Of a stretch of 64,000 nt of DNA, positions 1-64,000 are shown one piece after another. The stretch spans positions 70,122,001-70,186,000 of the forward strand of contig CM126215.1 in assembly GCA_052327205.1 (NCBI GenBank), read 5' to 3'. The position numbers and the translations under genes are program-made. The notes under the pieces were generated by a model. The model ran no database searches and was not told the origin of the DNA. It saw only the letters and a program-made list of their open reading frames with translations. This stretch comes from Somniosus microcephalus (taxonomy: Eukaryota). Numbering within the stretch: the first letter of the stretch is position 1; each line of letters starts with the position of its first letter.

Positions 1-460
1 ATTGTCTGACATTTTTTGTATGTTTACAAATACATGATACATGTTGTACTATCATGTCACCTGCATCTGACCTCATTGGTGGAAGAATTCTGCTGTTCCT
101 TATGTGCGGGAAATGTGTAAAGAACGATTTCACTACAGACAGTGAAAATCTTCCTTTTTTCCCTATAGTCCAAAACTTACACCTTTATGTACCATGAAAG
201 TGAGCAGTGTGCCACAGATTTACAACGACCTTTTTACCATAAGTTTTCACACTGGAGGTTGCACTGGCCATCTACATCATGTCCTTCTCCCTATTACCTC
301 TGTACTCACCAACCTTCATTGGTCCTGCTTCCACTATTTCACTGGATTTAAAGTCCTCATTTATAAATCCCTCTATTTCCCCTTCCCACCTCTACAACCT
401 GCTGTAACCATAAATGTAGTACGTGCCATCTGCATCCTCCTTCAGCAGCCAATTGGATAG

Positions 461-881
461 ACTGGAGATGCTGGGGTTGTTCTCCTTAAAGCAGAGAGGC
501 TAAGAGAAGATTTGAGAGGTGTTTAAAATCATGAAGGGTTTAGATAGGGTAAATAAAGAGAAACTGTTTCCAATGGCTGATTGGTCGATAACCAGAGGGC
601 ACAGATTTAACGTGATTGGCAAAAGAACCAGAGGCAACATGAAGAAAAACTTTTTTATGCAACGAGTGGTTAGGATTTGGAATGCACTGCCTGATAGGGT
701 GGTGGATGCAGATTCAATAGTAGATTCAAAAGAGAGTTGGATACATATTTGGAGAAAAAATTGCAATGATCTGGGGAAAGAGAGGGGGAATGGGACTAAG
801 TGGATTGCTCTTTGAAAGAGCCAGCGCAGACTCGATGGGCCAAATGGCCTCCTTCTGTGCTGTACCGTTCTATGATTCTAT
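461..881 (+). mobile_element. CR1 LINE 3' fragment (RT C-terminus + 3' UTR)
   Basis: ORF 519-815 FKIMKGLDRV..TRGH..FFMQRVVRIWNALP is typical CR1 ORF2 C-terminus; ends in a TTCTATGA-type tail. Confidence 0.85.
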
Positions 882-883
882 TT

Positions 884-1324
884 AAAAAATAGCATTTATA
901 TAGCACCTTTCACGACCACCGGACGTCCCAAAGCGCTTTACAGCCAATGAAGTACTTTTGAAGTGTAGTCACAATGGAGGAAACAGCAGCTAATTTGCAC
1001 ACAGCAAGTGCCCACAAACTGCAACGTGATGATGAATCTGTTTTAGTGATGATGATTGAGGGAATAAACATTGACCAGGAATAACTCCCCTGCTCTTCTT
1101 TGAAATAGTGCCATGGGATCTGTCACGACCACCTGAGAGAGCACCGACGGGACCCTGACTTAACGTCTCATCCGAAAGTCAGCACCTCTGACAGTGCAGC
1201 ACTCCCTCATTACTGCACTGGAGTATCAGCCTAGATTTTTGTGCTCAGGTCTCTGGAGTGGGTCTTGAACCCACAACCTTCTGACTCAGAGGCGAGGGTG
1301 CCACCCACTGAGCCACAGCTGACA
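884..1324 (-). mobile_element. tRNA-derived Deu-type SINE (SacSINE1-like) with L2-like tail
   Basis: Minus strand starts GTCAGCTGTGGCTCAGTGG (A box) ... GGTTCAAGACCC (B box) and ends GCGCTTTGGGACG..AAAGGTGCTATATAAATG, like the L2 tail at 3404-3445; second copy at 36856-37545. Confidence 0.75.
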
Positions 1325-1539
1325 CAGTAAACCTCCTTCATCTTTCGTGGTCCCACTCTGGCTCATTCTCCCCAGAGTCCTTTCAAGCCTGCCCCACACA
1401 CGTTAATATTAATTCCTTGGGAACCCCGGGTAAAGGTTACGGAGGTGTTTTATATTCTCACAGCTCATCCTATTTCACGGTTTTTTATTTATTTGCAGGC
1501 AGACGCTGCCCGGGTTCAGTGACAGTTCAACAGGTCGAG

Positions 1540-1830
1540 CCCTGGTGGGGATGAGGGTAATCTCAGCCCCGGGCCCCGCTCTCACCCCTCTCCGGGGCCC
1601 CGAGCACTCAGCACTGTGACAAGCCTCACTCACCCGGCACATCATCTCCCTCCAACTCCGGCTCCGCCGCCATCCCCTCTCGCGGTACCGACCCGGAAGT
1701 AAACAAACCCGCCTGCCATTAGCAACCGAACAAACCGGCCGCCGCAGCGTCATCCTGCGGCTAACTGATGAACTACAGCGCCGCTCGACGGCCGCACCCG
1801 CCAATTGCAGCGGCCAGCCGCAGCGACCTC
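1540..1830. promoter_or_regulatory. CpG-island promoter of the minus-strand gene, with ETS/GABP motif CCGGAAGT (1693-1700) and CCAAT (1801-1805)
   Basis: Local high GC/CpG density around the exon; motifs read directly. Confidence 0.6.
1634..1673 (-). CDS. RPGR: Probable RPGR coding exon 1 (MAAEPELEGDDVP, phase-1 donor GTGAGT)
   Basis: ATG in a CpG-rich island, 40 coding nt then G|GTGAGT; resembles the acidic RPGR N-terminus (human MREPEELMPD, phase-1 intron); RPGR is the head-to-head neighbour of OTC in human; exon 2 not found in the window. Confidence 0.7.
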
Positions 1831-2965
1831 TTTTTCTTTGTCAGGAACTGCCCCAGGAAACCCTTGAGCGCCAACCACCAGCAACAAGCAGTCACCCAGC
1901 AAAGGGTGGCCATGAGAAAGTGGCTATCCATATTTGTTTTTTGCGCTTCACCTTTTTTATTGGGGAGGATTCTTGATTGGCTTTCCTTTGAACATGTGTA
2001 TGTCTGCAGTGGCTGGTGCCATTTCTTGCTTAAGTTAATTGTTGACACCTTTTAGTGGCTCTTGAGTTTCGATGGTGTCTCTGTGGGGGGTTATCCTGTT
2101 ATGCAGGTTTCCTTTGTTAAGTTTCACGCCGTTGCCTTAGGGGAGATCCATACACATCAAATGTATCTTTATTATTACATATACATCGTATCTTTATTAC
2201 ATACATCTTATATTAATAGTCTCGAGTCCATCACACATACAAAACATATTTTTATTCTTACACGGCTAACAACACTACAATCAGATAAGTTTTGTATTCC
2301 CGGTTTTAATTTACCAACCCAAATTGGACATTTTCTGGTGGTGCAACTTTAAAAAGCGGGGGCAATTGTTTATTAGATTCTGACTGGTGACACCAGTCTC
2401 ACCAATCAAAACAGCAAGAAATAGCTGAAGGAATTAGTGAGGAGGCACCAAGTTTCTTTGATGCTGCCTCAGAGGCCCTGGTGCAAGCAGTGGACAGAAT
2501 TAAGGACACCTTCACCTAGGGACCATGCAAACCTGCACTTGAATGGAGGCCTCGGATGAAGATTGGGGCGACTGTGAATTTCCCTCTTGGTAACAAACAT
2601 GAAAAATCAGCTTCAACAATGCTAAATGTAAAATGCAATTTTTTAAAAAATTCCAAGGTTATAAAAAAGTTAGTAGAATGACTAATTTGCATTTAAGCAC
2701 TTTTAATTGGATTCAAGCACCATAATCTGATATTTTAAAGACATGTATAATATTGTCTATGATACGTGATACCTGTACATTGGACTTAAATGTGCAGGAA
2801 CATTTTAATATGCAGTTGGTGTTGCACTACTATATTCTCACAAAAGAGAGAACTGGGATGGGGAGCATTGCTATCACTGAGAACGGAGTTAATAGATTGT
2901 ACACACTGCAGTTCAGACAGCTGGACAGCTCAAGGTTTTTTAAAGACTTCCCTCCTGTACTTTCG

Positions 2966-3466
2966 GCTGCCTGTGTCCTAACTCGCACCAAGTCCCGTTC
3001 ACCCAGCACCCCTGTGCTCGCTGACCTACATTGGCTCCTGGTTAAGCAATGCCTCGATTTCAAAATTCTCATCCTTGTTTTCAAATCCCTCCATGGCCTC
3101 GCTGCTCCCTATCTTTGTAATCTCCTCCAGCCCCACAACCCTCCAAGATATCTGCGCTCCTCTAATTCTGCCCTCTTGAGCATCCCTGATTATAATCGCT
3201 CAACCATTGGTGGCCTTGCCTTCTGTTGCCTAGTCCCTAAGCTCTGGAATTCCCTGCCTAAACCGTTCCGTCTCTCTACCTCTCTTTCCTCCTTTAAGAT
3301 GCTCCTTAAAACCTACCTCTTTGACCAAGCTTTTGGTCACCTGCCCTAATTTCTCCTTATGTGGCTCGGTGTCAAATTTTTTGTCTTTTAATACTCCTGT
3401 GAAGCGCCTTGGGACGTTTTACTATGTTAAAGGCACTATATAAATACAAGTTATTGTTGTTGTTGT
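2966..3466 (+). mobile_element. L2 LINE 3' fragment
   Basis: PVLADLHWL..FKILILVFKSLHGLAAPYL..LRSS..LWNSLP..FKMLLKTYLF; (TTG)n tail. Confidence 0.85.
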
Positions 3467-3721
3467 AAATATATATTTTTTTGTAAAGGGGAGAAATTAT
3501 CATAGTTAAAATTCTCCAATTTTATCTACAAGGAAAAATGTTCTGTTTGTACATCCAGCTTCCCCCTCCCCCACTTGAGCCTGTTAATAGACTTTGTAAT
3601 GACTGGGTACAGCAGAGATCAAGTTGTTAGGAGTTAGAACTACAAGTGTTAAGGTTTAAAATAGTAAAATGACAAATAATAGAGGTTGGAGGAATAAGGT
3701 TCCATTTTAAAATGAACATCC

Positions 3722-3840
3722 CCGGCAGCAGCGGCGAGAGGACAAAGAGCGGCCCGGGAGCGGACCTGAATTAAAGCCTCGGCAGTGGCGAGAGGATAAA
3801 GAGCGGACCGAGAGCGGACCTGAATTAAAGCAGCGGCGAG
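3722..3840 (+). repeat. ~52-bp tandem repeat (about 2.3 copies) in CR1 5' UTR
   Basis: GGCGAGAGGAYAAAGAGCGG..GCGGACCTGAATTAAAGC repeated. Confidence 0.8.
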
Positions 3841-6800
3841 GCTCCGATTCAAAAACAACATCAAAGAGTGATGTCACAGGAGAGCAGGTAAGTGATTGGT
3901 TGGTGAGTATTACAGCTTTTTTTTGCTCACTAAGTTAGGGAAGGGGGTTAAATTAAGAGCTGAGAAACTGTAACTTGCTAGTACTTATTAAATTAATAAC
4001 TTAAACTAAATAAAATAATCAAACAATAAACCTAAAATATCGATTGAATAAAATCTTTCACTAATTAATTAATAAATAAAACAAGGTTAGAGATGGCAGG
4101 GCAGGTAGTGTGTCATAACTGCAGCATGTGGGAGTTTGTGGAGAGCATCGCGATCCCGAGCAACCATATCTTCAGTAAGTGTCTGCAACTCGGGGAACTT
4201 CAGCACAGAATTGTTGAGCTGGAGTACGAGCTGCAGACATTGCGATGCGTCAGGGAGGGGGAGAGTTATCGGGACACTTTGTTCCAGGAGACAGTCACAC
4301 CCTTTAGGTTAAGTAGTACTTTAGAGTTCGTCAGTGGTCAGGGACAGGAGGGTGTGACTGCGAGTCGGGAAGGTATGGGGGCCCAGAATGTAGTGCTGGA
4401 GGAGCCTCAGCCCTGGGCCTTGTCCAACAGGTACGAGGTACTTTCTACCTGTATGGATGAGGAAAAGGACTGCAGGGTGGATGGGCAAACTGACTACGGC
4501 CCTGTGGTACAGGGGGCCATCCAAGTGGGGGGGGAGAAGGAAGGAATGTGGTAGTAGTAGGGGACAGTATACTGTTCTCTGCAGCTCTGAAAGAGAATCC
4601 CGAAGGCTGTGTTGCCTGCCCAGTGCCAGGGTTAAGGACATCTCCTCACGGCTGGAGAAGAACTTGGAGTGGGAGGGGGGAGGATCCAGTTATCGTGGTC
4701 CATGTAGGAACCAACAACATAGGTGGAACTAAGAATTAGGTTCTGCTGAGGGAGTTTGAGGGCTAGGGTCTAAATTAATAAGCAGAACCACAAGGGCAAT
4801 AATCTCTGGATTACTACCTGAGCCATGCGCAAATTGGCATAGGGTCAAGCAGATCAGAGAGGTAAATGTGTGGCTCAAAGAGTGGTGTGGGAAAAAGGGG
4901 TTTCAATTCATGGGGCATTGGCACCAGTACTGGGGAAAGAGGGAGCTGTTCCGTCAGGACGGGCTCCACTTAAACCGGGCTGGGACCAGCATCCTGGTGA
5001 ATTGAATAACTAGGGCTATGGATAGGGCTTTAAACTAAAAAAAAAAGGGGGGGTGGGGGTCACGTGAGGGGAAATTTACAAATCTAAAGAGAAAGGTCAA
5101 GGCAATAGAGCAGCATAGTGATTTAAGTAAAAATAGGCAGAGTGTGATAGGAAGGGACAGAGAGTTTAATGGTAGACGTGCAGCAGAGAATAAGGTCAAA
5201 GCAGGGAATAATGGTCAAAAAATTTAAATTAAAAGCCCTTTATCTGAATGCACAAAGCATTCATAACAAAATAGATGAACTAGTAACACAAATATAGATA
5301 AATGTGTTTGATCTAATAGCCATTACAGAGACGTGGTTGCAAGGTGGCCAAGGTTGGGAACTAAATGTTCCAGGGTACTTGACGTTTCAAAAAGAATGGA
5401 AAAGGAGGGGGGAGTAGCCCTGATAATAAAGGATGACATAAGGACAGTAGCGAAAAAGGATCTCGGCTTGGAAGATCAGGAAGTAGTATCAGTATGGGTG
5501 GAGATAAGGTATAACAAGGGGCAGAAAACACTGGTAGGAGTAGTATATAGGCCCTCTAATGGTAGCTATACTGTTGGACAGAATATTAAACAAGAAATAG
5601 TAGGAGTATTAAACAAGAAATAGTAGGAGCTTGCAACAAAGGTAATGCAATAATCTTGGGGGATTTTAATCTTCATATAGACTGGACAAATCAAATTGGC
5701 AAAGGTAGTCTGGAGGACGAGTTCATGGAATGCATTCGGGACAGTTCCCTAGAACAATATGTCATGAAACCAACCAGGGAACAGGCTATTTTAGATCTTG
5801 TATTGTGTAATGAGACAGGGTTAATTAGCAATCTCATAGTAAAGGATCCTCTGGGGCAGAGTGATCATAATATGATAGAATTTCACGTTAATTTTGAGAG
5901 TGACTTGCCTAAGTCCAAAACTAGAGTCTTAAACTTAAATAAAGCCAATTACATAGGTATGAGGGGAGAGTTGGCTAAGGTAGATTGGAAAGATAGATTA
6001 AAAGGTATGGCAGTAGGTAAGCAGTGGCTAGCATTTAAAGAAATATTTCATAATTCTCAATAAAAATACATTCCATTGAGAAACAAAAATTCCATGGGAA
6101 AAGTGACCCAACCGTGGCTAACTAAAGAAGTTAAGGATAGAATTAGCCTGAAAGAAGAAGCTTATAATGTTGCAAAGAATAATAGTAAGCCTGAGGTTTG
6201 GGAGAGTTTCAGAAACCAGCAATGGATGCCAAAACATTGATGAACTGGGAAAAAATAGAATATGAGAGAAAACTAGCAAGAAATATAAAAGAAGATTGTA
6301 AGAGCTTCTACAATTATGTAAAAAGGCAGAGAGTAGCAAAAGTAAATGTTGGTCCCTTGGAGACTGAGACAGGAGAAATTATTATGGGGAATAAGGAAAT
6401 GGCAGAAACGTTAAACAAATATTTTGTATCTGTCTTCACAGTAGAAGACACAAAAAGCATACCAAAAATGGTGGGGAACCAAGTGTCTAATGAGAGTGAG
6501 GAACTTAATGTAATTAATATAAGTAGAGAAAAAGTGCTAGAGAAATTAATGGGACTAAAAGCCAACAAATCCCCTGGACCTGACGGCCGACATTCTAGGG
6601 TTCTAAAAGAGGTGGCTGAAGAGATAGTGGATGCATTGGATTTGATCTTCCAAAATTCCCTAGATTCTAGAATGGTCCCAGCGGATTGGAAGGTTGCAAA
6701 TGTAACACCGCTATTCAAGAAAGGAGGGAGAGAAAAAACAGGGAACCTCAGGCCAGTTAGCCTGACATCAGTCATCTGGAAAATGCTGGAATCCATTGTT

Positions 6801-7831
6801 AAGGAAGTGGTAACAGGGCACTTAGAAAATCATAACATGATTAGGCAGTCAACATGGTTTTATGAAAGGGAAATCGTGTTTGACAAATTTATTAGAGTTT
6901 TTTGAGGATGTAACTAGCAGGGTAGATAAAGGGGAACCAGTGGATGTAGTATATTTGGATTTCCAAAAGGCATTTGATAAGGTGGCACATAAAAGGTTAT
7001 TACACAAGATTAGGGCTCATGGGGTTGGGGGTAATATAGTAGCATGGATAGAGGATTGGTTAATGGATAGAAAACTTTTTCAGGTGGCAGGCTGTAACTA
7101 GTGAGGTGCCACAAGGATCAGTGTTGGGGCTTCAGCTATTTATAATCTATATTAATGACCTAGATGAAGGGACCGAGTGTAATGCATTCAAGTTTGCTGA
7201 TGATACAAAGCTAGGTGGGACAGTAAGCTGTGAGGAGAACACAATGAGTCTGCAAAGGGATATAGATAGACTAAGTGAGTGGGCAGTAAGGTGGCAGATG
7301 GAGTATAATGTAGGGAAATGTGAGGTTATTCACTTTGGTAGGAAGATTAGAAAAACTGAATATTTTTTAAATGGTGAGAAACTTTCAAAAGTTGGTGTTC
7401 AGAGAGATTTGGGTGTCCTCGTGCAAGAAACACAGAAAGCTAGCATGCAGGTACAGCAAGCAATAAGGAAGGCAAATGGCATGTTGACCTTTATTGCAAG
7501 GGGGTTGGAGTATAAGAGTAAGGAAGTCTTGCTACACTTGTACAGGGCCTTGGTGAGACCACACCTGGAGTACTGTGCACAGTTTTGGTCTCCTTATCTA
7601 AGGAAGGATATACTTGCCTTGGAGGCGGTGCAACGAAGGTTCATTGGATTGATTCCTGGGATGAGAGTGCTGTCCTATGATGAGAGATTGTGTAGAATGG
7701 GCCAATACTCTCTGGAGTTTAGAAGAATGAGAGGTGATCTCATTGAAACACGCAAGATTCTGAAGGGGATTGACAGGGTAGATGCTGAGAGGTTGTTTCC
7801 CCTGGCTGGAGTGTCTAGAACTAGGGGGCAT

Positions 7832-9022
7832 TTTTTTTAAAATTCCTTTTATGGGATGTTGGCGTCGCTGGCAAGGCTAGCATTTATTGCCCATCCCTAA
7901 TTGCCCTTGAGAAGGTGGTGGTGAGCCACCTTCTTGAACCGCTGCAGTCCGTGTGGTGAAGTTACTCCCACAGTGTTGTTAGGTAGGGAGTTCCAGCATT
8001 TTGACCCAGTGATGATGAAGGATCGGCGATATACTTCTAAGTCAGGATGGTGTGTGACTTGGAGGGGAACTTGGAGGTGGTGCTGCTCCCATGCACCTGC
8101 TGCCCTTGTCTTTCTAGGTGGAAGAGGTCGCGGGTTTGGGAGGTGCTGCCGAAGAAGCCTTGGTGAGTTGCTGCAGTGCATCTTGTAGATGGTAAACACT
8201 GCAGCCATGGTACACTGGTGGTAGAGGGAGTGAATGTTTAAGGTGGTAGATGGGGTGCCAATCAAGCGGGCTGCTTTGTCCTGGATGGTGTCGAGCTTCT
8301 TGTGTTGTTGGAGCTGCGCTCATCCAGGCAAGTGGAGAGTATTCCATCACACTCCTTACTTATGCCTTGTAGATGGTAGAAAGGCTTTGGGGGGGTCTGC
8401 AGGTGAGACACTCGCTGCAGAATAGCTGGTCTCTGACCTGATCTTGTTGCCACAGTATTTATGTGGCTGGTCCAGTTAAGTTTCTGGTCAATGGTGACTC
8501 CCAGGATGTTGATGGTGGGGGATTCGGTGATGGTAATGTGATTGAATGTCAAGGGGCGATGGTTAGACTCTCGCTTGTTGGAGATAGTCATTGCCTGGCA
8601 CTTCTGTGGCTCGAATGTTACCTGCCACTTATCAGCCCAAGCCTGAACATCGTCCAGGTCTTGTTGCATGCAGGCATGGACTGCTTCATTATCTGAGGAG
8701 TTGTGAATGGCACTGAATACTGTGCAATCATCAGCGAACATCCCCATTTCTGACCTTATGTTGGAGGGAAGGTCATTGATGAAGCAGCTGAAGATGGTTG
8801 GGCCCAGGACATTGTCCTGAGGAACTTCCGCAGCGATGTCCTGGAACTGTGATGATTGGCCTTCAATCACCACAACCATCTTCCTTTGTGCTAGGTATGA
8901 CTCCAGCCAGTGGAGAATTTTCCCTCCGATTCCCATTGACTTCAGTTTTACTAGGGCTCCTTGATGCCACACTTGGTCAGATGCTGCCTTGATGTCAAGG
9001 GCAGGCACTCTCACCATAGTCA
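7832..9022 (-). mobile_element. 5'-truncated LINE (CR1/L2 group, RSg-1-like 3' end) inserted in the CR1
   Basis: ORF 8262-9023 RT (VPQ..LGP, FADD, WADKWQVTF); A-rich tail at 7832; short CAT duplication; same family at 11330-11690, 37020-37322, 61060-61291, 62325-63228. Confidence 0.85.
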
Positions 9023-9530
9023 CATAGTCTCAGGATAAGGGGTAGGCCATTTAGGACTGAGATGAGGAGGAATTTCTTCACTCAGAGGGTTGTGAATCTT
9101 TGGAATTCTCTGCCCCAGAGGGCTGTGAATGCTGAGTCTTTGAGTATATTCAAGACTGAGATAGATAGATTTTTGGGCTCTAGGGGAATCAAGGGATATG
9201 GAGATCAGGCAGGAAAGTGGAGTTGAGGTCGATGATCAGCCATGATCTTATTGAATGGGAGGGGCCGTATGGCCTACTCCTACTCTTATTTCTTATGTTC
9301 TTAAGAAAGGAATTTGGGGGGGATTATGTGACATAATTATTTCAGCAGATTAATATGTTAATCAGTGGTTATTTGAGCCAATCACCATAGGAACAATTCC
9401 ATGATCCCATGATACTATCACCATTCCATCTCTTCACCTCCCCATTCTACTGTCCCTCTCTCCTCATCACCTTACCCCTTTTGTCTTCTCCACTGAACCT
9501 CTGCTTCCCCTCTTTGCACCTTGCTGCTTT

Positions 9531-9846
9531 ACATATAGACTGAGCAAACCAAATTTGCAGTAATAGTGTGGAGGACGAATTCATGGAATGTATGCAAGAT
9601 AGTTTTCTAGATCAGTATATTGAGGAACCTGGGTGTCCTTGTACACAAATCACTGAGAGTTAACATGCAGGTAAAGTAAGCATTTAGGAAAGCAAATGGT
9701 ATGTTGGCCTTTATTACAAGAGGATTTGAGTATAAGAGTAAAGACGTCTTACTGCAATTATATCTTATTGAATGGCGGAGCAGGCTCGAAGGGCCAAATG
9801 GCCGACTCCTGCTTCTATTTCTTATATTCTTATGTTCTTATGGTTC
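9531..9846 (+). mobile_element. Internally deleted CR1 mosaic (APE piece + RT C-terminal piece + 3' UTR)
   Basis: Segments match 5675-5775, 7410-7535 and 9246-9301 joined directly. Confidence 0.65.
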
Positions 9847-11329
9847 TTTGCCCTAAACTACTTCTGTATTCCCCCATGTGCCCTATCTCCCTCTCCACCT
9901 TTACCCTGTCACCCTCATTTTGCCAGTATCCTAATCATAAACCCTTTTGCCATAGTAGTCTCCCTCGCTGGGCCTAGTGACTGCTCTTTGACAGTTTCCC
10001 AGCACTGCCTGGAAAATTGACTCGTTACTTTTTAAATCGCTCATAGTGCTTATAATGTATTTTCTGGTAAAGCAGTTAGGAGCACCAGCAGGTCCGAGAG
10101 CAAAGGACAGGCCATGCTGAGGAACACAGGCAGGGAGAGGAAAGCATGCAGGCCACAGCAGCCAAACGTAGGATAGGATGGGGAGCTTGGGGCTGAGGAG
10201 ACAGCCCATGCTAGCGATTGCTTTAAAAAGTGAACAGCCGGTAAACCAGCAAAGATCAAGCCTAGGAGTAGTTAAGCAGACAAGCCGCATCGACGAGCAG
10301 CCAGCCCAGGTGAGCAGCAAAATGTAAGTAGCAGGGGCGGAGTAACGGGAAGCAAAGATCTTTGCCACAAGGAGCAAACAGCATAGGAAAAAATAGAAAA
10401 AGTAAAACGTTACCAAAATGGGCCTGGGAAAGAGCAATGCCACCTATTGCTGGGAGGAACCAACCTGGTAGATGCAGTTTAGAGGCGCAGTACCCCAACC
10501 TGATGTTGGGGGACTAGCTTATACAGCTCCAGATGGTCAACTCTCAGTAAGCCCTTTTCAAAGCTGTAAAGCTCAGACCTCTGACACTGGAGATCAGCCC
10601 TTCTCAGAACTGCCTCCCTTGTGTATCAGTAACCATGAGTGGACACAGTACTCAAGGTGCGGTCTGACCAGAGTACTGTCGTTTCAGTGTGACTTACTCT
10701 GACTTCTATTCTACTGTTTTGCCTGTATAGTGCAGCATTTAATTGATTTTGTTCATCGCTATTCTGCATCGGTTGGACATGATGATCATTGAATGTATTA
10801 AAACCCCTATATATTAAATTTAAACTGCTATTGTTCCCTCTCCTACTTACATATGTTGTCCAACTTATCTTTTTGTTCCTATGCTGTCTCCTCAGATTAA
10901 ACTGCCCCTCCTAGTTTGGTCTCATCTGCATATTTGACAATATGGGGCACCCCACTCACACCTCCATCCCACCCTGACATAACTCTTGTAACAAGTACCT
11001 GCTTTCTACCCTTCAGCCAATTTCTTACCCATTTCCTAGTTTTACCTTGCATCCCCACTGTTTTAAACTTAACTAGTAGCCTTTCATAGGCTACTAAATG
11101 TCAATTTTTTTTTTAAGTCAAGGCACCATGTTGTAGACTTTATCATAGTCCACTTGGGATGTCCCTTCCTCAAAAACAAAATCTGGCACGTTGATCAGAC
11201 AGGAATTTCCCCTCTGAATCAACATTGTCTGTTGTTTTGCTAGGTTATTAACACAAAGGTAATCCTTAAAATCATTTCGGATCAGAGCAAAGCTGTGTAG
11301 CCCTATCATATCCTGTCAAAACATTTTTA

Positions 11330-11690
11330 AAATTTGTTTATGGGATGTGGGCATTGCTGGCAAGGCCAGCATTTATTGCCCATCCCTAATTGCCCTTGAA
11401 AAGGTGGTGGTGAGCCGCCTTTTTGAACCACTGCAATCCGTGTGGTGAATATACTCCCACAGTGCTGTTAGGTAGGGAGTTCCAGGATTTTGACCCAGCG
11501 ACAATGAAGGATCGGCAATATATTTCCAAGTCAGGATGGTGTTTGACTTGGAGGGGAACTTGGAGGTGGTGGCGTTCCCATGCGCCTGCTGCCCTTGTCC
11601 TTCTAGGTGGAAGAGGTCGCGGGTTTGGGAGGTGCTGCCGAAGAAGCCTTGGTGAGTTGCTGCAGTGCATCTTGCAGATGGTACACACTG
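11330..11690 (-). mobile_element. LINE 3' fragment (same family as 7832-9022)
   Basis: Near-identical to 7850-8200. Confidence 0.85.
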
Positions 11691-11874
11691 AAAATGGTGG
11701 TAGATAAACAGGTAACTAATAGCAGGAGGATGCTCCATGAACATCCCCGTCCTCAATTATGGTGGATTGAAACCAAAATATACTCTCATCACTATTTTGA
11801 TTTAATAAAAAGCAAAAAATATTGCAGATGCTGGAAACACAGTCAATAACAGACAAGAAATTATTTCAGATATT

Positions 11875-12478
11875 GAAAAGTAGGGAAGTTATGCTAAACC
11901 TGTATCGAACCTTGGTTAGACCACACTTAGAGTACTGCGTACAGTTCTGGTTGCCATGTTATAAAAAGGATATAGAGGCACTGGAGAGGGTGCAGAGAAG
12001 ATTTACAAGGATGATACCAGAAATGCGAGGGTATACATATCAGGAAAGGATGAACAGGCTGGGTCTCTTTTCTCTTGAAAAAAGAAGGCTCAGGGGTGAC
12101 CTAATAGAAGTCTTTAAAATTATGGAAAATGTTGATAGAGTGGATACAGAGAGATTGTTTCCACTTGTGGGGAAGAGCATAACAAGAGGCCATCAATAAA
12201 AGATAGTCATCAAGAAATCCAACAGGGAATTCAGAAGAAACTTCTTTACTCAAAGAGTGGTGAGAATGTGGAACTCGCTACCACAGGGAGTGGTTGAAGC
12301 GAATAGTATAGATGCATTTAAGGGGAGGTTAGACAAGCATATGAGGGAAAAGTGAATGCTGATAAATTTAGACGAGGAAAGACGGGAGGAGGCTCGTGTG
12401 GAGCATAAACGCCGGCATGAACTGGTTGGGCCGAATGGCCTGTTTCTGTGCCGTATATCCTAAGTAATCCTATGTAAT
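11875..12478 (+). mobile_element. CR1 LINE 3' fragment, (TAATCCTATG)-type tail
   Basis: [42 protein letters not shown]. Confidence 0.85.
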
Positions 12479-12719
12479 ATCTCATCCTTCAGCGGATGAA
12501 GGGCTAACTTGTCTATTCTGACCACAGTAGTTAATTGACCTGTTGAGTGTTTCCAGCATTCCCTATTTTGGTGGAGTAATATTATGCAAACAGCACATGG
12601 ATATTTACATGCATAACCACCACTAACAACATGCATGTCTATAGCACCTTAAAGATGGAAAACCCTCCCGGGCGCTCCACGGAAAAGGAAGGAGCTCAGG
12701 TAACTTTAGACTCTCCTTT

Positions 12720-13209
12720 TGGCCGCCTGCCTTTTCTGCAGCCTGGAGGAGTCCGTGTTCCATGTATATAGAGAATGTGAGAGGTTGCAGCCCCTTTCAT
12801 TATTTGAAGGGGCTGCTCCTCGACTTTTGGCTGCACTTCAGTCCCACGCTCCTGCTCTTTGGTCACCCGATGCGGAGGGTGAGCGGGCAGATCGGAGGAC
12901 CTCCTCGTAGGACTGCTCCTGGGCCTGGCGAAAATAGCCATTAACACTTCCAGGCAGCGGGCGGTCGAGGGGGTCGTGCGGCCCTATTGCCTGCCTCTCT
13001 TCTGCGGCCATGTTCGCGCCCGGGTGGCCCTGGAGATGGAGCACGCGGTGTCCGCCGGCACACTTGAGGCCTTCCGCGACCGGTGGGCGCCGGGGGGGCT
13101 GGAGTGCATCATCAACCCGGACAACCAAATTCTAATTTAATTTGTTAAGTTTTATTTAATGTTTTCTTAAGTTACAGTCGATTTGTTCAATCACCCCCAC
13201 CAGAAAGAG
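12720..13209 (+). mobile_element. Tx1-type (L1 clade) LINE 3' fragment with 13-bp TSD
   Basis: CxxC..E.VFHVY..C zinc knuckle and FRDRWAPGGLECII C-terminus; TSD TAGACTCTCCTTT at 12707-12719 and 13210-13222. Confidence 0.8.
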
Positions 13210-13222
13210 TAGACTCTCCTTT

Positions 13223-13397
13223 CGCAGCTGTTTGCCCAGTGGCACTTAGTACGTCACCGACGTCTGACTGGCGCTTTCATTGCATCAGCTATTGGATCGG
13301 TTGAGCAATAAAACTCAGCTCCGAGGGGAAACGATCACTTTCAACACTTGCGGCAGGCACTGGTTGGGTGCAGACCAGTACACGATCCGAATCAAAA
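13223..13397 (+). promoter_or_regulatory. Putative OTC proximal promoter and 5' UTR
   Basis: TGTTTGC (FoxA-like, 13229), TACGTCA (CRE-like, ~13250), ATTGCATCA (AARE, 13279-13287), ATTGG (13291), GTTGAGCAAT (C/EBP-like, 13300-13309), overlapping A-rich TATA-like element, all just upstream of the OTC ATG. Confidence 0.6.
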
Positions 13398-13474
13398 ATG
13401 ATGATCTTTACTTTAAGGAACCTTCTGGGGCGCTCGGTTTCACTGAGCAACAAGTGCCCCGTGCGCCCATTCCG
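13398..13474 (+). CDS. OTC: OTC coding exon 1, mitochondrial leader MMIFTLRNLLGRSVSLSNKCPVRPF(R)
   Basis: 77 nt like human exon 1 (MLFNLRILL..VRNFR); Arg-rich with no acidic residues; phase-2 donor CG|GTGAGT matches the exon 2 phase. Confidence 0.9.
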
Positions 13475-14118
13475 GTGAGTTTTACTTTAATCCATGTGAT
13501 TTATGTGAAGAGAGAATTAACCCAAGAACATGGATATTCGGGGGCGGGGGTCGTGGCTGAACTCGCTTCTTACTCTCTTATTACACCACTCCAGTTTAGG
13601 TGCTTTATCTGTACGGGGTCCCTTTAATAAAGTATTTTGTCCAGCTTATTAAGTTTGAGATTTTTCTATCGCGATGATTGTAACAATCTGCACCATAGGC
13701 ATTGGATCCGAGCTGCAGGGTTTCACCAGTGTGCGAGATCAGCAACACCACAGTCTTTGGGCTTTTTAAAGGAATCTGGACGGCGCAGGACAACAGCCAG
13801 GCGGTATCCAGTTACAAGTCTCTATCCTTGTTTCGTTAAAAGTGTCACAGCTTTCAAATTAAACCTTAAAATATAATTACATTGTAAGCGAAAATGTATT
13901 AAAGGGTCATAGTCTGTTTAAAAAGCGTACGAGAAATCTTATTTATTGGCCCAAAAAACACACAGCTTTGAATTGCTTGTAGAAATGCTATGGTGCACCT
14001 TGGGCCAGAAATTCCAGAACGGGGCTTGCAGCGCGTGCAAGCCCCGTATTTGCACTTACCCCGCGCTCCTGCCAATCAGCTCCAGGGACGCCTGCACTTC
14101 CAGAAACTGAAACAAGAA

Positions 14119-17095
14119 ATAACAACAGAAAATGCTGGAAAAACTCAGCAAGTCAGGCAACATCCGTGGAGAGAAATTTGAGTTGACGTTTCGGGTTTGA
14201 CCCTTCTTCAAAACTGGAGAGAAAAGGAACTAGATCGAAGGCAGGGCTGCGATCGGACAAAAGAATAAAAGAACCAAAAGAAGTAAAAGAGATTAGAAGC
14301 TAGACGAGATGGTAATAGGCTGTGATTAGGTGTAAAGTGTACTGGCAGGGCAAAAGATAGCTGCCAGGTGTGAGAGAGAAACAAAAGGAAAGGGGGGGGG
14401 GAAAGGAGTGGAAAAATATAAGTGAAACTGAAATGGGGGCCGAGCTTATGATCTGAAATTGTTGAACTCGATATTGAGACCGGAAGGCTGCAGACTGCCT
14501 AATCGGAAGATGAGGTGCTGTTCCTCGAGTTTACGTTGAGCTTCCGTGGAACAGTACAAGAGGCCAAGGACGGTGAGGTCCGAGTGGGAATGGAGCGGTG
14601 AATTGAAATGACAGGCGACCGGAAGCTCGGGGTCACCCTTACGGACTGAACGGAGGTGTTCCGCAAAGCGGTCACCCAATCTGCGTTTGGTCTCCCCAAT
14701 GTAGAGGAGACCGCATCGTGAGCAGCGAATACAGTATACTAGATTGCGAGAAGTACAAGTAAATCGCTGTTTCACCTGGAAGGGGTGTTTGGGGCCCTGG
14801 ACAGTGGGGAGGGGGGAGGTATAGGGGCAGGTGTTACATCTCCTCCGCTTGCACGGGAAGGTGCCAGGCGAAGGGGAAGGGCTGTTTGGGGTGATAGAGG
14901 AGTGGACTAGGGTGTCTCGGAGAGAGCGGTCCCTGCGGAATGCTGAAAGGGGAGGGGAGGGGAAGATACGTTTGGTGGTGGGATCACTTTGGAGGTAGCG
15001 GAAATGCCGGAGGATGATCCGTTGAATGTGGAGGCTGGTGGGGTGAAAGGTGAGGACAAGGGGAACCCTATCGTGGTTCCGGGAGGGAGGGGCAGGGGTG
15101 AGGGCAGAGGTGCGGGAGATAGAACTGACACGGTCGAGGGCAGTGTCAACCACGGTAGAGGGGAATCCTCGGTTGCGGAAAAAGGAGGACATGTCTGAAG
15201 CACTGGTGTGGAAGGTGGCATCGTCGGAGCAGATACGGCGGAGGCGGAGAAACTGGGAGAATGGAATAGAGTCCTTACAGGAAGCGGGGTGGGAGGAAGT
15301 GTAGTCCAGGTAGCTGTGGGAGTCAGTGGGCTTGTAGTAAATATTGGTCGCTAACCTATCCCCAGAGATGGAGACGGAGAAGTCGAGGAAGGGAAGGGAA
15401 GAGTCAGAGATGGACCATGTGAAGGTGAGGGAAGGGTGGAAATTGGAGGCAAAGTGAATGAAATTGTCAAGTTCGGGGCGAGAGCAGGAAACGGCACCGA
15501 TACAGTCATCAATGTATCGGAAAAAGAGGTGAGGGAGGGGACCCGAGTAGGACTGGAACAAAGATTGTTCCACATAGCCCACGAAAAGGCAGGCATAGCT
15601 AGGACCCATGCGGGTACCCATGGCAACACCTTTGATTTGGAGGAAATGAGTGGAGTTAAAGGAGAAGTTGTTCAATGTGAGAACCAGTTCAGCCAGGCGG
15701 AGGAGGGTCGTGGTGGATGGGGACTGGTCGGGCCTCTGTTCGAGGAAGAAGCGGAGTGCCCTCAGGCCATCCGGGTGGGGGATGGAGGTGTAGAGGGATT
15801 GTACGTCCATGGTGAAAAGGAGGCGGTTGGGGCCAGGAAACTGGAAACTGTTAAAGTGGCGGAGGGCGTCCGAAGAGTCGCGGATGTAGGTGGGAAGAGA
15901 CTGGACAAGGGGAGAAAAGATAGAGTTTCTCCGCCTCCGCCGTATCTGCTCCGACGATGCCACCTTCCACACCAGTGCTTCAGACATGTCCTCCTTTTTC
16001 CGCAACCGAGGATTCCCCTCTACCGTGGTTGACACTGCCCTCGACCGTGTCAGTTCTATCTCCCGCACCTCTGCCCTCACCCCTGCCCCTCCCTCCCGGA
16101 ACCACGATAGGGTTCCCCTTGTCCTCACCTTTCACCCCACCAGCCTCCACATTCAACGGATCATCCTCCGGCATTTCCGCTACCTCCAAAGTGATCCCAC
16201 CACCAAACGTATCTTCCCCTCCCCTCCCCTTTCAGCATTCCGCAGGGACCGCTCTCTCCGAGACACCCTAGTCCACTCCTCTATCACCCCAAACAGCCCT
16301 TCCCCTTCGCCTGGCACCTTCCCGTGCAAGCGGAGGAGATGTAACACCTGCCCCTATACCTCCCCCCTCCCCACTGTCCAGGGCCCCAAACACCCCTTCC
16401 AGGTGAAACAGCGATTTACTTGTACTTCTCGCAATCTAGTATACTGTATTCGCTGCTCACGATGCGGTCTCCTCTACATTGGGGAGACCAAACGCAGATT
16501 GGGTGACCGCTTTGCGGAACACCTCCGTTCAGTCCGTAAGGGTGACCCCGAGCTTCCGGTCGCCTGTCATTTCAATTCACCGCTCCATTCCCACTCGGAC
16601 CTCACCGTCCTTGGCCTCTTGTACTGTTCCACGGAAGCTCAACGTAAACTCGAGGAACAGCACCTCATCTTCCGATTAGGCAGTCTGCAGCCTTCCGGTC
16701 TCAATATCGAGTTCAACAATTTCAGATCATAAGCTCGGCCCCCATTTCAGTTTCACTTATATTTTTCCACTCCTTTTCCCCCCCCCCTTTCCTTTTGTTT
16801 CTCTCTCACACCTGGCAGCTATCTTTTGCCCTGCCAGTACACTTTACACCTAATCACAGCCTATTACCATCTCGTCTAGCTTCTAATCTCTTTTACTTCT
16901 TTTGGTTCTTTTATTCTTTTGTCCGATCGCAGCCCTGCCTTCGATCTAGTTCCTTTTCTCTCCAGTTTTGAAGAAGGGTCAAACCCGAAACGTCAACTCA
17001 AATTTCTCTCCACGGATGTTGCCTGACTTGCTGAGTTTTTCCAGCATTTTCTGTTGTTATTTCGGATTTCCAACATCTGCAGTATTTTGCTATCG
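14119..17095. mobile_element. Neptune-type Penelope-like element in inverted (head-to-head) configuration, 14-bp TSD
   Basis: Minus arm 14119-15926 (RT GVAMG/YIDD, CxxC linker, GIY-YIG YIGET); plus arm 15924-17095 is the reverse complement of 14119-15254 plus a ~35-nt tail; AGT microhomology at the junction; TSD AACTGAAACAAGAA (14105-14118 / 17096-17109). Confidence 0.93.
16964..16998 (+). ncRNA. Minimal type I hammerhead ribozyme (U3 variant) in the PLE 3' region
   Basis: AGTT-TTGAAGA-A-GGGT CAA ACCC-GAAA-CG-TC-AACT: stem I AGTT/AACT, stem II GGGT/ACCC, palindromic stem III, GUC site; reverse copies at 14181-14215 and 40500-40534. Confidence 0.75.
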
Positions 17096-17442
17096 AACTG
17101 AAACAAGAATCCCGGGCAGCGTATGACGTCACGCCGCCCAGGAGTGCAGCCAGCGCGGACCCAGGAGCGTGCAGTGTAAGTGAGACACGCCCCTTGAGGT
17201 CTCAGTTTCACTGGACACGCCCCCAATGTTTCTGTCAAGCTGCTTTGCTTTTTTACATGCAAAGCAGCAGTTTAAATAGGTTTTTGGAAGTTTTTTCAAG
17301 ATTTTGGTAACTTTTATAAAAAAATTTAAATGTTTACATTATTTTGAGTAATCTGAAGTAGTTTTAAAGAGAATTAAAGCAATTTAAAGACTTTTAAAAG
17401 CCCTAAAAGAATTTTTTTAATTCCATTTATTTATTTAGCAAT

Positions 17443-18224
17443 GTCGTCGTCATACGTGTCTTCACACTGTTCCCTTTGGGGAACTGTATGAAGTGGTGGA
17501 AGGATTTATGGCCGTGATTAACGCTCATTCCGTGACCGTAACCATCTTTGAACCAGCCATTAGGGCGGTTAGTCCTATGGCGGGAGGGTTTTACGGGCTC
17601 CCACAAGCTATACAAGGAGGGGGGGCCACCCACACCCACGGACGCAAATATCCCACTGGATGTCAACCCAGAATTTAGAGCCGGAGCTCCGACTCCACTT
17701 GCCGGGACTGTCTGGAGCGGGGTTCGAAACCCTACCCTGATCTGGCCCAGCGGCGGGGATCCTACCGCTATGACAAACGCCCAATCCGATTAGCAACGTG
17801 AAATGGCAGCATAGGGCTCCAGTCACGGGGAGGGAAAAGGCGCAGGAAACGTATGGGTGTCACCTTTTGTGCGGAGTGTGCCTTTTGCGTAGCAGTAAGC
17901 ATCCCCTCCGCTGGGCCAGAAGGAGTGGGGTTTTGAACCCCACTCCAGACAGTCCCGGCAAGTGGAGTCGGAGCTCCAACTTTAAATTCTGGGTGGACAT
18001 CCAGCGGGATACTTGCGTCCGTGGGTGTTGGTGGCCCCCCCCCCCCCCCCCTCAGATGGGTTGTGGGAGCCCGTAAAACCCTCCCGCCATAGGACTAACC
18101 ACCCTAATGGCTGGTTCAAAGATGGTTACGGTCACGGAATGAGCGTTAATCACGGCTATAAATCCTTCCACCACTTCATACAGTTCCCCAAAGGGAACAG
18201 TGTGAGGATACGTCCGATGATGAC
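17443..18224. repeat. Foldback element: ~345-bp inverted arms, ~80-bp spacer
   Basis: TCACACTGTTCCCTTTGGGGAACTGTATG.. at 17462 mirrored by ..CATACAGTTCCCCAAAGGGAACAGTGTGA at ~18205; outer ~145 bp almost perfect. Confidence 0.9.
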
Positions 18225-19648
18225 CTCTTGCGCAATGCACCTCCTTGGACCCTCAGTCGCAGATGCGAGGGGGCAAGTCGTGCAAGTGTTAAATTTTTTA
18301 TTTTATTGACATGTAAAATGTTGGCCCAATAATTCCCTTCCAAATGCGCTAGTACGGTCGGGGTACTTACGCATCTGGCCGGATGAAATGCCGGTTTTCA
18401 GCATGCACAGTGCATGTGGGGAAAACCGGCATTTCCTGTCCTCTGAACGAAGGGGTTCAGAGGCAGAACGCGTGCGACTGCACATGCAGCGCGTGCGCAG
18501 TATAATTCGCCGCTTTCATTAATGCTTTCAGTGAGGTCCAGTCATTACAACTTACACATGAAAAAAGCATGGGTACAGAGGCTGCGGAGGAAGATATTTC
18601 TTATCATGGAGCTTCTGAAAGTATGTATGTCTGTATATATTCCTTTGCGTGTTATGTATATATTCCTTTACTTATGTGTATGAATGTATTATTTAATTAT
18701 GACTTTCACAGAAAGTAACTTATTGGAAAATCATAATTAAAAACATACATTCATAGTAAAGGAATATAAAACATACATACATATACGTAAAGGAATATAT
18801 GTGGACATACATACATAACTCATTCTCACATTCCATTCACACAGCCACAATTGCTCCTTCTACCTACCGTTCTGAAAATCCTTTAAAAAAAAATTTTACT
18901 TTAAAACTTTCTTAAAATAACTTCCCTCCCTTTCCCAAACAAAAATATTGCATTTCAAAAGCTCCACGATAAAATATATCTTCCTCCGCAGCCAATGAAC
19001 CACTTTACACTTGCTTTTTTTCAGTGTAAGTTCTGAGGACTTACCCTCACGGATTTCATGAATGAAATCCACGAAGTTCACTGCGCAAGCGCTGCCTGTG
19101 CAGTCGCACGCGCTCGAGGTCTGGAAATGCCGGCGTTCCCCGCATGCGCTGTTCCTGCTGAACGCCGGCATTTCCAACGGCCAGAAGCGTGAGTACCCCG
19201 AGCGCACTCACGCTTCTGGCCTGGAATTTCTGGCCCAAGTGTGACAACCATCACAAATGACCATTGTTCACTTTCCCACCGTGAAGACACTTTGGGAGGG
19301 AAATTAGTCTTCGGCGAAGTGCGAAACGGGCGATAGCGAATTGGCAGCCTGTTTTACACCGTGCCCGATTTTCTTTTCCATTTTTGCCTGTTTCACACTT
19401 GCAGAAGACCAATTTCATCCCTGTATCATATAACCCCCACCCAAGGGGAACTGCGTGGGTTACATACTGATTGAAGTTTGCTCTGTCTGCTGGCTTTGGT
19501 AAAACCAGCGCAAACTAGCAGAAACCCTAGGGCTTAGTTTATTTGTCTGACATTGGGCAAACCAGCGTAAAAGATCGAGGAATTTTAAGTGCAAGTTACA
19601 TTGATGGTAAATCGAGTTTCCGCGATCTTTAACGCTGGTTTATAAAAT

Positions 19649-22600
19649 GGCCCCGAAATTCGGGTCGGGGGCTTCCCGCTTGCGCGCCGGCCGTTGAGTT
19701 GTGGGCCCCCGTGGAATTGCGATCCTGGGCCTCCTCCAACTGCCGGTGTGCAGTGCTTGCGTATCCCAGGGGCGCAGTTAGTTCGATGCGTCCCCTGGGA
19801 TCACGTGGACCATGGAGAGCCAATGATAGCAGGGAATGCTTCATTCATAAGTTTGACAGGAAGATCTGTCAAACCTATAAATACTGGCCCAGTAATTCCT
19901 GTCACAATGCGTGAGTACGAACGGGGTACTCACGCATGTGCCCGGAGGAATTGCCGGTTTTCAGCATGCACAGCGCATGCGCTGAAAACCGGCATTTCCT
20001 GTCCTCTGACCCAAGGGTTTAAGAGGCAGAACGCGCGCGACTGCACAGGCAGCGCGTGCGCAGTGAAATTCCTTTTTTTTTTTCCAGAGTTGCCCGAGTG
20101 TAAAGGCCTCTGGTTTTTACGCGTGGAAAAACCAGACGTAAGTACTTAGTTTTACAGGTACGTGGTCTTTTAGTACAATTTAGAATTTTTTTTCCCACAA
20201 GTTTATTATTTTTAAAGAATTTACAGTAAGGTAAGTATAGTTTTAGACCCTATTTTTTAAAAATTTATTTTTTTCAAAAATTTGATTAATTGTTTAAAAT
20301 ATTTTTTTAAACTTATTTACATAAGAACATAAGAAATAGGAGCAGGAGTAGGCCAATTGGCCCCTCGAGCCTGCTCCGCCATTCAATAAGATCATGGCTG
20401 ATCTGATCCTAACTGCCAATCCACTATCACAGAACCATCTCCTGAATCTAACAGAATTAGACACACGAAATAGGAGCAGGATCAGGCTACACGGCCCCTG
20501 GGCCCGCTCCGCTACCCACAGGGCCATGACCATTCCGAACCTAGACTCATGTCCAAATTCCTGCCCGCTCCCCGTAACCCTTAATTCCCTTTACTTCTAG
20601 GAAACTCTATTTCTGTTTTTAATTTATGTAATGATGTAGCTTCTACAGCTTTTTGGGGCAGCATATTCCATGGACCTACCACCCTCTGAGTGAAGTAGTT
20701 CCTCCTCATCTCAGTTTTGAAAGAGCAGCCCCTTATTCTAAGACTATGCCCCCTAGTTCTAGTTTCACCCATCATCGGGAACATCCTCCCCGCATCCACC
20801 CGATCCAACCCCTTCACAATCTTATATGTTTCAATAAGATCGCCTCTCATTCTTCTGAACTCCAATGAGTAGAGTCCCAATCTACTCAACCTCTCCTCAT
20901 ATGTCCATCTCCTCATATGTCCATCCCCTCATCCCCGGGATTAACCGAGTGAACCTTCTTTGTATGACTCGAGAGCAAGTATGTCTTTTCTTAAGTATGG
21001 ACACCAAAACTGTACGCAGTATTCCAGGTGCGGTCTCACCAATACCTTGTACAACTGAAGCAATACCTCCCTATTTTTATATTCTATCCTCCTAGCAATG
21101 AAAGCCAACATTCCATTGGCCTTCTTGATCACTTGCTGCACCTGCATACTAACCTTTTGAGTTTCGTGCACCAGGACCCCCAGATCCCTTTGCACTTCAG
21201 TACTTTCCAGTTTCTTGCCATTAAGATAATAACTTGCTCTACGATTTTTCCTGCCAAAGTGCATAACCTCACACTTTCCAGTATTGTATTCCATCTGCCA
21301 AATCTCTGCCCACTTACTTAGCCTGTCTATGTCCCCTTGCAGGTTTTTTATGTCCTCCTCACTACTTTCCCTCCCATCTTAGTATCATCTGCAAACTTTG
21401 ATATGTTACACTCGGTCCCCTTCTCCAAATCGTTAATATAGATTGTAAAGAGTTGGGGACCCAGCACTGACCCCTGCGGAACACCACTAGTTACTGATTG
21501 CCAGTCTGAGAATGAACCATTTATCCCAACTCTCTGCCTTCTGTTAGATAGCCGATTGGCTATCCATGCCAGAATATTACCCCCCAATCCCGTGATTTTT
21601 TATCTTAAGCAATAATCTTTTGTGTGGCACCTTGTCAAATGCCTTTTGGAAGTCTAATTACACTACGTCCACTGGTTCCCCTTTATCCACCCTATATGTT
21701 ACTTCCTCAAGAACTCCAGCAAATTTGTCAAACATGACTTTCCCTTCATAAAACCATGCTGACTTTGTCCTATTAAATTATGATTATCCAAATGTCCTGT
21801 TACTGTCTCCTTAATAATGGACTCCAAAATTTTACCTACCACAGATGTTAGGCTAACCGGTCTATAGTTTCCAGCCTTCTGTCTACTGCCCTTTTTAAAT
21901 AAGGGTGTTACATTAGCAGTTTTCCAGTCTGCCGGGACCTTTGCCGAGTCCAGGGAGTTTTGGAAAATTATTACCAATGCATCCACAATCCCTACCGCCA
22001 CTTCCCTCAAGACCCTAGGATGTAAGCCATCAGGTCCAGGTGATTTATCCGCCTTGAGTCCCATTATTTTACTGAGTACCACTTCCTTAGTGATTTTGAT
22101 CGTGTTTAGCTCCTCCCCCCCCCCCCCCCCCCCCCCCTTTAGCCCCCTGTTTGTCCAGTGTTGGGATATTCTTAGTGTCTTCTATTGTAAAGACTGATAT
22201 AAAATATTCATTCAGTGCTTTTGCCATCTCCATATTTCCCACCATTAATTTCCTGGTCTCATCCTCTAAGGGACCAACATTTACTTTAGCCACCCTTTTT
22301 CTTTTTATATAACTATAACTTTTTATAGTTAATATAATCAGTGGGATGTTTTTTAAAATTTTATTTAAAGTTTAAGTAGTGTTTTGGCAGCCCATACTTT
22401 TCATGAGTTTGACAGTTCTTACTCTCAAACTCATGAATGAGTTTCCCCTCCCCTGATTGGCTGCACAGTGCTCACCTGATCCCAGCCGGCACATCGCACT
22501 AACTACGCCGCTGGATCAGGTAAGCACATCGCGCCGACATCTGAACCGGGCCAGTGACAGGAAATGCAAGCAGGCCCGGGCTTCAGATGTCGGCGCGCCG

Positions 22601-23139
22601 GGTGAGTACACATCGGGGGCTTGCACGCGCGGCAAGCTCCCGATCCTAATTTCAGGGCCATTATAAGCCCCAAAACATCACTAAAACCTCAAATAATTTT
22701 TTTTTTAAATCACATTTTTAAAATAAACTATAAATGACATGAAATAACTATTTTAAACAATTAAAATTTTTGAAAAAAATAATTACATTTTCTAACGGGG
22801 CTAAAAATAAACTTACCTTTCTTTAAAGTATTTAAAAATAATAAACCTGTGGAAAAAATGTTTTAATTAATTCACCACTTACCTTGTTAAAAGCAGGCCT
22901 TGCGACTGCTTTTTACATGTCTAAGTTCTGGAGACTTACCTTCCCGGAGAAACCTGGAAAAAAACCGTAAGTTCAATGCGCACGCGCTGCCTCTCCCGCG
23001 CACGCATTCCACCTTTCAGGGGAACGGAAGTGCCGGTTTCCCACGCATGCGCAGTGCATGCACGAAACCGGCACTTTCGTTGGGCCTACGCGTGAGTACC
23101 CCATGCGTACTCGCGCGTTGGGACCCGAATTTCTGGGCC
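19649..23139. mobile_element. GGCCC-TIR MITE containing a related MITE (19886-22659), which contains a CR1
   Basis: TIR GGCCC(C/A)GAAATTCGGGTC; GC-rich subterminal hairpins such as GCGTGAGTAC..GTACTCACGC; relative at 58698-59379. Confidence 0.65.
20319..22312 (-). mobile_element. CR1 LINE, 5'-truncated, decayed RT
   Basis: [27 protein letters not shown] in frameshifted ORFs; (ACATAAGA)n tail at 20319. Confidence 0.9.
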
Positions 23140-23846
23140 ATTGTGCTGGAAGTTGCCCCCCCCCCCCCCCACCCCACAAAACTGGGCTCGCCCCCAGATC
23201 AAAATACTGAGCATGCCGACTTTCCACTGATTGCGCCCGTTCAAGAAGGCTCTTCAAATTAAGCTTGGGGGGGGTTTTTTAGGTGCAAAGGCACTAGTTG
23301 GCACGTTTTAAGTTAAACTATATAATTTACTCAAACTGACTACTGTACAGCAATGAAACTATTAAATGGTTCAGTATAGTTTTTTAAAGTCATTTTCAGT
23401 GATTTAAAATCAGTTTACTTACAGGTGGTGGACTAGACACTCCTATTAAAAATTCTTTTTTTTGAAAACTCATTTTCAGCTGTATTAATAAAACTGCAAG
23501 AGGTTAGTACTCTTAAACACATCAATGAATATTTTTTAGTGCAAGGTGGATAAAATAAACAATGACGTTCTATTACGCCGCTCAATTGTGCTGGCTCATG
23601 GAAGATTCTATGTTTGTGATTATGCAAACCTGACCTTGAGTTCTTGGTGCTGTCACTGAAATGGGAAAATTCAGTTTTCCAGCATTAACATCCCTCCCCT
23701 TGATTTAAAAAAAATAAGAAAGTGACCTTCCATCATATCTTTATGTTGTTAAAACTGACAGCAGAATCCTAGATTTTCATTGGTCTATGACTGTGATTTT
23801 ATGAATGTAAATGCAGAGAGGTGGCACACAGACTGCTGATGTGAGG

Positions 23847-25213
23847 TTAACCGGTCTGTAGTTCCCCGTTTTCTCTCCGTCCTTTCATAAATAGCGGGGT
23901 TACATTTGCTATCCTCCAATCTGCAGAAACCATTCCAGAATCTATAGAATTTTGGAAGATGACAACCAATGCGTCCACTATCCCAATGGCCACCTCTTTC
24001 AAAACCCTAGGATGTAGGTCATCCAGTCCTTGGGATTTATTGACTTTTAGTCCCATTAATTTTGCTAGTACTGTTTTTTTACTAATAATAATTTCTTTAA
24101 GTTCCTCATTCTCGCCACACCCTTGGTTTTCTTGCATTTCTGGGAGTTTTTTTTGTGTCTTCCTCCGTGAAGACAGAAACAAAGTATTTATTTAATTTCT
24201 CTGCCATTTCCTCATTCCCCATTATAAATTCTCCCGTCTCTGACTGTAAAGGACCTACATTTACCTTCGCCAGTCTTTTCCTTTTCACATACCCATAGAA
24301 GCTTTTACAATCCATTTTTATATTTTTCACTAGTTTGTGCTCATATTCCATTTTCCCTTTCTTTATCAATTTCTTGGTACCCCTTTGCTGATTTCTAAAA
24401 GGATCCCAATCCTCGGGCTGACTGCTTTTTCTGGCAACTTTATAAGCTTCCTCCTTTGGCTTAATACTAGCTTTAATTTATTTTGTTAGCCATGGTTGGA
24501 TCACTTTTCTTTTTGGGTTTTTATGCCCTAGAGGAATATGTGTTTGTTGCAAATTATGCATTATTTCCTTGAGTGTTGGCCATTGTATGTCCACCTTCAT
24601 ACCTTTTTAGTGTAGTCTCCCAATCTACCATGGCCAACTTATCCCTCATACCCTTGTAGTTTCCTCTGTTTAGATTGAAGACCTTAGTTTCAAATTGGAC
24701 TACATCACTCTCAAACTTAATGTAAAATTCAATCATATTATGGTCACTTGTCCCTAAAGGCCCCTTTACCACAAGATTATTGATTAGTCCTTTCTCATTA
24801 CACAGTACCAGATCCAGAATAGCCTGTTCCCTGGTTGGTTCCTCCACATACTGATCCAGGAAATCATCTCGCATGCATTCCAAGAATTTGTCCTCCACAC
24901 CATTAGTGGTAATTTGATTTGCCCAGTCAATATGTAGATTAAAGTCTCCCATGATTACCGTATTAATCTTGTTACATGCACTTCTAATCTCTTGATTGAT
25001 ACTGTGCCCTACATTACCATTTTGGTGGCCTGTACACAACTCCCACCAATGTTTTCCGCCCTTTGCTGTTTCTTAGCTCCATCCAAACTGATTCCAGTTC
25101 TACATCACGACCTGATCCTTGTGGAGTTGAGAGAGAGATCAGCCATGATCTTATTGAATGGCGGAGCAGGCTCGAAGGCCTACTCCTGCTCCTATTTTTT
25201 ATGTTCTATGTTC
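23847..25213. mobile_element. CR1 fragment: minus-strand APE/RT piece (23847-25118) abutting a plus-strand CR1 3' end (25120-25213)
   Basis: GDFN..SDH motifs on minus; 3' UTR GATCAGCCATGATCTTATTGAATGGCGG..TTCTATG on plus. Confidence 0.8.
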
Positions 25214-25909
25214 TTTTCCTGATTGTACTTCCTGTAGGGGGTTGCTGGATAGCAGTGTCTCAACTGATAGCTGTGTTGCCTGCCACAATTGAATCGCCTG
25301 TTAATCTATTTAAGCTCAGAAATGAAAAGTGGACCTGGTTGAGATATTGAAGAGCTGCCATCACCCGTGAAATTGTACACCAGCAAAAGATAGCTCCTTC
25401 GGTGGGGAGGAGAACGCTCTGTTAATGCAGCAGATTGGCCAGCTTAATTTTATTTCCTGCTGCATGTAAATGGCACCATGGCTGCCAATTCAATTAAAAA
25501 AATGGCATTAAAATCAATGTGAGAAAAATACCTGGTGTCATCTGACTGAAGTGTAGAGAAAGAGGCTTGAAAATGCCTTTATAATTTAGACGATCGCTAG
25601 CAGATGAGATTGAGATTTTTTTTTAAATTAAATAGTTAGGATGGAATTTTTAGGCACATCAGAACCAAGTTGCATTGTACCTCGAATATTGATTGTTCCT
25701 CCCTTCTTTAAAATTATGGTTTTATTAAAAAGGGAGATCAAGTAACCAAGGAAACATCTATCATGTCCGTATTGCATTTACATATTAAACCTTGAAGAGT
25801 TTAATCTTTAAACTGAACTTGTCATTACCAATCAGTTGCGTAAATCATATTGCTGGAGTTTATAGGCTTTCGTTTCATACTGTACTGAGGCCCAATAAGT
25901 CTTTATTCT

Positions 25910-26234
25910 GATAGCAAAATACTGTAGATGCTGGAAATCCGAAATAACAACAGAAAATGCTGGAAAAACTCAGCAGGCCAGGCAACATCTGTGGAGAGAG
26001 AAATAGAGTCAACGTTTCAGGTTGAAACTCTTCGTCAGGACTGAAAAAGCACAGGAAATGAAACAGATTAAAAGGCCAGTTTGAGGGCTGGGAAATGGGG
26101 ATGAAAGAACAAAAGAGAAGTGAAGAGACATTAAGAGGTATTCAAAACGAGACGAGATGGTGATGGGACTAGTAAAGAGATAAAAGACGGCTCTAGATTA
26201 GGTGTGAAATGCGCTGGCAGAATGAGAGACAGCT
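25910..26234 (-). mobile_element. Older Penelope 3'-end fragment with tail and hammerhead (26007-26042)
   Basis: Homologous to 16800-17095; minus strand AGTC-CTGACGA-..-GAAA-CG-TT-GACT; TSD GTCTTTATTCT (25899 / 26235). Confidence 0.8.
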
Positions 26235-26245
26235 GTCTTTATTCT

Positions 26246-26398
26246 AAATAACAACAGAAAATGCTGGAAAAACTCAGCAAGTCAGGCAACATCCGTGGAG
26301 AGAAATTTCTCTCCACGGATGTTGCCTGACTTGCTGAGTTTTTCCAGCATTTTCTGTTGTTATTTCGGATTTCCAACATCTGCAGTATTTTGCTATCG
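26246..26398. mobile_element. Miniature palindromic Penelope insertion (perfect 120-bp palindrome + 33-nt tail)
   Basis: 26246-26305 is the exact reverse complement of 26306-26365; tail identical to 17063-17095; TSD TGTCTTTATTCT(A). Confidence 0.9.
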
Positions 26399-26740
26399 TA
26401 CTTGTCTTTATTCTAGTTCTGTCTGGTGGCCATAGTAATGACTTGTGGAAATGTAATTGGGGAAAAGAAATTGAGACAAATAGGAAGATGCTGGAAACAC
26501 AGGTCAGTTGGATTCTAAAGACAGAAAAAGACCAGAAATCCTTTGGCCAGTGTTAGCCTGCCTTTTTCTCTCTCTACAGATCCATGTCATCCGCCGTCTT
26601 TAACAGTATTTTCTGTTTCTGTAATTAAATGTGATCTGTTTTTAGATGCTCCCATTAAGGCACAGAATAAATACAGGCATGTTTGACTAAGTTCAGGGTT
26701 ATATTTTAATGTAACAGAATTCTTTGGGTTGTGATTGCAG

Positions 26741-26879
26741 ATGTGGACAGGCTGTGCTAGGTGCTAATGCTCTGAAAGGGCGTCACCTGTTGACTCTCAA
26801 AGATTTTAATGGTGAAGAAATAAAGCAACTATTGTGGACAGCAGCTGATCTGAAAATGAGAATAAAACAGAAAGGAGAG
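26741..26879 (+). CDS. OTC: OTC coding exon 2
   Basis: TTGCAG|A..GAG|GTAAAT, 139 nt; [46 protein letters not shown] vs human [36 protein letters not shown]. Confidence 0.97.
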
Positions 26880-27627
26880 GTAAATGGCAGGATAATAGCA
26901 TCACTGATACTACAAATTCCTTTGATGTATAGATTCACTAAGGTCTCCTGTTCTTTTGAGTGGTTTCCTCTCTGTTTTTCTTTCCAGTGATGCCATCTAG
27001 CCAGGCTATGGTACAAAGTTGAGTGTGGTAGGTGCTGTTCCATGATTGGTCAGCCATCTATTCTGAATTGGGTTTTAATCTACTCTCCACTAGGAAGAGC
27101 AACATGCATCATTCCATCCATCTTCTTGGTCTGGTCAAGAACAATAAGTTCAAGTGAGAGAAAGCCCATCCACTTGAATTGTGACTTGGCTTGGGAGACC
27201 TGCACGTGATACCTTGAGCTCTAGGAAAAGCTGCCCTCATAAATGAAAACACTTTCCCCTGCCCACTCTTGTATAATTCAACACAGAGGTCAGAACTCCA
27301 AAATCTTAGCTGAAGCAATTTAGATTTAACTATATATGGATTCTTCCAACCTTGGGCACCACTAGTACCTGTTCCAGGTGAGTTCAGTGACAGACACTGT
27401 GACAGATAACTCCTAAAGCTCATATAAAACTGATTTGAAAGTAAAGTTTGAGTTGGGATTCCTCTCTTGCTTTTCACCATTTCTCTAGGAATTTTGAGGC
27501 CTCCCAAGTCCAGCAAAATACAATGTATTGCCAATATTTGCTGATGTTTCTGGTATGGAGATGTTGTGGCTGTAGTAAAAGCATCTAATCATATTTTGCT
27601 TTTGTTCCCCTTTGTGGATTATAACAG

Positions 27628-27709
27628 ATACTCCCTTTGCTTCAAGGGAAATCCATTGCCATGATATTTGAAAAAAGAAGCACCAGAACAAGAATATCTA
27701 CAGAAACAG
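27628..27709 (+). CDS. OTC: OTC coding exon 3 (carbamoyl-phosphate-binding STRT motif)
   Basis: AACAG|ATA..ACAG|GTGAG, 82 nt; [27 protein letters not shown](G). Confidence 0.97.
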
Positions 27710-30070
27710 GTGAGAGATTCCTCTCCAAAAAAAAAAGGTGGTGACCATTTTTAGAGGGACTGTATGCATATTTTACAGCAGATCTTTCTAGTTGCACAAT
27801 GGCGATTTTTTTTTTTTTTTTTTTTTTTTTTTCCCCCCCCCCCCCCCCCAAGTTAAGAAATACTTAGGTGAAGGTCCATAATCCAGACACCAACAGTGAG
27901 TAGAAAGAGTACCTCCCTAAATACAACGATTCAAGTAAAATTAATGTCTTTAACATAAATGAAATGGAAGTTTGAGACTGAATAATAAAACTCAAAATAA
28001 AATAAATCTTGAGGTTGAGTGGTATTTATTCCCAAGTACTAAGAGAGATAAAGTCTGAGATTTGTGAAGCAAATGTTATGAGGAAGTCAATGAACACTGG
28101 ACGGTACAAGTAGATTGGGAACAGGCTAACATGGTACCCTTTTTAAAAAGGATGACAAACCAGGATGACACTACACACCCATTGTTGAGAATTCCTCGCT
28201 TAAAGCATTATGGACTCCGAGTAAAACCTGGCAATGAATCAGAAATTTGTTGAAGGACGGGAAGCAGTGGGTACTTGGTTAGAGGAGTTGCATCAAAGTT
28301 GGGGCAACTACAGAGTTGGGTACCCAGAAGGACTGCTACTATTTTTAGATAATACCAAACTAGATAGGGTAGTTGAATCTGAGGAGACAGCTCAGGAACT
28401 ACAAAATATGTAAATGTGAAAATCAATAGCAGATAAACATAATTACAGATGTATGTAAATTACTACACATAGGGAAAGATGGCTGATATGAGGACTTCTA
28501 GAATTGTGTTGATCCATGAATTATGTCAAAATATGAAGTTACAAGAGATTGCGATTTTAGTAGACGACTTCTTCTGTCCTGAAGGTATTGACTGCTTGCT
28601 GAGGTATGGTTCTTTTAGGCGCTAGCTGCCCTCTGTTCCCAAGTAACCATTATTCATATGTGGCCCTTGTTGGCAGGCTATACAACTGTGATGGTCACTT
28701 GACATCCAGACATGCACATTTTGCAGCAGAATAATTTTCAGAAGCAGGAAACATGGCTGAATTTTTTTCCCCTCCCTAACCCTAGGGCCTCGCAGCTAAT
28801 CGTGGCAATGCTACCACTGCCCTACCTGATACCCACTAACTCAGCATAGGCCAGGGATTGAACCTGGGAATTTTTTGATTTATATGGCTCTGATAAAAAC
28901 AGTCAGAATTCAGGCAATATTTTTGTAATCTTTGTAAATTTATTTTAGCAACACAATGTAGTGCATATAAAATGTTCTGTTCATTTCCACCTGCTATCCC
29001 TCTGCACGTGAACTCACAAAATTGGCTACTCAGCCATTTAGCTCACCACCATTCAGGGTCATGAAGGGACTGCAGCAAGTACATCAATTTTTTACTTGAG
29101 TTGCTCTCTTGACCTTATTTCTTCTAAAATGCTGACCACCCAACTTCCCTTCAGGCCCCCATGCTAGCTCATCTTGTTAATGGTTCCCTCTCTTCTGGTA
29201 CAGCCCACCCCCCATCCCCTCCCCGTCAAGTATCTGTCATCACCCCCTTCCTCAAAAAAATGACCTTGGCCCCTCCGTCCTTGCAAACTACCTCCCCATC
29301 TCCAACCTCCTTTTCCTCTCCAGTCCTTGAACGTGTTCTCACCTCCCAAATCCTTTCCCGTAACTCCATGTTTGAACCTCTTCAATCTGGTTTCCGGCTA
29401 TGCCACAGCACTGAAATGGCCCTTATCAAAGCCAGAAATTACATCCTACGTGACTGTGACCATGGTAAACTATCCATTGACACGTTTGACCACACTCTCC
29501 TTCAATACCTCTCCTCCGTAGTCCAGCTGGGTGGGACTGCTCATGCCTGGATCCATTCTTATCTGTCCAGTCATATCCAGAGAATCACCTTCAATGCCTT
29601 CTCTTGCTGCTCCCGTACCATTACCTCTGGAGTCCCCCAAGGATCTATCCTTGGCCCCCTCCCATTTCTCATCTATATACTGTCCCTCAGCGACGTTCTC
29701 TGAAAACACGTCAGTATCCGCATGTCTGCTGGCAACACCTAGCTCTACCTCACAACCAGCTCTCTCAACCCCTCCACTGTCTCTGATTTGTCACACTGCT
29801 TAGCCGACATCCAGTATTGGATGAGCAGAAATTTACATCAATTAAATATTGGGAAAGACCAAAGCCATTGGTTCTGATATTTGCGGGGGAAACCCCCTAT
29901 GGCAGGATCTCATTATAACTTTTTTCTTCCATTTCTGGCCCGGCAGCCGACCAAATTGACAGGCTGGACAGCTGCCCTTGGGAATGGTCCTTGGCAATCA
30001 CGATCACTGGGCAGGCTGCAGATCGAAGCTGGAGCAGGGAAGGATGTCTATTGCGGCCGGGGATAGAAAG

Positions 30071-30226
30071 CAATGTTCCCTCTAAGCTGTGTGGCCGCAC
30101 AGTATGGGAAAGGTCCCGCGCAATGCTTCTCCATTGTAAATACTCCGCATGCATGGAAATTTAAAGGGACCGCTCACTAAAAGAAGCAGGCCACGCAGAA
30201 TAAAGCCCCGCTTACAAGGAACGTTG
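30071..30226. mobile_element. Small hAT-like MITE
   Basis: Ends CAATGTTCCCT / AAGGAACGTTG; degenerate 8-bp flanks ATAGAAAG / CTAGAGAG. Confidence 0.5.
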
Positions 30227-31019
30227 CTAGAGAGGGGCCGCAATCGGCAGAAGGGAGGCCAAAGGCTTCCTTGAGGGGTCTAGGGGGAGCACACCTGCTC
30301 CTCCTGGCCCACTAGTAGTGCTATAAAAAGCACTTGCCTTCTGGAGCCAGCACAATATTGAGGCCATTGTCTTCGGTCCCCGCCACAAACTCCGTTCCCT
30401 CGCCACCGATTCCATCTCCCTCCCTGGCCACTGTTTGAGGCTGAACTAGATTGTTGACATTGGTGCCCTACATGACCCTGAACTGAATTTCCAACCCTAT
30501 ATCCTCTCCATCACCAAGACCGCCTACTTCCACCTCTGTAATATTGCTCGTCTCCACCACTGCCTCAGTGCATCTGCTGCTGAAACCCTCATTCGTGCTT
30601 TTGTTACCTCCAGACTCTACTATTCCAATGCTCTACTGGCTGGCCTCCCATCTTCCACTCTCTGTAAACTTCAACTCATCCAAAACTCTGCTGCTCGCAT
30701 CCTAACTCGCACCAAGTCCCGTTCACCCATCACCCCTGTGCTCGCTGACCTACATTGGCTCCCGGTCCAGCAACACCTCAACTTTAAAATTCTCATCCTT
30801 GTACTCCAATCCCTCCATGGCCTCTCCCCTCCATATCTCTGTGATCTGCTGCAGCCCTACACCCCTCTGAGAACTCTGCATTCCTCCAATTCTGGCTTCT
30901 TGTGCATCTTTGATTTCTTTCACCCGTGCCTTCAGTTGTCTAGGCCCTAAGCTCTGGAATTCCCTCTCTACACCTCTCTCCTCCTTTAAGACACTCCTTA
31001 AAACCTTCCTCTTTGACCA

Positions 31020-31500
31020 GGAACGGTAGCATAGTGGTTATGTTACTGGACTAGTAACCAGAGGCCTGGACTAATAATCCAGAGACGTGAGTTCATAATC
31101 CCACCACAGGCAGCTGGGGAATTTAAATTCAGTTAATTAAATAAATCTGGAATAAAAAGCTAGTATCAGTAATGGTGACCATGAAACTATCAGATTGTCA
31201 TAACAACCCATCTGGTTCACTAATGTCCTTTTAGGGAAGGAAATCTGCCACCCTTACCTGGTCTGGCCTATATGTGACTCCAGACCCACAGTAATGTGGT
31301 TGACTCTTAATTGCACTCTGAAATGGCCTAGCAAGCCACTCAGTTGTAACAAACTGCTACGAAAAGCACCACATGGACTGCAGCAATTCAAGAAGGCAGC
31401 TCACCACCACCACCTTCTCAAGGGCAATTGGGGATGGGCAATAAATGCTGGCCTTGCAAGCGATGCCCACATCCCATGAACGAATATTTAAAAAAAAAAA
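31020..31500 (+). mobile_element. tRNA-derived SINE sharing its 3' tail with the 7832-9022 LINE family
   Basis: A box TAGCATAGTGG, degenerate B box GAGTTCATAATCCC, central CTGGTTCACTAATGTCC..GGAAGGAAATCTGCC, tail AAGGGCAATT..GATGCCCACATCCCATG + poly(A). Confidence 0.8.
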
Positions 31501-32276
31501 GCTTGGTCATCTGTCCTGATATCTCCTGTGAAATGCCTTGGGACGTTCTACTATGTTAAACGGATTATATAAATGCAAATCATTTTTGTTGCTGTAGTTT
31601 AACATTATTGTGAGTGAAAGTGCTTGTAAGTATCTTGGGAGGTTCTAGCAAGAACTTGACCTCGGGGATTTCAATCCATCCCTGTTGAAACAAGCTGCTT
31701 ATGGTGTACAAGCACTTTGGAGATGCTGCTTAACAGTACTCTTCATCTGATAAATTCCTGAACTGGTGGATGGTCACCAGTCGGGACACTAAAATACATT
31801 TTTAGGACTCAAATTACAAAAACAGCAGTGCAGCAGCATTCCTGGGGGTGTATTATAACAGAATTGCTAGACTGACTCTTTATTACCACTCTGTAATGGC
31901 ACAATGCTAAAGACTTCAAAACTACCTTCATATACTGGGAAAACAATATGTAATGCACCCAACAGTCAAAACCAATTTTTAGAAGCAAGTGTTTTGTTTT
32001 CAATTTTCTCCCCACCTCTCCTGAAGGTGATGATTAAATCCTGTGCTAGGTTACGATTTCCATGGAGCTTTCTGGTATCTCACCAAAAGTGGTCACCTTC
32101 ATGTGTGAACCTACAGAGTGCTGGTAGGCTACTCATCTAGAGGGGAGATCATAGCTGAACCCAACCCTGTCCTCTCCTTGTGGCAGTGAAATTCCTCTTT
32201 TAATGGAAAATAAGAGATTATTTGTTTTTCCTCTAAATTAATGACCCACTAATAACATCACATTCTTAAAAATATT

Positions 32277-32985
32277 GGGCCAGATTTTGCTGTAAAAATA
32301 ACGCGAGGCTAATGGCGCTCATCGTTCTTTCTACGTAAATGGTACAGCAACTTCAGAAGAGGAGCTGATGCAAGGTTAAATGCGCATCCAAATGTTGCTG
32401 TCTGAGATGCGTTGCTCCGCTTTTCGCTTCGTGAAAACGGCATCTCGCTGGCTGCCTCACCTTGACATGCATTGAATGTCTTGAAGTTGCTGTATTTGTA
32501 CGGTAGATTCGAACTAAGCTCGCCACAAAGTTAAGTCTTCTCATTACAAGCACAAGTATGCTTTTAACTACGTGATAATTGTTAATTACTGCCATTCAAC
32601 CTCTTTGCCACTGAAAATTAACTATTACAAGTGTGGAGCCTCATTCCACACTTTAATTGTTGTTAGATTTTTAAAAAATAATTTGACATTTAAAAACGTT
32701 TCTGTCTCTTTCTCGTTCCAATTTTGCTTTCCCTCTCTTTCACTTTCTGTACCTGATTTGACATTGAATTCACCCACTCTATCCTTCCACTGTTTAGTTC
32801 TCAATCCTTCAATCTGATTGGTTAAGGAGATACACAGTTGCTTGACCTGTTCACTCGGGTCCCAGATGCCCTGTTTCCCTCAGCTCGCACTTTTAGAAAC
32901 TTAGTGGACAAAAATATTTTGAGCTGAAAAGTGCAGGGGCAAGTCTAACTAACGGGAGAGGCCCAGCTACAGCAAAACCTGGCCC
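32277..32985. mobile_element. Harbinger-like MITE, ATT TSD
   Basis: TIR GGGCCAG(A/G)TTTTGCTGTA; ATT on both sides. Confidence 0.8.
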
Positions 32986-33968
32986 ATTATGTTTTAAAGA
33001 TACATTTTTCTGTAATTTCACCAATCATTATTTGCAGAGGTAAACAAGTATTCTCCCATTTTTTTTTTGTTGGGAGCTCAACTGATGTTTGGGCAGAGAT
33101 CCACCTTACAGAGGAGTCAGGAGTGGGACGCCTGCGAGCTTGTTCTCCTTCATAACCCAAAAGTAAGACCAGCTGTAATGTCCAAAAGTTATTCTGCTCA
33201 GAGCAGCTAATTCAGCACAAACCAGTTATCAACCCTGCAATTCTGAGTAAGCAATGGGGCAATTCCGAGGGGAAAAACACCTTGGAGCACTGAAAGGCCA
33301 CCATAGCTGAAAAATAAGCAGAAAATAACTTGCATTCATCTGAAATTTAATGCCTTAGAAAGGAGCAGTGAAAAAAAATCTGCCCATGGATAAAATTTAC
33401 CCTTATCAAACTTATTTTTTTTACTGGAATCCTCTTAATAATTATTCATACCTTCCCCCGCCCTTACAAAGCCTCCAATATGCATGGTTTTACCATTTTT
33501 TCCTTGTTCTACAAGTAGCTCAGCTGACAACTTAAAAAAAAAAAAAAATTGTGTTACTGCATCAGCACAACAAAACTGCAGATTTCTGGAACCTGCAGAT
33601 CTATCAGTTGTGCTAAGATGGGCCTTTCTTTAAAAGCACTAACACACACGCAGTCCCCGAATGAAAGAACTTTCATATCAAGCCGGTCTTCGATATGTAA
33701 TTATCTGGTTACTGATTACTAACATTTTAAAAGCAGCGCCAAAAAAAAAATAGAAACCTTACAACATTATTTGTCTTTCACAAAGGTAACTGACTCTCTG
33801 AGCAAACAATTAATCAATTACTTTCTTATCGTGTAGTAAGTGAGCAATAGAATGACAAACACTTGCAGCATAATAAATGTAAAGACACAAACAATTCACA
33901 AGTTGCAGCAAAACTCCCAAATTGTGTTTTTTAGATTAGTTGAAGTACAGATATTTTAAAATGTATCT

Positions 33969-36730
33969 CATAGAAGTTTATGGCACAGAAGGAGGCCATT
34001 TGGCCCATCGTGTCTCTGATGGCCGAAATCCCACTTTCCAGCTCATGGTCCGTAGCCTTGTAGGTTACGGCTCTTCAAGTGCATATCCAAGTACTTTTCA
34101 AATGTGATGATCATTTCTGCCTCTACCACCCTTTCAGGCAGTGAGTTCCAGACCCCCATCACCCTCTGGGTGAAAAAGATTCTCCTCAGATCCCCTCTAA
34201 TCCTTCTACCAATTACTTTAAATCTATGCCCCCTGGTTATTGACCTCTCTGCTAAGGGAAATAGATCCTTCCTATCCACTCTATCTTCCTCTCATAATTT
34301 TATACAGCTCAATTAAATCTTCCCTCTCCTTTGTTCTAAAGAAAACAACCCCAGCCTATCCAATCTTTCCTCATGGCTAAAATTCTCCAATCCTGGCAAC
34401 ATCCTCGTAAATCTCCTCTGTACCCTTTCTAGTGCAATCACATCTTTCCTGTAATGTGGTGACCAGAACTGTACGCAGTACTCTAGCTGTGGCCTAACTA
34501 GTGTTTTATACAGTTCTAACATAACCTCCCATCTCTTATATTCTATGCCTTCTTAACCGCCTTATCTAACTGCCCTGCTACCTTCAGGGATCTGTGGACA
34601 TGCGCTCCAAGGTCCCTCTGTTCCTCTACACTACTCAGTCTCCAACCATTTACAGGAAACTTTGTGCTATCCGACACCCACAGGACCGAGCTGCTGCCGT
34701 TGCCTCAAAACTGCCGTACTCTCCAGAGTTAATGTTGAGAGATACGGAGATTCTTATCTCCGTATTTGACAACAAACACTGTTGCTTAGCAACAGCTTCT
34801 AAACACTCAGGTGTGGCCTGCAAGCTCTGTATATGAAGCTGTTGCTATAGCTACAGACCTTGCACAGCTTGACTGTTCAAACAAAGCAAAAAAAAACAAA
34901 CAAAAAGAATAAAAAACGGCTGCTGATTTTTGCCGGTGGCTCCAGATTGCTGGATAGCTCACCTCCGGATAGCACAAAGTTTCCTGTATCGTGTATTCCC
35001 TCCCCAAATGCATTACCTCACACTTCTCCGGATTGAATTCCATTTGCTACTTTTCTGCCCACCTGACTAGTCCATTGATATCTTCCTGTAGTCTACAGCT
35101 TTCTTCCTCACTATCAACCACACGGACAATTTTTCTATTATCTGCAAACTTCTTAATCATGCCCCCAACATTGAAGTATAAATCGCTGATATATATCACA
35201 AAAAGCAAGGGACCTATTACAGTACTGAGCCCTGCGGAACCCCACTGGAAACCGCCTTCCATTCACAAAAATATCAGTCGACCATACCCTTTGCTTCCTG
35301 CCACTGAGCCAATTTTGAATCCAACTTGCCACTTTCCCTTGGATCCCATGGCTTTTACTTTTCTGACCAGTCTGCCATGTGGGACCTTGTCAAAAGCTTT
35401 GCTAAAATCCCTGTAAGACTACATCAAACACACTACCCTCATCGAACCTCCTAGTTACCTCTGCAAAAAATTCAATCAAGTTCATCAGACATGACCTTCC
35501 CTTAACTAATCTTTGCTGACTGTCCTTGATTAATCCATACCTTTCTCCATGACGTCTTCCTAAATGACGATTAATACTGTCCCTCACAATTTTTTCCAGT
35601 AATGTGCCCACCACCGAGGTTAGGCTGACTAGCCTGTAATTACTCAGTCTATCCCTTTTGCCCTTTTTAAACAATGTTAGCAGTCCTCCAGCACCACGCC
35701 TGTAGCCAGAGAGGATTGGAAAATGATGGCCAGAGCCTCCACTATTTCCTCCCTTGCTTCTCTTAATAGCTTGGGATACATTTCAGCTGGGCCTGGCGAT
35801 TATCTACTTTCAAAGATGCTAAACCCCTTAATATTTCCTGTCTTATGTTTATCTCACCTAATATTTCACAATCCTCCTCCTTAGCTACAATATCTGCATC
35901 ATGCCTCTCTTTTGTGAAGACAGACACAAAGTATTCATTAAGAACCAGACCCATGTCTTCCGCCTCCACATATAGGTTATCTTTTTGGTCTCTAATAGGC
36001 TCTACTCTTTCCTTAGTTATCCTTTTGCTCTTTATGTATTTATGAAATATCTTTGGGTTTTCCTTAATTTTACTTGCCAATATTTTTTCATGCCCTCTCT
36101 TTTTGTTTTCCTAATTTCCTTTTTAATTTCACCCTGCACTTTCTATACTCCTCTAGGTTTTCTGCAGTATTGAGCTCTCTGTATCTGACAAAAGCTTCCC
36201 TTTTTTTTTTCCTTCTCCTACCCTGTATGCCCCTTGACATCCAGGGGGCTCTAGATTTGGGAATCCCACCCTTTTTCTTTGTGGGAACATATTTGCTCTG
36301 AACCCTCACTATCTCCTCCTTGAATGCCTCCCAGTGCTCTGACACTGATTTACCTTCAAGTAGCTGTTTCCAGTCCACTTTTGCTAAATCACATCTCCAC
36401 TTAGTAAAATTGGTCTTTCTCCAACTGAGAACTTTTACTCCTGGTCTATCTTTTGGCCTTTTCCATAATTGCGCTAAATCTAACTGAATTATGATCACTA
36501 CCACCAAAATGCAGTCCCACTGATACCTCTTCCACCTGCCCAGCTTCATTCCCTAAAACTAAGTCCAGAACGGAATCCTCTCTTGTTGGGCTTGCTACGT
36601 ACTGGTTAAAAAAGTCCTCCTGAGTGCATTTTAAGAATTCTGCGCCCTCTATACCTTTTACACTGATTATATTTCTATTGTTTTTGCACTCCTCAGAAAT
36701 TTGCCTACATATTTTCTCTCTTATCTCCTA
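33969..36730 (-). mobile_element. Decayed CR1 LINE (APE to 3' UTR)
   Basis: ORF fragments [30 protein letters not shown]. Confidence 0.85.
34653..34986. mobile_element. Tc1/mariner-pogo (Tigger-like) MITE, TA TSD
   Basis: 21-bp TIR CAGGAAACTTTGTGCTATCCG flanked by TA; relative at 56505-56837. Confidence 0.85.
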
Positions 36731-36855
36731 TCCGTCATCCAAAAGTCTTGCATCTAGTGTGTGTCTGTTAGTGTTATAACTCTGAAGTTATAAGTCTGCC
36801 CATAGGCATTCATAGCAAATAAAAGGAAAAAGTCAAGCTTACAAGGGAAAAGAGA

Positions 36856-37545
36856 GAAATTGCATTCATATAAAGCCTTTCATACCCTCTGAACATTTTT
36901 ACATTTCTTGAATTATTTTTGAAGAATAGTCATTGTTATGTAGCCAAGGTGGCAGGCAATTTGTACACAAAAGTCCCACAAACAGTAATAAGATAATGAC
37001 CATTTAAGCTGTTTTTGTTTATTTTATTTGTTCCTGGGATGTGGACGTTGCCAGCATTTATTACCCATCCCTAGTTGCCCTAGAGAAGGTGGTGGTGAGC
37101 CGCCTTCTTGAACTGCTGCAGTCTGTGTGGTGAAGGTACCCCCACAGTGCTGTTAGGGAGGGAGTTCCAGGATTTTGACTCAGCGACGATGAAAGAACAG
37201 CGATGTATTTCCAAGTCAGGATGGTGTGTGACTTGGAGGGAAACGTGGAGGTGGTGGTGTTCCCATGTGCCTGCTGCTCTTGTCTTTCTAGGTGGTAGAG
37301 GTTGCAGGTTTGGGAGGTGCTGTTGATTGAAGGGTAAATGTTGGCGAGTACATCAGAACACTCCTGCCCTACTTCAAATAGTGACAAGGATCTTTTATGT
37401 GCATCTGAACAAGCAGATGGGGCCTAGCTTTAACGTCTTTCCAAAAGATGGCACTTGAGACAGTGTAGCACTCCCTCAGTACTACATTAAATTGGCAGTC
37501 TACATTAAGTGCTGGAGTGGCACTTGAACCCTCGATCTTCTGCCC
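36856..37545 (-). mobile_element. Second Deu-type SINE copy, interrupted by a LINE 3' fragment (37020-37322)
   Basis: Homologous to 884-1324. Confidence 0.7.
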
Positions 37546-37909
37546 AGCAGGCACTAAAAATTGTTTTGGAGGGATACAGTGTAAGAAGGAAAAACCTAGA
37601 TGGAGAAAGAGAGATCTGGCCAGAATCGTTACCTTGGAGTCGGGTTGCGTGCGTGTGGGCCGGGATCCCGAAGATTTGAACAGCGTGTTCTACACTGCAC
37701 ATTTAACTCAATGGCCCCAATTAAAACAGTCATGCGCATTTCCCGGCCCAATTAAATGGAGCGGGTCTGATGACATCACTGATGACTCATTTTCAGCGTG
37801 GCTATTTAAAGCAGCCTTGCCCACATCTCATTTGAAGGTTGATGTAGGAGTGCAGAAGGTGGTTTCCAGAGGTCTACGTAACACAGTAAAACTGACAAAA
37901 CTGTGGGTC

Positions 37910-39672
37910 ATGGAGACAAGTCCTGGTGCAGGCAGTAAGAGCACGCAGGGACGTCCTCTTCCCTGGCGATTGATGAAAACGACCACCCAAAGAGACAAAA
38001 AGGGCATAGCTGGAGATCGCAGAAGAGGTCCGTAGCAGGGATGTCATGAGGAGGACATGGATCCAGTGCCGGAAAAGATTCAATGATCTCATGAGGTCAG
38101 GAAAAGTGAGTGCAATGTCACACTCACCTACATCCTGATGTGCATGTCACCCCAACCCCATTACTCTGCCTTCCCAAACCTACTCCTGCACATCATTCCT
38201 CACACCAACATACGTTGCACATCCACCCATCCCTCTCTATGTACCTACTCACATCCCCATCTGACTAACCACCACTGACACTCACTCTCATCCTAATGCA
38301 AGTAACACTACAGAAGGAGGCCATTTGGTAATGTCACAGCACTCCCTCATAGTCCCTTCTACAGATGGAGCCCATCCATTTCTTACACTCATTCCATCAC
38401 TCTTACTCAAAGTTCTCTTCATTCCCTACTTGCTGGAGAAGAGAGCACACATGACGGGGAGAGACAGAGAACCCAGAGGTGGCCCTCCCGTCTTCAGTCA
38501 TTTGACTCCAGCAGAGTAGGAGGCCCTAGAGATCTCTGGAGTTGCAGAGCTGCTGGTAGTCGGAGACAGAGAGAGGGGGACCTCCCAGCAACCTGGTGAC
38601 AGAATTACATCTCATACGGCCACATGGCATACAACAGTCACTCATATGATGACTGATGTTAGCATCCAGTGAAATGTCATCATGTGCATAATGGTAACGT
38701 TACCTATTCTTATGATAACACTTCTAATTCATCTCTTCACTCTCCCACAGGTCCATCAAGCCCCCCCACTGTCCAGCTACAGGAGGAAGATGACTCCTCC
38801 GAGGAAGCTCCATTCTCTGAGGGTGCACTGTCAGCAGACCCATGCGCAGCCAGTACTAACGCAGATATGCACACCTCGGTGGGTCCTGTGCGAGATATAG
38901 TAATGTTGTCACCTGGTGACTCTCACGTGAACAAGCACAGCTGGTGGAGACTCCTTGCCGGAGGGCGCAGGATGCTCCAAGCTCTGCTTGAGCTGCATGC
39001 AGATGCTGAACCTCTGTGGCCATCAAGAAAGAGGGTGTTCTTGGAGGGGCAGCAACAATTGCATGAGGCTCTGGCAGCTTTTGCAGCTGCAATGTCTACA
39101 AATGTGCAGAGAATGAAGGAGTCCATCTCCAACGTGAGCATCACTATGTCGCAGGAGATGGCGATGATGTGCTAGGTATGTTGGAAAGGATGGCCACCTG
39201 CATGGAGCAGCAAATGCGCCAGTCCAATGAGAACATGCTTGCTGTGGACAACAGATTGCAGACACTCATTGACCTCTTCTCGAGGAGGGATATAAACATA
39301 GACTTGGGCCTTCATTGCCCCACTGATGTGTCGCAAGGTGCTGTCCAGCTCCTTGCTAGCAGGGAAGTGCAGGTGGCCCATGAGAGGGATGATGTTGAGA
39401 GGGGACATGGAGGTGGGGGCTCTTCTCAAAGCGCTCCCACTTCTCCCCCTCAGTCAGAGCCCCACATGCTTCCTTGGATCCAGATGGCCGACTCTGTCCC
39501 TGCACAGTTGCAGGAGGGGCAATCTTTGTCGGGGTCCTCACAGGCTCCAAAACACAGAGGACGTCCGCCAAAAGTGTCAAAGCAGTCGCAGCAGGGAAGT
39601 GAGCAGCCTGCCTCTACCTCTGCTGAAGCCACAGGGGTTGCACCTCATAGAAGCACTCAGAAAAGAAAATGA
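37910..39672 (+). pseudogene. Harbinger Myb/SANT DNA-binding protein gene (spliced, decayed)
   Basis: EIAEEVRSRDVMRRTWIQCRKRFNDLMRSGK|GTGAG; downstream low-complexity exons ending RGRPPK..KRK. Confidence 0.75.
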
Positions 39673-39959
39673 CACAATCCTAGATGCACATGGGTGCATG
39701 AAAAAATGTTAGTGATAAGTTTTAGTTCTATTTATGACGTGCACAAATTTATTTCTTTGCACCACTTTCCATTTGTCCATTTTTGCCTGCTACCTGGCCT
39801 TGTCACTTGGAGCGAATGGTGAGACATTACTTAACCTTGAGCTTGGGCGGTTTGGGGAGAGGAATGGCTTGGTCATTGTAGGGCTGCTTTGTGGTGGTGT
39901 TGCGGGGCAGGGGGAACTTAGTACAGCATGTGGCAGCCATATGGGTGCACTGGAGCAAG

Positions 39960-42800
39960 TTAAGTAAATCTGGCCATTCCGGTCCACCTCCGGTTCGTCC
40001 TGATCCTCCTCCTCTGAAGAGGCTGTGTGTGCTGCGTCTTGCTCCTCCTGCAGCTCCAATCCTCACTGTTAGGCACTATGTTGTGCAGCGCGTAGCAAAT
40101 GACGATGATTCTGGAGACCCTGGCTGGTGCATACTGAAGGGCTCCTCCAGATCTGTCAAGGCATCTGAAATGCATCTTCAGCATGCCGATTGCTTGCTCT
40201 ATGATGCATCTGGTGGATATGTGGCTGCCATAATGCTCCTTGGCCTCAATACTTGGCCTACTCAAGGGTGTCATCAGCTACGTCTTCAGTGGATAGCCCG
40301 TCTCCAAGCAGCCAGCTGGTAAGTCTGTTTGGAGGTGCGAAGAGCTGAGGGAGGGGGGACTGGTGCAGCACAAAAGAGTCATGACAGCTGCCAGGGAATC
40401 TGGCACACACATGCAGGATGATCTTTTTATATATAAAATAACAACAGAAAATGCTGGAAAAACTCAGCAAGTCAGGCAACATCCGTGGAGAGAAATTTGA
40501 GTTGACGTTTCGGGTTTGACCCTTCTTCAAAACTGGAGAGAAAAGGAACTAGATCGAAGGCAGGGCTGCGATCGGACAAAAGAATAAAAGAACCAAAAGA
40601 AGTAAAAGAGATTAGAAGCTAGACGAGATGGTAATAGGCTGTGATTAGGTGTAAAGTGTACTGGCAGGGCAAAAGATAGCTGCCAGGTGTGAGAGAGAAA
40701 CAAAAGGAAAGGGGGGGGGGGGAAAGGAGTGGAAAAATATAAGTGAAAATGAAATGGGGGCCGAGCTTATGATCTGAAATTGTTGAACTCGATATTGAGA
40801 CCGGAAGGCTGCAGACTGCCTAATCGGAAGATGAGGTGCTGTTCCTCGAGTTTACGTTGAGCTTCCGTGGAACAGTACAAGAGGCCAAGGACGGTGAGGT
40901 CCGAGTGGGAATTGAAATGACAGGCGACCGGAAGCTCGGGGTCACCCTTACGGACTGAACGGAGGTGTTCCGCAAAGCGGTCACCCAATCTGCGTTTGGT
41001 CTCCCCAATGTAGAGGAGACCGCATCGTGAGCAGCGAATACAGTATACTAGATTGCGAGAAGTACAAGTAAATCGCTGTTTCACCTGGAAGGGGTGTTTG
41101 GGGCCCTGGACAGTGGGGAGGGGGGAGGTATAGGGGCAGGTGTTACATCTCCTCCGCTTGCACGGGAAGGTGGCAGGCGAAGGGGAAGGGCTGTTTGGGG
41201 TGATAGAGGAGTGGACTAGGGTGTCTCGGAGAGAGCGGTCCCTGCGGAATGCTGAAAGGGGAGGGGAGGGGAAGATACGTTTGGTGGTGGGATCACTTTG
41301 GAGGTAGCGGAAATGCCGGAGGATGATCCGTTGAATGTGGAGGCTGGTGGGGTGAAAGGTGAGGACAAGGGGAACCCTATCGTGGTTCCGGGAGGGAGGG
41401 GCAGGGGTGAGGGCAGAGGTGCGGGAGATAGAACTGACACGGTCGAGGGCAGTGTCAACCACGGTAGAGGGGAATCCTCGGTTGCGGAAAAAGGAGGACA
41501 TGTCTGAAGCACTGGTGTGGAAGGTGGCATCGTCGGAGCAGATACGGCGGAGGCGGAGAAACTGGGAGAATGGAATAGAGTCCTTACAGGAAGCGGGGTG
41601 GGAGAAAGTGTAGTCCAGGTAGCTGTGGGAGTCAGTGGGCTTGTAGTAAATATTGGTCGATAACCTATCCCCAGAGATGGAGACGGAGAAGTCGAGGAAG
41701 GGAAGGGAAGAGTCAGAGATGGACCATGTGAAGGTGAGGGAAGGGTGGAAATTGGAGGCAAAGTGAATCAAATTGTCAAGTTCGGGGCGAGAGCAGGAAA
41801 CGGCACCGATACAGTCATCAATGTATCGGAAAAAGAGGTGAGGGAGGGGACCCGAGTAGGACTGGAACAAAGATTGTTCCACATAGCCCACGAAAAGGCA
41901 GGCATAGCTAGGACCCATGCGGGTACCCATGGCAACACCTTTGATTTGGAGGAAATGAGTGGAGTTAAAGGAGAAGTTGTTCAATGTGAGAACAAGTTCA
42001 GCCAGGCGGAGGAGGGTCGTGGTGGATGGGGACTGGTCGGGCCTCTGTTCGAGGAAGAAGCGGAGTGCCCTCAGGCCATCGGGGTGGGGGATGGAGGTGT
42101 AGAGGGATTGTACGTCCATGGTGAAAAGGAAGCGGTTGGGGCCAGGAAACTGGAAACTGTTAAAGTGGCGGAGGGCGTCCGAAGAGTCGCGGATGTAGGT
42201 GGGAAGAGACTGGACAAGGGGAGAAAAGATAGAGTCAAGATAGGAAGAGATAAGTTCCGTAGGGCAAGAACAGGCTGAAACGATGGGTCTACCAGGGCAG
42301 TCCTGTTTGTGGATCTTGGGAAGGAGGTAGAAGCGGGCTGTGCGGGGTTGGGGAACTATGAGGTTGGTGGCAGCGGGGGGAAGATCTCCAGAGGAGATGA
42401 GGTCAGTGACAGTCTTGGAAACGGTGGTTTGATGTTCGGTAGTGGGGTCATGGTCCAGGTGGAGGTAGGAGCAGGTGTCGGAGAGTTGGCGTTCAGCTTC
42501 CGCTAGGTAGAGGTCAGTACGCCAAACAACAACAGCACCACCCTTGTCAGCGGGTTTAATGACAATGTCAGGGTTGGATCTAAGAGAATGGAGTGCTGCA
42601 AGTTCAGAGGGAGGTAGGTTGGAGTGAGTGAGGGGAGCAGAGAAATGGAGACGGCCGATGTCACGGCGGCAGTTAGCGATGAAAAGATCTAGAGAGGGTA
42701 AGAGGCCAGGGGGAGGGGTCCAGGTAGAATGGGAATTCTGCAAGCGGGAGAAAGGATCTTTTTATGGTTGCAGACGAACTGCACATTGAGGGGGTGGAAG
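39960..42800 (-). pseudogene. Harbinger DDE nuclease (HARBI1-like) C-terminal half, split by a Penelope element
   Basis: [62 protein letters not shown]. Confidence 0.85.
40431..42754 (-). mobile_element. Neptune-type Penelope-like element, 5'-truncated, open RT-GIY-YIG frame (40767-42743)
   Basis: IKPADKGG, LPKIHK..GRPI, GVAMG, YIDD, CKRRRCNTC, YIGET; near-identical to the 14-17 kb copy except a 12-nt in-frame deletion; TSD GATCTTTTTAT (40420-40430 / 42755-42765). Confidence 0.95.
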
Positions 42801-43523
42801 TCAAAACCTAATGTTAAAAACCCTCTTGAGGGTCTCTCAACACGCATTTAAATACTTCAATGAGGTCGCCCGCCTCTCCCGAGCGGGTCTGTGGCGCGCT
42901 GGGAAACACGCCCAAATTAAATGCGGAAAACAGAGAAGATAGGAGTAGACCATTCGGCCCCTCGAGCCTATTCTGCCATTTAATGAGATCATGGCTGATC
43001 ATCCAAATTATTCAAATTAAGAACCCTGTCCCTGCTTTCTCCCCATATCCCTTGATCCCTTTAGCCTTAAGAAATATATCTAACTCCTTCTTGAATATAT
43101 TTAATGAATTGGCCTCCACTGCCTTCTGTGGTAGAGAATTCCACAGGTTCACCACTCTCTGGGTGAAGAAATTCCTCCTCATCTCTGTCCTAAATGGCTT
43201 ACCCCTTATCTTTAGACTGACTTCGCTGCACTCCCTCCATGGCAAGAACATCCTTCCTCAGATAAGGTGACCAAAACTGCACACAATACTCAAGGTGTGG
43301 TCTCGCCAAGGCCCTGTACAACTGCAGCAAGACATCCTTGCTCCTGTACTCGAATCCTCTCGCTATGAAGACCAACATACCATTTGCCTTCTTAACCGCC
43401 TGCTGCACCTGCATGCTTACCCTTCAGCGACTGGTGCACAAGGACACCCAGGACTCGTTGCACTTCCCCTTCTCCCAATCTATTGCCGTTCAAATAATAA
43501 TCTGCCTTCCTGTTTTTGCCACC

Positions 43524-44021
43524 GAAATCAAATCAAATCAAATGAAATCAACTTTTATTGTCATTGTTAGTGCACAAGTGCAGTACAAAGAAATGTAGGC
43601 TTGCGGCTCCCGAGAGTGTACATTTAGATTAAGACATTTAAACATTCAACATACATTTGGCTTGTAATACATTAAAATAAACATAACCATAATAAAGTGC
43701 ATTGGCAGATGTGCAGGCTTTAGAGTTTATTTGTGGAGTTCAGTAGGATGACAGCCCTGCGAAAGAAGCTGTTCCTAAATCTGGTCGTGCGGGTGCGAAT
43801 GCATCTGTAGCGCCTCCCAGATGGCAGGAGGGTGAACAGACTGTGGCTGGGGTGGGTAGGGTCTTTGATGATGGACCGTGACCGCCGTAAACAGCGTTTC
43901 TGGTATATGTGCTCTATGGTCGGTAGCCGGGTGCCGGTAATGCGTTGGGCAGTTTTGACTACCCGCTGCAGGGCTTTCCGGTCATAGTAGCTACAGCTGC
44001 CATACCATACAGTGATACAGT
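43524..44021 (-). mobile_element. Rex1/Babar LINE 3' fragment with (GATTT)n tail
   Basis: YCITVWYG..RKALQRVVKTAQRI..DPTHPSHSLFTLLPSGRRYR..RFRNSFF; tail AAATC repeats at 43525-43550. Confidence 0.85.
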
Positions 44022-47000
44022 ATTTATCCACATTATACTGCATCTGCCATGCATCTGCCCAATCACCCAACCTGTCCAAATCATGCTGGAGTTTCTCTGC
44101 ATCCTCCTCACAGCACACACACCCACCCAGCTTTGTGTCGTCTGCAAACTTGGAGCTATTGGGCTGGATTTTCATTCAGGAGTCGGGTAGGAGGCGGGAC
44201 TACAACTTTCGGGGTTGTAGTCCCGCCTCCATCGAGATGCAGCCAATCCACGCGATTTTAACTTGATTCTCCTTGTTGAGCCCCCCCAGCGGGCTCAGCA
44301 GGCCAATTAAGGGCCACCCGGCAACAGGTGACGTCACAGACTGAAATTTCATCTGTCAAGAGGTTTTGACAGATGAAATATCAGTGTTGCACAGCTGTTT
44401 GAAGCTGTCAAACACTGACAGTCTTCTAACCTGAGTCCTTCTCCACAGACTCAGTTAGAAATCTCTCCTACACAGTGTTAGATCCGTGTGTTAATGGAGA
44501 CATGGAATGCAGGAGTTGATTTAACAAGTGTTTACTCAACAAAGTCTGGAGGTGAACTAACTACACAAGACGCTACACAGGCTTATATACCCGAGTGGTC
44601 ACTACTGGTACTACAGTATACAGGGGCTTCAAAAACATAGTTCCTCTTAAAGGTACATACACTACAATTCCTCCCCTTTTAGATAAATAGTACATAACAT
44701 TTTAAGTAATCATTAAATAACATTTTTACAAGAACAATAATATACACATTTGCTGAAGTTAATCAATTACAAATTCAGTCTCTCTGGAGGCTTCCTGACT
44801 CTGTCCGGATAACGCCTCGGTGGTGTAGTAGGTTCTTTTGGCAAGGTCGATTCGGCTTCAATGCCAGTGTCGGGTTCATCTGGTTCCAGTATCACCGGAT
44901 CGGAGGTACGCAAACAAGAAGTTATCTACCTTGTTGTAGATTTATGTCTTCATTACCCATGGCCTTTATGGCCGCCTTGAAGGTCTGGACAAACCTTTCA
45001 GCCAATCCATTGGTGGCGGGATGGTATGGGGCGGACGTGTAGTGCTTAACCCCATTGTTTTTTAAGAACTTCCTGAATTCTTCGGATACAAATTGCGGTC
45101 CATTATCAGAACAGATCTGTTCAGGCAGCCCATTCCTGGCGAATATGGTCCTTAATACTGTGATGGCTTTTTCCGTGGTGGTGGAGGACATCTTTATTAC
45201 CTCCGGCCACTTGGAGTGTGCATCAACCGCGATTAAGAACATTGAGTCCATAAATGGACCAGCAAAGTCGATATGTACCCTTTGCTATGGAGATGAGGGC
45301 CACTCCCATGGATGTAGAGGGGCTTGTCGTGGGGCGTTTTGGACCTTCTGGCATCCTAGACAGCTCTTGGTCATTTCTTCGATGTTTCCATCGATACCTG
45401 GCCACCACACAAACGCTCTGGCTAAGTTCTTCATTTTCACTCCACCCAGATGCCCCTCGTGAAGCTCCTTTAGCACTCTATCCTTGAGTTTGGGTGGAAT
45501 CACCACTCTGGATCCACACATCAAGGTTCCTCGGCACACTGACAGCTGTTCTCTTTGCGAGAATGCTAGCAACAGTGGTTCGCCATGTGCTGGCCATCCC
45601 TTCACCGTTAAATCGTAGACTCGTGAGAGAGTCGGGTCATTTTGCGTTTCCTTTTCAATGGTAGAATTTGTCACCGGTAGACATTCCACTATGGTCGAGT
45701 GGAATATCTCCAATGGGTCCACTGTAGGCGCCTCTTCCACCGTTGGCAACGGTAGGCGCGATAACCCGTCAGCATTCCCATGCTGTTTTGTTCCTTTGTA
45801 CTCTATGTCATATTGGTGTGCCCCTAGGAACAGGGACCACCTCTGTAGCCTTTGTGCTGTCATAATGGGAACGCCCTTTTTAGGGTTGAATATGGAGACG
45901 AGGGGTTGATGGTCAGTCAACAAGGTAAATTTTTGTCCGTGTAGGTAATGGTTGAATTTCTTCACCCCCCACACCAGGCTGAGTGCCTCCCTGTCGATCT
46001 GGGCATAGTTGCGCTCAGCTGAGTTCAATGAGCGTGACGCAAAAGCTATCGGCCGCTCTGAGCCATCTGGGAATCTATGCGATAATACCGCTCCCACGCA
46101 TTAAGGGGATGCATCGCACGCCAGTCTGATTGGCAGTGATGGGTTGTAATGAGCCAACACTTCCCTGGACGTGATCAAGCCTTTGCATTTATGGAAGGCA
46201 CGTTTACAGTCTTTGCTCCATTTCCAAACTACTCCCGTTTGTAGCAGTGCGTTAAGCGGGTGCAGAACCGTCGACAAGTTTGGTAAAAATTTATGATAGT
46301 AATTTACTAATCCCAGGAACTGTAGTGTATGTACCCGTCTACCTTTAAGAGAACTATTGTATGTAACCGTTCACCTTTAAGAGAACTATTTTAGGTGTGG
46401 CACTACTTTGTTTGGCTTCTGTATACTGTAATACCGACGGTGACCACACCAGTATATAAGTGTTGTGTCAGGATTTATTGGGCAGATTCGCCCTGACCTT
46501 CGAATAGTAAAGTCCTGTTTTAAGTTACTCTGGTAGTCTGTGTATTAATTAACTAAACAACCCACAGACTTTACAGTGGCGACGAGTCCGATCGTACCCT
46601 GCGGCAACAATACTTCCGAAGCAGTTAACGAGCGTCGAGAAGAGGCAACCGCCCTCGTCGCTCTGCTGGGAGAAAACTCGAGGCTGCAGAACTAGAAAGG
46701 AGGAAGAATTTAGAGACAAAGACTTCCATCAGCAACAGGGCACTGACTGTCCCTTCTGCCACGGTGAGGAGTGAGCCGATCAGCACGAGAAGCAAGGCGG
46801 CCACGGTGACTGTGAGTAAGGGAAAGTAAAAAGAATAACCGGAGGATAAGGGCGGTGCACTCGACCACGGTCGAGGGGGAAAGGAGCCGGACAGAAGTCG
46901 GGTCCAGAGGCGCTGAGACTGGGGCAGCGTGGAGCAAGGAAGCCGTGGTACAGACAGGCTGGGGGACGCAACGGCGTCGTGAGACAGCTAGACCGCGACC

Positions 47001-47134
47001 GGCGAAAAAGGCCGGGCAGCGACCGAAGCCACGAAGCGCTGCGACCGGGAGCGTAGGCGCGGGAAGATATAAAAACTCAGCCGCAGCCGGGGAGGGAAGC
47101 ACCGGACTGCGAGAGGGCTGGGAGGCGCGATTGG

Positions 47135-47347
47135 GAGCCGAGCGAGCGGGAGAGGCAGAGCCGACCAAGGGAGACTGAGCGAGAGCCAGTCCAGCGGCTG
47201 AAACTGTTCTCCGTCAACGGGGTGTACCCAGCGCCGGTAGAGCCGAGCGAGTGGGAGAGAGACAGAGCCCGAGCAAGGGAGACTGAGCGAGAGCCAGTCC
47301 AGCGGCTGAAACTGTTCTCCGTCAACGGGGTGTACCCAGCGCCGGTT
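47135..47347 (+). repeat. ~108-bp tandem duplication in the LTR-element leader
   Basis: CAAGGGAGACTGAGCGAGAGCC..GTACCCAGCGCCGGT at 47166 and 47274. Confidence 0.9.
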
Positions 47348-47628
47348 GCCCTGCCAAGAAAAGGGAAAGCACTGAAGCCGATGCGGAGGCTGTGAACCTG
47401 AAAGCCAGCGGCCGTCGCCCGTGGGGAAAGTGTACCCCTCCCGCCAGGGGAAGAAACGTGGGAAGCCGCCATTAGGCGGAGAAGAAGACAGAAGCAGGGA
47501 ACCGCCATTGAAGTGGGCGGGGAGAGAAGATAAGCGCGGGAAACCGCCATTTTTGCGGGAACCGCCATCTTGGAAAAAAAAAGAAAATTTAAAGAAATAA
47601 TCCGTGGTGTTATCAGGAAGAGAGGAAG

Positions 47629-50466
47629 ATGCCTAAGCATGGTAACATCAACGATTTTAATTCCGAGGTAGAAGACTGGGCCATGTATGTGGAACGCATT
47701 GAGATCTATGGTGAGGCCAATAAAATAGAAGAAGATGACAAAGCTATAACCTTGCTAAACTCGATGGGCGTGAAGACATACGGGCTCTTGAAGCATCTAC
47801 TATCACCAGCTAAACCGGCGGATCAGACTTTCGATGATATTGTGGCTGTTCTGAAGGATCACTTGAGCCCCACACCGTTGATGTTGGCGGAACGATTCAA
47901 ATTCTATGCGAGAACGCAACGGAAAGACGAAAGCAACACAGAATACTTGGTCGAACTGCGTAGACTAGCGAAATACTGCCAGTTTGGAGGGAATCTGACA
48001 GAGGCATTGCGAGACAAGTTCGTGTGCGGATTGGCAAAGGAAGGAACGCAAAAGCGACTACTCGAAGAGAACGACCTTACACTTGACAGGGCTGTCCTTA
48101 TTGCAGCATCGCACGAAGCCGCAGCGAAGGGAACTGCGGAAATGCAGCTAAAGACAGCGGCACTCAGTGTGGATCAAATTACCTCGACAATAACAAAACG
48201 TTATCGTTGTGGGAAGACAACACACGACCAGAACCAATGCTGGTTTAAGAACCAGGAATGTAGGAAATGTGGCAAACTGGGTCACATAGCTAAGGTATGC
48301 CGGTCAGGGAAGAAGACCAACAACCAAAGGACCAACAACCAAAGGAAGCCATCACAGGAAAAGTACAACAAGGTACACAAGGTGGCTGAGAAGAGTTCAG
48401 ACGAACAGAATTCGGACTCAGACCCAAACGGCCAGGAGCTGGGTAGTCTGAGAATTCACAATGTGAGTAAGGAAGCTGACCTACAAACTATCTGGGTCAT
48501 GCTAAAAATAGCTGGAGTCCAAGTGAAAATGGAGTTGGACACTGGATCAGCTCTATCAGTCATAAATCGAAGGGATTACCACCAGCTATTCTCACATATA
48601 CCCTTAAGAGATACCAAGTTCGTATTGCAGACATACACGGGGCATAAAGTATACCCCATGGGAAAGATAAGAGTCAAGGTGAGAGATAGGGGTAAAGAAC
48701 ACCCAAGAATGAACTTATACGTACTACCTGAGGGAGGACCACCACTTCTAGGACGGGAGTGGATCAAGAAAATAGACATGGAATGGCACTACCTAAAAGC
48801 CATAACGAGTGAGGACTCGGTGCAGACAATCAGCTCAGATTCTGAATCGGATGACGATAAGACCAACCCAAATGTGAAAGACAAGGCTAAAATGGACTTG
48901 CCGACTAAGGTTGGAAAAACGAAGGCATGCAGAAAGGCTTATGCTCCAGAGAAGAACAAAGTTTCAGAACAGATCTCCACCGAACAACGACAACATAGTT
49001 TGACAGAGAATTCTGAGTCTGTTCAGTTTAAGGACATATCCATGACGGAAGAACACCGAGCTCGGACTCAACTTTATTTCAAATTACGACAACAATTAGA
49101 ACAATTGAGTTACCATCTCGTACAAGAGATGAAAACAATGAAAAAGTTCTATGACACCGAATGGGAGAATCTGGAAAGACAACAGAAGCAGCTAGCTCAA
49201 GCAGAGAGCGACCACAGAGCCATCGTGACCAATCACCGATCACATCTCCCTTATGATGTTCAGGAGTTAGAATATTTGCAGAAAGAAGCAAATGAAGAGG
49301 AATCTTCAGGAAGCCAGGATTTTATTCCAGTTCTTCTCTACGACTCCTTACAAGCAGAGTTTGAGAAGTTGAAGGAACAGTATGAACAGGCCCAGGCTAC
49401 AATCCTGGAGGGGGTTAACTCGGCAACCTCCGAAAAGCTAGTTTCAGTGGAAGCTTATGAGCAACTAAAGGTTGAACATGAGCAAGAAGTCCAAAGGCTG
49501 CAGGAAATTCTTGATGCGCTCAAGGCCAAGACTGACTCATCGGTAGAAGTTCCATCCATAGATGAGAAATTAGAGGTGAAAGACATGGCAGAACATGAAA
49601 GTCAAGATGTCCAAGAGCTCATAAAAATATTGAAGGAAACCCAAGACAAATATGAGGCGGCAATGACCGAGGTTCAACAACTTGAAGAACAGATTCAACT
49701 GGGAATTCTTTCAGTGAAAGAAAAGGCAACTGTAAGAAACACAGAGACTGTAAGAATGGCCCCTAAACATGAGCTAGAGAGCATCAAGGCGCAACTTCTC
49801 CGAGCGCTTAAAGCCAAAGTACAAGAGGAAAAAAAGGTGAAAGCATTGGAGGGAAAGGTGGATGAAATGGAGAAGACTCTGATCCACAGGGTCCCCGTGG
49901 AAGAGTTAACGGTCAGCCAACTCCTTCATATGCTGAGAGACAAGACTCTGCAATGGGAACCATTTGAACACGAGCTTCAATCTTCAAAGGGAAGGGGTTC
50001 GGAGCTCTCAAAAGTTTGGGGAATAGTTGAGGTTGCAACACAGATTTTACGGGGCTGCCGAAAGTACGCTGAATCACGTCAATGTGAACTACAGAATGTT
50101 GAAACAGCTGCTCCAGTAGAAGGATTGAATAGCCCGATCAATCAATCCCCGATGGAAGGGGAAGTATTGGAATCACAAATGAGGTCATTAGTGAAGGATT
50201 GGCAGGAAACCCAGGAAGAGCGGGATGAATATGAACGCATGAAGAAGTCTCTTCAGGAAAGATGTCTAGGGAGGGAACAACAGTCGGCTAACGTCCAGTT
50301 GGGTAAAGAAGAAGTAGCAGGCCCTCTCGCTAGACTAGCTCAGGACGACACCGAATATTACCATGACCTGTTGAGTGACACGGAATATTACGATGACTTG
50401 GTCTGCCCAGCTAGTGATGAAAACTCCCAAAGTGCAGAAATCAGGATGAAGCACTTAAAAGTCTAA
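47629..50466 (+). CDS. 945-aa Gag-protease-coiled-coil fusion protein (STK10/SLK-like and ANKRD24/UACA-like segments)
   Basis: Uninterrupted ORF: Gag (ERFKF..LRDKFVCGL), knuckle CRKCGKLGHIAKVC, protease LDTGSA..LLGREW, then EEHRARTQL..KKFYDTEWENLERQQKQ and IPVLLYDSLQAEFEKLKEQY. Confidence 0.85.
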   Translation: MPKHGNINDFNSEVEDWAMYVERIEIYGEANKIEEDDKAITLLNSMGVKTYGLLKHLLSPAKPADQTFDDIVAVLKDHLSPTPLMLAERFKFYARTQRKDESNTEYLVELRRLAKYCQFGGNLTEALRDKFVCGLAKEGTQKRLLEENDLTLDRAVLIAASHEAAAKGTAEMQLKTAALSVDQITSTITKRYRCGKTTHDQNQCWFKNQECRKCGKLGHIAKVCRSGKKTNNQRTNNQRKPSQEKYNKVHKVAEKSSDEQNSDSDPNGQELGSLRIHNVSKEADLQTIWVMLKIAGVQVKMELDTGSALSVINRRDYHQLFSHIPLRDTKFVLQTYTGHKVYPMGKIRVKVRDRGKEHPRMNLYVLPEGGPPLLGREWIKKIDMEWHYLKAITSEDSVQTISSDSESDDDKTNPNVKDKAKMDLPTKVGKTKACRKAYAPEKNKVSEQISTEQRQHSLTENSESVQFKDISMTEEHRARTQLYFKLRQQLEQLSYHLVQEMKTMKKFYDTEWENLERQQKQLAQAESDHRAIVTNHRSHLPYDVQELEYLQKEANEEESSGSQDFIPVLLYDSLQAEFEKLKEQYEQAQATILEGVNSATSEKLVSVEAYEQLKVEHEQEVQRLQEILDALKAKTDSSVEVPSIDEKLEVKDMAEHESQDVQELIKILKETQDKYEAAMTEVQQLEEQIQLGILSVKEKATVRNTETVRMAPKHELESIKAQLLRALKAKVQEEKKVKALEGKVDEMEKTLIHRVPVEELTVSQLLHMLRDKTLQWEPFEHELQSSKGRGSELSKVWGIVEVATQILRGCRKYAESRQCELQNVETAAPVEGLNSPINQSPMEGEVLESQMRSLVKDWQETQEERDEYERMKKSLQERCLGREQQSANVQLGKEEVAGPLARLAQDDTEYYHDLLSDTEYYDDLVCPASDENSQSAEIRMKHLKV

Positions 50467-50803
50467 GGAACATAGGGAGATGGTGGCGCTACAGCTGGCA
50501 GCGGATAAGGGAGCCCCGAGAGTCTCCAAGAAGCAGAAAAGAAAAAGACGAAGCAGAAGACGATAACCATCTAAATCATTATCACTTCTATCAGATCATG
50601 CACGTGGGCCCTACGAAGGGGGCCAAATCAGTTGGAAAGTAGGAAAAATTACCAAGGCAGTCCAGCTGTTTGTAAAAGTCAGCACTGCTGGTTCAGCAGG
50701 ACGGAAGTTCAAGCTGTTAAGCCAAGGGAAAGACTATTGGATGAGTCACGCTAGAAATGTGAACCGGCTACACCACAGAGATGTTGTTCGGACCGAGTCA
50801 AGA

Positions 50804-50885
50804 CCAGAGACTGAATCTGTGAACTGTTCCCGCAGAGACTGAATCTGTGAACTGTTTCCCGCAGAGACTATATCTGTGAATTGTT
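50804..50885 (+). repeat. Three ~28-bp repeats (CAGAGACTGAATCTGTGAACTGTT) derived from the integrase stop region
   Basis: Matches the outer element's ..ERLNL* end (44768-44790, minus). Confidence 0.8.
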
Positions 50886-53800
50886 TTACATGAAGTTGAT
50901 TATATGTTATGTTTAATGGGGAATAAGTATGTTGTAAGCTAAAAAGGGAGGATTGTAGTGTATGTACCCGTCTACCTTTAAGAGAACTATTGTATGTAAC
51001 CGTTCACCTTTAAGAGAACTATTTTAGGTGTGGCACTACTTTGTTTGGCTTCTGTATACTGTAATACCGACGGTGACCACACCAGTATATAAGTGTTGTG
51101 TCAGGATTTATTGGGCAGATTCGCCCTGACCTTCGAATAGTAAAGTCCTGTTTTAAGTTACTCTGGTAGTCTGTGTATTAATTAACTAAACAACCCACAG
51201 ACTTTACAGGAACGACCTTAATTGTGAGACATTTTCAGGCGCTGGGGCCTTTACGACCGCTTCAATTTTTTCAGGTGACTTATGCAACCCTTCTTCGTTA
51301 ATGACATGGCCACAATATGATATTTGTTTCTGGAAAAATTTGCACTTGGGGCGATTTGCTCGTAGGCCCCGTTCTCTCAGCCTCGTGAGCACCTGCTCCA
51401 AGTTGGCAAGGTGCTCGTTGTCGTTTTCTCCTGTTACAAGGATGTCGTCTAGGTAGCACTGAGTCCCCGGAATCCCTTGCAGGACTTGCTCCATAGCTCT
51501 TTGCCAGATAGCCGGAGCTGATGCCACTCCGAAAACCAGTCGATTGTACTGGTACAGGCCTTTGTGTGTGTTTATCGTGAGATACTTTTTAAGAGGCCTC
51601 CTCAACCTCCATCTGTAGATATGCCTGTGCTAAGTCAATTTTGATGAAACGTTTCCCTCCGGATAGTGAGGCGAAAATATCTTTACTGTACCGTGTGAAG
51701 AACCAGGTTTACAGTCACCTTGAAGTCCCCACAGATGCGAACTTTTCTCTGTTCTTCAGATTTATCATTACTCAACGTTTTCTTCATGACCGGGACGATG
51801 GGTGTTGCCCGCTCGCTCCAATCTACCTTGGATAACACGCCTGCTTTTTCCAAATTCTCCAGCTCTGCCTCGACGGCTGGACGAATTGCGTATGGCACCG
51901 GCCTTGCCTTATAAAACTTGGGAATTGCCGCATCTTCCACTTTTATTGAGGCGGTGGCGCCTTTCAGGGTTCCTAGTTCCTGTTGAAACACTTCTTTGGC
52001 GTTAGCCAAGATTTCTTTTAATCGTCCAGGTATGACGTCATCATCGGTTTTTTTCTTACTGGTCACCGTCAGTGCCTGAATGGAGTGCCAGTCTAAACGT
52101 ATCTTCCTGATCCATTCACATCCCAACAACGGTGGACCACCATCTGGCAGAACGTATAAATACAACTTCTGTATTTCCTTGCCGTTGTATACAACAGGCA
52201 CCCTTATTTTCCCTCTGGGGTATACTTTCTGCCCCGTATATGTCTTCAAGACAATGGATGTGTCTTTCAAAGGTATATGCGGAAATAGCCGCTCGTAATC
52301 CCGTCGACTCATGACGGTCAGAGCTGATCCTGTATCTAGCTCCATTTTGACTGAGGACCCCGCTATCATGAGGGTAACCCAAATGGTCTGGTAATCTTCT
52401 TTGGCAATTACATTATGTAATTTGAGACAGCTTAGTCTCTTGTTTCCGGAGTCGCTATCGCTCTTCTGGTCTTCGGAGCTACTGTCCGTCATCATTTGTA
52501 CCTTTCTGTACTTTTCCTTATTGACCTTTTTACTGTCAGCAGATTTCTTTCCAGATCTGCATACACGTGCAATGTGTCCCATCTTTCCGCATTGCCTGCA
52601 TGCTTTGTCCTTGAACCAGCAGTCCTTCTGGTCATGGGTGGATCTGCCGCAGCGATAACATCTCTCTCAACCCCGTGTCATTTCATGGGTGCCGAAGTCC
52701 TGTGGCTTTTGCTGTATCTCTGCAGCTCCTCTTGCTGCTGCTTCGTATGATACAGCCACACTGAAAGCCTTGTCCAGTGTCAAATCTTTCTCAGAAAGTA
52801 GTCTTTTCTGTGTTCCTTCGCTTAGGAGACCGCAGACGAATTTGTCTCGTAGAGAATCTGCCAGTCCTGCCCCGAATTGGCAGTGCTTTGACAGCTTTCG
52901 TAATTCGGTGAGGTAATCAGCATTACTTTCATTCTTGTGCTGATTCCTCCTGAAGAATTTGAATCGTTCTGCTATCAGCAGCGGTGTTGGGTTTAAGTGC
53001 TCCTGTAAGGTATCAACAATCTCATTAAAATTCTTGTCCATTGGTTTGGCTGGAGTGATCAAGTTTTGTAACAGCCCGTATGTCCTTGTGCCCATCAGAT
53101 TTAGAAGTACCGATGCCTTTTTATCATCCGCTACTTCATTCGCCTTGCAATATACCTCCACTCTTTCCACATGTGGTCCAATCTTCTATATCACTATCGA
53201 AAGCAGTAATATTGCCAGTCTTCGGCATCTTGAAAATCTAAAATGGCGCTTACCGCGCTTTTCTTTCTTCCCCGCCGAGTTAAGATGGCGCCTCCCGCGC
53301 TTTCCCGTCGCTGCCGCTGCTGCCAACGCTGTTCTCCGCGGTTCCCGTTGCGACCTGCAGCTTTTCGCGGTATTTCTATTTTTTTTATATATCACTTCAA
53401 TATTCTCTCCGTAATTGAAGAACCGTTCCCGTCGTGGAGCGGACCCTCTGGGACTTTCCCATCCCTCTGCTCGGTCCGAACGCCGACCTGATTCGCAGCA
53501 CCGGCCGCGCCCTGAGTGCTCCACCCTCTCTCTTTGCTTCTGCTTCCCGACTCGCTGCCCGGCCCCGTTGCAGAGCCACCCGATCGAGCTCTAGCCCGCC
53601 GCAGCCCAGGAAGGATCAGTGCACTACCTGCCACCAGCCCGTTTAGCTGGGGAAACCACAGACTGGAGACCAAGCCTGGCTCTCATTTTCGAGTTTCTTC
53701 GAGTTATTTATTTATTTATTTTTTCTGGCTTCGACCTTCGTCTGAGGAATCGATCCCCTTGAGGTGCTGCCGAATTGCAGGTAAGTTCGTTTCTAACTCG

Positions 53801-55719
53801 TCGCCACTGTTAGATCCGTGTGTTAATGGAGACATGGAATGCAGGAGTTGATTTAACAAGTGTTTACTGAACAAAGTCTGGAGGTGAACTAACTACACAA
53901 GACGCTACACAGGCTTATATACCTGAGTGGTCACTACTGGTACTACAGTATACAGGGGCTTCAAAAACATAGTTCCTCTTAAAGGTACATACACTACACA
54001 CAGGAAGCTGAAGGCTGTCACTTTTGACAGTTCGCAGCCATTCTGCTTTCTGTGCCGGTGAGATGAGGGACTCCCGAGGCCTAAAGGAAGGAAGGCTGAA
54101 AAGGTCATTTAAACTTCTTTAGACACACCAAACACACTTACCTTTGCACTCATGCACACATAACTCACCTGAACACCGATATCTCGACCCCTCTTAAGTC
54201 CTTCAACCCGACGGCCCGCCTCGCAAACGTGCCGTGGTTTGGAGCCATCGGGAATCCCACACTTCAGCATTAAAAATAGGGATTAGGCTAAAAACTACCT
54301 GTTAACAGGCTGTTAATTGGCACTAATCCCTTCCCGCCTCGGGTAGTTGGGTCCCAGTGCAGGGCGGTTACCCGCCTCCTTTGAAACTGGTTGGGTGCGG
54401 GATGGGGTTGGGACCCCTGATTTCAGGATTTTAACCCCCCACACGCCTCCAATCCCGACTCCACGGCTCAATGAAAATCCTGCCCATTACATCTAGTTCC
54501 CTTGTCTAGATCATTAATATATATATATTGTGAATAGCTGGGATCCTAGCACCGATCCCTGCGGTACCCCACTAGTCACTGCCTGCCACTCGGAAAAAGA
54601 CCCGTTTATTCCAACTCTTTGCTTCCTGTCTGCCAACCAGTTCTCTATCCAAGTCAGTACCTTAACCCCAATCCCATGTGCTTTAACTTTGCACGCTAAT
54701 CTCTTATGCGGGACCTTATTGAAAGCCTTCTGAAAGTCCAAATACACCACATCCACTGGTTCTCCCTTATCTATCCTACCAGTTACATCCTCGAAGTCGG
54801 CGGGATGACGGCGAATTCCCGACACGCTGGGAAATTCGGCGATTTTTACTGCTGACCCACCCCCAAACCCGTACACTCTGGACTGGGAAAATTCCGTCCT
54901 CTGTGAGCGGCATACAGAGATTGGGACACCGAAACAAGAAGACGGAAATATTTGCAGAATGATGAGTGAGAAACATAGAAAAATAGGAGCAGGGGTAGGC
55001 CATTCAGCCTTTCGAGCCTGCTCTGCCATTCAATATGATCATGGCTGATCCTTTATCACAATACCATATTCCCGCTCTCTCCCCATACCCCTTGATGCCT
55101 TTTGCGTCTAGAAAATTACCAGGAGTGGAGCTCAGAACAAAAACTTCGAGAAATGAGAGCCTATATAGAGAAAAAAGAAAATTTAAGAATGGGAGATGAG
55201 GAAAGAAAGTGGGAGAGGCAGAAAGAATCAGAGAGTGGGAGACAAGTCCACTATTACAGAAAGAACATTCTTTTTCTTTGCAAGTGAGCAATGTCAGAGG
55301 AGATCAACTTCATTATGTAACCAGACATTTTGCTTTATGTAGCCAAATGCACCAATTGGTATAAATTCTCTGACTTATTGCCATGGCACATGTGCAAGTT
55401 GAAGATAATTTAAATCCCCAGAGAATGCCAATGAGAAAGTTCAAACAACCAAGCCAATTACCAGTACTATACACAGATTATAATTTATTATCCTTTATTC
55501 AAAATTATTAATTCAAATGATCTGTTAATTTGATTTGAAATTGTGCAAACAGAACCGGTCATTGAAAATTCATTGCCCTCTTAAGGTGAATCACTGGTTA
55601 ATTCAAATTCCCACCCCACATGGATCAGAACCAGTGAAACCTGCTGCTGAATCTGAGTTCAAGCAGGTCAGAGCAGTTAATCATCCTGGACTGTCGGACC
55701 TTGCCTTGCTGTAAAATGT

Positions 55720-56400
55720 GAATAAATTCACTGAAGAATTTGGAACCAACCTGTTCTTGTATTGTGGATAAACTACCTCAAGTCCAAGCCCCCGCATGAA
55801 GAGACAAACGATGTTCCCACAGAAAGCATCGATAACGGTATGTTGTAAATTTCATGAAATTTTATCTTGTTTTAATCCTGAAGACAACTTCATTCAGAAA
55901 TGTCTATGTTCCTGTGATCAGTTTAACTGACAAACAGCATCACAAGGCAAAAAGGTTGCCTTGGTGGTTGACAACTGTGGGACTCAGTGCCAGTGTCTAA
56001 AAGCAGAATCCATTGTCGGCTGTTTTCAGCACTGTAAATTCATCCCAGCAGTGCGGAAACAGCTGCGTCTGACACCCTTAAGGATCCTACACAGACACCA
56101 ACAGCACCCTCCTGAAGAATGCACAAAACTCTTTGAGCACGAGACCTCTGTTGTGACTGCCGGCAGGCCTGAGTTTTGAATCCATTGTTGGCACGGATTA
56201 GAAAGTGTTCAGATTGCTGATCAACATGGAAATTGCTGATAATGTGCAAAAGAATGTTGCTGCTAGTGTAGTGAGAGTGAGGAGGAGGCCCAAGTGAATG
56301 GATGCAACAGTCGGAGGGAGCTAGAGGAACCAAACCCCCAACACAGCATGGCGTCCAACTCTGTGCGATTGCTTAGGAAGTGGCTGACAACTGAGCAACG
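55720..56400 (+). pseudogene. Highly decayed Tigger/pogo transposase fragment
   Basis: KKVALVVDNCG resembles the DDE_1 motif; fragmented frames. Confidence 0.45.
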
Positions 56401-56504
56401 ACATGTTTCTGGATTTTTAACTCTTTAATGTAGGAGGAATTTGGGGTAATTTATATTAAGATGTTACTATTTAAATAAATTTTGGCATGTGCAAGATTAC
56501 AGTA

Positions 56505-56837
56505 CAGGAAACTTTCATTTAACCAGAGGTTAAATGTCCGGAAAGCTCTATCTACCGGCAAAATTCAGGAGCCGTTTCCTATAAGTTTTTTTACTTCTCG
56601 TTGCTTTTTTTTTTCCAGTCAGGCTCTGCAAGGTCTAGCTGAAGCTGTTGTTTAGCTACAGAGATGCTTTTAAGCTGCGGCCGACTGTTTTGAAGCTGTT
56701 GCTAAGCAACAGGTTTGTTGATTCACACGGAGCTCAAAAGCTCCGTATGTTTTAACATTAGCGCTGGTTTCTACGGCAGTTTTGATAGTACGGCACCAGC
56801 TCGGTCCCATCAGTGCCAGATACCAGAAAGTTTCCTG
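56505..56837. mobile_element. Tigger-like MITE, TA TSD
   Basis: TIR CAGGAAACTTTC; internal GAAGCTGTTGCTAAGCAAC motif shared with 34653-34986. Confidence 0.8.
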
Positions 56838-58697
56838 TATTCAGTTTACTTAACAAGGTATTACTGTTATGAACTCCAGACAACGCTATTATAGGACTAG
56901 ATATTGGACTGTATTCTGGATCGTAAAGGACACTGGATTCATTTACAGGCGAAACCATTGACACTGAACCCAGGAAAATATCTAGTGCAGCCCAAAAATT
57001 TGTAACGGGAACTTTTCACTACACTAAATACTTTGTGGACTAATATACTGTTGGCAGGAACCAAAGCATTAGAACTGAACTTTGCATTGCACAGCTTGTA
57101 CAGTGCTCAAGTTTCGATCATGTACATTTCAATATTTGCTTTGATATTTTGTGGCTTTTTTTAATGTGGCATTTTTTTTAGTATTCCTGTAGTGTTGCTG
57201 TGCAGTTTCATTAAACTTGCTTAATTCGATCTATTGAACAATTAGCAAAAAAGAACTTCAACTTAACCAGAGTAAGCTGTTCTTGTGGCCACAGTCCAAA
57301 ATAACGTTTGAAATGGGTAATCATGGCATACTATATGAGGCAATAGCATCAAACAAGGAAGGGAATCAATTCCACTTGATTGCAGTAAACGGTGCACTCT
57401 CTTTTTGTATTCAATTACAGCATCATTATAGATATAAAGGAAAACTAGCAATAAAAGTAAATGATTATAGCTTAAACTGATTATGAAAAGTTAGGGAGAA
57501 CTGTATTTTGTTAAATCCAGTATATGGCTTTACTGGACATATTTCTCTGTGACTGCTGCTAATAAGAACCTTGCTTATCTTTCGAGTCCTGGTTAAAATA
57601 AAATTAGCAGTCAAAGTGCAGCTTTACTATTGAGGTTTGGAAGCAAGTATGATGTATTATTTTAACCTGCTTTAAAGAGATGAGAACAAAACTTACAAAT
57701 TATTTGTGGTGCTACAATACTCTTCACTTCTAACACAAAATTAAAAATCCTTCTACTGCCTTGCACAGAAATTGGTGGGAAAGGTGCCCAGGGCTTGCGA
57801 GGTACAGTGCCATAAAGTTATGGAAGTAGTAGGAAACTTGCATCACTCCTGTTCTGTAGGGGAGGGGGAGGAGTTTACAGAACAGCAGCAAATGGAGCTC
57901 CCGTCAGTCAGAGATGTTTGTGGAGATGGGGCACTGTGTAGCAAAGAAAACGGTTAGAGGGGGTGGGAATGAAAAAATTCAGTAGGAAATATTTTTTAAA
58001 AAACAACTTGACACATGAGATCTGAACCTATTTCATCTGCGAGCTCATTCTCTAGGGGTAGACTTTGAAGTGAACTCAGCTGCCAATGTGTCAATTAGCA
58101 CAGATGCAGGAACCTGTTTAGAATGGGCACTGAGTCTGTACCAGCAATTATAGTAAATGGAAAGGACAGCAGGAGATTTTGATGGAATTAATTTACTGAA
58201 AAAGATTGTTGCACTTTTAATAAGTGATGATCCTACAAACCTGCTGAACTCTCCAATGTAACAGTAAAGTGCAAATAATGAGAACTTCATTTATTTTTAT
58301 ACAATTAAAAATGTGGTACTACTGGTTATAATGCTAGGGGTTTGGTATATTTTTGGGGGGGAAAATGGGATGTTGGTCATTTATTGAGCTGCCGATTGTC
58401 TATCCCCCATTTTATGCTATTCCACAAAGTCAAAATTACCCCCTATATGCACCATATTGGAAAAGTATGCAACAATTTCTGTTACATAGTGAATCTAGCA
58501 GCACAGGAACTCTATTTGATCCTAATTACTAAACTAGAGAAAACAACATAAGTCAATGGAGAGTAAAATTGGGCAGGGTGTAAAACCGGCATTCGACCCA
58601 ATCCCGCCAGTTCCATACTGGGAAATGTTGGGTTAAAATAACCCCTATAGTGAATATAGTTATGAACCTGCACTTGTGAAGTAGAAGCTCTAACAAT

Positions 58698-59379
58698 GGC
58701 CCAGAAATTGTGGTCCGCGGCATAGTTCCAGAGTACGCTGTGGACCTGTGAAAAGAATACGCACCTACCTGATGGGGGCCCTCATTCTGATGCTGCATTC
58801 TGGAGGGCAGCGTAATGGCCCACGGATCCCAGGGGCGCAGTCTGTGCGGAAGCATACCTGGGATCACGTGGACCTGGTCTTCCAATCAGGAAACAGAATT
58901 AGATTTTACACCATTTCAGGGAATCCTCTAATCAGATTTAATTACAATTATTTTACAGGATTGGAATTTAATTCCTAATTAGCTTCATTCCACCAACTTC
59001 ACTATATCTTAGTTCTGTTAGTGAAAATTTAATTTTGCTGTATCGACATCATTAAAACTCCAATTTGCAGAAACAAGAAAAACTCGTGATACAATTAAAC
59101 TATCCGATTTCCGATATGAAAATAGTAAAACATGCCTGCGGTATCCCCTTGCACTGATGCAAACAGGCCCCACACCTGTTTGCATCAACAGTAAAATTTT
59201 CGTATGCAATTGCTGGGCGGTTGGTGGGCAAATAGCTCAACACTGTGCCAGCAATTGTTTTTTCTTTGGCCGTGCGGATGATTTGTCAACAGATCGCAAG
59301 TTCGGGATTTTGCTGCGGAAATCCTGAACTTGCGGGCCATTTCGGAATACGCCGTCATACCCACCACAAAGTCTGGCCC
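58698..59379. mobile_element. GGCCC-TIR MITE
   Basis: Imperfect TIR GG(C/G)CCAGA..TGTGGT; internal ATCCCAGGGGCGCAGT..CCTGGGATCACGTGGACC shared with 19762-19812. Confidence 0.65.
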
Positions 59380-61294
59380 ATTATGTGAGGACATGGGGGG
59401 TTGAGGGGGGAGTTTTAACCCACCCCACTCGGCAGGAACATCCAGTCTGACCACCCCGTTCTCACTGGAATCTTGCTGGTCACCATTTTAACTGCTCACT
59501 GCAGTTAGGTGGCTGGGACACCTGCTAGAAGCAGATGAGAGCCTCAGAAATTTATGGAAATCGAGGTCTTGTTCCATCCTGGGACCCTTATTACATTAAC
59601 CTGGGCCTGAGTGGGAAAGCTGCCGTGGCTTTTCTGCCGGGTGAAGGGTGTCGGGAGGCCGAAGAGCTTCTCCAGTGTAAGTGGGGGAATAGTTTCCTTT
59701 GTGGAGCCAGGAGGAACTTGATGCTCCTCTGAGCCCCACAAGGAAAGTTGTGGCCTCCCCTGCCCTCTTCCCTCTTGCAAGGCATTAGTTAAGGACTATT
59801 TAGCCCAAGAGGAGGGAGAAGTTGTGTAACAAATGTTTAGCCTAGCCTGGAGGGCAGGTAGTGGATTGTGCAGCTTGAGATGGCAGTCAGTAACCAAACT
59901 TGGGGGGTATATAACTTTTTGTAAATGACTGACTGCAGTATTTTGGAATTGCCCAGTAACAATTTGAAAGCCCCGTCGTGTGTAGCAGCAAAGCCAGGAG
60001 TGAGCTTCCTGCTTCAAAATAGCTGCACCAGCACCACGGCATGGGAAATGTCAAAAGTTAGCATTTTCATTGAGGGGATTTGTAGGGTTACTTTGGATGT
60101 ACGGGTACTTTACATTCAGTCACTGAAGCTGCTGTCCTGTGCATTTTGCATGAGTTGCAGCTTTCAAATACGAGGGAGGTATCAGCTTATTCAGTCAGGC
60201 ATGCACACAACTGCATTGCTTTCTCTTAGTGCAGAACACCATGTCATGTAATCCTTCTCTTCCCTGTGTTAGGAATGCTAAATGTGGCTAGCACATTCAA
60301 TTGCAGGCATGTACCTCTTCCCCCATTACACCTGTTAAGACTGTCCTCGTATACTGCTAGAATTTCTATTTCACATGCACAGATGGTCTGCAGTGCCGGA
60401 GGCAAATATTTTAATGCAGTAACACACTGACCAGGGAGCGTACATGATCCCTTCATGTGGCAGAATTGCTCAGAGATTCGAGTTTGTGATTGATTTTGAA
60501 GAGGAAGGCAGATAGACTCCCAGCTGACTGAGTATCCATTCATTTGTCACTCACTGGCGCCTGCATGTTGTCCAACTCCCAAAGCAAGACTAAAGTTTTC
60601 AGTTTAGAAATGTACGGGCATATAAACTAGATCCATCATGTATAAAAACAGAGGCTGGGAGCTCTAAATGAGGAAGTGAGCTCACTAGCCATATCCAGCT
60701 AGGTCCTGTAATCTTTATATAACATCATGGGTGGAAGAATACAAGTATATATCTTGTAAGCATCATTACATCATATTTCACGGAAGAATCAACCTTGACC
60801 ATGCACTGTAAATTATTTTCACAAAGTTCTTAATGAAAAATTTGTTTTTTCATTGTCAATCAAAAAATTCAAACTCTTCTTGTAGAATTTGAAACTATGC
60901 CTCTTCTTTCGACCAAAGCTGAAGGACTCAGCTGAGACACCAGAGAACTGCCTATTTTTAAAATGCTTCTGTAGATAATAGCTAGAAAAGTAATTAATAG
61001 TAATGCAACTCCAGTAACTGCATATGGATGAAGATACAAACAACTCCACATCCAGTATTTTTTTAAATTCAGTCATAGGATGTGGGCGGCGCTGGAATGA
61101 CCAGCATTTATTGCCCATCACTAATTGCCCTTGAGAAGGTGGTGGTGAGCTGCCTTCTTGAACCGCTGCAGTCCGTGTGGTGAAGGTACTCCCACAGTGC
61201 TGTTAGGGAGGGAGTTCCAGGATTTTGATCCAGCGACGATGAAGGATCAGCAATATACCTCTAAGTCAGGATGGTGTATGACCTTGGAGGGGAA

Positions 61295-62265
61295 AATAGG
61301 AACATGGAAGATAGGAGCAGGAGTAGGCCATTCGGCCCCTCGAGCCTACGCCGCCATTTAATGAGATCATGGCTGATCATCCAAATTCAGTACCCTGTCC
61401 CTGCTTTCTCCCCATATCCCTTGAGCCCTTTAGCCTTAAGAAATATATCTAACTCCTTCTTGAATATATTTAATGAATTGGCCTCAACTGCCTTGTATGG
61501 TAGAGAATTCCACAGGTTCACCACTCTCTGGGTGAAGAAATTTCTCCTCATCTCTGTCCTAAATGGCTTACCCCTTATCTTTAGACTGTGACCCCTGGTT
61601 CTGGACTCCCCCTGCCATCGGGAACATCCTTCCTGCATCTAGTCTGTCTAGTCCTGTTAGAATTTTATAAGTTTCAATGAGATCCCCTCTCATTCTTCCC
61701 AACTCCAGCGAATATAAGCCCAATCGACCCAATCTCTCCTCATACGTCATTCCTGCCATTCCAGGTATCAGTCTGGTAAATCTTCGCTGCATTCCCTCCA
61801 TGGCAAGAACATCCTCCGATAAGGTGACCAAAATTGCACACAATACTCAAGGTGTGGTCTCGCCAAGGTCCTGTACAACTGCAGCAAGGCATCCTTGCTC
61901 CTGTACTCTAATCCTCTTGCTATGAAGGCCAACATACCATTTGCCTTCTGAACCGCCTGCTGCACCTGCATGCTTACCTTCAGTGACTGGTGCACAAGGA
62001 CACCCAGGTCTCGTTGCACTTCCCCTTCGCCCAATCTATTGCCGTTCAGATAATAATCTGCCTTTCTGTTTTTGACACCAAAGTGGATAACCTTGCATTT
62101 ATCCACATTATACTGCATCTGCCACGCATCTGCCCAATCACCCAACCTGTCCAAATCATACTGTTGTTTCTCTGCATCCTCCTCGCAGCACACATGCCCA
62201 CCCAGCTTTGTGTCGTCTGCAAACTTGGAGATATTACATCTAGTCCCCTCGTCTAGATCATTAAT
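61295..62265 (-). mobile_element. CR1 LINE 3' portion
   Basis: FADDTKLGG..WQMQYNVDKC..RPHLEYC..FFTQRVVNLWNSLP. Confidence 0.9.
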
Positions 62266-62324
62266 AGTAATGCAACTCGAGAAACCGCATCTGGATGAAG
62301 ATACAAACAACTCCACATGCAGTA

Positions 62325-63228
62325 TTTTTTTAATAAATTCATGGGATATGTGGGCGGCGCTGGAATGACCAGCATTTATTGCCCATCCCTAATTGCCCTT
62401 GAGAAGGTGATGGTGAGCTGCCTTCTTGAACCTTGGAACTTGGAGGTGATGGTGTTCCCATGCGCCTGTTGCCCTTGTCCTTCTAGGTGGTAGAGGTCGT
62501 GGGTTTGGGAGGTGCTGCCGAAGAAGTCTTGCAGAGTTCCTGCAGTGCATCTTGTAGATGGTACACACTGCAGCCACGGTACGCCGGTGGTGGAGGAAGT
62601 GAATGTTTAAGGTGGTGGATGGGGTGCCAATTAAGCAGGCTGCTTTGTCTTGGATGGTGTTGAGCTTCTTGAGTGTTGCTGGAGCTGCACTCATCCAGGC
62701 AAGTGGAGAGTATTCCATCACACTCATGACTTGTGCCTTGTAGATGGTGGAAAGGCTTTGGGGAGTCAGGAGGTGAGACACTTGCCGCAGAATACCCAGT
62801 CTCTGACCTGCTCTTGTTGTCACAGTATTTATGTGGCTTGTGCAGTTAAGTTTCTGGGCAATGGTGACCCTCCAGGATATTGATGGTGGGGGATTTGGTG
62901 ATGGTAATGCCGTTGAATGTCAAGGGGCGGTGGGTAGACGCTCCCTTGTTGGAGATAGTCATTGCCTGGTACTTGTGTGGCGCAAATGTTACCTGCCACT
63001 TATCAGCCTAAGCCTGAATGTCGTCCAGGTCTTGCTGCATGCAGGCATGGACTGCTTCATTATCTGAGGAGTTGCAAATGACACTGAACACCGTGCAGTC
63101 ATCAGCAAACATCCCCACTTCTGACCTTATGATGGAGGGAAGGTCATTGATGAAGCAGTTGAAGATGGTTGGGCCTAGGACACTGCCCTGAGGAACTCCT
63201 GCAGCAATGTCCTGGGGCTGAGATGATT
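62325..63228 (-). mobile_element. LINE 3' portion (7832-9022 family)
   Basis: [29 protein letters not shown]. Confidence 0.88.
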
Positions 63229-63593
63229 GCAAATGTTGACTTCCATTGTGGACAACATTCATTCAGATAATAGTTTCAAATAATAGTTTTTCCAAGATGT
63301 CTATCCTATGATGGACCTAATTTCATAGCCATCTCAGGCTAAATAAATTAGTGTCATGTGGAAGAGACTTCGTCTTCTTCATGCAAGTAGAACAAAGGAT
63401 AATAAAATGAGTGTCACGAACTAGCACTTTCACCTCAAACTCGGCTTTAATGTAATTATAAAGGGGCAGTGACAGCAGAAAATGTCAACTCTCAAACCAG
63501 AAATCCCTGCATATGGGCACTGATCAGTATCAAAACAACAGCAAAAGATTTAAATGAACAGCAGTTCTTCCTAAAAGTTATTTTCAAGGTATT

Positions 63594-63772
63594 GGGTGTA
63601 ATTTTAATCTGACCCGTCCAGCAGGAAATTTACAGAATCGGGCGAAGCCTAGGATTTACACCCCATTTGATTTTAATATTGATTGACTTCAATGGAGAGT
63701 AAAATCATGTGGTGTGTAAAACCGGCGTTTGGCCTGATCCTGTAGGGTGGGTTGGGTTTAAAATTATCTCCC
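63594..63772. mobile_element. Small palindromic MITE (possible relatives at 19296-19420 and 58555-58646)
   Basis: Ends GGGTGTAATTTTAA / TTAAAATTATCTCCC; shared core CAATGGAGAGTAAAAT..GTGTAAAACCGGC. Confidence 0.55.
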
Positions 63773-64000
63773 TGTCTTAATCCTCAACTAGCCTTTTTAA
63801 CTTGCTATGCACCCTGTAATCTCCTCTGTCCACCTTCTGCACACTTTGTTTTTACCTAGTCCATGGACAAACCTGTTATTCAGCTTTTTGTTAAACCTTT
63901 GCAGCAAATTTCACCCGCTCTATTGTACGTTTTTCAGTGCTAACTTTAATACAGATGAAACACCTAAAAATGCTTTGTTCATTACTGACAGGGAGGGAAT

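Follow-up and report, generated by a model that had tools for sequence, protein, structure and literature searches.

In-frame host exons, some probably copied from circular RNAs, in a helper-dependent Gypsy family of Somniosus microcephalus

A 64,000-nucleotide stretch of the Somniosus microcephalus genome (the window) contains an LTR element at 46321..51208 whose Gag and protease are fused in frame to sequence resembling the coiled coils of host proteins. This locus raises the question of where the fused sequence came from, how it entered the element, and what has kept its reading frame open. The window copy belongs to a set of about 1,850 of its type within a large helper-dependent Ty3/Gypsy family, and its cargo could be assigned to four host genes, of which two likely contributed through circular RNAs (circRNAs). 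The features are collected in Table 1.

Table 1. Features of the window copy and its insertion site (positions in the window)
Feature	Position	Strand	Remarks
Older decayed full-length Gypsy element	44473..53998	-	RT region hosts the insertion of the window copy
5' target-site duplication, GGAAC	46316..46320	+	other copy at 51209-51213
5' LTR, 255 bp	46321..46575	+	85-87% identity to LTRs of the autonomous parent family
Primer-binding site	46577..46586	+	motif as in parent copies
Gag (zinc knuckle) and aspartyl protease, aa 1-393	47629..48806	+	83% DNA identity to parent
STK10 pieces, three exons, internal deletion, in frame	48807..49193	+	near arc of captured circle; 79-90% to donor at G000 C8:167.19 Mb
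Ankycorbin-family gene, end of one exon and a whole 66-nt exon	49188..49263	+	6-nt microhomology with STK10 at entry
Exact back-splice junction	49263..49264	+	downstream exon splice donor (C13:62,873,413) to upstream exon acceptor (C13:62,861,849)
Large coiled-coil exon of ankycorbin-family gene, first 643 nt	49264..49906	+	96.5% to donor
Optineurin, parts of four exons	49900..50317	+	82-92% to donor at C17:85.88 Mb
C2H2 (jaz-type) zinc finger and basic tail, fourth gene at C1:4.79 Mb	50320..50559	+	donor match demonstrated for 50442-50492 and 50519-50559 only
Far arc of STK10 circle, outside the ORF	50546..50745	+	77-85% to donor; single-base indels
Remnant of integrase C-terminal tail	50746..50822	+	untranslated here; matches end of autonomous parent ORF
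Polypurine tract	~50941..50953	+	as in parent
3' LTR	50954..51208	+

The window copy and its family

All of the hallmarks of a Ty3/Gypsy element are present in the window copy, including identical LTRs, a primer-binding site, a polypurine tract and a 5-bp target-site duplication, as the first-pass annotation had reported. The duplication is a perfect 5 bp in 17 of 20 other copies and carries one mismatch in the other 3; a scan of 275 loci for a primer source found no tRNA gene. The older Gypsy element into which the copy inserted was ruled out as its parent (about 70% identity in the protease) and is its host site only.

The open reading frame (ORF) at 47629-50466 comprises 945 codons, in which a zinc knuckle and an aspartyl protease are recognized along with a weak match to PKK. 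No match to reverse transcriptase (RT), RNase H or integrase was found in it, which sets the element apart from autonomous ones and agrees with the proposal that these domains had been replaced in a helper-dependent Gypsy element retaining its own Gag-protease. The frame had also been called single and intact; it is single, but a frameshift near 50457-50460 is private to this copy, with 29 of 29 other loci differing there. The ORF is 972-978 codons long in 11 of the 20 closest full copies and is broken in 8 of 20 other copies, the private changes including stops. A second ORF-like frame (50567-50842; one Pfam match, E 0.08) was set aside, the DNA there being STK10 and integrase remnant.

Gag-protease, LTR and integrase tail, the last of these suspected from the start and now matched to the end of a parent ORF, tie the window copy to an autonomous family with a single 1,330-aa ORF in the order PR-RT-RH-IN. 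The best solved relative of this parent family is Ty3, and the family may resemble the Mag clade. Purifying selection on Gag-protease (omega ~0.29), the lack of RT and integrase, high copy number and an autonomous relative are together the attributes of a semi-autonomous Gag-Pro element, and RT and integrase are likely borrowed from an autonomous relative; the closest among the sampled families is only 83% identical in Gag-protease and may not be the actual helper. The copies are dispersed and do not form the single conserved locus of a domesticated Gag-derived host gene. The description of the window copy as very young holds in sequence terms only, and it is not the youngest copy: LTR mismatches are also zero in 4 of 20 others, LTR-LTR divergence pools to 38/5081 (0.75%), and its terminal branch of 0.7% is ordinary.

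RNA of the family covered 30 of 30 bins in two sequencing runs, strongly one-stranded in one; the runs were chosen by species label, and such coverage does not separate element RNA from host circRNA. When 23,392 representative proteins were searched, the 150 best included none that matched Gag-protease as well as STK10; 5 were of STK10 type only and unexplained tails were present in 3, which is weak evidence on other species. A literature search with little subscription coverage turned up neither this family nor in-frame circRNA capture by a Gypsy element among the papers listed.

Host genes in the cargo

The first-pass annotation had proposed captures of at least two host mRNAs, an STK10-like and an ANKRD24-like one. 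The matched DNA crosses donor exon junctions exactly, which supports an RNA-level origin, and the donors located number four. The STK10 match is specific and its donor lies in the same genome; the ankycorbin/ANKRD24-like match is specific as well, but the stretch from 49900, including EYERMKKSL, belongs to optineurin. Optineurin, the zinc-finger donor, the back-splice junctions and the thousands of copies with alternative cargoes had all escaped that annotation. A search of the cargo against the PDB returned chance-level coiled-coil matches only.

In sister copies the back-spliced STK10 exons run through one complete lap of 1,245 nt, in frame. In 5 of 5 fetched full-lap copies the STK10 exons stand in permuted order at 97.5-100% identity, and the lap starts and ends 14 nt apart on the circle. 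Entry and exit both lie at short microhomology with the autonomous parent, a switch motif being common to parent and STK10 at both ends, and microhomologies of 6-8 nt occur at three later junctions. Intron-less host sequence and microsimilarity at the switch points are the marks of an LTR retrocopy, whereas an exact back-splice junction without exons from outside the circle is that of a circRNA retrocopy; the family has both. On this sequence evidence, the STK10 and ankycorbin-family captures likely record circRNA retroposition, the second likely as a partial lap of another circle gained later. Exact genomic matches number 894 for the STK10 back-splice junction, 1,849 for a 25-mer spanning the ankycorbin back-splice and 3,685 for an STK10-optineurin junction without ankycorbin (control 0 in each case). 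Intermediates of capture are also found in the genome and indicate a stepwise gain of cargo.

The optineurin piece crosses three splice junctions exactly and was entered at a 7-nt microhomology; it contains one pair of frameshifts that compensate each other, and part of it is read out of frame. The fourth donor, which we take to be DNAJC21-like, was found as two donor exons plus a terminal C2H2 exon; DNAJC21 has a J domain upstream of two C2H2 fingers, and upstream exons were not found in 240 kb, a region with an assembly gap at C1:4,793,861. A zuotin-domain search led to a different gene on C17, presumably DNAJC2. In the window copy the finger and basic tail have been lost through breaks near 50413 and 50457-50460. 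The ancestral finger motif has 160 exact genomic matches (control 0). Its four zinc ligands are invariant in 65 of 65 copies and fall among 7 of 23 invariant columns (P ~0.004), in a test picked post hoc, after the sequences had been viewed, and applied to subfamilies with common ancestry. Atlas searches placed the finger in the zf-met/jaz class only, and a search for a named homologue of its tail gave no result. The finger is not required, as it is missing from the full-lap copies and from many of the sisters with titin-like Ig domains, which in some subfamilies stand in place of the coiled coils.

Selection on the fused frame

The first-pass claim that the fusion is under selection is borne out by the stop codons: in 450 cargo codons with 127 substitutions there are 0 stops against 5.6 expected (P=0.002), and 0 against 10.7 when three lineages are pooled. 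Cargo omega is ~0.56-0.70, with a silent excess (P=0.006 pooled), and may reflect some protein-level constraint, although both the avoidance of stops and the evolution of the donors lower the estimate. By BLOSUM score, residue replacements are about as conservative as neutral ones would be (P 0.5-0.9). Selection has held the frame open but has barely held the coiled-coil residues (omega ~0.65-0.7, against 0.29 for Gag-protease). Two doubts had been attached to the original proposal: generic similarity is answered by the specific donor matches, and neutral evolution applies approximately to the residues but not to the frame. That the first fusion was in frame is due in part to the switch motif, whose codon phase does not differ between parent and donor. 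From stop to 3' LTR, the distance is 83-149 nt in copies of the parent, full-lap, titin-like and intermediate types, and it is 387 nt in the window-copy subfamily (one copy measured).

With moderate confidence, we favor the explanation that this is a semi-autonomous Gypsy element whose four-gene cargo arose by serial template switching, two of the templates being circRNAs, and whose frame is kept for the sake of its RNA. RT would have quit the parent RNA at a short motif close to where integrase ends, gone once around the five-exon STK10 circle and rejoined the parent at a similar motif immediately behind the protease. In descendants, some of the lap would have been deleted and optineurin and the zinc-finger gene added, and a partial lap of the ankycorbin-family circle would have followed. 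Among replicating lineages, selection favored an open frame that closes close to the 3' LTR, like that of the single-ORF parent, possibly as an escape from long-3'UTR decay; in the branch of the window copy, selection may also have acted on the finger and basic tail, perhaps through RNA binding. Once inserted, copies would decay roughly neutrally. The fused frame is likely kept open to protect and package element RNA rather than to preserve the host domains' own functions. The long branch of the window copy's subfamily counts against this explanation. A broader version, in which this Gypsy lineage repeatedly co-packages host circRNAs, writes them in frame into the Gag polyprotein and evolves by exon shuffling, with a host RNA-binding zinc finger recruited to replication and the cassette swapped between autonomous backbones, is put forward tentatively, as possible rather than probable.

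It is unlikely, in our estimate, that selection instead acts on the cargo as mere protein mass, a spacer of any sequence that is soluble, acidic and about as large as Pol and that would let Gag-protease assemble together with the parent's 1,330-aa polyprotein. Such a spacer accords with a cargo of 20% Asp/Glu, an omega slightly below 1, interchangeable donors and frames that stay open for 738-1,028 codons in every subfamily sampled, whereas cargo length varies widely and the distal cargo is out of frame in two successful subfamilies. The sequence pattern that it predicts is almost the same as that of the RNA-centered explanation.

The role first suggested for the coiled coils, action through host partners as a tether, a dominant-negative decoy or an aid to hijacking particles, is weakly supported, and we rate it lower again. 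All of the coiled-coil pieces are mostly in native frame, the optineurin part has an omega of ~0.5 (P=0.04) and the most numerous subfamilies counted carry optineurin (3,685 and 1,849 versus 894); in this reading the optineurin piece could interfere with autophagy of particles. However, the near-neutral, nonconservative residue changes do not fit such a role; the pieces are fragments without kinase, ankyrin, NEMO or CC2-LZ domains; some optineurin is out of frame; and cargo is deleted or exchanged between successful subfamilies, including for titin-like Ig domains.

Linear templates, either an intragenic trans-spliced RNA or a repeat since lost from the donor locus, are a quite improbable source of the permuted exons. 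Trans-spliced RNA would give an identical junction, and entry and exit at one motif are explicable by microhomology alone. Against this, each STK10 exon occurs once only in the 100-kb donor region, the fetched region contains no tandem exon duplication, full-lap copies contain no STK10 exons from beyond the circle, and exact back-splices occur in two independent genes. Circles are also usually more abundant than trans-spliced RNAs. Least of all do we credit a cargo of neutral luggage, with frames open by codon-phased microhomology luck and only Gag-protease selected: the phase-matched motif at the first capture, the near-neutral amino acid drift and the roughly half of inserted copies that are broken suit it, but it is largely refuted already by the missing stops, the invariant zinc ligands, and the compensated frameshifts and in-frame indels of the translated cargo set against the single-base indels of the untranslated arc.

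Relation to known gene capture

Acutely transforming gag-onc retroviruses are helper dependent and have Gag fused to host sequence, as here. The shark element differs in having no envelope, in being germline, and in a drifting cargo of fragments without catalytic domains; its parent is closest to Ty3, and kinase and ankyrin domains are absent. LTR-mediated retroposition in metazoans likewise replaces internal ORFs with spliced host RNA, with microsimilarity at switches, multigene chimeras and secondary mobilization, but the retrocopies described are few in number and the term "circ" is absent from the main text (PMC5131818); the shark family has thousands of copies, in-frame Gag-protease fusion, back-splices and lineage-level selection. 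Maize Bs1 is also an LTR element in which partial exons of three host genes form a hybrid protein, although it is a plant element of one to five copies, with no circRNA origin described in the account given there (PMC5131818). The wheat elements RLG_Sabrina_SA and RLG_WHAM resemble the shark family in high copy number, Gag and protease without RT or integrase, and a co-evolving autonomous partner; host-exon cargo on Gag-Pro is not mentioned for them in the accessible part of that report (PMC9744471).

Among circRNA-derived pseudogenes, such as mouse circRFWD2, 33 high-confidence cases had noncolinear exon junctions in genomic copies and LTR sequence enriched in the flanks, both of which recall the present family, but the available text calls the mechanism mysterious and leaves open the route from circRNA to genomic copy (Dong et al. 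2016, PMC4897178). In the shark family the parent, which is autonomous, can be seen together with the two switch points and an entire lap; the circle is coding and in frame, and a second circle was likely captured later. Parent, switch points, complete lap and partial second lap turn template switching within LTR particles into a route that is concrete and can be tested. The family is a variant form of gene capture by LTR elements and likely preserves a direct record of circRNA retroposition. In practical terms, its copies can be expected to inflate counts of STK10, optineurin and ankycorbin genes and to pass for back-splice reads in RNA data from sharks. Exon shuffling here runs inside a replicating element over thousands of copies, and what selection acts on in the family is the reading frame and perhaps a single zinc finger among the captured parts.

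Architecture, setting, and autonomous parent

For the cargo-bearing Gypsy element, it was possible to establish the architecture, the host donors, the splice junctions (back-splices included), the parent, the intermediates, and the copy numbers. The identical 255-bp LTRs, 5-bp target duplication, primer site, purine tract, and 945-codon ORF of the first-pass annotation were all confirmed, and the ORF contained no reverse transcriptase (RT), RNase H, or integrase. Its insertion site is in the RT region of another Gypsy element, which is older, decayed, and on the opposite strand, and changes private to this copy break its zinc finger and shorten its tail.

Features located in the window
Feature	Positions	Strand	Description
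Element	46321-51208		Identical 255-bp LTRs, GGAAC target duplication, primer site, purine tract
Element ORF	47629-50466		945 codons; zinc knuckle and protease
STK10 sequence	48807-49193; 50546-50745 (beyond the stop)		Genomic donor match
Outer Gypsy element	44473-53998	-	Own 5-bp target duplication, LTRs 98% identical, in-frame stops
Two near-identical RT elements, presumably Penelope-like	14109-17070; 40436-42761		GIY-YIG-like end; one with an inverted duplication, the other with a 664-codon open frame

The autonomous parent family gave at least 150 matches with RT identities of 98 to 100%, many with an open frame about 1,330 codons long; LTR pairs found among the 12 long-frame copies fetched were mostly 98 to 100% identical. 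The pattern for the 5' switch occurred at 22 sites, with RT following in 5 of the first 10, and a short motif in identical codon phase is common to parent and STK10 at both switch points. In the tree, the subfamily of the window copy lies on a branch of about 17%; the parent and the sister copies carrying a full STK10 lap, of similar LTR age, differ little among themselves, which amounts to a difference in rate.

Host donors and back-spliced cargo

The cargo had its best protein relatives in sharks, and every donor was located in the 6.4-Gb genome. The STK10 origin proposed for the coiled coil held, with a protein match of up to 93% identity (a figure for a sister copy). The proposed ANKRD24-like donor held in part: ankycorbin/ANKRD24-like proteins match at up to 79% identity, and sequence comparison places the piece, at family level, with ankycorbin, but the cargo also contains optineurin, likewise among the protein matches, and a zinc finger and basic tail from a fourth gene, putatively DNAJC21. 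Two exons of this donor match at C1:4.79 Mb; its upstream exons were not found in 240 kb, and the assembly has a gap 1 kb upstream.

Compared with the genomic donors for exon junctions, as had been proposed, the optineurin piece shows three exact splice junctions, and the ankycorbin-family and STK10 pieces contain exact back-splices. In the former, at 49263/49264, a 66-nt downstream exon runs from its splice donor directly into the acceptor of a large upstream exon; the latter was exact in sister copies. The STK10 middle region had 98 matches, five of which were fetched as whole loci, and all five encoded, in a single ORF, Gag-protease, five STK10 exons in permuted order (97.5 to 100% identical to the donor), and the integrase tail. 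The lap is 1,245 nt, its start and end 14 nt apart. Circular RNAs very probably served as templates. Five further fetched copies contained titin-like Ig domains within the lap. Such sister subfamilies (L096-L100, L038-L048) carry two to four of these domains in frame, and some add about 150 amino acids with a CxxC motif ahead of the Ig insert or lap.

Nineteen of 20 intermediate loci contained STK10-optineurin-finger-STK10 (the other was the donor exon); intermediates were mostly 92 to 98% identical to the donors, and in most the integrase tail forms the end of the ORF, in frame. Divergence from the donors was 16% for STK10, 15% for optineurin, and 3% for ankycorbin, which fits an order of capture with ankycorbin last. 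Elsewhere in the searched genome (G000), a copy 96% identical to the element (C13:62,867,318-62,869,578) sits in the ankycorbin-family donor itself, in an intron that belongs to the circle-forming interval, and an intron-less STK10 3' fragment outside the family (L037, C3:354.66 Mb) is probably a separate processed retrocopy.

Copy number, age, and selection

The family proved multicopy when its genomic copies were counted: exact junction patterns matched 1,849, 894, 3,685, and 160 times, lower bounds for different subfamilies that may partly overlap, with zero matches for controls. A DNA search returned 2,916 candidates (the 40 scored, window copy included, were 99 to 100% identical), and a PKK search returned 16,569 (150 scored, many within long frames). 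The 3,685 matches represent an ankycorbin-less family, open in 26 of 30 copies examined, which has the same cargo cassette although its backbone shares only 71% identity in Gag-protease; this points to cassette exchange between Gypsy families. One such copy clusters with a different autonomous family. This second Gag-protease/LTR backbone was seen at L192-L221 and C13:62,889,395-62,893,121. Several subfamilies have Arg/Lys-rich C-termini from unlike sources, integrase tail versus donor exon plus out-of-frame STK10.

The description "very young" is right only as a measure of sequence divergence. Pooled LTR divergence was 0.75% in 20 of the closest copies, all full length, a sample biased by choice on cargo identity. 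With the rate of 7e-10 per generation known from a different shark (PMC10587355), such divergence would take millions of generations to build up. For methylated repeats that figure is probably too high, but the age is not recent. In DNA runs labelled as three organisms, 58 to 75% of sampled words were present. ORF integrity was mixed: 11 of the 20 were open through to the basic C-terminus, but 8 were broken (1 lacked a start match). Private changes (missense:silent:stop) of 67:33:1 in Gag-protease and 36:22:3 in cargo suggest roughly neutral decay of inserted copies.

The proposed selection on the fusion, examined by dN/dS and stop counts, was upheld for the open frame of the cargo but not for conservative amino acid change. 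Against a simulated null using the observed substitution spectrum without CpG context, omega was about 0.29 for Gag-protease and 0.64 for cargo. The cargo had 0 stops where the null predicts 5.6 (P 0.002), and its excess of silent changes had P 0.056; cargo omega was 0.40 to 1.28 in other copies or lineages. Three lineages pooled gave omega 0.69 and 0 stops versus 10.7 expected, estimates that include donor evolution and shared history. Amino acid changes in the cargo were not conservative. The zinc ligands of the captured finger are conserved, all four being invariant in 65 copies (from 69 loci, three subfamilies); of the finger's 19 other columns, 16 are variable. Out-of-frame cargo likewise had 0 stops, with 1.6 expected, and is thus a weak control save for single-base indels. 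In this cargo (the STK10 stretch beyond the stop and its equivalents), donor-frame silent changes numbered 6 versus 11.3 expected, in a small pooled sample with shared ancestry.

Expression and precedents

In two RNA runs, both labelled organism B, the ORF region drew 12,148 records out of 16.7 million and 8,739 out of 14.4 million, and 30 of 30 bins were covered, with reads assigned to the family rather than to the window copy; the ankycorbin-less form was represented. One run showed a strong strand bias, which fits sense RNA if the library was made in the usual way, and the other was mixed. At 49280-49281 of the window, and also upstream of 49900, many reads depart into other sequence, a sign of more cargo variants outside the fetched loci.

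Precedents exist for parts of the element: LTR-mediated retroposition (PMC5131818), circRNA pseudogenes (PMC4897178), and semi-autonomous Gag-Pro elements (PMC9744471). The literature searched contained no report of the combination, although the supplements of these three papers could list similar cases. The element would be mobilized in trans, and the captured finger may bind RNA. The open frame would protect the RNA of the element from long-3'-UTR decay, a protection with precedent in retroviruses.
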